From Trichosphaerium sp. ATCC 40318 (Eukaryota; Protista; Tubulinea): DNA of 64,000 nt. Below, piece by piece: positions 1 to 64,000 of this stretch. The stretch's first letter is position 1. Every line of letters starts with the position of its first letter. The position numbers and the translations under genes are program-made. The stretch is taken from the NCBI GenBank assembly GCA_038496445.1, contig JALMLS010000363.1, forward strand, positions 1-64,000. The letters are read 5' to 3'. Below the pieces are notes generated by a model. It had not been told where the DNA came from, did no database searches, and worked only from the letters and a program-made list of their open reading frames with translations.

Positions 1-3000
1 GTAATTGGTATATAGCTGCAAGGACGCGCATAATACCCTAAATAGCCTTTATCAGCATCATTGACAAAAATAGTTGATAAAAGTAGTTTTGTATTAATAC
101 GCACCATGACCCAAGGATTGGGTAGCTTAAAGTACTTTGAATTGACACAAGCAGCCTACAATCCATTGTGTTAGCACATAAATGAAAAAACCTTTACTAA
201 TAGACGTACAAGGATATGTCTTGTGAATGGAACAATAGCCACCATTGTCTTGTCTTTGCAAGAGTTGATTAAAATTTCCTAGCGGACAAAAAGTAAGTGC
301 ACGTGATTTCAACTAGTTTGTAATACCTTGAGTGGGAGTTGATTGTACTTGATTGGTATGTCTCTGGAGAGCGTTATGAGACCTAACCAACTTCCAAAGT
401 TCTTCAAAAGAGTTCTATCGGAAGCATCGGTTGCAGGAGTACCACGCTTGATGAGTTTTAAAGCTGCAGCATATGTTTTTTCTAGAATCTTTTTCTCGAG
501 CTCTTTGATGCTCAACTTCTCTACAAAACTCAAGTACGTCTTGTGAAAGTTATTTTGAGCACCAGCACGTTGTAGGACGAGGTAGTGCGCCAACCAATCA
601 TGATACTCAGGTAATAGTACTTCCTACAAATGCAAAGGTTAGCATTATACTCACAGATGGTTGTTGTAATGATACGGACCTTCATCTCTTTGACTTTGGT
701 ATCAACGTTGCCTTGTACCACATTATTGAAGATGAACTTAATCTTGTCGACTACATCTTCGGGTGGTACAAGAACATTCTCCACTTCTAGCTTACCAAGA
801 GGGCCATACGATGTATTCCACCTGGACTCAGGTGCTTGCGGTACACCATCGGTGGATGCCATGAGATCTTTGAACCCAGACATAGCAGGTGTGCGTGGTC
901 GCACAGGAGGTGGTTCGTGCACGTTGTTCTCAGTAGGCGGTACAGGTTCCGTGAACGCTTCTTTCTGGGGCATTGGCAGATTGCTCGTTGGTTCCACACG
1001 CTGTATAGGCTGTTCTGGCTTTGGTGCAGCAGGTTGAGCAAATCCGTTTAGTTGGTCTAAAACAACAAGGCGTTAGAACGACGGTTGAACCAACAACAAA
1101 AAGAAAAATCATACCATCACCTGGCATGCTTGAAGCATCTTGTCCATTTGATGCGGGCAAGTTTGGCATCTTAGCTTTTAAGTAATGAAATAGCTCTGGT
1201 TGGTGTTTCCGCAAGTGAGGTATCTGCAAAATATGGTGACAATATTGAGGCCATTCAGGTAATCTCCCTTGGAATTCTTTAACGGCTATCATACCAAAAG
1301 TAAACATCTTGCTTCCAGCAGGAGCCTAAAAATACCACTGTTAACAAAAAGCATGGTGTTGTAAACTAATAAACCTGAACGTACCTTCAGTGCCTCTAGT
1401 ACATAGCGTAGTGCTATACCAAGAGGTATATAGCTCACAAGTTGATGTTGAATCAAACTTCCGAAAAATACAGCTGTTATTTTGAGTTCCTTGTCAGGGT
1501 ACTTTGGGAAAAACCTTTTTGGTCACAAACATTAGCAACGAATGGAAGACAGGCTCCTGAAAACGAAAAGAATGTACCGATATTCATCAAATAAGTTGTG
1601 TATCATGCAAGCAAATATTTGTTGTTCTTCTGTAACTTGTGAGGCCTTGAATTGTTGCAACAATTTGATGAGCTCCTCAATTGTCATTTTTTCAGTGAAC
1701 ACACGCTGAAACAATTTGTTCGCGATTATCTCGATACGTTTAGGGAACGCCTGTTCAAAAACCAAAGTAAGTAACCAAGTCGAACAACGCACAATATAGG
1801 TTGTTGCGATTAATGGTAATTACAAATAGATACTAAGTTACATAGTTTAAAAAACAAACGATCGTCAACGGTTCATTCAACCGAGGAGAATCGCCGCGCA
1901 AATCACCTCGCAGATTCGCCATTATGCTCACATGTCTTTGTTTAGAGTGAGGTGAGCATAATGACCACCTGGTTGATTTAGGGGAGGATGAAATGCGCTT
2001 CATTTGTAATTACCAAATAACGCACGTCTTGTTTCAGAGGGAACGATTGGGGCACCTGGTCTGGAGGTAAATTTAGAGAGTTGAACTCTTCTAACTGCTC
2101 GGGTGTCATAAGGCTCACATTATCTTGGAGAGCGCTCATAAAACGTCGCATAATTTCATTAGTAAGCGCTCGTGTACCAGTTGCTAAATGCAAACAGTCA
2201 GTCAAAATCAATAAAAATTCAAATAAAATAACACAACGAAGGTTCACGCACATGCTTGTTGAATGCGGAGTTTGACATATTCTATTAGTCTTGAAATGAA
2301 AATGTCACCTCTGCTTCTGATCATCTCTTTTAACCACATGTCCAAATTCAAGTGGCCTCTTTGTGCTGCGAGAGAACCAAGCTCAAGCGAGAACAGAACG
2401 TTCGAAGAGGACTGGGCAAATGGTGAGCTGGATAAATGTAACGGTCACGAACCTCAAGAACTAGTTTAAGACCTTCCAATTCTTGTGCAATGTTTAATAT
2501 GCGCGATAACGTAGCTGCATCTTGTCTCCATGCCTGCATCATGCCGTTAATGAGCACAGATGATTCCATAGCCCAAAGCTTGCGAAGAACAACGCCAGAG
2601 CTTGGATGAGAAGGGGATAAGAACACAGGTAACAATGTTTGAATTATCTCCTCTCTAAGGGTATTAGATGGTCCTTCGGGCCTGGACTGTACTACGGCTA
2701 GCAACAAAACCTAATCGAGATTTAGCACCACTATGTTTCGTTTATACACGTACTTCTGGACACTGCTTTGCAGGGTACTCAAAAACAGATCTAACAGCAG
2801 CATAACGCTCATACGAAAGTGTAAGCAAAGTCTCAACAAGTGAGACAGATAACCAGTTCTGAAGAATGACAGCAGTCTTAGGGGAAACATTGAGGTGAAT
2901 ATCCAACGAAACCAACTTGGTAGGGGAGCACTGGAGGAGGTTGAATACTTCTGGAGGTGAATTTACGATCAACTTCAATAAGGATAGTTGGCCAGCAGTG

Positions 3001-4958
3001 TTCTTCCATATGTTGAAGAGCGCATCAGATGGAAATTGTTCCTTGAAGAATTACATTAATCACGGTTTCACCAATGTACAACCACCAAAAAAAAAATAAG
3101 ATACCTTAGTGCCTCGGTAATACGCTGTCATGATGAACTTGAGGCCAGTCATATCGGTCAAAATAAATTCTGGGTAATCTAAACTACGCATGATCTTTGG
3201 CCACGAAACTTGTCCACACTAACACATCCACGCAGTCAGTACACCGCAGACTGTAAAGTAAAAAAGCGTACCACATCATTAATGCCATCAGCAACGACAT
3301 TAGGATTCCAAGACTTTGCACCTTCTGAGCCAAAGCTGTCATACAAAGGCTTCGAGTTGTAGAGAGGTACTGAGGTTTTTGGATTGAGCGACATGACAGT
3401 ACGTGCCATCATGCCAATCAATATTGCCAACTTCGTCTCGTTAAGTGCGCCAAACTGCTGTAGTTGCTGCAATACATTCTTGAAAGCCTCTACAGATGCA
3501 GTAGCCTTGTATCCAAGATCCAATACAACCGCTGTGAACGAGTACGATCTCTTGAGCGCTTGAATAAATTCTCTATTGGCTTCTGGCTATTTTACCGTCT
3601 TAGATCGGGCTAAAATGACATGTGTACGTACACTATTGACTTGTTGAACCAAGCCTGGATTAGTTGACGTTGAGGGCATAACTAAAGGTAAAAGTTCCGG
3701 CGGCATGTTCAATACTGGGCTTCCACCAGCAGCATCCGGTACCATATACCACTTTTTAATGTGTTCTGTGGCCACTCTATATTCGTCTTGAAAGCCTTTA
3801 AAAAAAAAACTTAGCCTAACACAAGCGCCAACAAGAATGAGTGTTCCTCACCTGGTTCCGTCTTGAGGAAAGCCAAAAGGGAATGTATCATATTAGTAGA
3901 CAGTTTATCACGACACTTGTCAATCTCTAAGACGCTTTTCTTGAGCGTAAACCGACCTAAAGGAAAGTAAGACACAGCGTCACAATAAAAATAATTTATT
4001 TAAATTGCGCACCAAGCTCCATTAATTTTTGATTGGATGATTTCGCGAAACTGAGATGTAACAATACCACATGCGGTAGCGAGAGACCAAGATGCTGAGC
4101 AATGTCATTCAACTTCTCTTCAGTGAGGTGCATTGACGGGGCATGTCCTGAACGATTCCTGTTCTAGACAAACATATTAATGGATCACAAACCAACCAAC
4201 CGACTTTTTTAGAATAGTAAACGGGGTTTTTAGCAAAGGAGAAATTATATTCGCTGTGGAAAACCCAGAAACAAGAAAAACAAGAATTGAAACTGGAATA
4301 AAGCGCAATTGCGTTCGTACGCTTGGGTTGGTGCCAGGGAAGGCCATTTCGAATGATTGGCAAACCATTGATACAAAATTCGGCATAGCGTACAGTTGGT
4401 TCATAAAAAGAGCGAGAACCTGATCGTTTAAGTTAATAACAGTTGCAGTGTGGTCAAAAGAAAACGATTTTTTTTTTTTTTGTTCTTTGCAGAAATTTGA
4501 AACGTGGCGCCACCAACGCATCCAGTTATGTCGGCGTAGAGTAATTGTGAGGGTAAAACAATAAAATCGTTTCAACGATGCAAATACTCATTGCAAAAGA
4601 TTCCGAGCGATGTGGGGTAATTGATATAGCAAGACACTCATGTACCTGACTCCGTGCTTGATCTTTGCCAGACCTGTCCTTGAAGTCCACGAATGACAAT
4701 AAGGTCCCAACAATGTAAACCAATGTATCATCTCCATATTGTCGAACCAACTAAACGTGTTTGTGGGCGTTGATGCATCGTACTAGTTATCACACGCAGA
4801 AGGCGTTTAAACGCCATCCTGAGTGAAAGAACAGAAGCACGCACGTTGGTAAGCTCTACCGCGTATTGCTTCGCGTTGTTATTTGTCAACTCAGCTACAT
4901 AGTGGCGAATTTGCGTCGCTACGATGTTTGATATGGTGTTGCCTGAGCTTCTAAACAT
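1..4958 (-). CDS. CNOT1: CCR4-NOT transcription complex subunit 1, multi-exon, 3' end beyond window start
   Basis: Spliced translation gives NOT1 motifs: '[15 protein letters not shown]', '[32 protein letters not shown]', '[10 protein letters not shown]', '[25 protein letters not shown]'. ATG at 4958 ([19 protein letters not shown]). Confidence 0.95.
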
Positions 4959-5241
4959 TTTTTATCTTGGGGTCGTATACGTTGTTAATTCTCACGACCA
5001 CACTCTAGTAATGTATGCGCTTACCACGCGCACATCGGCTGTTGTTTAAACGCCTGCGAAATTGTTTTACAGCAACAATAAGTTTAACTGTTTAAGTCGA
5101 CCCAAAAATTAATACAATACATTTACACAAGTGCCATCCATAAATAATCGTCTTATTTACGGAGGTAATCAACTATCAGCCAAGTAATTTGCGGTGATAC
5201 AAATAATCTTTTAAATTGGATGGTGCACGCTATTGTTGGTT

Positions 5242-7814
5242 ATGAGTGAATCAGATTTACCCGTTGTAACAACACCGCCGATGCGCCCTCGTAGCGACAA
5301 ATGGCAGCGCGGACGAACGCGGGACTTTATTTATAACACCAGCAGACCCACTGAGCCGAATGCAAGGTATTTGCGTATTATTGTTTATTTGTATTTTCCT
5401 AACACGCTGTCAGACCCACTAGAGTGCGTGGTGAGAGTATTGGCATTGCAAGGAGAGACAGCGCGAGCGCCAGACCGCACGTTAGCGAAAGCATACCAAT
5501 CGACTCTAGTAGAACGCGCATTCGTTCCTCTGTTGTGACAGCAACCAGTCCCCCTCAACGAAGAGGTGTTATGTCAATCCCACCACTATCGGTATACATT
5601 TGGCATCTTTGCCAAAACGCAGTTATTTACCTTTTTTAGCATGCCAACTCAGCCGCGTTTTTATTGCGCTCACCGCCGCCTCTCAGATTTGCTAGCCCAA
5701 AACTGGCTAGGTATGTCAAATGACGTGAAAAAAAAAAATTAGTCGGTAGAACATGTCAATAACAGCTTGTATTAGATCCCAAGGAGCAATTCAAATGTCA
5801 CCTCAACGCGCGAAAACCAAATCAGCTCCTATTAGCGTCACTGGTAGTGTAAAAGAAGGCTACACTATTTCATATTTTGGTCAAGAACCGAGAATGGCTG
5901 TCAGTGGCCCAGAAGAGACAATGTCGCCATTGTTGAAGAAGAAGCAAAACAATAAGCTGATGCAACAGGTACTAAAAAAAAAACTGCGGAGGGTTCTAGT
6001 TGTTAGCTGCTGGGTTAATCTTGTTTTTTTTTATTTCCTGTTTTTACATTTGGGCAAATGACACGTCTACACAATTACCATGAGATTGACGTGTAATTGT
6101 ACGCAGGTTGAAAAATATTTGGGTGTGTTGAAGGGTAGACTGTCTATTAAGTTCCAAGACAAGAACGATCTGATTCAAGAGCTGACAACGCTTCGTGAGG
6201 AGAACAAGAATATACTGCTTGAACTCTCGAACCGTGCGAATAGAACTCTTATAATGAGGTGAGTCGTGCATGCATCTGCTACAGAACTCCTCATTGATGA
6301 TTGTGCATTAGATATCGTGATTTGGCAAAAGTAAAACAATTGCGTGCTGAAAGTCGTGTAAGGTCAGTTTCGTCACGTCACAATTTTGTAGCAGTAGGCG
6401 CTTATTAGCTTTCTAGATTAGCAGAAGCATCTATTGAAGCTATTTCATCTAAAGTTGCGAATGTGAATGCAATCATCACTGCTTGGCGTAGCGGCAAACC
6501 AAAACCTAACATTCAAATATATCCGCATTTTTATGTCAGTGTAAAGGGTAACGTGATATACTTGTTATGATAAGCTAATATTTTTATGCATAGATATATG
6601 CAAGAAGCATGATGAGTATAGAAAAGCGCATTACTCTCTGAGGGTACGTGAATAAGGTGATGATTACAAACTTGAATTTCTGACTTTTTGGTTGCTCTGT
6701 TTAGTGCCTGAATATACAAGTCAAATTAGTACACAGACAGTACGTACTTGTTGCCGCTCGCGTAACACCTATGCGATCACAAAGGACGCGAAGCAAAGTG
6801 TTAAAGAGCATACTGGCCGCATCACCACCCATGTCAGAGAGTAGACCTCATTGTCCAGAGGCCTACAATCTACAAATGGACTTTGATCAGTTCATATTTG
6901 ATAGTGCTTATCCTGAAGGCATGTGTTTTATCGTGTAACGTTATTTTTAGTTGCTAAGATTGTTGTAGGAAAGCAACTTAAATTCCTTTTTGGGCAACTT
7001 GAGACGAGTATAGCGTCTGTTCAACCACAAGAGATAATATCATTCCTTGAAGGCATGGTTAACACGATAATTTCAGGTAAAACTACATGAGCTCTCGTTT
7101 GATGTTTTTTAACCTTTGTTAGATCACTCCATCGCTACAGAAGAGTTTGAGCGTGTTTATCTTTATCTCGAACGCTCAGTATTTCCTAAAATTCAGAACC
7201 AACTATTGAAAATAACGTGCATTGATACTGTAGACTTTGATGAGCACAATGAGATGTTTTTGCAAGGTTTGAGATTAATGTCAGTCCATTTCCACTACTT
7301 ACTTTGTACAGGTCAAGCTCACTTACGAGCGCAACCCGTTAGTTCATATGGTATACCTTCTGTACTTGAAAATCCTCCAGAGCTTTTCGCCTCAGCGATT
7401 GATACGTTATCCTATTTATCCTATCAGACAGTGCGTAACAAAACATTATTTATTTCAAAAGGAACTAATTTTATTCATCTCAGTGCCCTTGTGATATTGC
7501 GTACGTAATGGCAGATGCTTTGGATAAGATAGCAACAGTGGCTCAAGACAAAGAAGGACCCCTAGGTACGCCGAATAAAAAAATGAACAATTTGTAGCTA
7601 CAAATGTCTAACTTTGCGATTAGGTGCTGATGTACTATTTCCTATTGTTCTATTTTGTTTGACACAATCAGAGACTTTGTGCCTTCAAGAGACTTTATTT
7701 ATTGTCAAGAATTTTTCGAGCTCAGCTGAATGCCGTGGTCCTCTGGGATACAGTGTAGCGACAGTTGATGCTGCAGCTTCCCATATAAAAGTTGCCCTAG
7801 ACGAGGCTACGTAA
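5242..7814 (+). CDS. VPS9-domain Rab5-family GEF with central coiled coil, multi-exon
   Basis: C-terminal exons 'GADVLFPIVLFCL...GPLGYSVATVDAAASHI' match the VPS9 catalytic D/P/Y/T pattern. Coiled-coil exon 'QDKNDLIQELTTLREENKNILLEL'. The N-terminal exon structure is less certain. Confidence 0.75.
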
Positions 7815-8482
7815 TGGCAGAATTGTAACAGCTAGGGTGGACCTGTTTATTGGGTTTTACTTGGTTTTTAACATCAACCAACGTGGGAGCTGCTTAGCAA
7901 GAAGAGCAACACCCTGTATGATGCGCCTCAAAAGGTGCAGCGTGTCGGAAACTTGTCAAAACGAGTAGCATTGATATCGTTCAACGCGGAGAAGAGAAGT
8001 CAGCACAGTTAAGAGATATTTGTTGATGGAGTGCAGATTATGAGATGAATAAAAATATTATTGGGCACTATCTACGCGTTGTCTTATTTGCTGTGCAGTT
8101 CTTGCTGTATTTATATGTGACTAAAGTGATGTCTCGTATTTAACAATAATTTGTAGAATGACCCAAGATATGTTGCACTTAATAAAAGCTCTGATAGCTT
8201 CAAGCAAGTATTGTACAGGGCAGGTGAGTGATGTAAGCCACCTACTGCTATAACTTCGGAGAATGAAGAAGACTGCAACGGACAACTCCAAAGGTATTGG
8301 AGGTCTACAAAACAACTGTGACACCGATTTTAAGACTGAAAACTTGAATACTACTTTTCCATTGATGGTCTTTACAAAAGTGCTTTGTCTTGGACCAGAA
8401 TCTGTAACGTGTCCGTGCTCTTAAGAAACATATTGACTTTCGGTTATCTCTTGTACCGTTATTTAACCCTGTTCAACTAAAT

Positions 8483-8976
8483 ATGTCGAACGGTTCGAAC
8501 AAGATTGAGCTCCCACTGGTACATGATGAGCTCTTGTCTTCTGACATGGAGGTTCTATCGTTCTCTTCAGAAGATGTTTCAACGCATAGTGGTTTCTCCC
8601 TGTACCTTGATGTGCCCTCTTCCGACGAGGAAGCAGATCCGGTATCTAACGATACATATAGCGCTCTGAAAGCATTACAATGCGAAGGTGTGCTCTACAA
8701 AATATACCCTTGAATTTACCTTTTGGGCGTTACTCATTGCCTAAAGCTCACCTTTACACAGCCGATGTAACTGAAGCTGCCGAGCTACGCAAAACAGTTT
8801 GTGAGCAACTTGAACATGTGTTTGCTCAGCTTCAACAATATAAACTGGACCCCGAAGACCCACAAAATACATTAGCATGGTTTGGCTACGATTTCTACTT
8901 GAGAATTTACTCACTTAATTGTTGTAGGGTGGTGAACCTAAATAAGTTTGCGCAGTCCTTGCATACTACTGATTAG
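8483..8976 (+). CDS. Small hypothetical protein, acidic N-terminus, 3 exons
   Basis: ATG 8483; two GT-AG introns join to '...LQCEAHLYTADVTEAAELRK...TLAWVVNLNKFAQSLHTTD*'. No recognisable domain. Confidence 0.45.
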
Positions 8977-9178
8977 TTGCCCAGCGCATCGGCTGATACT
9001 GCCCAATAAATGTCCTTTGTGTAACCTTTGACACATTCATATTGAGTCCTGATTGTCCGTTGTCGTGCCATTTCTATAATTTTCTTAGGAGTCTTAGGAA
9101 ACCAACTTACGACAACAACTGTTAAGTGAATTTCAGTACAAAAACCAAATAGTATGCTCCCACAAACTGAAAATTGGG

Positions 9179-10834
9179 ATGAAAACCATTTGTAACACAG
9201 TATTGCGTAATACAGGGCATGCTCTGTGGGTATTTGCGCTGCTTCTGCTTATTTATTTTACAATAACAACGAAAAGCTTTGTTTTGGCTCTCATTACGTG
9301 TTTATATGCGATTGCGCTGGTAAAAAACGTATTTAGCCAAAAGGTACACAATCTTATTTACACAACACCAATACGCGTAGAAACGCACTCCCACGTTCAA
9401 AAAACCCCGTGTGATAGTACTTGGAGCCGGTTTTGCCGGTCTCACTGTGGCTAACGCCTTAAACAAGGTAAAATATGTTTAAATACATAATTCATCGTAT
9501 TGTAGAACATTTTTGAGGTCATTGTAATTGACAAACGTCAGCATTTTGAATTTACACCAAGTGTTCTCCGTGTGAGTGTATATCCATCAATGGCATCGAG
9601 ATTGCAGGTACATTCATAGCTTTCTGAGCACGTGACTTACGTTTGTTTTTTTTTTAGGTGCCTTTTTCAAAGTTTCTGCAATGTCAATACATTCAATCTG
9701 GCGTGGCATCAATGGATCAGTCACGAGTTATCTTAGACAATGGAGATACAATTTGTTACGATTATGCCGTGATAGCAACTGGCTCGAGCTACAGTACAGA
9801 AGGTATACAGATACATGTACCACCTCTGGTTTCTGATGGTTTTTCTTCAGGGTGCATGGAACATCTCGTCTCACCACAAACAGGAACGAGTTTGGCGCAA
9901 CAAGCTAATATGCTACGATCAGCTAGATCAGTATTGATAGTAGGAGGTGCGTTAGAAATGAGGTGACATCAAAAAGTGTAACTCATACAAAAGGTGGCAT
10001 TGTTGGCGTAGAACTTGCTGCAGAGATTGTGACTGCGATGCCTGATAAAGACGTCTCCATTGTTCATAGTCACTCAAAATTGATGCCACGCATCCCTGAA
10101 AGAGCCTCAACATACGCAGAATCCTTTCTACGTCGGCACAGTACGCTAAAAAATGATGAAACCAAAAGCTAACTTAAGCCAGATGTTAAGCTCTACTTGG
10201 ACCAAAAAGTCGTCAAAGCAGATAACACTACGTTCCATACCAACACTGGTGCAGTCATTGATTGTGATATCGCCTTTGGTTGCGCTGTAAAAAAGCCATG
10301 TTCAGAATTTATTCATCTTGCAGGCACTATTCCATCTTCTAGTTCCTCTAAATAAACGTTTGACAATGTCTAGGTGCTAAGGACGCGCGAGGGTATGTAT
10401 GTGTGAATTCTTTCCTGCAAGTTGCTGGCACACAAAAAAATGTGTTTGCGTGTGGTGATATTGCGTCCATCGAAGAGGAGAAGCTGGCACAATCCGCTGA
10501 AATTCAAGGGCACGTAGTCGCATCCAATATAACGTACGTGCCCAGAACTTGTAGCGTACCTAATTAGACGGATAGGGCCTTGCAAGAAGAGCTCCCTGAG
10601 TCAATGAAAACTTACAACGCTGTTGATCGGATTGTCGTTATTTCTCTCGGGATGTTTGATGGTACGCTCGTATGGGGCGATTTTATTCTGCAAGGAACTG
10701 TGTTGCGTCTTATCTCAGTAATTTTAAAGCCTTTGATTGAAATCAAAACACTCATGCCGCTGTGGGGGCGCTGTGCCGTACGTTGGGCATTTTGTTGTAA
10801 TGGCACACGCGTAGAAAAGGAAGTTGAAGTGTGA
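9179..10834 (+). CDS. AIFM2/FSP1(AMID)-like FAD/NAD(P)H oxidoreductase with N-terminal hydrophobic segments
   Basis: Rossmann motifs 'RVIVLGAGFAG', 'YDYAVIATGSSY', 'VLIVGGGIVGVELAAEI', 'NVFACGDI'. Start codon uncertain. Confidence 0.8.
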
Positions 10835-11204
10835 ACTTGATCCGGGAAAACAAATTGTACAAAATAAAAGTGTAGTGTAACAATAGAAAGTTGTCTATTT
10901 CCATGTGAGTTTCACGTGTAAAAACGGGTCGATTTATTTACTGTTTCTCGCGCTAGCAGTAACAAAAGTTTTTTTTACCGCAATTGATTAGGAACGCCTA
11001 CCAATCTACCACAAACGCATATAAAGTACCACACAACCACAATGGGTATTTTTAACTAAATCTCCGTGGGGTCACTTCCTTTTGCGAAAGACGCATTGTA
11101 AAACTAAACAACACGCGTAGAAGAGAACGCTAAGAAGGCTAAAACAGTATTAAGTTTTTTCTGTTCTCACAATCGCTTAAATCTACCATTCTTCTACACT
11201 CACT

Positions 11205-12363
11205 ATGACTGACGTAGCAGCATACAAAAAAGCATACACTGCCCTTCGCGCTTTGGTAAAGGGTTCGTAGTAAAAAGGAGAAAATTGAGTTCAAGTATTA
11301 ATTTTCTTTTAGCCAAAGGATGTGGTCCAATCCTCGTACGTTTGGCTTGGCATGACGCCGGCACTTTCTGTAAGAATTCTGGAACAGGTGGTGCTAATGC
11401 TACTATGCGCCATGCTCCTGAAGCTGGCCACGGTTGTAACAATGGGTACGCGAAGCAACAACTTTATCCTAGTGACTGCTAACGCGCCACAGTCTTAACA
11501 TTGCTCGTGATCTACTAGCTGAGCTTAAGAAAGAATACCCAACCATCACATGTACGCTCCCTATCCATTTGAAAGCAACTAAAACCTACTAGTGGCTGAC
11601 TTCTGGCAACTCGCTGCTGTCGCCGCTGTTGCTGAGATGGGCGGCCCTAACGTCGTTTTCAGACCTGGTAGAAGTGATCAACCAGTACGTATTTTAAATT
11701 CCAAAAAGAAAAAATAAATTACGAACTCGGCTTGTTACGCCGTAATACGATCGTAAATACCTCGTACAGTACCATACTAATGCGTTCTTGCAGGAAGACA
11801 AGTGCACACCTGACGGTCGCTTGCCTGACGGCGATAAGGGTGCTGACCACATTCGCTGCATCTTCGGTAGAATGGGATTTGACGACAAAGATATGGTAGC
11901 CCTCTCTGGCGCCCACACTTTGGGGTACGATTTTTTTTTTTTTTTTGTTTTTTTTCATCACTTTTTGGTAAATTTGCTCATCTTTTACTTAGTCGTTGTA
12001 ACGCCGACCGTTCCGGTTTCGTTGGACCATGGACCGCTGAACCACTCAAGTTCGACAACAGCTACTTCACCTCTCTATTTGATGAGACATGGGTAAAAAA
12101 TGAGTCAGCAAAACAATTGCAATACAAAGATTCTACTGGAAAGTTGATGATGCTCGAGACCGATTTGGCACTCACCAAGGACCCTAAATTCAAGGTCTTT
12201 GCTGAGAAATACGCCAAGAGCCAAGCTGATTTCTTCGCTGACTTTGCTGTTGCTTTCCAAAAATTGCAAGAGCTCGGTAACGCTAAGGTACACAACAACA
12301 TTTTTTTTTATACGTGAACTAACTGTTTGTGCTTTTTAGCTCGGAGAACCTATTGCTTTTTAA
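11205..12363 (+). CDS. APX: Class I heme peroxidase, ascorbate peroxidase-like
   Basis: '[16 protein letters not shown]' (distal R/W/H), '[25 protein letters not shown]' (proximal H, APX-type R, W), '[10 protein letters not shown]'. Stop TAA 12361-12363. A possible upstream start exists at 11042. Confidence 0.9.
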
Positions 12364-12661
12364 AAAAGTATCCAGATCTTTTGCATTGAGACAATAAAGC
12401 CCTTTATTATTTTTGCCCAAACCCTGTCGTTTATTCTTTCGTACTCACGTGATCGCGCGGTAAATAGCCTTTTTTCAACACCAACTTTTTGAGGAACAAT
12501 ATTAATTAATTCTCTAAGTACCCCTTATTAACCACCTGAGTCCAAATGTCGCTTTTTTGAACTATGTATCTTCATTCTAGATTTTTATCGGGTTTGTAAA
12601 TCCGCAATAACCGGACTTAACCCCACGTGGCTTGCCGGTTTGTGCACAATTACCTAACACA

Positions 12662-15082
12662 ATGGAGGAGTGCAACAGACCTAAACTAGGTCCGTACATA
12701 TTGTATGCAGAGCATACGCTAGGCAAAGGTATGTTGCGGTATATACTGCCCCGTTGTAACCAATTTAAACTTTTTTTTTTTATGCCTAAAAAAAACCCCA
12801 TCACGTTTTGTGCGTATGGCCCGCATCTCTCATCTATGATGGTAGGGATGGTTGGAACAGTCAAACTAGGTGTACATGCTAAGAGCAGGACCAAAGTAGC
12901 TATAAAGATAATAGCAAAGGACAGCGTGGCAGACGCAAAGCTCCTTCAAAAGTTAGAGAGAGAAATAGCTGTTATGAAACTACTTCGCCATGGCAATGTT
13001 TTACGACTTTACGACGTATACGAGAGTTCAGCATTCTTGTACGTTTATGCAGTCCTGCATCTTACTTTTGTTTTCGGTAAAAACTGCAACTTCTGCAGGT
13101 CTTTTTTTTTTTGAAAGCTACAAAAACCTTTCCACTTCGCTTTTTAGCGCACGTGATTTTTTTTTTATGAGTTTTTGGCTACCTTTGGCACTTTCACTAT
13201 TTTATTCATGTATTGAAGAGTGTATTGAGAGGCAGTGTATTTGTGAATACGGGCTTTTTTAGTTGATTAAAATTTGCTACTTAGGTTTTTGATTATGGAG
13301 TTTATGGAAGGTGGCGAGTTGTTTAATCACCTCGTTGATACAGGCGTACTGGAAATGGCTCAAGCGCGTAAATACATGCAAGATATACTACAAGGTCTAG
13401 AGTACTGCCATCGGTACCGTATATGTCACAGGTACAACATCGCACTGTAGTGATTTAAAACAACGCACTTTTTTAATTTTTTTAATGACCCCAACTAATG
13501 TCTTTGTTTTAAAAAGAGATCTAAAGCCCGAAAATGTAAGTGTTATTTGGAAGTAGTTACTTTTTTGCCTTTTTATAAAGTGACTCTGTTATTCAGATAT
13601 TGCTTTCTAAGGATAAAAGAACACTAAAACTCGCTGATTTTGGTATGGCTAACCTCATGGGTGACAGCAATCTTTTAAAATCTTCTTGTGGTACTGTTGT
13701 TTGAAACAATCAATAAATTGTGCGCCCTTATAATTTTTTTATAGGCTCACCTCATTATGTCGCGCCTGAGGTATTATTGGGTAAAGGATATAATGGATAT
13801 GCCTCTGATGTATGGTCTTGTGGCGTTATTCTGTTCGCTTTAGTTACGGTACACATTTTAGGCGCCTGCTAAGAAAGTTAATTAAACACAAAACAGACTC
13901 CTGTCTTTTCTTTTTTTGTTTGCTGAACACGTGGTGGAAACGTGAATGAATATCTATGTATACAGTTGTTTGTATCTGTGGTTAAATGTGCTTATAGGGT
14001 AGACTACCTTTTGACGATCCAAACATTCGCGTACTGCTAAACAAGGTGATGGAAGGTTAGTTCCAGAAGCAAGTCGCTCTGTTTTCTAACACAACTGCCC
14101 TTTAGCTCATTTTACGATACCGTCGTTCGTGCCTAATGACTGCAGGGATCTCATAAAACGTATGCTTACTGTAGATCCGGAAAAACGTATCACAATTGCA
14201 GAGATTAAAGTAAGCAAAAAACTAGCGTACCGTTTTTCCCGTATTAATATTTTAAAGGAGCACCCTTGGTTTGCCTCGCATGGCACTAAGTGGGTATCTT
14301 CAGACGATGCAGTACCCCTATCATCTTTACAAGAGCCAATAGATTTATCAGAGTGTAATGAACTTGTACTACAACAGATGGCTACGTTGGGATACCCACG
14401 AGACAAGTACTTATTTACAACGCTTACAGAATCGAAAGAGAATTTTCAAAAAATGTTGTATCACTTGATAGAAAACTGGCAACGGGAATCTTCCGAACAC
14501 GTGCCCAAGATGCCTACTAGATCGCAATCTCCTTTTTCAATAAGTGCTCCATCTATTCCTCTTGGTAGACTAGAGAGACGACGACGTTCTTCCTATGCAC
14601 GTCGTCGCACACGTGATAAAGTATGTAAAACGCTATTTTTGGATCCTTTTTTGTCAATTGTATTCTAACTCTTTTTTTAGACGCCACCTACTAGTCCTTC
14701 GCGGAGCCCTCGAAGTAAGAGGAGGCATAAATCTAGTTCTAGAAATAGAGGGAGAGCAGGATCACTTCCAGAACTATTTGAAGAAACTGAACCAGTGTTG
14801 GTTACAGCACAATTGAAGAAGTACTTACATTTGGGAACACCGATTGGTGATCTTGAACCGCTAAATCAGCAACTATATTTGAACCCAAAACGGTCTTGGT
14901 TCTCTTCTCATATGCGATCTCAGAGCCCAGCAAGATCTAGAGCCTCACCAACAAAGGTTAGAACACGGAGTCCAACCAGACGGTCAAGCGCGGGCACAAG
15001 TCCCAAGCGAACTGATAGCCCAAAACGTAAACGAAAAGGCAAGAGTCTTAGTCGGTTATTCGATAAGTTCAAAGGACGTTGA
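12662..15082 (+). CDS. AMPK-related Ser/Thr kinase, BRSK/SAD-like, with UBA-like segment and RS/SP-rich tail
   Basis: Spliced: '[12 protein letters not shown]', 'VAIKII', '[14 protein letters not shown]', 'HRDLKPEN', 'DFG', '[11 protein letters not shown]', '[17 protein letters not shown]'. Confidence 0.9.
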
Positions 15083-15272
15083 ATGGAAACCTATTGATTA
15101 GTTTTTTTACAACGGCCTGTTTTTGGCCTACCATGTGTACAATAATAATAATAAAAAAACTCATAAAGTATTGCAGCACTTGCAAGTTGCCTTACTTATC
15201 ATCTACCAAACTTAACTTGCCTGAAAAAAAAAACCCTTAAAATCACATTCGGCACAGGCTTCTTGCTCCGCA

Positions 15273-18200
15273 ATGGAGTTTTCGTGGGGCTCCTACGAAG
15301 ATATATACACCAATGTGCGTTTTGTGAAGTTATAGCGGTATTTCTAAAGTTCTACATCCCAAGGCTGATGAATCGCATTTTTCCGGCCTTAGTGTAACAG
15401 TATCGCAAGCGCCTAAATTCTCACAGACTCAACTCGCCGTTGTACGTACTTACTATTTATAACGCCTTAAAAACGCCACTCTATACTTTATTCATTCTAA
15501 ACAATGCGCACGTGATACGAAGCGATATCGTTTAGGTTTTAAAAAATAGTTTATTTATTTTTTTTCTGTCTTCGTTGATTTGTGTTTTCTTAGGAGCGTG
15601 ATTACGAAAAAGCAAAACAGAGCGGAAATACAGACGTATATCCATTATATGTCACGCACTATCTTGAATTTACTGCTGGAAAGTACCCACGTGTACAACT
15701 TGACAATTCAGATGATGCTATAACTGAATTTAAACTGCATCGCAATCATGTCAAGAAAAATACTCGGATTACAAGGTAAACGTTTAAAAAAAGCAAAACA
15801 CAAAAGTACTATTTGTTTGTTTCTGCACGTCTCTCATACGATTTTCAGTGTTCCGCCTGGTGCGATATCTCCGGTAAACCCAAGGAGACGCCACCCAATG
15901 AGACCTGCACGTACACCTTCGTTGGGACACTTGAATGTTCATGGAAATGATCGAGAAGACAGTGACGCACCTCCCGATGCCATAAAGAGTATTTATAAAG
16001 ATATTATGAAAAGGAGAGCAAGACCTCAGAGTCATCTTGTCCAATCTGCACCACAACAAATAGAACCTCCTAAAAAACCTGCTGGTATGAGATTGGCAAC
16101 ATCACAGCAAGTTCAAGAGAGGCCTGTAAAATCATCAGCAGAAAACCCAGTACGTCTTTCTTAGAGAATCAACATGATTTCCTTTTTTTGTTGTTGTCTA
16201 ATTTCGCTGTAGCGACGAGTACCACGCACTGTCGTCAGTGATAAAAACGTGGCAGAAAGGCAGAAACAACAGCAACGCCACGATGTACGACAAGCACCAA
16301 GACAACAACAGCGATCCGCTCCAAACCAGAATAGACCTGCTGAACAAAAAAAAACAGCAGTAAATCAATTAAGGCAAAAATCAAGAGGTGACCGTACAAC
16401 TAGTTGGTACTTATCTGGTGGCAATAAAGCGTAAGTAAAAAAAGCGTGCAGTGACACAATTATGTTGACGTTTGTTTTAGTGATAACTTGATATTTCAAC
16501 GTGTGGCGTACTTCCAAAAACAGGTAAGAGTGTTTGCTTTAAAACTATTTAGCACGTCACTAACCTACTTCATTGTGACAGATGGACGAAGTCACGTCTC
16601 CACCTCCTACCCTAAAGTATGAACAAGATCCTGATAGAAAGCCAACTGTTATCACTGTACCGAGTGATGTGTCTCGCGAAGATGTATGGGGAAATACAAT
16701 AGATGAGATTAAAAACAGGATTGGAGAAGAACCTGCAAAACCTAAGAAACAACCAGTTAAAGTACAACCTATAGATGAGAGAGTAAAGGATACTGTAAAG
16801 AGCGCTCTTACAAAGGCGAAGCGTTATCAAAAACAAACGAGGCGAGTTTCTGTTGGTAGATCATCCTCTAGTGGAAAGGTTAGTTGTTATCACGTTTTAA
16901 AGGTTTTTTTTGACGACTTTAGCAACGTGGGCCTGTTCGAAAGCATGTATTTAATTCCTTTTTCCAAGACTCTACTTCTTCCCCTCCTACTATCCCTGAA
17001 TGGTGTACGTATTACTTGTAGATGGCTAGGTTTTTTATTTGGAAGCTGCAGTTTTTGCGCTAGTGACGTTTCGGCCGTTGTTTATTTATTTTGCCCTGTA
17101 GATTATCGTTGGCAGTTAAAAAGGAAAGGAGTTGGACATGATAGATCTATTGTGCTTGATAGTAGGATTGTTTCTAGTTCTAGACGAGCCATGAGGAACA
17201 GAAAAATGTCAGTTGATGATAAACGCTCTAGAAGTAATTGCGTGACAGTGCCAGTAGCGCAAGGTAACAACAAAATTACTTCTTAACTCATGAAAGGAGT
17301 TTCTTTCTTAACTCACTTTTTTTCAAAAAGGCGCTTTTGGGAGGGATACCAAGACTGATCAAAAATCTTTATCACGTGACTCTGTTTGGTATGATCACGT
17401 GATTTTTTTTGTGTGTTTTTCACTGACCAATGTTCTTTTAGTATCCCTATGGTTTTTGAGTGCTTAAAACTTCAGTTTAAGTTCGGGGAAGTTGAACCAT
17501 TCTTTTGTTCTGTAGCTGCACATGATATAAAGAGCAAAAAAAAATTAAGCGAAGATTTCTGTTTCAATTTCAACTCAAAGTTCAAGTATTTACCAAATCA
17601 CTTGAAAGTACGTACTCCTACATCCAATACAATAAGAAAAGATGACACTAATATACTCTATTAAGCTTTGTAAGTATCAAAAGGGTTTCTTCAGATTACG
17701 TAAAGCGAACCCGAACGCGTATTGGATTCTGCGCGTCCACAGAATTTTTAAAGGTACCTGTTTTATTTCTTATGGCGTGTCTCTTACATTTTGCCATGAT
17801 AGGACATAGAGAATCTCAAAAGGCTGGTATGCAAGATTAATAGTCTAATTTTTAACGCAGTTTTTAACATGATACATTAGCGTATGATACCAAGTACATG
17901 AAACCAGAAAACGTGCGTTGGTGTCAAATAAACAACAAAAACTTTCTCACTTTTTACCACAGACAAAATTAGATGATAAGAAGGAAGTGTTGATAGAAGC
18001 TGCCAAAAACTTTAAAAAGCAACAAGAAGAAGGTATTCAACTCTATCTATACAACAATTGAATAAATAATGAACGTTAAGGACATGGATTGCTTAAAGAG
18101 TTAATGGCATGGAGTGCTATCCCAAGTACGCAAAGAAGCTTCCCGTTACAAAATCTAATTTTTTTCTTCAGTATTCTCAGATGGAAAGATTCTCTCGGAG

Positions 18201-21200
18201 AGTAACGTTGTCTTGTTCAAGGCTACCAATCCTTGTAGCGACCAAGTCATTTATAAGGTCCTTAGTGGAGAACGTTCATGGGAAAACACTGCTCTTAGCC
18301 TCAAAGTACAACACGATTGTTCTTCTTTTTTTTTCTAAGTGGATTTTAGAGCTTGGATCGCGTTCCTGGAAGTTTCAAATACCGAGTTAGACCTGTACGA
18401 AACTCATTGAGTTTGAATCTTGTGGATCAATGCCTTCGCCGTCGTAAAGCTGGAAAAGTGGCTATGTACAAAGAAGTACGCTTAATTAACAAAAAGCATA
18501 GCCTTTAACGAAAATTTTGTAGTTTGTGAAGGAACAAGAAGATTTTACAAGTTTGGATTTACCTAGATTCGAATTAAGCCATGATATGTTTGTGTATCCA
18601 GATGTAGTCAACTTCTTGTATCAGAATGTACACTTTACTCTGAAGGTGAAAGCGGATGACATTGAGCCAGCTGACTCACCAGGATTGAAGGTAAACTGAT
18701 CCTAAAATCAATACAGTTCTAAAAAATATGGATTAGGTCATCTATGACACAAACGCTCAGGAGCTCACCAATGAGTTATTTGGGTGTATAAATGTTCACT
18801 CTAGAAAAAATACTTACTTCTACGATGAGATCAAATTACAGTTACCCGTACTAACATCTAAACATCATTTACTTTGGACTTTCTATGCTGTGGAAAACGA
18901 ATCATTCATAAAGGTATTGCTCGTCCCTTAAACAATATCACGTTTCTTTACTTATTCGCGTATAGAAGTTGGTTGGATACGTTGTATTACCATTAATGAA
19001 GGGTGGAAAGTAAGTTTAACACGTGATATCAAAGTGAAACACTCATTTCTAAAAAAAAATACTTAGGATTGTAAAGAGTGGTGAGTATGGCTATCAAGTA
19101 TCCGAAAAATTGGAAAGAGGATACCTTGCTGAAAGGAAACCATCCATTTCACTAAGTCTCGAGGATGGTATGCATCTTTCGAATAAGATGGCTCATCAAG
19201 GAGCTCAACCTGATTTAACTGGCCTCCAAAAGGTATGACAAAACTAAAACACACTTCCCATACCCGCTCACCTTTTTATAAAAAGGCAAATATGTTCCGC
19301 TTCCGTGTTCTCACTGTATCAAACCTATACCCTGAAGATGAGGAAATATTGGGTCTGTACAGTTATTTCTACAACAACACTGCAAACAAATCAAAAGTAC
19401 CTTAAATATTTTCAGAGACTGTTGGTTTAGTTTTTGTTTTAGGTATTCGAAGCTCTCTGCAAGATCTCTCCAAAACATATTTTCCAACATTATCACGTGA
19501 TCCTACACAATCTATTCAAGCTTATGGATACAACTGAAAAAATCAGAGATGCATGCTTTGCAGGAGTAGTACATACTATAAAAACGTACGATTGGTCTCC
19601 GAACCTCGTTTTTTAATTAGTTGATTTCAAGGGTTGCAATGATAGAGCCTAAAAACTCTCCAGCATTACTTAAAGAGTTTATCGATAATTTCCTATCGTA
19701 CACGAACTATCATGAATTCATTCGAGCATGGCTCAGTATAATAACATGCAAGGTAAAGAAAATTATTTATAAGCTTTTTTAACTATTTTATAGGAAGCAG
19801 TGTTCACCAACTTTGGTTCGTATGAGTTCTTATTTGGTGTTCTATCCAAGGCTATAACTCTTGCTTTATATAATCCTAAAAATGTTGGCGGTACGTTGAT
19901 CATGATATAAGCAATATTGACCTTTACTCAAGGGCGACAAGAGAAGCTACCTAAGAAATTTGAGCGCGATTTCGAAAAACTAACAAACACGCTTCTCGCT
20001 GCAAAATGGCTTTGTACCAAGAGTGCATACAAGATCATGGGTGGTATAGGAACTTTCATAAATACTCTTTTTACAGTATCCGATAGAGGTCACGTGTTTA
20101 AAATGGTAAGCAACTTTTAGATCCAACAATTTCTAACTTTTTTTACCTTTGTTTAGATATACAATATTGTAAAACGTCTTCAACAATTGAAGAACCATTT
20201 GCCTAAATCAATTGATCTCATGTGGGATTTTATTACTAAAATCACGCTTGAAAATCCAAACTATTTGCCTTTGAATGCTCCACTGTCATTAGATATGTCA
20301 CCAATCAACGCAAAGGACGATATCGTAACTGCTTTCAAGTACCAACTACTTTTTTTATTTTTTTTACATTTCTGATTTTTGTTAACTCTACTGTTAAGGA
20401 AACGTCATTTCTTGTCTGGATTATTAGTTAACGAGTTATTTACGACATTCTTTTATGCTGGAGAGAAGTTCAAGGACGTCAGAGCAAAGGTGAGCTTTAA
20501 TTACTTGATTTCAATTTGCTTTAATAAAACGCTAACCACGTGTCAATAAAGGCTGTCAAGTTATTCAGAGATGTACTGTATCAATACTCACACGATGGAA
20601 GCGAAATGTCTGAAGCTTCAGCAAATATGTATTTCCCTTTTATCCTCAAGGTACCCTCCAATAAAAAAGCCAGGATCGATTCTTTCTTCAGTAGTAACCA
20701 CTCTTTAGCTCACTGACTGTAAACGGCGTCTGAAAAAGGTAAGCAATTTAGTGATGATTTTATTGATGCCGTGTTTAATATTGTATTCTAGATTTCCAAT
20801 ACTCAGTCACTGCAGGAGACGATGGACTTGTATATATCGATGTTCTATCTTCTAAACAAGATAAACAAGGACATTTTGACATCTTGGTGGGCCAACGAGT
20901 CAATTGGTACGTAATGACTCCTTGGGACAACATCAACCTAATAGTTTATTTTCAAGCTGGTACTTCTTCAGATGACAAAAGTGTTCGAGGATTGCTATTC
21001 TTAAACACAATTTCTGCTGGTCTTTCAATATTCAAGGTACCTAACAAAGTTATATCTCCAATAACCATAAAATTTAGCCTGGTACCGTGTCTGGACCGTT
21101 GTACAAAGAATTATGTTTGATTATCATCGACACACTCATTGAATTCATTGGACAAATGCAAGACAAGATGATAAACTCAAATGATACCTTGCTACCAGAG

Positions 21201-24200
21201 GTACCCAATCTTTGACAATGTTAGATCTTCGTTAACAATATCAAGTGCTCTAAAATGATGTTTCATATGCTCAACACCTCTATTGAAATAACGTACGATC
21301 ACGCAAACAACACGTGTTTTTAAGTTTTTGTTTTTGACTTTTACAATTAAAGGAACCTTGAGAAAAAGAAGTACGGCGCAGAATTTAGGATGGGTAGTGA
21401 TGGAGATCATCTTAAGGCTATAGTTCTAGCCATTGAGAATATAGCTAACTTATTCCCAAAACGTGTGTTCTTCCAGTACGTATTTCTTTAGTTTGTTAAC
21501 TTAAGGCACTCAGCAAAAAATAAAACTTATGTTAACCTGTATTAGGCTTTCTGTAATCGATAGAGGTGGTTCTGATTTGAGTGAACTATTCACTGATCAA
21601 CTCCTATTCTACTGCTCAGTAATGAGTCCACAGATTAATAGAGTTGCAGCACAACTTATATACAGCTCGTTACATGTACGCCAGCATCATATTACAAATC
21701 CCTTTGTTTCAAAAATTAACAATTTTTTAACTAGATGAACTTCACGCCTATGAAGCTCCAACTCCTTCAATCAGCAACTAGGATGGGATCGAGTATGGAG
21801 GTGAGTATAGTCTTACTTTACTTTTTTGTTGATTGTTCATGATGTAGTCTCGACAACACTTGCTGAAATCGTTTGCTTTGCTTATTGCATTGGAAAAAGA
21901 TGATCAGATGAAGATAAAGCTCAGGCAGCTTTGTGCAAAGCTTGTACTCATTCTTTCCAAATGCCAACAACTCACGGATGGCACACCAAGAGACCACGCC
22001 TCAATCGTACGTCACAACTATAAAGAAAAAGATGACAAACATCTTTAGGTTGACATTCATTACGACATTGCCAATGCCGTTGGGGAATCTCCAACTCTTC
22101 GTGCTAGTTGGTTGTGTAGATTAACTGCACAGCACTCAATGGTATAACTGAATTTTATTATTGTGTTTGAGGTGTGATCCAAGGTGTTAATCGGTTTTTT
22201 TTTGTAAAATAGGTTGAAGATTGGGAAGAAGCTGGTATTTGTCAGACACATTATGCTTGTTTAGTTGCCAAGTACTTGGTCGATTGCAAAGGAACACTAG
22301 ATAAACTATTCTACGATAGAATGGTCAAGTTATCTCCTCACGTGTTTGACGAAGAACCACTAGCCGGTGTGACAGAGTCAGGTACTAAAACGCTAATTTT
22401 TTTACCTTGTATTCATTGAATTCAGGGATCAAGAGTGACGAAACTTCAGACACGTGGAGTGTCTATGGATTTTGTAATATCTTAAAGAAGGCTGCTAAGC
22501 TGTTTGAGAAGGTAAGTTAGTTGATTTTATTGTTATTTGTTTCAAGGCTTACTTTTACAAAGAGTCAATGCTATGAGTTTTGTATTGAGATTTATAACTT
22601 GGTTCTTGATGTTCAAGGTACGTCTTAGTGTAATTTTTTCTTTTGTTTAACTAATTATAGTGTCAATGAGAAACTATACTAAAGTCATGGAATGTATAAA
22701 ACATCTTGACGAAGCAGGATCGAAGCTCATGATTGAAGTAAGTTTCTTGATAAACTTTTTTTTTTTTTGACTGTGAACGATTGTAGAGCAAAGGTCAAAA
22801 ACGACGTGGATTCTTCAGGTATGTTACTGATATATTCTTTGTTTATATTTTAAAATTAATATTTGAATAGTTATTACCGTGTTGGTTTCTATGGTAAAGC
22901 TTTTGGAGAGCTTAACGGATCAGAATTTGTTTACAAGGTAATGTCAAAAAAAAAAAAAAGAAAAATCTTGACACTTTGTGTTGTTAATACCCTTGTCTTT
23001 TAGACTCCTGCTAAACGTATAGTTTCCGACTTTAAGAACTATATATTGGTAAGCACATTATTTTTTGAAATACGATAGTGACGATGAGGCTAACGGAGCG
23101 TTTTTTTAGCAAGAGTTCAAACATCTCGGAAAACTTGAGATTATTGGCAACGACAAGCTTGTCACTGACATGAAGCTGGACCCTGAAAAATGCTATTACC
23201 AGGTAGTAGCATTGAGTAAGAAATTCGATGCAGATGATTTACTGAACAGACCAACAATGTTCGAACAAAACTTTGACCTACGTACGCTCAACACAAAGAA
23301 CGAAATAAAAAAAAAATTAACCTTTTTTGATCAACAATAGGCAACTTTATGGTCGAAATACCTTTTACTATGGAAGGTAAAACACATGCAAAAGATATCA
23401 CAAAGCAGTACACAAGAGAGTTTGTTTATACTATAGAAAAGCCATATCCATTTATTTTGAACAGACTTCGTATTGTATCAAGTCATTCGGTACGAGAACA
23501 ACTTTTTTTTTTTGAAGAAAATCTCACTAATGCACGTGTTTTAGAGCGTTATTATCCCAATTAAGAACGCAACAATGATGGTTGAAAGAAGGACTCAACA
23601 CTTGCATGAAGTCATTGTTGCTACGCCTGTTAGTAAGAACGAAGTCCAACAACTTGTTCAGGGATCTGTTGTACCAAGTACGTTAACGTTTAAGCACTGC
23701 GAGAAGAAACTATGTTTGTTTTGGTATGGTATCTTTTTTTTAATTGTTTTCAATTAGTGGTAAATGAAGGGCCGCTAGCGATATGTACAAACTTTTTATC
23801 ACGGGATCAAGTATCGAATTACGATGTGAAGTCTATTATACATCTACGAGACGCTATTGACGAGTTTTTGATGGTACACACCACGTTCAACATCAAAATT
23901 GTTTTTTTTATCTTTTTCAACCCGTTTTGTTTTAAAGCAATCCATGAACTTACAACCTCTTTTCTCTTTATAGGTTTGTGATATGGCAATTAAACTTAAT
24001 GGTAAACTAATGAATGATAACGAAGTTCCACTACATCAAATGTTTGAAACGAATTTCGCCAAACTGAAATCAAGCATCTCAAAAATAAAAGTACCTCTCA
24101 CCTTTCTATATTGATAAAAACACGTGTTTTAACCACTTTTATAGGACTTTCCTCTGGATGAAGTTATTCAAGCGAAAAAGAATGAGACTGATGAAAAGAA

Positions 24201-24562
24201 AAAGTTGGTTGCAAGCCGTCTACAACGCCGTAGAAGCAAGTTGAGACAGGCACGCAAAATATTAGTTTCTCAGTTTTTTCTCATAACCTTAATTAACCTC
24301 TCATAGTTGATGGTAAATGCGTACCAGCTGAATATTACGCCAAATACAGAAGAACCTTCTAATGTAGAAAGAGATCCATCTATAGTCAGGCGAGGATCGA
24401 TTGTACTGCGCAAAAAGCCAGCAGGTAAGTTGCAATATAATTTTGTTTTTCTCCCTTCCTTTCGTTATCAAGGATATAGATTCATTGTTTTTATCTAGGA
24501 CATGGTGCCAAGATACTAGGTCAAGTACTAGAGCAGGCACAGCATCAAAAGTATACTCGTAA
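15273..24562 (+). CDS. DOCK-family (DOCK-C/D, zizimin-like) Rho GEF, many short introns
   Basis: 'EVEPFFCSVA.HD...KKLSEDF.F'; DHR1/C2 'FYDEIKLQLPVLTSKHHLLWTFY'; DHR2 'YYRVGFYGKAFGELNGSEFVYK', 'EIPFTMEGKTH', 'VQGSVVP.VNEGPLAIC'. Exon boundaries in the low-complexity N-terminus are approximate. Confidence 0.88.
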
Positions 24563-24848
24563 TTAAGTGGATTGTATTGTAGAATAAATAAACTCAAAAC
24601 TTCAGCTTTGGCTTTTGTATTGACACACTAGAGGGCCTCCACTAATCTTCAGTAGCACATACTGGAGCATCCGCTTTATTGGTCCAATATTATTGCTGTG
24701 GTTACAATCAGTTCTCGCTACAATCCCCAGTGTATTGAGAATCAGTTTCATAGATAACCTGCTAATTTAGATTACCGCAACAATTTAACGGAGATAGGTC
24801 AATTCTAGCCGAGAATCTCAAAGAATAGATTCGGAAGAATCACGTTTA

Positions 24849-25502
24849 ATGATGGAAACACCTACTGCACCCTCCTACTTAGTGTCTGAAGTTTTTCGAA
24901 CTAACGGTTTGCCATTAACTAAAGAAACAGCCAATTACATAAAAGAACGTATGCAGTGCCTTCTTGAATCCAGTGTGTTGCTCAAGAATAAAATGAACAT
25001 CAATTGTCTTACTTACGAAGAAGGAGCTTTCACAGCACATGGTAACGTTGAAACAGTACCAAAATTAAGTGACATTGTACTGAAGGCAATGTACAATCAA
25101 AATGAGGACTATCTTGACCAGAATTACGCTTGTTTACCTCAAGATTTGGATCAACGATTAAAATCTGCTAAGAGATGTGATAACTGTGGACATAGGCACT
25201 TGAAGTTTTTGGAAGTGATTGGATTTTTGAAATACACGTGTTATATTTACAAACGCCTTGCTTTGTCTATTACACAAAATGAGATTCCTGTTCTATTCTC
25301 GTTTTGTTCTATGTCTTGTGCCAGAAAACTGTTCGAAGATATCAGTATTGATGAAGAACAACAACGTACTGAAGAAGAGTGGTGTGACGCTGACATTGAT
25401 TGGCATAAAAGGCTGATAGACGTTCACAAGAAAGAAATAAACAATGATATTAATGGATGGCATGCTTTTAACTTTACGTATCTACAAAGGAACTGTTGGT
25501 AA
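24849..25502 (+). CDS. Intronless hypothetical protein with BC-box/cullin-box-like and CxxC...CSxxC motif (resembles LRRC58-type C-terminus)
   Basis: 217-aa ORF with 'VPKLSDIVLKAM', 'LPQDLDQRLKSAKRCDNC', 'IPVLFSFCSMSC'. Confidence 0.55.
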   Translation: MMETPTAPSYLVSEVFRTNGLPLTKETANYIKERMQCLLESSVLLKNKMNINCLTYEEGAFTAHGNVETVPKLSDIVLKAMYNQNEDYLDQNYACLPQDLDQRLKSAKRCDNCGHRHLKFLEVIGFLKYTCYIYKRLALSITQNEIPVLFSFCSMSCARKLFEDISIDEEQQRTEEEWCDADIDWHKRLIDVHKKEINNDINGWHAFNFTYLQRNCW

Positions 25503-25964
25503 TCTAGAACATTGCTTAAAACACTTTTTTAACATTAAAAGCTACGGACAACGATTTGTAGTTGCAATCAAATGAGATTTCAAGTTAGCCATTCTTCGTT
25601 TTTTCTACATTTGAATGGATATCTAAATTACTTCCACACACCAGGTGAGGTCGTATTTATCTATAATCCAGGTCCCTCCTACATGTAACTATTGCTCAAA
25701 AAATAACAAAAGGCAACAAAAGTTTTGGGATTGGGTGAAACATTCTGGCGTCCTGTTTCTTCATTTACGCCATCGCCTATCTACAAAATACGCACAAGCA
25801 AGCAGCGTTATAAGATGTACTTAACGTCCAAAAAGTGTTTTGGAGTTATTCTACTTTTTTTGTAATATCACCAGTGGTAACGTAAATTGGGGAAAAGCTA
25901 TACAGCCAATGGAGAAAGAAGCACTATTTTATTTAATTTTGATTTGGTTGTCTTCTTTTTTATT

Positions 25965-28056
25965 TTAATTTTGTCCAGATTGTTGATTTTTGGCCTTTTC
26001 CTCGAGCATACTCAGATAACGGATGCGAGAGTACCAACCAGAACCACCAATAACAAGACAGATACCAAGTAAGTTCTATCAAACAAGGTTAATACGGCGC
26101 AATAACAAAATTTTTTGAAAACTTCAATTCATTCAAACAAAAAAAGAATACAAGAAAATCAACAAGTGTCCACTTACCATTGGTGAAATTGGGTTCCTCC
26201 AGATCATCCATCCCAACAATGTTTGTACACATGCCTTAATAATGTTAGGGCCATAATCATTAAATAACAAACGCAACAACACCAAGCGATGAAAAAAAAA
26301 AAAGACATGCATTAAAAGTTTTTCTTTAGAATGATCATTCTGTCATACCTTAGCAGTACCAGAGATTGAGTTTGTGAGAGCGCTTGTATAATTAATTTGC
26401 ATAAAAATAGCAATATTAATGAGCCAACCAAAGACACCAGATACCTAAATACGCTTAGAAAAAGACACCAATCTCATACAACTACTTACCAAAATTTTGC
26501 CTTGGATTGCTTGATCCGTCCATAGAACTGGTGTCATAAGTACGTTAACACCGCCTGTAGCAACCAATACAAAGAACAATAATACAATAGCCATGAGTGT
26601 ATTGTAAATCAATAGGCGCCTAAATAACCCATAAATTCAAAAGAAAAAAAAAGCAATTGTTGAAACTCTTTGATTTGGGTTTTTTTTTGTTGTTTTTTTT
26701 TCTGACTCAGTCAGTAACGTAGATATCGACACGGCATCAATTCCGTCCGCCCGTTCGCAATGCATCATAGTAAAAGAAAAAAACAACAAAAAAATCCAAC
26801 AAGTTCAGCGTAGTGCTAAACTCAAAGAAAACAGAAAAATAAAGAAAATCGATAAAAAAAATTTTGCACTCACCAGTGATTATTACCAACTGAGCCAATA
26901 ACCTTTTTGACAAAGATACCATATAATGCAACAAATGCACTACTAATAACACCAAAGATAAGTCCAGCCCACTCGAATTCAACTTCACCAACGCTACCTA
27001 AAGAGAAAAAACAATCAACAACAAAAGCACAATGCAAACAAAAAAAAAAAAAAAGAGAAAAACGTGTTCCAAGTACTGTTTGGGGAAGGTTGTTATTTCT
27101 TTTTTTTTTGCCTTCAATAAACAAGTGTAGATGTATACGTGTACACCACCAAACACGTTACACGTTTAATTCAGGGCTCAAAAAGAATTAAAAACTAAGT
27201 TTTTACGCGTACCAACAACAAATCCAGAAACTACGACCAGACATGCGCCAATTGATAACCATTTGGTTGTTTTACCAAGGATTACGTATGTAAAGATAAT
27301 AGCGAAAAATATCGTGTTCGCACGGGCAACCTATCAAAATAAAAATAAACGAGCCGGCCTACATGTACATGTACAAACAAGGGAATACAAGGGAGTTGTC
27401 AAAATGCGATAAAAAAAGCGAAAAAAATAGTCGACCACGTCGATCGTTTTAGACGAGATGGTGGATAGAAGAAAAAGTGGGTGCGTTGCTTTATAAGAGC
27501 GTTAATAAGGTACGTACTTGGTAAAAGGTAACTTGTACGTATTGCAAGCATAAGTTGTTAAAAGCAATCATAGACACATATACGACTGTGAGAGGCGCAA
27601 TTTTAATGGCTATACTTAAATCGAACTCAAATGGAGGAAATATGTTAAAAACGCCTCCAAAACTATGGTAAGGGTTAGTTCATGGTCGTAGAAGTGCATT
27701 GCGGAAAAATTAGTTCGGCTGATATTGCCAGATTTAAATCTTTGGCGTCAGGAAGTTAACTGCAGTCGTACGTTTGTCCCATGATACCAGTTATGATAAC
27801 TATTACCATAGCAATTACTAACTGTAGCCATGTCAAAAGAAGAGGGTAAGGGAATCCTGTATCGCCCAAGAGGCCCTTGTTCACAAATACGAGACATAGA
27901 GAAATGCAAAAGTAAAAAGAGACAACAGCGGCAATAATCAAGCTTTATGAACGTAAGATAAACTGATAATAGCAATAAAAGGCACCTCTTTGGTGTTCCT
28001 GCTTTCTTTTGATCTTGCCAACCAGAATCTGGTGGATTCTCTGTGTCCTTGCGCAT
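25965..28056 (-). CDS. GDP-fucose transporter-like nucleotide-sugar transporter (SLC35C1 family)
   Basis: Spliced: 'YFCISLCLVFVNK', 'MIAFNNLCLQYVQVTFYQVARA', 'QIKYTSALTNSISGTAKACVQT'. Stop at 25965-25967. Start codon approximate. Confidence 0.88.
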
Positions 28057-28433
28057 TAGGTCTACAGCACAAGTTTTAAAGTACAAAAAGCGGAGAAAGA
28101 CTAAGGAAGAATGTCATTTTTTTTTTCGGTGCTTTTTTGTTGGGAATCTTCGAATTTTTTATTTTGTCATGTACTTGTAACTTTTGTACTCTATTCACAG
28201 TTAATTACATTGTACAAGAGGGAACGATTGTCATTCAGCAAAGATTACTGGAATCAATGACACTAGGGCTGACTTCGTTTGAATGCGATCAGTTTCGGTA
28301 CTAAACACGAGGGACGCAATCTGTAGCGCCCTTTCATCAAATAAAACCTATTTTGGTGCGTAATAACATTTATTGGTTTTATGTCTTCTTCGCTTGTTAA
28401 TTTTGTTAGAGTTTAAGAACTACTCGTTAAATA

Positions 28434-31347
28434 ATGAGTTGGGGCGTACCAATACACGGGAATTCGCAAAGTTTCGGTTCAAACGAATTTTGGGATGGCG
28501 TTCCTGATGATGCAATGTCAGATATCTACAAGCAGTTAAAGTACGATTCTTGGTAATTGATAAAAACTTACAGAGAAAAACAAGCCAATTGTTCTTAAAT
28601 TACGTATTAATAGCACGCATACGCTATTGAATACCCATGCAATTAATCTAATCTACTTTAAGACGAGTTAAAATATTTTTTTTAATTTTCCCTCCAAACC
28701 AATTAAAATATCTTCACATAGCACAACAACCTCGGTCAATTGCTCTGACAGGGTTTTTATAATTTTTTTTTTAACGAACCAGAATAAATACCTTAATTTG
28801 ACACAAACACCTTTGTATCTTGTTTAACTTATTTTTAATAGCACTGATGATCAAGAACCAGATGAGTTTGATCCACTACAACACCCTGAGAATCCACCAG
28901 TAGGTGAAATGTTACTCAATGATCACCTCAATGTATCTCAACGACACGGCTTGAACTCGTCTCTCGGGTTTGGTATCTCAAACTCTGGATTATTCGCGCA
29001 AGGTAAGATAAGCTCAACAACAAAATTAGGGAGAATGGCAGAGACATGTCGTTTTTTTTTAAACCAACGTTCTTTGTCAAACTTTTTTTTATTTTTTTTG
29101 ACATGACTTTCAATGACATATTGATGGCATTCTAGGTGGTAGTCAGAATACCAGTTTGTCATTTGGGTTCAATGGAAATCAGTCTCAGCCACAAGCAGAG
29201 CAAGCTATCGTGTACGTTGCGCCTTTTGTTGTTGTGGGTACTAATTTTTTTGTGGAGAAGGAAAGAAGATCCATTGCATGAACAACCAACCCCGATGGAA
29301 GTACAAACTTTACCTAAACCAGGAGAGTTTATTGTTGTACGTTTTGTAATTTTATGAAATGACTATTGACACGTGTGTTTAGCAACTACCTCCAAGGTCA
29401 AATCAAGAAACAACACAGTACCTCAAAGCCAAAGGCGTACGTCTTTCAAGAGTTTGTTGCGTTCGGTCTTTTTTTTGCTTAGTTCTTTTATTACAGCTTA
29501 TTGAACACATTGCTGGACTTAAAGTAAGCCAAGCGGAGCAGTTGGAAGACATGCTTAACGTCCAAGCATACTTATTAAAAGAGAGAAAAGTGGATCGCAT
29601 GGCACGTCTTGCAAGACAACAACAAAGATTAAAAACTACAATAATTCACGAGTTAGAAAGGCACGTGTTTTTTTTATTTATTATTGGTGTGACACCTGAC
29701 ATTATTACTCAAGGCTCTATGAGTGTGTTCGTGTTATTATATTTGAAGCGGGAAACCTGTTCATTGTTCGACAGCTTATATCACAATTAAATACTCAGAA
29801 GGACAGGCTTTTCTTGTACAGTACAGAGTTAGCATCTGCTATGTCTGGTAAACCTACCCATCTGTACGAAAAAGAAGAGAAACCTTCTCATCTTCACTCT
29901 GTCTTACACGTTTTGTTTTTAGTCTTGCTAGTCTTATTATAAAGCAACAACCTCTGCCTCAAGTGTTGTTTAAAAAAAAACAGATTGAAGATGTTTATTG
30001 TGTTCAACTCATCACTTCTGCAGCTGCACCTATTCAAGAGTTCTCAGTGTACGTATTATTATACGTAAATTATGTGCTCTTATGTTAACAATACAATCAA
30101 GTGTTGTAGCCAATATAACAGCACGTCCAGATGATAAAGCAAAAGGGAAATTGCCTTCTCTTGCAAATGGCTTAACAGATAATAAACAAGCTATGGATAG
30201 AATAGTACATAAAGCCATATTCCAGACTATGAAGGTTACTGTCTCTACACGTATGCATATGGTATACGCCAAATTTTCAATGCAGGTACGGACGACATGA
30301 TCTGATAAAAAAGATAGAAAGCCTTAAGTTTTTTTTAGATCAAGTCTGAAGACGTTGCACAACAGATTGAGAGTCCTCATAGCTTTCCATTTATTGTAAT
30401 TACAAATGAAAGTCAATGGTGTGACGCAGCTAGAAAGTTAGTTCTTGAAGATGCGTTTGCAGGCAACCGTAAGTGATACTTTCCTTCAAACATATGAGAG
30501 TTTTTTGTTGACTGTTTTTTATTTTAGACCAAGCACAGATTCCTTTTGCTCAGTTTGCGAATGTATTTCACAGCCATTTCTTAACGGCAACGCGCCAATC
30601 TGCAAGTGATCCTGCTCGGCCATTACAACACTACGAGTTTAAATACCTACACAAAAAGTTCTTCAGTACGTTTTGGTGTCAATCTATGTTATTTTCAAAA
30701 ACTGAGCTTTGTAAACTTTTTCATCACGTCTAACTTGGTCTTGCAGATAATGATCAACAAATAACACGTGCACAAGCATCCACAATGTGGGCTTGGATAG
30801 GACCTGTATTACAGTCAATAAGGTTTAAGAGGCACATTAGTTCGTTATGGACTAAAGGATACATTTTTGGTTTTTTCACAAAGGAGGCTTGCAACAAAGC
30901 ATTAGCTAGGCAGCCTGTTGGTACATTCATGATCAGATTCTCTGAGAGTAAACCAGGTACGTTGTCTTTTGATGAACTTCACGTGGCTTTTTTTTTTTTC
31001 ATTCCACGTGGAATGTCTTTTTTTGAGTTGCTGTTTTCAGTCATTTTGATTTTGTTGTTGAATTGTGTTGACGGGTTTTTTTAGGGCTTTTTGGTGTTGC
31101 GTATGTTTCTACAGATGCTAAAGATCCTGTGAAGCATTATCTCGTTAAGGCTGAGGATATTGGATCTAACAAATCATTGCCTGATTTCATTCATGAAAAA
31201 CAACAATTTAAAGATCTTGTTGTTATGAAGCCTGGTTCTAATAGCATGTATAGTTGTCCTAAAGATGAGTTGCTAAATGAAATGTACTCAAAACGTACAA
31301 AATCAGGTGGAAGTGGACCACCAACTGGTTATAGTGCATTGCAATAG
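28434..31347 (+). CDS. STAT: STAT transcription factor, Dictyostelium/amoebozoan type
   Basis: Coiled coil; 'LIIKQQPLPQVLFKKKQI'; 'PFIVITNESQW'; SH2 'GYIFGFFTKE...LARQPVGTFMIRFSESKPG'; C-terminal phosphotyrosine tail 'PTGYSALQ*'. Confidence 0.9.
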
Positions 31348-31507
31348 GACAGACTTAAAATCTCATAAATTTTTTCGAAAAAGTTGTTAATTTCTGTGTT
31401 GCTTTAACTGAACAAAAAAACAAAGACAAAAAAAAACCACCTTCCAAACCCTCTGACTAGACTCTATGATTGTAATAAAAATAAAAAATAAAGTTTATTG
31501 TTATATC

Positions 31508-32448
31508 TTATTTGTCTTTCTTTTGTTTTTTCTCTACAACCACTGTTGGTGATAGTAGATTAACAAGTGCAGTGTTTTGAAGACCTCCTTCAACAAATTC
31601 ATCTTTCGTTATAAAAGCGTCATCGTCTGCATCACATTTTTGTAGTGTAAGCTTTGCAAATGCTTCTGCTGCTTTTACAGATCTACCACGACCTATTTGA
31701 TTATTGTTAGTTACAAGGTGTTCTTGCCAGGTTGGAAAGCAAATTCACAAAAAATGAGAAAAACTAAAAGCTAAAGTTTGTGTATTTATCTGCCGTACCG
31801 ATAGCAACTGCTTTGATTTGTTCTATTATTTGTTGTGCTTGGTTCCAATTGAGTTTACCTTGATTATCAACATCAAAAAGTTCAAACCTATTGGAGCGTA
31901 AATGAGTGCACACACGTGCACTTCAAAAGTAGTTTTCGGGTTTTTTTGACTTGAATTTTGTATTGTTAGAAGACGCACATGAACACTAATTTTTCTCTTG
32001 GCATTCCTCTACCGACAATTGAGAGCGATGTGGCAAGTTCTAAACAAAAAATGGATAAGAAGTCTCAAAATGCTTACAAGCGCTACCATTGAATGACACA
32101 GTGCCGTTACCATCCGCGTCGAATGCCTAAGCGTTAAAGTATTGTTATTTCTTTGTTTCGGGTCAGTTTTATTGTAGTTTTACCTCAAACAAGTTCTCAT
32201 ACGTGCTCTTTGCACAGTTCTTCATAACAGACTCCATAACTTGCTTAAATTCGGCTTTTTTGGTGTGAATCGCTTCAAAAATCAATATACTAGGTAGATG
32301 CACCTCTGTCTAGGTCTCCAGACTTGTCTGTGTCCTTTTTTTTAAATGCTTTGTGTAAAGCGGTTAACTCTCCCTTATCGAAGCTTGTGCTGAGTATGAG
32401 ATCATCAATGTCTTCCTTAGATATCTTTCTACCCGATTTATTTCCCAT
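31508..32448 (-). CDS. N-myristoylated four-EF-hand Ca2+ sensor (NCS/calcineurin-B-like)
   Basis: Starts MGNKSG (myristoylation consensus). EF loops 'DTDKSGDLDRAE', 'DADGNGTVSFNE', 'DVDNQGKLNWNQ', 'DADDDAFITKDE'. Confidence 0.85.
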
Positions 32449-32800
32449 TGTGTGTATTTATAGTCGTTTTAGTGTATGATCAACAATACACAAAAAAGTC
32501 GAAGTCAATGACAGTCGTGTTCTTCAGAGTTTTGCAAATATAAGCTGTTTGAAGTTCAATATAGAGTTGAATTCATATGAATGATATGGTAAAAATAAAT
32601 AATAATTATGTTGTGAGAGGCATGTTAGTTGTGGTGCGTTTGGTTTGCACGTGACTTTCAAAGAGCAATCACTTAATAAAAAAGCTTGTTTCAAACACGT
32701 GATTTTTGGATTATTATTGTTACTCCCATTGTAGTTAACTTGGTTTGTTTGTTTTACATTGAGTTTATTTAAATAAATACTTAGTTGATTTTTAATCTTG

Positions 32801-33841
32801 TTATTCATTTCGTCTACCTGTAAAGGTATCTTTAAACTTTTTATGCCAATCAATATCCCCAATTCCTTCTTCGTCTCTTATAAAATCATCCAAATCAACA
32901 TCACCAATTGTACGTAGTTTAAGGGCATATCCAAGTTTATACATTTCATTTTCTGTTGCTGGCAATGCCATCAAGTTATCTCCAAACAAGTACCGCTAAA
33001 AGCAAATAAGCTTAAAAACAATGAAAAAAAATCGTTTCAACTTTTTGCAATGAAACTGAAGTTGACTTGTTGTAAAAAATTGTACATTGTATGCATCGAA
33101 AGGGCTTGATCCAGAAGGTTGACCAGAAGCTTGTAATGTGTCTTACACTCCAATGTTAGCATAGCGTAAAACAGTTGTTTGTTAGTCGTACTTGATTCTA
33201 AAATATCAACGCTAGGGTCACTGTATTGTATACCAACAGCATTAGGATTTCCAAGCGTATACACACCTAATCCATTAAGGCAGTGAGCTCACCGAAATCA
33301 ACAAAAATATTGGGTACCTTTTGGTACTCTAGCTACCATATTATGGCTATCTATTAAGTAGTATAAGCACACGTGACTTTCCAAAAATAGAACCAAAAAT
33401 CAGAAAGCAAGTTTGTTGACAAACCTAAACGAAATTTCCTTATTTGACTTTCGAACCCCATTGGATCAACATGCAGCTCAAAAAAAGCGTCCTCACGTTC
33501 CTCTGGTCTAACGACTAAAGAGAGTACATCATTACACTGGCGCTCAAGTAAAAGAAAACCAAGAAAACAATGTGCAAGATAACGTACGGATCAAAGAAGA
33601 TAGATAAAAGTGATTAAGATTCCTAGATCCCAGGCCTGCCAATAGCGATGCAATACCTCTAAAGTAGTGTTAGACGTATCATACAACAGCAAGGGATGCT
33701 CGTACGTCGGTGGAAGTCCATTAGCTACAAAATAGAGGCTAGCTGCGTACAGCGAGAATTCCACTCCTGTTTATTTGGTTTTTTGTTAGTTATACTTGGG
33801 TTTAAACGTATTTGCTATGTTTTTATACCTGTCAACGCCAT
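32801..33841 (-). CDS. Hypothetical multi-exon protein
   Basis: Phase-compatible GT-AG introns give a continuous ORF 'MALTGVEFSLYAASLYF...LVRPEEREDAFFELHVDP...KFKDTFTGRRNE*'. No domain recognised. Confidence 0.6.
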
Positions 33842-34340
33842 TTTAGCCGCGTTAAATTGTATTTCATCTCGTTTGAACACTACAACGCGTGTAGATAGAT
33901 AACGTTCTGTTTACGCGCGTTAATGGTATTTGTACTGTTAAAAAGGCAAAATGGCGTTTTACGTACTGACATTATTGATTACTGCACGCCTATGTACTGG
34001 TCGGGTGTGTTTCGAGCTATTTAGTTTAGTTTTGACCAAAAAATATTCGTTGTACCTACAGTAGAGTTGCGGTACGCGACTTATTCTAGCAGTAAAACGC
34101 AACGCCATCACATAAACGATCTGAATGTTAATTGTCCGAAAAACCGGCCGAGCTAACTTAATTACACCCGGTTAAGGCATAGGTCGAGTGCTGGTAACAT
34201 AATAGCTTGAGTATTCAGTATGTTGTCACAGGCAAGGAAAGAGAATGTGGCGTTATCACAATTGCAAATAATTTATTTTACTTTTTTATGTTTGCTAGTT
34301 ATTATTATGTCTATCACGTGTTTTTTGTTTATTTTTTTTG

Positions 34341-36108
34341 CTACACGGCGTTATCAACGCTAATGACAACAGTCTCAGCATTAGTTCCAATATTTCCTCT
34401 ATTGTGTTGTGCTCTATATCTACTGCTGCGTCTTCTCTTAAGTCTAGAAAGTGGTCAAAAACAGTACCAATAAATCAAATTGATCAACAATGATTGGTGT
34501 TTTGGAATTATCGAATATTTTTAGACTTACGATTGCGGTAGTAGTTTGTCAAACATTACAGTTCGTTTGTGAAGCATGAACACAAATCCTGTTAATATAG
34601 TTGAAACACCTGTTATGATGACTAGATAGTAGGTCCATCTACAGAATGAGTAGTTAGTATTGCTTTTTTATTTTTTTATAGTACCCATATCGTGGTTTCA
34701 AGAATACTGTCACACCGTCTCTACCTGGGAATGGAATCTACATATTATTACTCATAATTTTAACTCTAATTTTATGTACTTGTAGCTTAGTAGACATGTC
34801 AGATAACGAAGACCAGAGAATACAAGACAACACTAACAATGAACCTAGGATTATTTTGTTAGTAGAAAATATCTTATTTTTAAAGGTGTTAAGAACACCA
34901 CCATGTGCGATATGTAGTGCGTACCAAATACAACTGAGAATATAGAAAAAGCTATGAGTTTCCTTAGATACATCATAACATTCGCTACGATCCACAACGG
35001 AAACGTTATCCTAAAGGGTTCAAAAATTAAAAAACGGAAGAAAAAAAAGTTGTCTTCAAGCTTACCATAGGAGGAAAAACACATAATTGCTAGCTTCACG
35101 ATAACAACGCCTTACTCTTAAGCGTCCACCGTCAAATGTAAAGTATTCCAATACATGAAGAATGGGCAGTGGTATACCCGTCTCTCTTTGGTAGTATAAG
35201 TAGTAACCCGATAATATCACGTGATATGCACGTGAAAACTCGAACTATTTTCAGGAAATGGCGAACTTCTTTTTGCTTAAAACGCACCTTGCTTTAACGT
35301 ATTCTTTAATCGTCTTAGACGCTATCAAGCGTGAGGGATTGCAATATTAGTTATGAAGTTACCTAGTGCTGTGCTTGCTGAATAGTCCATTCGTCCTTGT
35401 ACAGAGCCTAATTGAAATCTTTCATTGTAATAAACTGATCCATTTAGTCTTCCACTTGGACCCGATACTGTTCTGTATATGCGTTATATATCGCAATCAT
35501 ACTAAAAGAACACAACTTACCCATCTAGAGTTACATTGAAGCGACCAATACCAATGTGAAGGCCTTAGTGAGCCATCGTAAGAATTAAATTACAAAATTA
35601 CATTTCTGTACCAATCTTTCCTGTGAACGTTGTTGCTTCTATTTAAATCGGTCAATTCCGTAAGATACGGACTCTCGCATAGTAGTGAAACGTACCAGCA
35701 GAGCTAAACTGAGTCATAATGTCAACACGGTCACTTTCCCACTCAACGCCGAAAACACCAACTAATAGGCTATATGAGCTGTTTTGAGAGCCATCGGTAT
35801 AAATAACGTACGAACAATAGCGCAGCCAATGCCCAAACTCAAGAATGACCCCAAAGCTATCCAATGAGGCCTCTAAAACAAAAAATACTGTAAATCACGT
35901 TTTTTTACTTTTGTTCAGTCCAGAATAACCGAACAAAGTTGCTCTTGGCATTCAGTACCTTAAAACTTGGTAATACAAGCAATATTGCAACATATACTGT
36001 AACAAACCAAACAAGAACTGCTGCTACGTCCCTGTCATTGTGTGCTCCAGCGAATAGAGATCCATACAATGTAGGGAGACCACCACGATTAGTTAAATCG
36101 CGATCCAT
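34341..36108 (-). CDS. DUOXA: Dual oxidase maturation factor (DUOXA/NIP family)
   Basis: Spliced: TM helices plus DUOXA-like motifs 'FGVEWE', 'GKIGLHIGIGRFNVTLDG', 'LNGSVYYNERF', 'YVKARETGIPLPILHVLEYFTFD', 'YREASNYVFFLLW...LWIVANVM', 'LKPRYGWTYYL'. Confidence 0.88.
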
Positions 36109-36236
36109 TCAAGATTAGCTCCACTACCTCCTAGTAGTTCTTAATTCTTGCACAAAAGTTTCCCACGCAAAATCACGCTTTTCAGATCACGGGCCGACAC
36201 TTGAAGTGAAAATGAATCATATGACGTTTTAAAATA
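36109..36236. promoter_or_regulatory. Putative bidirectional promoter shared by DUOXA and DUOX
   Basis: Only 128 bp between the divergent start codons; contains three spaced CACG half-sites. Function inferred from position only. Confidence 0.55.
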
Positions 36237-39200
36237 ATGAACATGATACAACATAGGAAGGTTATCCTTATAATCGGAGTATTATGCTCGATAATTGGTG
36301 AGTCTGTTGTATATTCTTGAATAATCTTTCCATCTGTATCTCTATTTGCTTGTTTAAAGCCTTAAACTAACTAAAACCGAAGCGGGTGATCTTCTAGGCG
36401 AAGAAAGACGATCTTTTAATGGATGGTATAATAACTTGGAGCGTTTATCATGGGGAGGCACTTGTACGACACGTTTATCGGTGGAAATAAGCGATGTGTG
36501 TCTAACTTTATATTTCTTTGTTGTAGTTACGCCTCTATCTCGAAGAGTTAAATCTGCATACCAAGACGGCGTTTCTAAGCCTCAACAAGGGCTACCGAAC
36601 TCAAGGTATAAAAAAGCCTAACAAATAACAAAACACGTGATATTTCACGTGCCAATTGAGTTACCCTTTTTTGTGATTTACGTAACAACTTACAACGCGA
36701 TAAGGTTTCTTAGCGAAACACTGTTTTCGACTACAGAGCCAAGACAGGATCAAACTGGACTTAATGTACTCGCCGTGTTCCATGGTGCGTTTTTGTTCTA
36801 CCCGACAATCACAAATTAATGGGCAATGTTTAGGGCAACATGTGGTTGATGAAATTGTAGATACACGGTATGTGACGTCACAGAAACAAGAATTTTCTTT
36901 TCTGTACTGATATTTGCATAAGAGTAGCATCATGTCCTCTTGGATACACACATATCGCGTTAAATGGGTCAGATCCCATCTATGGATCAGCAGAGTATAT
37001 TCCAATGAGAAGGTAAGGAATTTTTGTATTTGGCCAAACGTTGTGTTAACTGAATTAAACATCAGATCTGCTTATGATCTATCAACTGGTAAAGGACCGA
37101 ATAGACCAAGACAGCAGGTAAGCAATATTTAAAAATCCGATTACCATGTTACATTAGAGTCTAAACAATGTTTGTTTTATGTAAATCTTTTCACGTGTAA
37201 CTTGTCATTTAGATAAATCATGTATCAGCTTGGCTTGATGGTAGCAGTATATACGGTTCGGAAAAGACTCTATCAGACTATATAAGAAGTAAGATATTCC
37301 TACACAAGTTGTAATATGGCTAATTTCTTCCGTCAGATTTCGATAAAGGAAGAATGACAACAGCAAATGCTGAAGTATGTTTAAACAATTAATCGCCAAC
37401 ATTTTTCTCTAACTTTTTTTTAAAGTACGTTCTCACACGGTCATACCCTCAAAAGAATACGAAAGGACTACCACTTCATGACTTTCCAGCACCAGCATAC
37501 GATAATGGAATGCCTGACGAGTCTACATTATTCTGTAAGTGACAAGCTCTCCGTTTCTTCACATTAATCGTTTTCTAGTGATGGGTTCAAAGCGAGCAAA
37601 TGAAAACCCTCTTAGCATTGCTCTTGGCATGGTGTGGTTAAGAAGACATAATTACCATGCAGACGAGTTTAGGATGGGTAACGATGGATTCTCTGACGAA
37701 CTTGTATTCCAACAAGCGCGTCAATGGACAGTGGCAGAATACCAAGTAATCCATCCATTCGAAATCTTGCTTAACCTTAACTTGTTTTATAGCACATTAC
37801 TTTGTATGAATGGCTTCCTGCCTTTTTGGGTATATCAGCAAGTGATATACCAGCTTATACAGGGTATAAACCAGACATCAATCCTGCAATATCTCATGTG
37901 TTCACTATGGCAATGAGGTTTGGCCACACGGTACAACTTCTTCAAAAACCAAATGCTTTGTGTTTCCACAATTTTATCGTTCTTGTACTCACGTTTCTTT
38001 AGCTTGTGCCTTCTGAGTTTTACACTGTTGACGCTGTTTGTGAGTCTAAAAGCCCGTTCAGAATGTGTAACTGGTTTTGGCGCTCAGAAGAGTTTTTTGA
38101 AGGAGGTGAAGCTCCTCTTGAAGATATTCTTCGAGGCATGGTATTCCAACCAGCATCAAGAGGAGATGTTCAAATAGTAGAAGATCTAAGAGGATATCTA
38201 TACGGACACTTGGACTTCACAAGAAGGTACTAGCAATACTTCACGTTAACCAGAAAACTGGTTCTTGTTCCCTTACTATAAAGTTTTACTTTGTTAACTT
38301 TTGTTGATTGTAGCGATTTAACGGCCAAAGATATCGAAAGAGGTCGTGATCATGGTATCCCTACATACGGCGAAGCAAGGGAAATACTTGGTTTGAGTAA
38401 TACAGGAAATTGGACTGACGTTATTGGTCCACATGCTGTAAGCTTCAAGTTGTTCTTTTCCCTCATTCCTACCTTTTCGTTGCTGACGAGTTTTCGACAA
38501 AATTAGGACCTTGATGCTTTGCAAAGTATTTACGGAAACAGTTTTGACGATGTAGACTTTTTCGTCGGCGGTACGACTGTCAAGTGTTACTAGTTTTGTA
38601 ATTGACTTATTTTTAGGCATGATGGAAACTACTGCTGATGGTAAACCTGGACCTACTTTCAGACGTGTCATACTTGACCAATTTGTCGCATTACGTGTAT
38701 GAATGGTACCCTTTGTTAAATTGTTTTTGACTTTGTTTTTTTAGGATGCTGACAGGTTTTGGTATGAGAACACTGCTGAGCTTCATGGGTATGTAGATTT
38801 GTATGATGTGTGAGTTAAATCTAATTGTATTAGACACTTGACAGAAGCGGAGATAGAGCTTGTTCAGAACACAAGTTTGATGGATGTTTTAGAACAAGTC
38901 TCTGTATTGAAACTGCCTATCGATAAGGTAAACACTTCGGTTTTGATTAAATGACAAATGTTTATCGAATTTCGTTTTTTAGTGGGCTGCTTTTACTTCT
39001 GGAGGCACTTGGCAGGAGTGTCCACTATTGGCTAACGGCACTATGGAACCTTGTGTACCACCAAGATTAATGGACTGGTACAATAAGAGGTACTATATAT
39101 TCTTTTCAAATGACGACAACAGAAGAACTTCTGACACGTGATTTTCATTTAGTGAATATCACATATGGATTATTATATGTGTTATTGGTGCTTTTGGTTT

Positions 39201-42200
39201 ATTCTGTTTCTTGGCACTTAGATACCTCGTTGCACAACGCCGTATACGTAAGGACATGCCAAAAAAGCATAAGCCACTTTAACTTAAAAACATAGGTCAC
39301 AAAGGAGGGCATAAGCACAGTGACATACTAGTGTCTTTCCCAAAGAGTACAAAAGTAGGAAAACTAACAATGTTCGGTGTATTGAATGTTGTATCAGCTG
39401 ATAAGCGTACGTTCGCGAGAACCAATGAAGCTTCTAACTTTTTTGACAATTGCAGAACGCCCAGCGTTTATTTCTGTCGATAAGGAAAAGCTAACACTCT
39501 ATGATGCATCCAAAAAGCGACTACGGTACGCATCAAAAACATTGTACGAATGAACCCTGATGCTTTGTTCAGTACAGTTTATATTGGGCTTGTACACTCC
39601 TTGGGAAAATCAGACGATGATGGATTCAGACACTTGTTGATTAGCATACCAAGGGAGTATGATATTCTACTCAGGTTCCCTACTGCAGGAAAAAGAGACG
39701 AAGTAGTTGATAAATTGTGTGACGCCAAAGGAGGACGAGGATATAATGTACTACCTTACTAGAGTTTAATCTTTTCTCATCCTTTTTTGATAAAGGTGAA
39801 CAAGAAGCAATACAAGAGATTGTTGCTTGATATGAAGACTAAAAAAGTCCGTAAAGAGCAACTCAAGAAATACTTTGGTATGGTGCTTGAAGGACTCAAA
39901 GAAGGTTGGACTGTTCATGATGCATCTGAGTGTACAAGATCAGCTTCTGGTATCCTTAACACAGAGTTATCAAAAGGTACAATAAACTATTCGCTTGTTT
40001 TTTGTTGACACGTGTATAGACGAGTTTGCTGAGGCTTTTGGACTTGATATCGAATCTGATTTTGTGAACAGATTATTCAGGGTTGCTACTGCGCAACGAC
40101 CAACAGGACATATTACCTTTAAGGAGTTTTTTGATTTTGTGTTCCTGTTCTCAAAGGTAAAATGAGAAAAAAGCATGAAAATAACCCACTAAGCGCTTAC
40201 TTGTTCTAGGGATCTCCTAAAGATAAGATTAAAGCAATATTTCAACTGTAAGTTATTATGAATCTAATAAGACTAGTAGTACTAATGACAATAAAGGTAT
40301 GATCAAGGTAAAACTGGATACTTGTCCAGAGGAGAGATTAAAGAAATGTTCACATCAACAGTAAGTTTTTTTTTTTCCTGTTTCAAAAAGGGTGAGTAAT
40401 TAACATGGTTATTAAGATTGAAGTTGGGCGATCAAGACAAAAAATGAGTCAAGGAGACTTAGATAAGTTTGTAACAGCGTTTATCAAGAGTGCAGGTACC
40501 TCTCATAAGTCACATGTAGCCCAGTTTAATTTTCTAAATTTTTTCTCAGGTGCTAAGAATCCGAAGCGTCTGCAGCTCGAAGAGTTTACGAGAGTTATGT
40601 GTAAGCATGAAGAGATATTAAATGAAGGAAAATTAAACCTTAGAGCAACATGGAGAAAAACAAACTTGAAAAAACAAGTAAGTTAGGTTCCATCCATAAA
40701 CTACTTAGGATTCTTACTTTATTCTCAACTAGAAAAAAAAGGCAAACACCAAAACAGGTGGCAAACAAGTACGTCATATTCGGTTTACTACATTATCTGT
40801 ACCTTATTTTAACCGATATTATCGAATTAGACTACAAGAGAGACGAACGATCTAGTTGAGATCTCCGAAAATCCAAGAGCTGACAAAAATGAAGATGAAA
40901 CAGATTCTGACATTGATGACTTATCTGGGGATGAAGAAATTAAATCTCCTATGCCTAAAGCTAAGATCCCTCTTGAAAAGCTTCAAGAATATATGATACA
41001 GCGTACTCTTGTGGACTCACAGAAATCAGAAGCTGCAGAAGCTGCAAAAGAGTTTTATTCAAAGAAGTCTTCATTGAATCCAAAAGACATCAGCTTTGAG
41101 TTATCTGATACAGAAGATATAAGTGATATTGACGAAGAAGATTACAGTGACGATGACTCTGTTGAGATTGACGATTCGTCAGATGAGTCAGAATCGGAAG
41201 AATCCGCTTCGACTTCTGATTCTGATTTTGATGTTAAAAAGAAAACAAACACGGCGCCTATGAGCATACTCAAGAAGACTAGGAGAGGTGGTAGACCAAA
41301 GCAAGTCAAGAAAAAGTCTGGGGAGATAGATTCAGATGAATCTATTGAGTCTATGACAGATGACGAGGAAGATTCTAATAAGAGAGCTTTAACTTTTAAC
41401 AACGTAGATTTCAGAGAGTCTATCGTTCCTCCAAGGATCAGAGCTAGTAATAAAAGTAGACTACGTGTATCACCCAAAGCTGTCAGACGTATTGGAATGA
41501 GTTCTCTCACAAGAAGCGGAGGGAAAAAGCATAGCGCAGGATTGAACAAAAGTGGTACTTTAAACAGATTTTAGCTGTTTTGTTTTAATACTTGCCTAGT
41601 GAGGATCAAAGAGCCTTCAGAAAGCGACTCTTCGGAGTCATCAGAAAAAGCACAAGAAGTAGTAGCTAAACAACCAGAACCTGTATCATCAGGACCGGGT
41701 ATAACAGAGCCAAGTAAACCACAAGGAAGATTTGTTGCGTTCATATCAAATCATCGAACTGAAATTATTATTGTTGCTTTATTCTTCCTTATCACTGCCT
41801 GGCTCTTCGTAGAGCGTGCATACTGTACGACATGTTTCATTTTGCTCAAAATCCTCACGTGCATGATAGTGTATTCTGTCGAAAAAGAGCACATTGGACT
41901 CCGCGCAATGGCCGGATTTGGCGTAACTGTCAGTCGTGGCGCTGCAGCTGCGATGAGTTTTTGTTTTGCTTTAATTCTGTTGACTATGGTACCCTTCTTT
42001 TTGTTGTTTATGTCTTTCTTTGTTAATTCATTTAATAGTGTCGTAATACGATCACTTTGCTCCGCACAACTCCATTGAATCGTCTCATACCTTTTGATCA
42101 CGTGTATGATTTTCACAAATTGGTTGCTGCGACTGTGTTTGTTTTCACATGGATTCATATTCTTGGTCATTTTCTAAACTTTTTCCATTTGTCGACGCAA

Positions 42201-44080
42201 TTCCCGGCTGATGTTGAATGTACACTACCTGCTGTATACTTTGGTAGTACTTTCAGACCTTCTTTTGGCGGATACTACCTTTTTGGAACTCTCACTGGAT
42301 TTACAGGATTATTAATGACACGTGCGTTTTTCAGAAAATTTTACTAAATAAATTGCTTTCCTTGGAAGGCTTGAACGTTTCTCTTTTCAAAAAAAGGCGT
42401 TTTGTCGAAATTCAACAACTGCGCTTTATTCTTTGTTTGTCAAAGCTTCTGGAGGTTGGTAGAAGCGTGATTCAGCGTTGATTATTTTTTTCTTATTTTT
42501 TCTAGTGATTATGATTGTGATGTACATGTATGCGATAGAATGGGTCCGACAGCATTTCCATCTGGTTTTCTGGACATCTCATCATCTTTATATTGTATTA
42601 TACATTCTTATGTTCCTTCATGGATCCGCTTCATTGCTCCAGAAGGCCGACTTATGGTTGTACTTGACAGGACCATTGGTTCTATTCTTCATAGACAAAG
42701 TCGTCGGTAGCACTCGAACCTACGCAAAATCTAAGGTTGTAGCTGCTGAGCACTTGCCTTCAGGTGTAACGAAACTAGTATTCAGGAGAGACAAGGGATT
42801 CAAATACCAATCAGGACAAGTACGTTCAAAAAAAGTCGAAAAAAAAAAACTTTCAACTTTGTTCTTCGTTTTGCTGACTTTCTACCAAGTGGGTCAGATT
42901 ATCGTGTCCTAGTATTGCTGGTATGAATAAACGCGTTTTTATGAACAGTATTCGTTGTTAATATCTTTAATAGCAAAGCATGTGTTCCATCCATTCACTT
43001 TGACATCGGCACCACATGAACCACACTTATCATGTCATATCCGCGCTGTTGGACCATGGACAAAAGCCTTACGGTAATTGATGAACACACCATTCGTTTT
43101 ATTAGTTTCTTATAAATGACATAGACGTGTAATGAACCCACAACTGTACACTGATATCTCTAAATACCCTCAAGTACGTTTTTTTTTTCTTGTTTTTTTC
43201 CTTCGCAGGATTCGTTTTTTGATGGTCTTTTCTTCTAGCTCATAGTAGATGGTCCTTATGGTGAAGGTCTTCAAGATTGGTATAAATTTAAAACTGTTGT
43301 ACTTGTTGGTGCTGGTATAGGTATCACGCCTTTTGCTTCTATTCTAAAAGATTTGATTCATCAAGTTAAAGCAGTACGTTTTGCTCTTTGCTGCAAACCT
43401 CATCGCGCAGTGAATTCACCTCATCTTGATTCAATCAACTAATAAATATCGTTTAGAACGCAGTTCGTGTTGAGAAGGTATATTTCTTTTGGATTATGCG
43501 GTCACAAGGTACTATCAAAGACTTACTTTTTTTGAAAAAAAATCCAAGGAATCCCCTTCTTTTTTTTTGTTAGTCTCTCATTTTCTGTAGCGTCTTTTGA
43601 GTGGATGTTCGATATTTTGAAGGATGTCGAAGCTGTAGATACTATGAACATTCTAGAGACTCATATATTCATAACACAGTACAAGAAAAAGTTTGACTTG
43701 AGAACAATGCTGTTTTATGTTGCAGAAAAGAACTTTCATCGTACACTTGGCATATCCTTCCTTACTGGCTTGCGTGCTACCACTCATTTTGGTCGTCCAA
43801 ACTTACAGTATGGGATCATAGTATTTAGAAGCTTTTTACTAACTTTACACTTAAGATACGTCCTGCAGAAGATCCAAAACGAACACAGACTCGAAGTCAA
43901 AAAAATAGGTTTGTTGAGCTTTTTTGAAAAAAACGTTTTGTCGTGTTCATTCCTTCTCTTATAGGCGTGTGTTCTTGCGGACCACACTTTCTAAGTGAAG
44001 CACTTACAGATGCATGTAAAACGCTATCACAAAGAGATCCAACGTGTCGTATGAAGCACATTACTTCAAACTTTGGATAA
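36237..44080 (+). CDS. DUOX: Dual oxidase: signal peptide, peroxidase-homology domain, TM, PH-like domain, EF-hands, NOX ferric-reductase TM domain, FAD/NADPH-binding domains
   Basis: '[14 protein letters not shown]', 'SAYQDGV', '[11 protein letters not shown]', 'RANENP', 'MRFGHT', '[13 protein letters not shown]', 'DADRFWYEN', '[15 protein letters not shown]', '[11 protein letters not shown]', 'IPFD..YDFHK', 'IHILGH', 'FWTSHHLY', 'LHGS', '[11 protein letters not shown]', 'DGPYGEG', '[13 protein letters not shown]', 'THFGRP', 'SCGP'. Confidence 0.96.
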
Positions 44081-44890
44081 CAAATTTCACTTTTTTTTTT
44101 GATAAAATGACAAATAAAGAAATCTTCTAAGAACCACATTTGTTATCATTGTCACATCGATTGTTTGTTGAAGAACAAACGTTCAATGACTTTGCAAACC
44201 TTAGCCACTTAACTTAAAAAGAATAAAACTGGCTGGTTAAAGTAATTCGGCCTGAAAACAGACAGCACGTGACTTGCAATCCCGTTTGATTTTTTGTATT
44301 TGTGTTGTCTTTTTTTGCTCTTGTAGAGGACTTAACCGAGAAACAATTACTGTAATAGTAACTTCAAAAGCAGTCTACACAGGGCTATGAAGCAAAACAA
44401 ATGCCATAGCCGCTCAAGTTTTCTTTGTAACGAACAAACCGAACAACTTCCAGGAAATTTGCATAGTTCAAAAATGAAAAGTTTGTTTCAGACATTGCAA
44501 ATGAATTTAGTGGTTGTTTTTGCTGGCTTTCAAATCATAACTAGCTCTAAAAAACAGATTCAGTTGGTATGTCAGACTATAGAAGCTACATGATATTCAT
44601 AACCTCTGGCGCATAAAGAAACTTAGACGCTTGTAACTTCTTGAAGGAAAAGAGCCAAAAATAATCTTCAAAAAGAATACATAAAAAAGTGACATTATTA
44701 CAAAAGTTAAGAGTAATCAAACTAACTTTGTAGATGATTGGTTAGCACCTATTAGTGTTAAATAGTTGAATCATGAGTTCAGTCATTTAACATAACACTA
44801 TCATTAGAATCACTGTAGATAGATTCATTACCTCAAAGTAATTTTTATTTAAAAGCCGAATTTCAATAGTAAGTTTTTGCCATATTAGGT

Positions 44891-46162
44891 TTATGTTGGT
44901 ATCGTATGAGCACTAGTCAATTCCTTTACAGTTTCATATGTTATACCAGTTCCTCTGCATACGAAGATAGTGTGCACACCTACAAGCGCTTTTAATGCTG
45001 CAACTGTTACGCTTGTATATTCCAAATTAATTTTATGTACACCTGCCAGTGCCTTGACACCCTCATCTGTTACGCTTGTATGTTCCAAATCAATTTTATG
45101 TACACCTGCCAGTGCCTTGATACCCTCATCTGTTACGCTTGTATATGCCAAATCAATTTTATGTACACCTGCCAACGCCTTGATACCCTCATCTGTTACG
45201 CTTGTATGTGCCAATTCAATTTTATGTACACCTGCCAACGCCTTGACACCCTCATCTGTTACGCTTGTGTGTTCCAAATCAATTTTATGTACACCTGCCA
45301 ACGCCTTGATACCCTCATCTGTTATTGAGCCGCAATTACACAAGTAGATGGTATGAACTCCTGCCAGTGCCTTCAAACCCTCATCTGTTACGCTTGTATA
45401 TGCCAAACTAATTTCATGTACACCTGCCAACGCCTTGATACCCTCATCTGTTATTGAGCTACAATAACTCAAGTTGATGGTGTGTACTCCTGCCAGTGCC
45501 TTCACACCCTCATCTGTAACATTTGTGTGTGTCAAAATAATTTTAGGTACACTTGCCAATGCCTTGATACCCTCATCTGTAATTGTGCTACAACTTTCCA
45601 AGTTGATGGTGTGTACTCCTGCCAGCGCCTTCACACCCTCATCTGTAACATTTGTGTGTGTCAAAATAATTTTAGGTACACTTGCCAATGCCTTGATACC
45701 CTCATCCGTAATTGTGGTACAATAACGCAAGTCGATGGTGTGAACTCCTGCCAGCGCCTTCAAACCCTCATCTGTAACAGTTGTGTGTGCCAAAATAATT
45801 TTATGTACTCCTGCCAATGCCTTGATACCCTCATCTGTAATTTTGTAACACTTTATCAATTTGATTGATTGTACTCCCCTCAATTGCTTGATAGCATAGT
45901 CTGTTACATGTTCATAATCACGAAAGCCAATAGTTGTATTCTGGAGTAACGGACTACCAGTAAGGATTTTCACATCATTTTCTGTAATGTTGATACAACC
46001 GTATCCGACGTATTTTTGGACAATATCGTACAAAAAGTGGCATGTATGGGCTGTATTGAGTGCGTGAATCCCTTTTTTGAGTATATGAACTATTATTTCA
46101 ATTGGCAGCGCTATTAGGTAGAATATCTGCAAAAGTGTATTTTCAATGCCTTTTTTTTTCAT
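44891..46162 (-). CDS. Intronless F-box-like/leucine-rich-repeat protein
   Basis: N-terminal 'LIALPIEIIVHIL' (F-box-like); 13 'TDEG.KALA' LRR units of 21/22 aa. Confidence 0.85.
   Translation of the reverse strand: MKKKGIENTLLQIFYLIALPIEIIVHILKKGIHALNTAHTCHFLYDIVQKYVGYGCINITENDVKILTGSPLLQNTTIGFRDYEHVTDYAIKQLRGVQSIKLIKCYKITDEGIKALAGVHKIILAHTTVTDEGLKALAGVHTIDLRYCTTITDEGIKALASVPKIILTHTNVTDEGVKALAGVHTINLESCSTITDEGIKALASVPKIILTHTNVTDEGVKALAGVHTINLSYCSSITDEGIKALAGVHEISLAYTSVTDEGLKALAGVHTIYLCNCGSITDEGIKALAGVHKIDLEHTSVTDEGVKALAGVHKIELAHTSVTDEGIKALAGVHKIDLAYTSVTDEGIKALAGVHKIDLEHTSVTDEGVKALAGVHKINLEYTSVTVAALKALVGVHTIFVCRGTGITYETVKELTSAHTIPT
44990..45845 (-). repeat. Coding tandem repeat array of 63/66-nt units (LRRs)
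   Basis: Near-identical units with plus-strand core 'gccttgataccctcatctgt'. Confidence 0.9.
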
Positions 46163-46775
46163 TTGGGTTAAAGTTTGTGCTAACCTGTTTTGTTTAGAGC
46201 TTTTGTCAGTTAAACAACACCTCCGCCAAGCTGCGTGTGTTTTGAGTTTGTAAAGATTTTAGCGCGAACACGTGTTAATTTTCAACGACTTTATTCGCAC
46301 GTGCGCAAAAGCTGAACAGCGACACAAACTAGCAGCACTCTTCGTGCCTTCACGATAGAGGACATTTTAGAGCCTGTTTGTTCCATCTATCTTGTCGTTG
46401 GTGGACACCACACATCATACAGATTATTTCAACAAATATCATGAAATATAAGCGGTTTCCTTAAAGTAGAGCGTGCAGAGCTCCGTTTGAATTGTTTGTA
46501 TCTTTTTTGTTCTATCATAAAAGCCCACCTGTCAAGTCTTATTTTCTGCATAACTCACGCCTACTAGTGGCGTTAGAATTCCTTTTTCTCTTTATAGAAA
46601 CAAGTAATCTCAAAATCGCGTTAGGCACTAAAACTTCAAAAATCGCTGCGTAGGAAACGAGAATTTCTCAGTTGAAAATTTTTCGGGTTTTCTATCACGT
46701 GATAAAGAGATTATTTTTGTTTAAGTCTACTATCTCATTTAAAGAAATAAAAACATCAAAAACAACGTATCAACA

Positions 46776-47311
46776 ATGCCTTCTGTAGTAGTAAGGTTAG
46801 TACAAAAACATTAAAATGTCCTTTCTAACGTATGTCTCGAAGATATATCTCTAGGATGCGCAAAGGATCGATTGAAAAAAAAGTAAAAAAACAAAACAAA
46901 GAAGCGTCTGCTTCTCTGCTGCTTCATGAAGACACTTTTATAGATGATTCTGTAGATAAAACTACAAGAGAAGCACCTGCAGTAAAGTTCACCTGTGAGA
47001 ACGCTTTCTGGGTGTAAGAGACAACTATTTAAAAAAGCCAAAACCAAATTGTAAATAAAGGCAAAAAAAAATTTATACCATCGAAATTTCATTTTGGTTG
47101 TCAGATTTCGCAAGCAAACTTTCAGATATACGTAAGATTAAGTGCTACAAAAACCAATATTTCTTGTCTTAGAAACATTTACAAAAATAGATTTGTAGTA
47201 TTTGCTAAGGCGTACTTTTTATCGACACTAAATTTTTTTTAAAGCTTCCCAAAAAAAAAACTCACACAATTTTTCAGTGTCGTTGATAGCTCCGAGGAGA
47301 AAAAGAGATAA
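46776..47311 (+). CDS. Small basic hypothetical protein, 5 exons
   Basis: ATG 46776 and four phase-compatible GT-AG introns give 'MPSVVVRMRKGSIEKK...ENAFWVFRKQTFRYT...SSEEKKR*'. Confidence 0.4.
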
Positions 47312-47475
47312 AGATACGGACTTTTTTTACTGTCTAAAAAAACAAATTCGGTTCAATTTGTCTGAAATAAAATTATATGGGAGTTAAAAACAAGATTATC
47401 TAACAACACTTCGTTGAGCGTAAGTTTGCACTTTATTAGTAAGAAATAAGCATTTTACAACATTGTTAATATTGT

Positions 47476-48807
47476 TTAGCGTCCTTTGACCTTGAGGTTC
47501 ATAGAGGCACCACCCCATCTTGAGAAGTCGACGACAAACTTTGGAGATAGCTGAAAGATACCGTTAAAGTCTCTAGCTGGCATGGACTTATCAAGCTTTG
47601 GGAAAGCGAACTTAAATCCTCTGCGTTTGGTCCTAAATATATACATTAGAGCGTCCATGGTAAACAATAAAATAAGCGTACTGTCCAGGAGACAAGTCAC
47701 CAAACTTGAGCAATACTTGGTTGACATCACCAACACCACAAAAAGTCATGACATCAGAGTGGAAAGGAGAGTTTTCGTCAACATCAACGTAAGCAATACA
47801 ATCAGTGATAGGAATACTCATCTTGTTCTTAAAAACAACAGTACAAGGGTATGTTGTATCATCTTGTAAGTCGGCAGGCATACTGTAACTTACGTGGACA
47901 CAAGCATTATCAATAGCGAGCGTAGCTACATCTCCGCTAACCTTACCATCAGAAGATCCATCGCCAGCGCCAGTTCCTTTTCCGGCTCCTGAGGTAGGCT
48001 TGGTGTGAGCGTCCTGACCGCCATCAGCATCAGTTGCAGGATGGTTTTCGCGCTCCATTACAACATTCCAGCTGCCAATTGCCTTTTCCCAGAACAAGCG
48101 GTGAGTCGAACCACCCCAGTCGAATAGGAAGTGTTGCTCGAGTTTATCTGCTCCTTGGTGGGATTTATCAATACGGGTGTTCGAAGCAGCTTCGCCGTTG
48201 ACCAAGAAGGAGTGTATTTGAGTCTTGACAAAGTCCTAATAAGGTGTCAGCTTCAACGAAGAAGGAAATTAAAAAGTGTGGCTGAAAGCTAGCGTACGTT
48301 TTGTATCTCCATCTGAGTGTCTATCTTCAAGATATCATCGATGTCGAAGGTGTAGCGGAAGTTATGACCCTCAGTCTTTGTTCCTTTGCGTACTGTCGAC
48401 ATTGACCATCCCAAGTCTCTCATGAAGATTCGGTACTTGGTACCTCTCCAAGTGAAGACGAAGTCTTGGTGGTGAACGCAAGAGCCAGCATGACTGTTAT
48501 CAATAGAAATATCAGTAGCATACTCTCCGTTTACTTTTATCCAGTAAATTTTGATCTTTTCCCAGTTTTCGCTCTAAAAAAAGAACGTCAGTATTAACAA
48601 TCACGTGGTAAATATACACGAGAAGAAAATAAATTTCCAACGGCGGTTACACCCTACGCTGATGCCAAGAAACGTCCCTGGCACTGCAGAGAAAGGAAAA
48701 AAACAAAAACTAGGTCGAAACGTAACTGGGTTTAGTTCCACTAAAGAGTTAACTGTGACGGCATTGCCGAAGCTCCAGTTGTATGACCATGTTCCTTTTG
48801 CTGCCAT
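47476..48807 (-). CDS. Uncharacterised protein: two tandem copies of a beta-rich domain, G/D-rich linker, C-terminal Ig/CARDB-like domain
   Basis: Spliced ORF with an internal repeat 'VNGE.A....ID.SH.G......F.F.W.G..[YH]R.F'; C-terminal 'CTVVFKN...FGDLSPGQTKRRGFKF'. Confidence 0.75.
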
Positions 48808-49307
48808 TATTGTTGAGTTGTTGTTGTGAGTGTTGGTTTTTGTTAGTTATGATATCAATAATAAGTTTTATAAAATGACTTTTATTCAAATAACAAAAGC
48901 GACCGTTGCGCGTTGATGTTTTGTTTTCAGATGTTCTGTCAGTTTTTTTTTCTGGGTTGCTTCCACTGTTGTTAAATACCTTTCGTACGTATGTCTACGT
49001 AATAAAGTCTACTTTTGTTGAAAAGTGACGTATGAAGTCACGTGTGAATCACGAGCGAAGACATTATGGTACGATTTCGTGAACAAAGCTCATTCAAGTT
49101 TGTTGACGCAAATTAAGCATGAATAGGTTTTTAGGCCGTTATGGCTTGGGTTACCGGAGTTTTTGCAGAACTCTACATTAATTAGGTAACAATTCATCTA
49201 ATAAGCGAAAGAAATACAGTTAACGCGACTGTGCGTAATAAGATGAAGGCTACAACCAACTTGAGTGGTTGACATAAAAAACGAGATACGCTTTCATTTA
49301 CAAATAT

Positions 49308-50008
49308 TTATTCTTCGTCGTATGACCGCTCAATCACCTTCCACAGGTGTTTTATGCGTCTTACATTATTACCTAAGTCTGTTCGCTTTCGTGTCTTAGA
49401 TCTGGCATCAAACCTTATTTGCCCTACAGCACTGTTAGTATCTCAACCGAAGCTCACAGATGAAAAGTATTTTTTTTTCCTGTGCTCACCAGAATTTGTC
49501 TCTATAACCTCAACTACTACATCATCTGTCCATCTGAAAGTCTTGCTCGTAGCAGTAAAGTAAACCTAATAGAGACGTGAATATGACAGGTGTAAAGATG
49601 GTGGTTTGACAAAAAGTGCTTAGTACAAACTACATCTAACAAAAAACTACAAAATCATACAAAGTGCAGTTCGTCATCTTGAGATACTATACTCCACTGT
49701 TCTCCTTTTTTCGGTTTATTCATGGCATCCAATAAACCTACAATACTAATTCAGGTTTTATTTATCACGTGGGGTAACCAACATAAACGTTCGCGTTGTA
49801 TCACGTGGTGTTCAACGCCGAAATTTTAAAAAAAAGTGTACTTACGGCGGTAACCATCTAGTAGTTTACCATCTAGTATCAACGGCCCGAATTTAGGATA
49901 GTTGTGTCGTTGTTTTTTAGCTGATTTTGCCGAGTGCGGTTTGTTGAGGTTTGGTATACGTAAAGGGGCACCTGGGCGTGTACATACATCATTGGTAACA
50001 GCGTACAT
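49308..50008 (-). CDS. DUF1499-family protein
   Basis: Spliced C-terminus 'TSKTFRWTDDVVVEV...FDARSKTRKRTDLGNNVRRI' matches the DUF1499 pattern (F.DD...D.RS..R...D.G.N..RI). Start codon uncertain. Confidence 0.7.
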
Positions 50009-50226
50009 GTAAATTGATTTTTATTTTTAGCAAGAAAGTAGTATAGTAATGTCTTGTATCTTTAGACGCGTCTACCTGTATATTTTCGGCGTTTGCTTAA
50101 ATAGTAAAACTGAGTGGACTGAATTGGACTATTAGCGGATAAACTAATGATTTACACAACGATGCATTGGGTTGTAGGGGCGAAGTGGAATGTTTTTATT
50201 TTTAATCCAACTCTTTTTTTCAAACT

Positions 50227-51534
50227 TCAGATTTGCTTTGATAGTACTGGGAAAATAGTGTCGGCAATGGCTTCATACCCTTTACAGAATCAAAGTAAGA
50301 TTTGGAACAAAGTTGGAAGAAAACTTACCGGCAGGGTTGAGATGTATTTTATCATTCCAGTACTTTTTACGATCAGAATCAGACATTGAAAAATACGGCA
50401 ATACTTTTGCAATGTCAATCACGTGTTCGCCAAAAGTTGATTGTATGGCGGTATTGACTTTACTCCTTGTATCTTCTAGTTTAGGATGTTGATCACTCTA
50501 ATAAGAAAAAAGTGAGAGTTATTTTTTTGGCAGAGCAAGTTAAGATTTTTTTTAAAGAAATTATTACACACCATCCCGTGCTCTATGATTGTCATTATTA
50601 ACGGCTTTATATTTTTTGATTTGGCTATTTCCATCATCTTTTTTAGATTATCAAATATCATACCAGGTGGCCATGATCCCAAATCATTAGTGCCTAGGGT
50701 ACGTTATAGGCAACTAAAAATAAAAAAAAAAGTAAGTACCTCCAAGAAGGAGCATGTGAGTGAATGTAAAACCAGGTGCTGTATTATTAAGAGTGTACTC
50801 TAATCTTTGAGCCATCTTCTTTGTACCCTCTCCTGGTTTCCCCATCTCAACAATCTAAAGCAAATCGTTACGCCATACAAGAGGTAAGTTGCCAAAAAAA
50901 AAAACAAGGGAACGCTTTTGAGACAGTTTGTTTTGAAAAAAATTGCTTTGACTGTCGGTACTTTTCCTCGGCACAGCACGAACGAATCGCGAAATGGTTT
51001 TTATGCCTATAAGTATAGAATACTAGCTACATGTTTAAAATAGTAATTGAAGTTTAAAGAAGGTTCTGAGGTGAGTAAAAACGTCTCAAAGATTCTTGAA
51101 AATATCAAAAATTTCGGAATTTCTGATACTGTCTCAAAGCTTAAACTGCTGACAACGCTCCAAAGTGGCCTCTTGAGATAACTCTTGAAGTGTATTTCGT
51201 AGTAGACAACAAAGGACTAGTTTTAGAGCTGTTTTGTTCTCACAGTTTTTTTTTTTCGGTTTACGTAGGCGCAAACGCCAGACACATGATTAATTGAGCG
51301 TACTTGTACGGTTATTTCGGTTTGTTCGTCAAATAACTGTTGAAGTCTTTTGGAGTACGGATAAGCGCGTCTTCCATTATTGTACCAACCATACTAAGCT
51401 ACTAAGATACTGTATGGGCATAAATAAACAAACTTACTGTTAAACTATCTCCAAATGCCAGAATTCTGACCTTTAAGCAGTATGAGACATAACAAAAAAT
51501 CTAAAATACAAACCTGGGCAAGAGGTTTGCTCAT
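50227..51534 (-). CDS. SGNH/GDSL hydrolase
   Basis: Blocks 'RILAFGDSLTYG', 'GKPGE', 'LLGGTNDL', 'DKIHLNPAGYEAIA'. Confidence 0.9.
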
Positions 51535-52088
51535 TCGATACAACTATTTTATACAGCTTTCACTTAAACTGTTTTGGTGCAGTTGTTAGAATGTTTTCAC
51601 TTTAACTTTGAGTGACGCTACATCACTTAGAGCTATTGGTGTAAACTGTTCAAATCTTTGAGCTAGTACGGTATGCAGTGCTTCAATCAATGAGAACAAG
51701 TCCCACTTGTGGCTATTAAATGAATGCAATGTAAGAAACTAAACTAAGGTAACGTGTTAAGTACAGAGCGTTACACGTACCTACGATACAATATGATATT
51801 ACAACGAAGCACACAAGTTTTTTCAGCTTCGTCTCACAACACATTGTTTGCTTAACCGAACGTGTGAACTACCAAGGCAGGTCATGTAGTCATCTATGTA
51901 CCTTTACACAACACGTGCTTTATCAGGCTTTTATTTTGTAGATAAATTAGATTTGTGGCCAATACGAACTAGTTTCCGCCTTGTATTTTAAATAAAGAGC
52001 TTGGAAACACTTTATTCTTTAATTGAATTTTCTTCCAAAACAGTATTCATGAAAACATGTGATACATTATCGTTAAACAACATTCCCA

Positions 52089-53402
52089 ATGGCAACAAAT
52101 AAGAAGGTAGTTGTAATGTTGTTCTATGTGCTTCTAACTTGAACGCAGGAAGATATCGAAACTTTGGAGCGGTGCCTATTGCTAGAGCTTCCAGTTGAGC
52201 TTCAACTCGATATAACAGATCTAAGCTCAGAGTTGTACATAAAATGGCCTTTGTTATCAAAACAAGCAGCTATGGCTTCCAGGTTCGATTACGCCTTAAC
52301 AAAGCATGGTAAGTGGAAGAATACTACAACCGAAGAATGTTGGAGTCATGGTTTACGTCATGGAGAACACGTGTACCGAGAAAAGTCAGGGATCATTACC
52401 AAGAAGTGCTATTACTTAAGAGGTAAGAAAGAAGGAGAGTTTAAGGAGTGGTCATGTGAAGGCGTATTAATCAAGCATTGCTTTTTTGTGAAAGGGAAAA
52501 GACATGGGCAATACAAGCAATGGTGGGGCACGGACGGTAAACATCTAAGATTATCATGCACTTACCACAATGGAAAGAAGAATGGTGATTACGTCACGTG
52601 GCATTACCTCGGGCAAATAGAAATCCAAGCGTATTACGTAAAAGGGAAAGAAGAAGGGGATTACAAAGAGTTCGACAGTGGACTTTATTATGTAGATAGA
52701 GAAGACAACGGGGAGGAACACAAGGCGTTCAAAAACCGTCGAAATTTGATAAAACATTGTAAGTACATAAATGGTTTATTAGAGGGTGAATACAAAGAAT
52801 GGTGGCGTCCTTTCTGTTTGAAAGTATCATGCAGCTATACCAAAGGCAAAAAAGAAGGAGTGTATAGGGAGTGGCATTCGAACGGTCAACTAGCCGAACA
52901 AGGGTTTTTTATTGATGGAAAAGAACAAGGTGAGTACACTAAGTGGAAATGGAATGGTGGCTTGCGAGCACGATGCAAGTACATAAACGGCTTGAAAGAA
53001 GGAGCATGTAGATCATGGCATGAATATTATGGGGACGCCATTCAATTATCAGAGTATTGTGTTTTTGTAAATGGAAAGGAAGAAGGAGAATACAATGAAT
53101 GGTATAAAGATGGATCACTAAAAACAAAAGTTCTATATATCAATGGAAAGAAGGAAGGCAAGTACAAAGAATGGTATTACAACGGTAGAAATCATATCAT
53201 GTGTAAGTATGTGAATGGGAAGAAAGAAGGGAAGTACATGAAATGGTATGAAAATGGAAAAGTAAGTGAGGAATGTAACTACATTGATGGAGAAAGGGAT
53301 GGCATTTTCATTACACGTAATAACATAGGATGCATACAAGTATGGTGTCACTATACTAGAGGTAAAACAAACGGAAAGCATTCGAGAAGAAGATCCCTTT
53401 AA
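52089..53402 (+). CDS. F-box-like plus MORN-variant (YwqK-like) repeat protein, one 5' intron
   Basis: Exon 1 MATNKK, intron 52107-52148 with CTAAC branch, then 'LLELPVELQLDI' and repeated 'Y.NGKKEG.YKEWY.NG' units. Confidence 0.85.
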
Positions 53403-54075
53403 GTTGTGATTACAAGTACTAGTCTTTGTGATAAGCACGTGGTTTTGTAAGTGATCTCAGGAACATAGATCACCATTTACAAAGTATGCAATAAAACGTT
53501 ACGTATTTTTCGAAAACGGTTTTTTTGCGATTTCTTGTGAGTAGATAGAGATGTTGTGGTGAAACGTGTATGGAGAAATTTTGAAAAACTTAACCCATGT
53601 TAGCAACAACGTAAATCACAAAAAAAACTAGCTGAATTGCAGAAAAATGCAATAAAACAAACCTTACCAAAATTGCACGTTTTTTCAAGCAAGGTGAAAA
53701 GACGGAAGGTGTGAAAGGGGTAGTGTAGATTGTAGTAGGTGAAGCTCTGCAGAGTAACAATGGAGTAGACGGGTTGGAAGGGATCACAAGGAACGTGGTT
53801 GGTTAGTTCGGAATATATGGGGAGATGGAGCATGGCGCTGGGATAGTGTAGAGGGAGATTCAGGTTTTTACACCAGCCAGTTTTTACTGAATTGGGAGGT
53901 TTTCTACTACTTTTCCTCCAACACTTTCTATTTTTTTTTACCTTGCATGTTATTGTCAAGGCTCTTGTAGCCATGCCACGTGTTTGGTGACGCTTTTAAG
54001 TGACCTTATACGCAAGTCAACGCCAGACAATAAACAAACAATAGCTATTCCCTCAAACTAGCAACACAACAAAAA

Positions 54076-55192
54076 ATGCGTATTGCGACAACCTGTTTAC
54101 TCCTTCTATCGCTGGCGTTAGCTACCTTGGCCGCCGATGAAATTTCTATTGCTGTACGTCCTTCTTAGTACCTACGTGGAACAAATGAATGTATTCGCAT
54201 TCACCGCTTGTATGTCGACTACAACTCAACAGTTTCCACTCTGTATGGCGTTTACACGCGTAGGAGAGGTGAAGGCGGGTATTAGTTTGTGTTTTGAAGC
54301 TTATTTAAGCTAGAGGCTGTGAAGCCTAATTCTACGAGTTTTCTTGCAAATGAGTACCTTTTTTGTTGCACTGGCCTTTGTTTTCAGTGAAAAACTACTT
54401 TAAAACAGTATCATGTGACTCATTTCCGTTACACAGCTGTTGGTTTTTTTGCAATGTTAGAGTCTAATTTGTTTATAGGTATACGAAGGACCGTCTTGTA
54501 ACGGTACACCGTTTAAAAACGTGACACGTTCTTACAACAAGTGCTATGGTAAAACAAACAGTTTTCCTGCTATTACCGACCAAGATATACGGTATGTTGA
54601 TTGCGTGTCAGACTATACCAATCAAGTACGATCTAGTAATCTATAAATCACTAAGTAGTATTTAGTTAGTCTTCCGTACATTCTCTAGCACTCCAACAAA
54701 CTGTGAGGACCTTACAGATGTACAGTTCGTCCCTACAGGATATTGTGAGACAAATGGATATTTTTCGTACTCTGTAACATGCAAGCCTAACCCTGTATGT
54801 TTTGTTTATTTTAGTTGATGTTGGTATATCATTCTTATCTTTTCTTCAAGTCACAACCACCTCCATTGAATATGACAATACTCAATTACCTCAACTCAGA
54901 CTGCTCTGGTAACCCTGCAATCACAAAGAATTACAGTACTGATCAATGTTACTCGGAAGCACCAGGAACGTCGTTTACTGTATTGTTCGAACAAGTATGT
55001 ACAAAATCAATATTGATTTGATATGGAATGTTACTCACTTCTTTCCAAAACTAGGGCACTATTGTCAAAAGAATGTATGAAAATAGCAAATGTCAAGGAC
55101 ACGGCCTCAGAGAGTATTTTTCAAAAACTGGTGTATGTACCAAAAGCTCTGGCATTGGTTTATCTAGTGAATCATACGTTAAAGAGCAATAA
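54076..55192 (+). CDS. Secreted Cys-rich repeat protein, multi-exon
   Basis: Signal peptide 'MRIATTCLLLLSLALATLAA'; repeated 'Y...SC.G.P.......C' units (YEGPSCNGTP, YLNSDCSGNP, YENSKCQGHG); several N-x-S/T sequons. Confidence 0.7.
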
Positions 55193-55694
55193 ATGATCAT
55201 TATTTACCAGTAGATTGTTGGTATGTTTACTCACAATTTGAAGCACCGAATGCAATGCCACGTGCACACACATTTGTTTTGGTACTGAGACCATTTAAGC
55301 TTCTATGTTATGATCTCAACTAGAGCAGTATTAGAAATGAAGTCAGTGAAAAAAGTGTGCTTAGCGTTTCTCATGGGTTGACAAAAAAAATCAAAAGAAC
55401 ATACGTCATTCATCTCGTGGCAGCGTTTTGACGTCAGCGAAAAAAAAAAAAAAAGAAGCACGTTTACAGGAACGTTTGGTTCAGCAAATATTGCACCATT
55501 TGTTTACATTATATCAAATACTCTATATACCTTTAATAGACGTACTATAATATCATGCTAGCTCCAGAAACCTCAGAATCGATGTCACAATAAGATATTT
55601 CGTAGAAGATTTTGCAGGCGGAAAATTCGCATTATTTTACATTTTCACTTAGTTGTCAACACCCCAGCAGCGTTATAGTCACGTCCAAACAGTC

Positions 55695-56603
55695 ATGGTA
55701 GAAGGTCCTACATTAAAGAGATATAAAATAGCAACTAGAGACGTATGTCAAGGAAAGAAAGTAAAAGCGGTAGCAGGAAACACGAAACAAATAGATAAAT
55801 CGACTCTTGTCGATAAAACGATCAAAAAAGTTTGGAGTTACGGTAAAACCTTATTCTTGGACTTCGGGAACGGCTTATTACGCGTCCACTTCATGATGCA
55901 TGGCTCAGTAAGGTTCGGAAGGGCTGATCCTAGAACTATTAGACTTTCTCTACAAATTGAGGGTTCGTCATCACGTGTTCTATTCTGTAACTGCTCACTC
56001 CAGTGGTGGTCGGAGGACGACCCAAAGTTGAAAACTATTGACAAACGCTTTGATATTTGCTCTACTCATTTTGATAAATCGCACGTGATCGACACGTGTA
56101 AGGATTCTGATTCTATGGTATGCGATGTTTTGATGGATCAGACAAAGTTTGGTGGTGTTGGAAACATCATAAAGAACGAAGCTTTGTTTCGTGCTAAAGT
56201 ACACCCAGAAACGAAGTTTTGCGATTTGGACAAAGAGAAGATGAATCAACTTGTTGATTGTACACGTCAGTTTTCAATGATAATGTATGGTACCAAGGTT
56301 AGAGGCGTTAAGCTACGCCCTTATTGGATGGCTTACAAGTTTTTCAAATGCCGTGAGTGCGGAGGAAAGCTCTCAAGGAGGAATACAGGTGAATACAAAA
56401 GATGGTCTTGTTTTTGCGAAAAGTGCCAGGACATATCCGGATGCACTGTACCCGGAAAAGTATATCAGAGTGGAATACGACATGCCCAGCAATGGAAAGA
56501 ATGGTGTGATTGGCAAGAAAATAATTCGAACAAGAGAAAACACAGTGGCACGTCAAACAACGAAGAGGCAAAAAAAAGAAAAGTATCAAAGAACTTAACC
56601 TAA
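55695..56603 (+). CDS. Fpg/Nei DNA glycosylase, NEIL3/Nei2-like (Val2 nucleophile), intronless
   Basis: 'MVEGP' N-terminus, 'GKTLFLDF', 'RVHFMMHGS', H2TH 'LMDQTKFGGVGNIIKNEALF', zinc finger 'CREC...FCEKCQ', basic NLS-like tail. The ORF track's TTG start at 55653 is unlikely. Confidence 0.9.
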   Translation: MVEGPTLKRYKIATRDVCQGKKVKAVAGNTKQIDKSTLVDKTIKKVWSYGKTLFLDFGNGLLRVHFMMHGSVRFGRADPRTIRLSLQIEGSSSRVLFCNCSLQWWSEDDPKLKTIDKRFDICSTHFDKSHVIDTCKDSDSMVCDVLMDQTKFGGVGNIIKNEALFRAKVHPETKFCDLDKEKMNQLVDCTRQFSMIMYGTKVRGVKLRPYWMAYKFFKCRECGGKLSRRNTGEYKRWSCFCEKCQDISGCTVPGKVYQSGIRHAQQWKEWCDWQENNSNKRKHSGTSNNEEAKKRKVSKNLT

Positions 56604-56785
56604 AAATAACACCCTTTGTAACCTACCTGTATCACTTTCTTTGTACAAGCGCAATTAAATAGATGATTTATTTTAATACAACCAGTTGATATTTAGAGAA
56701 GTATCAAGTAGGTTAAAACTGTACAGTGGAAAGTAATCTGTTAAGTTACAAGTTACTTGTTCAACCAACAAAAGGGTGATCAAGT

Positions 56786-59601
56786 TTAGTCTTTACCAAC
56801 TGGTATGAACCGTAAAGATAGGTATGCTAATACCCTATACAGTACTAACATACCTAAAAGAACAACAGCATCTATCCAAATAGGATGTCCATCGAAGTTC
56901 AAGGTCTCTAATGCTTCCAGCCCAGTACTTGCTCCAATACAAGGCAAAAAACATGTGTCTGTTCCATTTCCCATTGAAGGCGACATTGTGCTATTGATTG
57001 GTAGCGTACAAATATCAGGGCAAGGTTCTAGCGGACATTCAAAAGTTAAGCCAGTATAGTCATTAACTATTAGCGCTCTGAATACATACTTATAAGGAGA
57101 TATCCACTCAAGTGGCCTACAATAAATTAGATGAATTGAATTTTCTAAAAAAGAAATTGCTGAATGATTAAGGCGTACTTAAAGAATACAGGGACATTGC
57201 CAGTGTTTAGGAAGAATCCACCAAATGACATAAATAGTAAGAATACAAGACTGACCCATAATGTCGCTATAGCAGGTTGAACAGAGAAAGAGCCAACAAG
57301 AAGTGATGCCTAAAAAAGTTGTCACGAAAAAAAATGCTACTATTTTGAAAGGTTTACCGATTGAACAACAAGAAGACCGAGAAGCATCAAGCCCGTGAAG
57401 ATAAGAAACTTAGTAAATGATCCATTTAAGCCAATCTAAGAAGTCATAAATGAATGAGCTGCGAGAATAATGAAGGGTACCAGCCAGTATGTTATCGAAG
57501 CGTCCAATGCAATGTAGAAAAGTTGGAAAGGCAAGTCTGCAAGTGTTGCTGCAAGGTAGTACGGTAAGACCCTATACATACCACTTGATCTCTCCCTATT
57601 AAAAATAGGACGTTCTTCTGGAACTACAGAAACAAACAATTAATAAACAAAACAAGAAAGGGTAAAAACTTTTTTAAAAAACGCACAAACAAATGCAGCT
57701 GTGAAGGCGGGAACTGATGTGACTGTCAACAACACATAGAAAATACCAGCTCCTCTATCAATGATAGTACTTTGGTCCTTATCCAACCGTAGGTACATCA
57801 ATCCGATAAAAACTGAAAAGAAAATATGTTGTGAAAGCTGTGACCATAGGATAGTTGGATTTCTCAAGTTGTTTCTCCATTGCCTTTTTAAACCTTGTTA
57901 GCAAATTGGTGACCGTGTTTTTAATGAATACGTACTTCATAAATAAGAACTTAAATTGGGTAGTTGTTGACGCTTCGTCTTTGACAGCACTCTTCTTATC
58001 AAGTGGTGGAGGTAATGGTTTTATTGCTTTCAATGCTTTTTTGCACTCTTTCGATTTGTGACATTTTTCAGAGACTGAGACAGATTAGATTATAGAATCA
58101 CGTGATAATAATAAAATATATAGCGTACTCTGTGATAACGTTTTTGCGTTGCTGTCACTTGCAGCGGAAGGCAACGATCCAGCAACCAAATCAACTATGA
58201 TTAATTCATTAATGAATTTCTTTCTTTTCATGATTTAGTCGTACTTATATAATCAGCAACATTAGAGTACTGTGGGCATTGATGTCCCATACGTGTGAAA
58301 AATGGTATGACTTTATCGACTTTACCATAGTACATCATATCTCCTAAACGAAAAAATAAGAATTGAGAAAACGAAAAGCAAAAATCACGTACCATTATGA
58401 AGTAACAAGAGTTTGTCAAATAGTTCGAATAAATGCTGTCTTGGTTGATGTATTGTACAAATAACTGTTCTACCAGAATCTGCAAGTCTACGAAGTAGCT
58501 TACCAATCTCAAAACTTAAAACAAGCCGTTAAAACAAGAACAACAGTAAAGTGAACAGTCAATCAACATACGCTGTTGAACTATCAAGACCAGAAGTTGG
58601 CTCGTCAAGAACAAACACGCTTGGTGTTGTAATCAGCTCACTACCAATAGCAGCACGCTTACGTTCACCTATACAAAGTAATTAGATACTTCAGCTAAAA
58701 CACAAAGACCAAGGTACCTCCAGAAACACCTCGAATGAACTCGGACCCAATATATGTATTTGCACATTTTTCAATATTCAATTCATTGATTATCAGGTCA
58801 ACCTAATGACACAGAATATAAGAATCACGTGTTTCACACGTGTGAAAATAGCTACGTTACCCTATCTTTCTTTTCATAGTCAGACATACTCCTCGGTAGC
58901 TGCAAGAAAGCAGCATAAGTCAAAGTCTCTTTTACAGTGGCTGTAGCGAGCAATAAGTCATCTTGCTTCACATATCCATAGACTCTTTTAAAAACCTTGC
59001 TGGCTTTCGCAAGTGGTACACCATTGATCAAAATTTCGCCTAGAAGATAAATTATATACCAGGTCACGTGTTTCGGGCTGTTACTGAAATGACTTACCCT
59101 TTGTTGTTCCGTTGTGTGCTCTACCTGTCATAACGTCTAAAAAAGTCGATTTCCCTGATCCTTCGTATTGTTAGTGTTGCAACCAAATGTGTAAGTTATG
59201 AAAGCTCTATTTTGTTGTACCAGATGGTCCCATAACTGCAATGAGTTCTCCAGGGTTGAAAGTGCATGATACATCGTTTAAAATGACTTTATCGCCGACT
59301 ACTGGTTTAATACCCCATTTTTTTATTACTTTGTCTAAAAACGGCGTCAGCGAGCTATATTAACGCGTCTGGTGTACCATCTTTATCGCGTAAAGGCGCC
59401 TTAACGCTATAATCCAAATGTTTAACTTGTATACATACTGGATTGCGTGGTGGGTCTATATCTGTCCTTACTGGATCCATTTCATCTATTTTCTTCATCG
59501 GAACGATTACATTTTCACTATCATCCTTGATAGACTTCAAATTAGCTTGATTAGAACAATATGATCATATATATGTATTTGTGTACGTGTATTGTTGCCA
59601 T
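56786..59601 (-). CDS. ABCG (White-family) half transporter
   Basis: Walker A '[15 protein letters not shown]', 'GYVKQDDLL', 'GVSGGERKRA', '[12 protein letters not shown]', 'TIHQPR'; TMD '[14 protein letters not shown]'. Confidence 0.93.
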
Positions 59602-59948
59602 GATGAAGGTCAAGGTGAAATTCAGGTTACTTTCAGGTGAGCAATCGCAAATCGGCCGATGTCGTATTTTTATATTGCCCGAAGAAAATTCGCTCATTTT
59701 TGACGTTGCAACTTACAAGAAGTTCTCATATTAGTAAGTCACCTTCCACAGAAGATATTGTGGTCATAATAGTAGCCCACCAAGCTAGTATAAACTTGCT
59801 AAGAAATATTTTGACAGTTTCATTGAAATCGAGCAGCTTGACTTGTAGTCATTCGTACTCATTCTATTGAGTATCAGGTAGATAGACACAAGAGTAGGAG
59901 TAGTTATGCATATCAGGCGGTTATTATGTAAGAAGAAATAAGAGCAAA

Positions 59949-60020
59949 GGTCGTACGGCTCAGCTGGTATGAGCTCAATGCTACTAAACCGGGGATCTAG
60001 GGTTCGTGCGTTGTATAATA
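59949..60020 (+). pseudogene. Degenerate tRNA-Ile copy (tRNA pseudogene or tRNA-derived element)
   Basis: 46 of the first 58 nt match the intact tRNA-Ile at 63353-63426. Acceptor, anticodon and T stems are disrupted; no CCA-like end. Confidence 0.7.
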
Positions 60021-60129
60021 ATGCATTTCTTTTAGACTTTGTTTACTTCAGCGGTCAATAAGCGGCAATTGAATACGAGTGCTCTAGCGATTTCTTTATT
60101 TTTTGGTTTTACACGTGCTTGTTTTTTTA

Positions 60130-63100
60130 TTACGATTTGAGCTCTATTCGGGAGATAAGAGCTTGACCTATAATACGCCATTCATGTAGTATATCAAATA
60201 CATTAGGAATACATCCTATTTTGTTACTTCTTGAGTACTAGAAATAGTATTAGAGTTTGTTGCATCAAACATCCTTTGGTACCTCAACTGGAGCTATATT
60301 TCGAAGGAGAAGAGTTGGTTTTCGTAGCATAAAGGCATCTTTACTCCATTTTACAAATATCCTAGAGCCACCAGCTTCATCATAATAAAAGTTTGCAAAG
60401 TTGCCATATTTTGTTCGTAATACACTTAGGAGTTCTTGAACAGGGTCAAAGTCAACAAGAAGCCCATGTTGAAGATTAGGAGGTGGTTTATCCACTTTAA
60501 CTTCGATATCTTTACCCTAGAGAGATATTAGATTGGTTGTCTATTGACTTGTCTACGCGGGTAGACAAGAAACTTAAGGAAAAGAAAACTTAAGCTATTG
60601 TCACCGAAATAAAGTTGATAAAAAAGAACTTACAATCTCGCATGGAATCAAAGACTCGTAGTGTGTATTTGATTTTTGAAAATCCTTGTAGTAGTTCTTA
60701 CGTAAGTTTAAGAACGTTGTAGGAACATAATTTTCTTTTAACATGATATGGCAATCATAAACTATACAAAACTTTTTAGGGATGAAGATAAAGTACAATT
60801 CTGTTAAGTTACCTTCAGGATCCATTGGCTGGAATACTTTCAACCAATCTTCATCTCCGCTATGCATCATGTTCTTTATTACTCCAATAGCATTATTAGC
60901 GCAACGCAGAAGCTTTTTAAATAACTAAATTCGTTAGTCAAAAATTCAGTTTAAATCACGTTTCACTTACATCTTCTGTAATGTCCTTTGTCCAGAAAAC
61001 GCCTGTAGGATCATCTTTGTAAATAATATATGCAACAACATCCTGCCTCTCAATCCGTTTCCGCTAAACAACGTTAATCACATAAATAAGCTTGTAAAGA
61101 GCTTCTGCTTACTTGTAGTATGCTCATCTCTTCGCCAGTTGTGCCATCTTGAAAATCAACTATAAGAGGCATTGTCTCCCATCCAAATGATACAAGGAAC
61201 CGTAAGTACCTGTGAGCGTAAACTTTTAGTATACTTCAGACTACAACGCTTATTACCTCAAGAAGCCATTCAAAGGTGATTTGGGTTCAACAAAAGGATA
61301 TGGATGTGTATACATGTGGGCGAGCACTAAATCTACAAATTCGTATGGAACAGCATTTGGTGACAACATTTGGCTTGACATCCATCTTCTGCATAATCTA
61401 GATACCTCTGCAAATGATACATGCTGCCTAAACATCACATTAATCCAAGAGTACACCAAAGAAGCAAAAAAAAAACCCAACGTACTGTGCAAAGACCAAT
61501 ACAAGTGATGATAAATGAGGAACTTTTGAAGCTAATCTTTCATGCTTTGATAAATCCTCTTTTGTGATTGTTAAAACTTCCTCATCTGAACGAGTTAGAG
61601 AAAGAAAGGCAACATAAACAAGGGATCAAAAAAAAAGAGCACATACCAATAAGTTTTTGAGTTATTTGCTCATCTTCAGTGGACCACAACGCTATGAATT
61701 CCGTAAGTTTAAACTTCCAAAAATGGTTTTTGCAGCGTACCAACTTTCCAAGAATAGCCCTTAAAAAATATGTACATGAACTTGTCGTGGACGCGAGACC
61801 GTATTTGAAACTTTCTAAACAGCCTATACATTTCACTGTTAGTAAATAGAGTACTCATAAAAACAACTGATGTAAACGTACTCTGTACTAATTCGGATAG
61901 CGAAAGCTAACTTAACATTATCCAAAGCTTCTTTTTCTTTCGGCCAGTTGTGAGACGTTTGTAGCTATAAAATGTCATTATTATGTCCTTGAGTATACCA
62001 ACAGAGTTTGTAAACATTATACGTACCCTTAGACGACCAGGTATTGATTGAACATAGAGTGGAAACTTACCAACATCACGATGTTTCTCGTATGTTTTAG
62101 AGTTGTAATTATACGATTTTAATCTAGGATGTGGAGGTGGTACATAAGGACTGCATCCTGTCCAAATACCTCCATAGAATAGAACCTCTGTTATAGGTAG
62201 AGGAAGATCTAGTCTCTTTAGAAGCTCACTAAGAGTTGAACCATGAGTTCTTATACTGCTTGCGAAGTCCGTTTTGTTCTTTGTCAAAAGTGACTTTAAA
62301 GAGACACCCCATTGCCTGTAATTACATCAACGATTCGCTCGTAAGTGTATAATCTACTTACTCTACGTGTTTATGTGGTGTGCCAAAGTGATGAGAGAGC
62401 AGATATCGTGCAATTGCCTCAACTGTGTTTGTCGTTTTTAACTCCTCTAAAACAGGTGCCCAAACTAAATCGAACATGTTAACCAAAGAATATCGGCAAG
62501 ATTCCAACTTAAACAATTGTAACGTACCAATTGCATAAACTGTGCTAGCATCATTAAATCGACGGATTTGTGGTAACTTTTTGCCCCATAATTGTAAGTA
62601 CTCTGCCGAGGCTTGCTTATCTCTTGGTTCAGGTCCTTTATCGACAGGTGCAAAACATGTTGGCGCTAATCGCATGCCAACGACAAGACAAGCTGGCTTC
62701 TGAGATACAACGTAATGAAGAGATGAAACCCTATCTTTCCAACCACGCCTTAGAAGCGATATAATTGAAGCTACATTGTAATGACGATTACCATCCAAGC
62801 TTATCCTAAAGTGGAAATTAGTACAAAACCAAAAAAATAATTGAGGTACCTAAGATAATAGTCATAATCGTAGTAGAACCCAGTCTTTGTAAGAAAAACA
62901 CGTTCGAAAAAGTTGTTCTTATAGTTTTGCATATACACAAGTGTTCTAGCGGCTTCTGTGACTGCCTAAAAGCAAAAAAAATGAGAAAACTAATCAAAAT
63001 AATAAAGAAAAATTAAAAAATATGAATGAACAGATGCGTAACACAAGAGGACATCAACAACTGAGACAAAAAACCAACAACACGATGTGTTAAATGTTAG

Positions 63101-64000
63101 GCTGTCTTAGAAACTTAAAAAAATTGTAAAAAGTGCTAGGGATGCAAGGAAAAAGTCGGGAGAGGAAAAATTAGCACAAAATTTTCTACATACACTGAAA
63201 AAAAAAAAAGTTAATGTCACCACCACAGCCCATGTAATGCACCGTTTTTAATACAGTTTTGTGACAATGTGCGCTAATCATTAGAGAGTGGCGGCACTCA
63301 CAAAAGAATAATGAGAAACACCTCATGCTACGGTGATGGGCAAAAAGGTTCTTGGTCATACAGGGGATCGAACCCTGGACCCCCGCGTTATTAGCACGGT
63401 GCTCTAACCAGCTGAGCTATACGACCCAAGTTGTTATGAACAAAGTACTACCAACTCGAAGGATCCGTTACAATGCTCAAAATCAATCAAAAAGGAACGA
63501 AAAACGGAAAATTAAACTTATTGCTTAAATAAATGTATTGATGGAAAATGAAGCACGAACCACAAATGATTCTGATTAAAAGTAAATTTTGTTTTGGTCT
63601 TGTGCTGCTTTTCAAATTGTAACGCTACAAATTCTTTTCACATAAAACGCTCAAACTTACATTCATTTGCACGTGCGCTCACAAAATTGCTAAAAAAATA
63701 TGCTAAACAAACGTACTCTTGCTTGGTATTGCAAACCCAAAAACATGGCCAAATCAATACTACCAGAAGGATCAATAAACCCATGTTATCACAATGTGCT
63801 GGAAATTGTTCACACAACGAAATAGCTGCAACAACTTCATCTTGAGTGAATGGCTTCATATAAATGACAGTGTTAAACTGTTGGTCTAAAATAAACATCA
63901 AAAAAAGTTAACAATAATCAAACGATTAAACAAAGGCTATACTGCTGGTTGCCAAACGCACGTATTAAGTGAAGAAATTGCTGAAAAATATGCACTGGTG
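60130..64000 (-). CDS. NOL6: Nucleolar protein 6 / Utp22 (Nrap family), 5' end beyond window end
   Basis: 'VDKGPEP...YLQLWG....IRRFND', 'SHNWPKEKEALDNVKLAF', 'RLCRRWMSSQML', 'SPLNGFLRYLRFL...W...PLIVDF', 'LLVDFDPV', 'PNVFDIL...G..LI'. Apparent 1-nt frameshift near 63780. Confidence 0.9.
63353..63426 (-). tRNA. tRNA-Ile (anticodon AAT)
   Basis: GGTCGTATAGCTCAGCTGGTTAGAGCACCGTGCTAATAACGCGGGGGTCCAGGGTTCGATCCCCTGTATGACCA folds as a cloverleaf with A and B boxes; a T5 Pol III terminator follows. Confidence 0.95.

What the first reader, a model, noticed from the sequence alone, without database searches (positions are those of the whole stretch)
34341..44080. Animal-type DUOX and DUOXA head-to-head, 128 bp apart, in an apparently non-animal (amoebozoan-like) genome
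Seen: a full-architecture dual oxidase (peroxidase-homology domain, TM, PH-like, EF-hands, NOX core with all four heme His, FAD/NADPH motifs) is divergently paired with a recognisable DUOXA. Both genes carry many introns of the local style, so they look native rather than contaminant. Known: DUOX with DUOXA is the H2O2-generating system of animal epithelia, and vertebrate DUOX/DUOXA genes share bidirectional promoters. Inference: the Dictyostelium-type STAT and the APX point to a protist host. If so, the enzyme-chaperone pair and its head-to-head layout may predate animals or have arisen convergently, implying an extracellular H2O2 system in an amoeba (prey killing, or cross-linking of coat or cyst wall).
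Basis: partly seen in the sequence, partly recalled or inferred. Interest (0 to 1): 0.9.

Follow-up and report, generated by a model that had tools for sequence, protein, structure and literature searches.

The report
Dual oxidase gene pair in amoeba
A marine amoeba carries and transcribes, back to back, the two genes that animals use to release hydrogen peroxide outside the cell; this pushes a gene pair already known from animals and some fungi one step deeper into eukaryote history, or else it was transferred long ago.

Summary

**The two genes**
- On the + strand, 36237-44080, lies a 43-exon gene for a ~1754-aa dual oxidase (DUOX). Its order is signal peptide, peroxidase-homology domain, membrane helix, PH-like region, EF-hand region and NOX core.
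- On the - strand, 36108-34341, lies a 13-exon gene for a 341-aa DuoxA protein.
- The two start codons are 128 bp apart.
- Both genes are spliced and transcribed in RNA contigs from several studies. Their transcript ends lie about 20 bp apart.

**Host**
- The host is not an animal. The contig also carries a Dictyostelium-type STAT and a class I peroxidase.
- G+C content and intron size fit the published Trichosphaerium genome.
- A marine-protist (MMETSP) transcript matches the exons exactly.

**Origin**
- The pair is not animal-only. Two chytrid fungi have the same head-to-head pair (checked here).
- A 2024 paper already reports this layout in sponges and non-animal opisthokonts.
- In trees the amoeba DUOX falls outside a 100%-supported animal clade.
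- It shares 8-9 exact intron positions with sponge and amphioxus DUOX, which rules out convergence.
- Likelihood tests cannot exclude an ancient transfer from near the base of animals.

**Verdict**
This is a new member of a known system, apparently the first in Amoebozoa. The scan noted this same stretch once before, in an overlapping window.

The parts
34341..36108 (-). DuoxA (dual oxidase maturation factor) coding region: 13 exons, 341 aa, five membrane helices, and a long outer loop with two N-glycosylation sequons
   Evidence: Joints in spliced contigs of runs X1, X2 and X5. ORF assembled. Pfam DuoxA on exon 35065-35220. A profile that includes this exon hits only DUOXA1 among solved structures. 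Colinear tblastn matches to DuoxA genes of an animal-like contig and two chytrids. Helices and sequons.
36109..36236 (.). 128-bp spacer between the two start codons; a likely shared bidirectional promoter. The DuoxA RNA contig reaches 36134 and the DUOX RNA contig starts at 36155.
   Evidence: Sequence; contig ends, table 8. In run X2 the DuoxA contig ends at 36126 against sequencing-adapter letters.
36213..36233 (+). Short upstream ORF (six codons plus stop) in the DUOX leader
   Evidence: Read directly from the sequence. It lies inside the RNA contig that starts at 36155.
36237..44080 (+). DUOX coding region: 43 exons, about 1754 aa
   Evidence: Gene model. Colinear with animal DUOX from the signal peptide to the C-terminus.
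36383..39089 (+). Peroxidase-homology domain. It keeps the proximal His (RFGH) and the Arg/Glu of the R-x-x-E-x-P motif, and lacks the distal His and Asp.
   Evidence: Pfam An_peroxidase. Exon 37793-37930 aligns to lactoperoxidase 307-351, ending at its RFGH. Motifs read in the alignment. 36-38% identity to sponge, amphioxus and chytrid domains.
39153..39247 (+). Exon for the extra membrane helix (TM0) between the outer peroxidase domain and the cytosolic part
   Evidence: The only in-frame GT..AG solution that keeps a helix. Hydropathy peak at residues 582-600. The exon length fits the 790-nt spacing in RNA contig X1 record 2.
39296..40677 (+). Cytosolic PH-like region and EF-hand region. EF-hand 1 is degenerate; EF-hand 2 is near-canonical and split by an intron.
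   Evidence: blastp of residues 576-935 against Branchiostoma DUOX, E 3.7e-30. Alignment. Pfam EF-hand_6 E 0.0019 on 40298-40360; no Pfam hit for EF-hand 1 or PH_DUOX on single exons.
40733..41724 (+). Lineage-specific insert of about 290 aa, rich in Ser, Lys, Glu and Asp, between the EF-hands and the NOX core
   Evidence: No counterpart in animal, fungal or algal DUOX. It is transcribed, since it is part of P0001.
41725..44080 (+). NOX core: six membrane helices with four heme-binding His, then the FAD and NADPH domains
   Evidence: Pfam Ferric_reduct, FAD_binding_8 and NAD_binding_6. Exact match to MMETSP protein P0001 with 12 GT..AG introns. 46-50% identity to sponge and amphioxus.

Best explanation
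This is a native, transcribed DUOX/DuoxA gene pair of a marine amoebozoan, most likely Trichosphaerium sp. It is homologous, down to exon-intron structure, to the pair known in animals and chytrid fungi.

Inferred mechanism:
- DuoxA, a five-helix membrane protein, binds the newly made DUOX in the ER and escorts it to the cell surface as a stable complex.
- There the NOX core passes electrons from cytosolic NADPH through FAD and two hemes to outside oxygen.
- The complex, with its outer peroxidase-like domain held by DuoxA, releases H2O2.
- The two genes are read in opposite directions from one very short shared promoter, which would keep enzyme and partner in step.

The pair and its head-to-head layout predate animals. 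For the amoeba, descent from the common ancestor of Amoebozoa and opisthokonts is somewhat more likely than an ancient transfer of the two-gene cassette.

Shown here: gene structures, transcription, domain content, family membership, layout and tree position. Inferred: complex formation, H2O2 output, co-regulation and the biological role (coat cross-linking, defence or prey killing).
For: - Domains and motifs.
- Splicing and transcription of both genes in runs of several studies, with transcript ends at 36134 and 36155.
- Exact MMETSP transcript.
- Host markers on the same contig. Fit to the published genome statistics.
- Same head-to-head pair in Gonapodya prolifera (L002; DuoxA 5163-7406 minus, DUOX 8001-14664 plus), in Chytridiales sp. 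JEL0842 (L008) and in an animal-like contig (L001).
- Published head-to-head layout in sponges and non-metazoan opisthokonts: PMC11721785.
- Full-length tree (1514 columns): animals are 100/100 without the amoeba, and the amoeba is separated from animals plus fungi by branches at 97/89 and 97/96.
- Shared intron positions with the same phase: 9 with amphioxus and 8 with a sponge, against 0.1-0.3 expected and 0 of 3000 shuffles reaching that number. Three of them are also shared with a chytrid.
Against: - No second amoebozoan DUOX or DuoxA turned up among the labelled hits, so the distribution is patchy.
- The NOX core is closer to sponge (49.5%) than to fungal DUOX (36-41%).
- AU tests do not reject the amoeba grouping with animals (p 0.12 with the mixture model; p 0.48 with LG+F+G4), nor with non-sponge animals (p 0.30).
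- EF-hand 1 is degenerate, so calcium control as in animals is doubtful.
- No biochemical data exist.
- The organism's name rests on earlier scan notes plus indirect fits, not on a marker-gene tree made here.
Confidence: 0.8

Rival explanations
1. The amoeba lineage acquired the two-gene cassette as genomic DNA from an early animal or another opisthokont (or from a third eukaryote) long ago. The genes then gained many local introns.
For: - Patchy distribution: no other labelled amoebozoan hit.
- DUOX-like proteins also occur in the alga Spirogloea and in a Gloeochaete transcriptome, which hints at transfers or contaminants.
- The NOX core is most similar to sponge DUOX.
- 8 of the 11 introns shared by sponge and amphioxus are also in the amoeba gene.
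- AU tests do not reject a position beside or just inside animals.
- A head-to-head pair of under 10 kb could move as one piece.
Against: - The best trees put the amoeba outside animals plus fungi.
- Grouping with sponges is rejected (p-AU 0.007).
- 33 of its 42 introns are not shared with any compared gene, and its donors follow the local GTAC/GTAA style.
- Three shared introns are also in chytrids, so they are older than animals.
Confidence: 0.3
2. The stretch is foreign (animal or other eukaryote) DNA, or a chimeric join, in the assembly, not part of the amoeba genome.
For: The nearest named relatives of the NOX core are all animal DUOX.
Against: - The same contig carries a Dictyostelium-type STAT about 3 kb from DuoxA, and a class I peroxidase.
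- G+C is even across the window.
- Spliced transcripts occur in runs from different studies and years and in MMETSP.
- The protein lies outside the 100/100 animal clade.
Confidence: 0.03
3. A peroxidase domain and a calcium-type NOX were fused independently in the amoeba, and the neighbouring DuoxA-like gene is a coincidence.
For: Peroxidase-NOX fusions without EF-hands or DuoxA exist on compact intron-less contigs at the base of the clade, so such fusions can stand alone.
Against: - The protein is colinear along its whole length, TM0, the PH-like region and the EF region included.
- It shares the same derived loss of the distal His and Asp as animal DUOX.
- Exact intron positions are shared in both the peroxidase and the NOX parts.
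- The same partner gene sits in the same orientation in fungi and animals.
Confidence: 0.02

Closest known systems
Animal DUOX1/2 with DUOXA1/2 (solved complexes 7D3E and 6WXR)
   Same: Same domain order, the same four heme His and FAD/NADPH motifs, a five-helix partner with a glycosylated outer loop, and a head-to-head gene layout. The NOX core is 45-50% identical.
   Different: A ~290-aa acidic/serine-rich insert sits before the NOX core. EF-hand 1 lacks the calcium-binding acids. The peroxidase domain keeps the proximal His, Arg and Glu. The spacer is only 128 bp. There are 42 very short introns.
Chytrid fungal 'Dual oxidase 1' with neighbouring DuoxA (Gonapodya prolifera KXS19340.1; Chytridiales sp. 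JEL0842)
   Same: Non-animal DUOX of 1750-1890 aa, divergently paired with a DuoxA gene. Two or three intron positions are shared.
   Different: The fungal spacers are longer (about 0.6 and 2.4 kb), and the fungal DuoxA proteins are about 470 aa with long tails. The NOX core is only 36-41% identical. Neither pair was found discussed in the papers searched.
Duox/DuoxMF co-evolution and microsynteny reported in PMC11721785 (Mol Biol Evol 2024)
   Same: It reports the head-to-head pair in sponges and in non-metazoan opisthokonts, and proposes shared transcriptional regulation.
   Different: Its sampling stops at opisthokonts; the word Amoebozoa does not occur in its text. It does not use intron positions.
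NOX5 / NoxC-type EF-hand NADPH oxidases of protists
   Same: A calcium-type NOX core.
   Different: They have no peroxidase domain, no TM0 and no DuoxA partner. In the tree, the proteins without a peroxidase domain form the outgroup.

Membership tests
DUOX (dual oxidase branch of the NOX family) | N-terminal extracellular peroxidase-homology domain (Pfam An_peroxidase) | tested here: met
   Three exons hit PF03098 above its cut-off. One exon aligns to lactoperoxidase 307-351.
DUOX (dual oxidase branch of the NOX family) | Extra membrane helix (TM0) after the peroxidase domain, plus an N-terminal signal peptide | tested here: met
   Hydropathy peaks at residues 3-21 and 582-600; exon placed.
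DUOX (dual oxidase branch of the NOX family) | Cytosolic PH-like domain (Pfam PH_DUOX) | tested here: inconclusive
   No Pfam hit on single exons. However, the region aligns colinearly with animal DUOX, including the IPREYD motif, and residues 576-935 match Branchiostoma DUOX at E 3.7e-30. The spliced protein could not be given to the Pfam tool.
DUOX (dual oxidase branch of the NOX family) | Pair of calcium-binding EF-hands | tested here: inconclusive
   EF-hand 2 scores E 0.0019, below the Pfam cut-off, because the loop is split by an intron. EF-hand 1 has no hit and lacks the acidic ligands at loop positions 1 and 3.
DUOX (dual oxidase branch of the NOX family) | NOX core with four heme His and the FAD and NADPH motifs | tested here: met
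   Pfam Ferric_reduct, FAD_binding_8 and NAD_binding_6; motifs read.
DUOX (dual oxidase branch of the NOX family) | Falls inside the DUOX clade in a tree of NOX cores | tested here: met
   The clade of peroxidase-bearing proteins has 99-100% support and includes the amoeba protein.
DUOX (dual oxidase branch of the NOX family) | Produces H2O2 at the cell surface | not testable with these tools
   Needs expression and an H2O2 assay.
DuoxA (Pfam PF10204) | Match to the family profile above its curated cut-off | tested here: met
   Exon 35065-35220 alone scores 34 bits against a cut-off of 23.3.
DuoxA (Pfam PF10204) | Five membrane helices with a long glycosylated loop between helices 2 and 3 | tested here: met
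   Helices at 28-46, 55-73, 195-213, 225-243 and 276-294; sequons at N111 and N126.
DuoxA (Pfam PF10204) | Similarity to solved DUOXA1 | tested here: met
   A three-sequence profile that includes the window exon hits only human and mouse DUOXA1, residues 122-185 (E 3.5e-4 and 6.5e-4). The single exon alone found nothing.
DuoxA (Pfam PF10204) | Needed for DUOX to leave the ER and become active | not testable with these tools
   Needs co-expression.
Head-to-head DUOX/DuoxA locus with a shared promoter | Divergent orientation with a short spacer, both genes transcribed | tested here: met
   128 bp between the ATGs. RNA contigs end at 36134 and start at 36155.
Head-to-head DUOX/DuoxA locus with a shared promoter | Co-regulation of the two genes | not tested
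   Only contigs were available, and they cannot give expression levels.

The most novel reading that the evidence does not exclude
The DUOX/DuoxA pair, already joined head to head on one bidirectional promoter and already carrying at least three of today's introns, was present in the common ancestor of Amoebozoa, fungi and animals. It has stayed linked for over a billion years. That would make it one of the oldest conserved two-gene arrangements in eukaryotes, and would imply that regulated extracellular H2O2 release predates multicellularity.
Probability: 0.5. Interest if true: 0.6.

Novelty: new member of a known kind. Interest (0 to 1): 0.45.

Why it matters
Textbooks treat DUOX and its maturation factor as an animal epithelial system. 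Recent work moved the pair back to the opisthokont ancestor.

An expressed pair in an amoebozoan, with conserved intron positions and the same divergent layout, has two consequences:
- It would move the origin to the ancestor of Amoebozoa plus opisthokonts, or else document the transfer of an enzyme-chaperone cassette as one unit.
- It offers a single-celled organism in which to ask what the complex did before there were epithelia.

The protein is also a natural variant worth testing for how DUOX is switched on. It has one degenerate EF-hand, a long acidic insert and a partly intact heme pocket.

Tried and rejected
**Searches limited by exon length**
- Single-exon searches for DuoxA failed or were blocked by the tools' length rules. 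A PDB search with the exon alone found nothing, and the ESM Atlas gave no usable hit.
- An alignment of DuoxA exon pieces was too badly aligned to use as a profile.
- As a result, no database-wide DuoxA search and no DuoxA tree could be made. The spliced proteins have no reference, and I did not type them in.

**Look-ups that gave nothing useful**
- An exact look-up of P0001 found no contig.
- Placing the host with the single-exon Nei glycosylase gene failed, because its relatives are prokaryotic.

**Gene model corrections**
- My first automatic gene model skipped the TM0 helix and made two micro-exons. I corrected these by homology, RNA evidence and contig length.
- One length check, at 39974-40157 against RNA contig X1 record 2, is off by 32 nt and remains unexplained.

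**Tests and literature**
- The mixture-model AU test for 'amoeba inside non-sponge animals' did not finish. I replaced it with a simpler LG+F+G4 test.
- Literature searches for DUOX in amoebae or in Gonapodya found nothing relevant.
Full report
**1. What is there**

The window has an even G+C of 35-43% and is full of short exons.

Pfam scans of single open stretches place the DUOX domains on the + strand between 37.5 and 44 kb: An_peroxidase, Ferric_reduct, FAD_binding_8 and NAD_binding_6. DuoxA lies on the - strand at 35065-35220, at 34 bits against a curated cut-off of 23.3.

Laying the contigs of four public runs on 34300-40200 gave twelve CT..AC joints (GT..AG on the - strand). All twelve occur in three runs from different studies.

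For DUOX:
- A 765-aa protein from the MMETSP transcriptome collection (P0001) maps on 40951-44077 without a mismatch, through 12 GT..AG introns.
- I modelled the 5' half with a small exon-chaining program trained on these introns. It recovered all seven displayed RNA joints.
- I then corrected the model with homology and RNA clues.
- The final model has 43 exons and about 1754 aa, running 36237-44080.
- Between two anchors of one RNA contig the model predicts 790 nt, which is exactly what the contig has. This supports the hand-placed TM0 exon at 39153-39247.
- A second such check, at 39974-40157, is off by 32 nt and I cannot explain it.

The two start codons are 128 bp apart. The DuoxA contig reaches 36134 and a DUOX contig starts at 36155, so the two transcripts begin about 20 bp from each other.

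**2. The proteins**

The DUOX model is colinear with mollusc, amphioxus and other animal DUOX from the signal peptide to the last residues. Its parts, in order:
- Signal peptide.
- Peroxidase-homology domain, 36-38% identical to sponge, amphioxus and chytrid domains.
- TM0.
- PH-like and EF region (E 3.7e-30 to amphioxus).
- NOX core, 46-50% identical to sponge and amphioxus.

The NOX core has the four heme histidines, HPFT, GxGIGITPF and CGP.

In the peroxidase domain:
- The exon ending in RFGH aligns to lactoperoxidase 307-351, which ends in the same motif. From my knowledge of that enzyme, this motif holds the proximal heme histidine.
- The R-x-x-E-x-P motif is kept.
- The distal Asp-His is replaced, as in animal DUOX.

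So the heme pocket is half intact. Heme binding is possible; classical peroxidase chemistry is doubtful.

EF-hand 1 lacks its acidic ligands and is not seen by Pfam. EF-hand 2 is near-canonical but weak. A ~290-aa Ser/Lys/Glu/Asp-rich insert, transcribed as part of one 724-nt exon, separates the EF region from the NOX core. It has no counterpart elsewhere.

DuoxA has five hydrophobic helices and two sequons in a 120-aa loop. It aligns colinearly with the DuoxA genes of an animal-like contig and two chytrids. In a three-sequence profile it hits only DUOXA1 among all solved structures.

**3. The host**
- On the same contig, about 3 kb beyond the 3' end of DuoxA, exons hit STATa_Ig, EF-hand_12 and SH2. 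That is the domain set of Dictyostelium STATa, not of animal STATs.
- A class I (ascorbate-type) peroxidase, CNOT1 and Nrap/NOL6 are also present.
- P0001 comes from a marine microbial eukaryote transcriptome.
- Earlier scan notes name the genome Trichosphaerium sp.. I did not verify the name with marker genes.
- The published draft genome of that amoeba has 37.69% G+C, 75-bp mean introns and 154-bp mean exons (PMC10521059). Here the DUOX introns average 61 bp and the exons 122 bp.
- That paper never mentions an oxidase.
- An attempt to place the host with the Nei glycosylase gene gave only prokaryotic relatives.

**4. Relatives and layout elsewhere**

The nearest named relatives of the NOX core are animal DUOX at 42-50% identity. 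An unfiltered search and cluster look-ups show that proteins with a peroxidase domain fused to a NOX core are not confined to animals. They occur in:
- Gonapodya prolifera.
- Gonapodya sp. JEL0774 and Chytridiales sp. JEL0842, which NCBI already labels 'Dual oxidase 1'.
- The alga Spirogloea.
- A Gloeochaete transcriptome.
- Several environmental contigs.

Layout at the loci I fetched:
- In Gonapodya prolifera the DUOX gene is head to head with a DuoxA gene about 0.6 kb away.
- In the Chytridiales genome it is the same, at 2.4 kb.
- An animal-like metagenome contig shows it too.
- A sponge locus (Corticium) and an amphioxus Duox locus showed no DuoxA within the flanks fetched.

[quoted passage not shown] So 'older than animals' is already in print. 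What I did not find is any report for Amoebozoa.

**5. Vertical or transferred?**

Trees:
- A careful tree of the NOX core leaves the amoeba in a basal polytomy of the DUOX clade, outside a weakly supported animal group.
- The full-length tree (40 rows, 1514 columns) gives animals 100/100 without the amoeba. It puts the amoeba outside animals plus fungi plus environmental sequences, behind two branches at 97/89 and 97/96.

AU tests are less decisive:

| Grouping held together | Model | p-AU |
|---|---|---|
| amoeba + animals | mixture | 0.12 |
| amoeba + animals | LG+F+G4 | 0.48 |
| amoeba + non-sponge animals | LG+F+G4 | 0.30 |
| amoeba + sponges | LG+F+G4 | 0.007 |

Only the grouping with sponges is rejected.

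Intron positions add an independent line. I mapped four annotated DUOX proteins exactly on their loci and compared positions and phases in one alignment:
- The amoeba gene shares 9 of its 42 introns with amphioxus (35 introns) and 8 with the sponge Corticium (15 introns). Chance would give 0.1-0.3, and none of 3000 shuffles reached the observed number.
- It shares 2 with Chytridiales and 1 with Gonapodya.
- For scale, amphioxus and sponge share 11.

This rules out an independent fusion, and also a transfer by cDNA or virus followed by fresh intron gain. Three shared positions are older than animals. It does not separate vertical descent from an old transfer of genomic DNA. The amoeba holds 8 of the 11 sponge-amphioxus introns, yet 33 of its own introns are shared with none of the compared genes. 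I put vertical descent at about one half, old transfer at about one third, and the rest undecided.

**6. How it most likely works**

By analogy with the solved animal complexes, which is inference:
- DuoxA pairs with DUOX in the ER and travels with it to the plasma membrane.
- NADPH electrons cross the membrane through FAD and two hemes, and H2O2 leaves on the outside.
- DuoxA is kept next to DUOX in animals, fungi and this amoeba, which argues that the enzyme has needed its partner from the start.
- Calcium control may be weakened here, since one EF-hand is dead. The long acidic, serine-rich insert is a candidate phosphorylation-dependent switch. This is speculation.
- A six-codon upstream ORF sits in the DUOX leader.
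- The biological role is open: cross-linking of the fibrous cell coat, defence or prey killing.

**7. Verdict**

This is a new member of a known system in a new supergroup, with some variant features. The same stretch was noted once more by this scan in an overlapping window. I found no note of it on other DNA.

Noticed in passing
L003:6137-11702; L004:8001-11768; L005:1426-5193: Compact, intron-less environmental contigs with tiny spacers and helicase, SNF2 and dCMP-deaminase genes (giant-virus-like; not verified) encode peroxidase-NOX fusions of about 1250 aa. These lack EF-hands and have no DuoxA neighbour, and they branch at the base of the DUOX clade. In L003 a plain 581-aa NOX gene sits head to head with the fusion gene.
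   Followed up: partly
P0087, P0279 (Spirogloea muscicola); P0278 (Gloeochaete wittrockiana, MMETSP1089): Full-length DUOX-like proteins are filed under a streptophyte alga and a glaucophyte transcriptome. The Spirogloea pair sits on a very long branch near the fungi. These could be transfers or contaminants.
   Followed up: no
P0319 (Xenia sp.), P0184 (Paramuricea clavata): Octocoral records carry DUOX that falls among bilaterian sequences, although PMC11721785 states that all cnidarians lack Duox.
   Followed up: partly
window:55653-56600 (+): A single-exon 316-aa Fpg/Nei-type DNA glycosylase whose best relatives (35-40% identity) are archaeal and bacterial endonuclease VIII proteins. It may be a laterally acquired gene.
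   Followed up: partly
window:29989-31344 (+) and window:11213-12314 (+): A Dictyostelium-type STAT (STATa_Ig, EF-hand_12, SH2) and a class I (ascorbate-type) peroxidase. I used them here only as host markers.
   Followed up: partly
window:44891-46162 (-): A 423-aa open frame packed with LRR_6 (ribonuclease-inhibitor-type) repeats lies directly downstream of DUOX on the other strand.
   Followed up: no
window:42322-42505: This is the one long intron of the DUOX gene (184 nt against a median of 53). It is spliced out in the MMETSP transcript. I did not check whether it holds an alternative exon.
   Followed up: no
window:33951-34256: Another first-stage note calls this stretch, just past the DuoxA 3' end, a rod-shaped RNA. 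The DuoxA RNA contig of run X2 runs at least to 34300, so part of it may be DuoxA 3' UTR or its neighbourhood.
   Followed up: no
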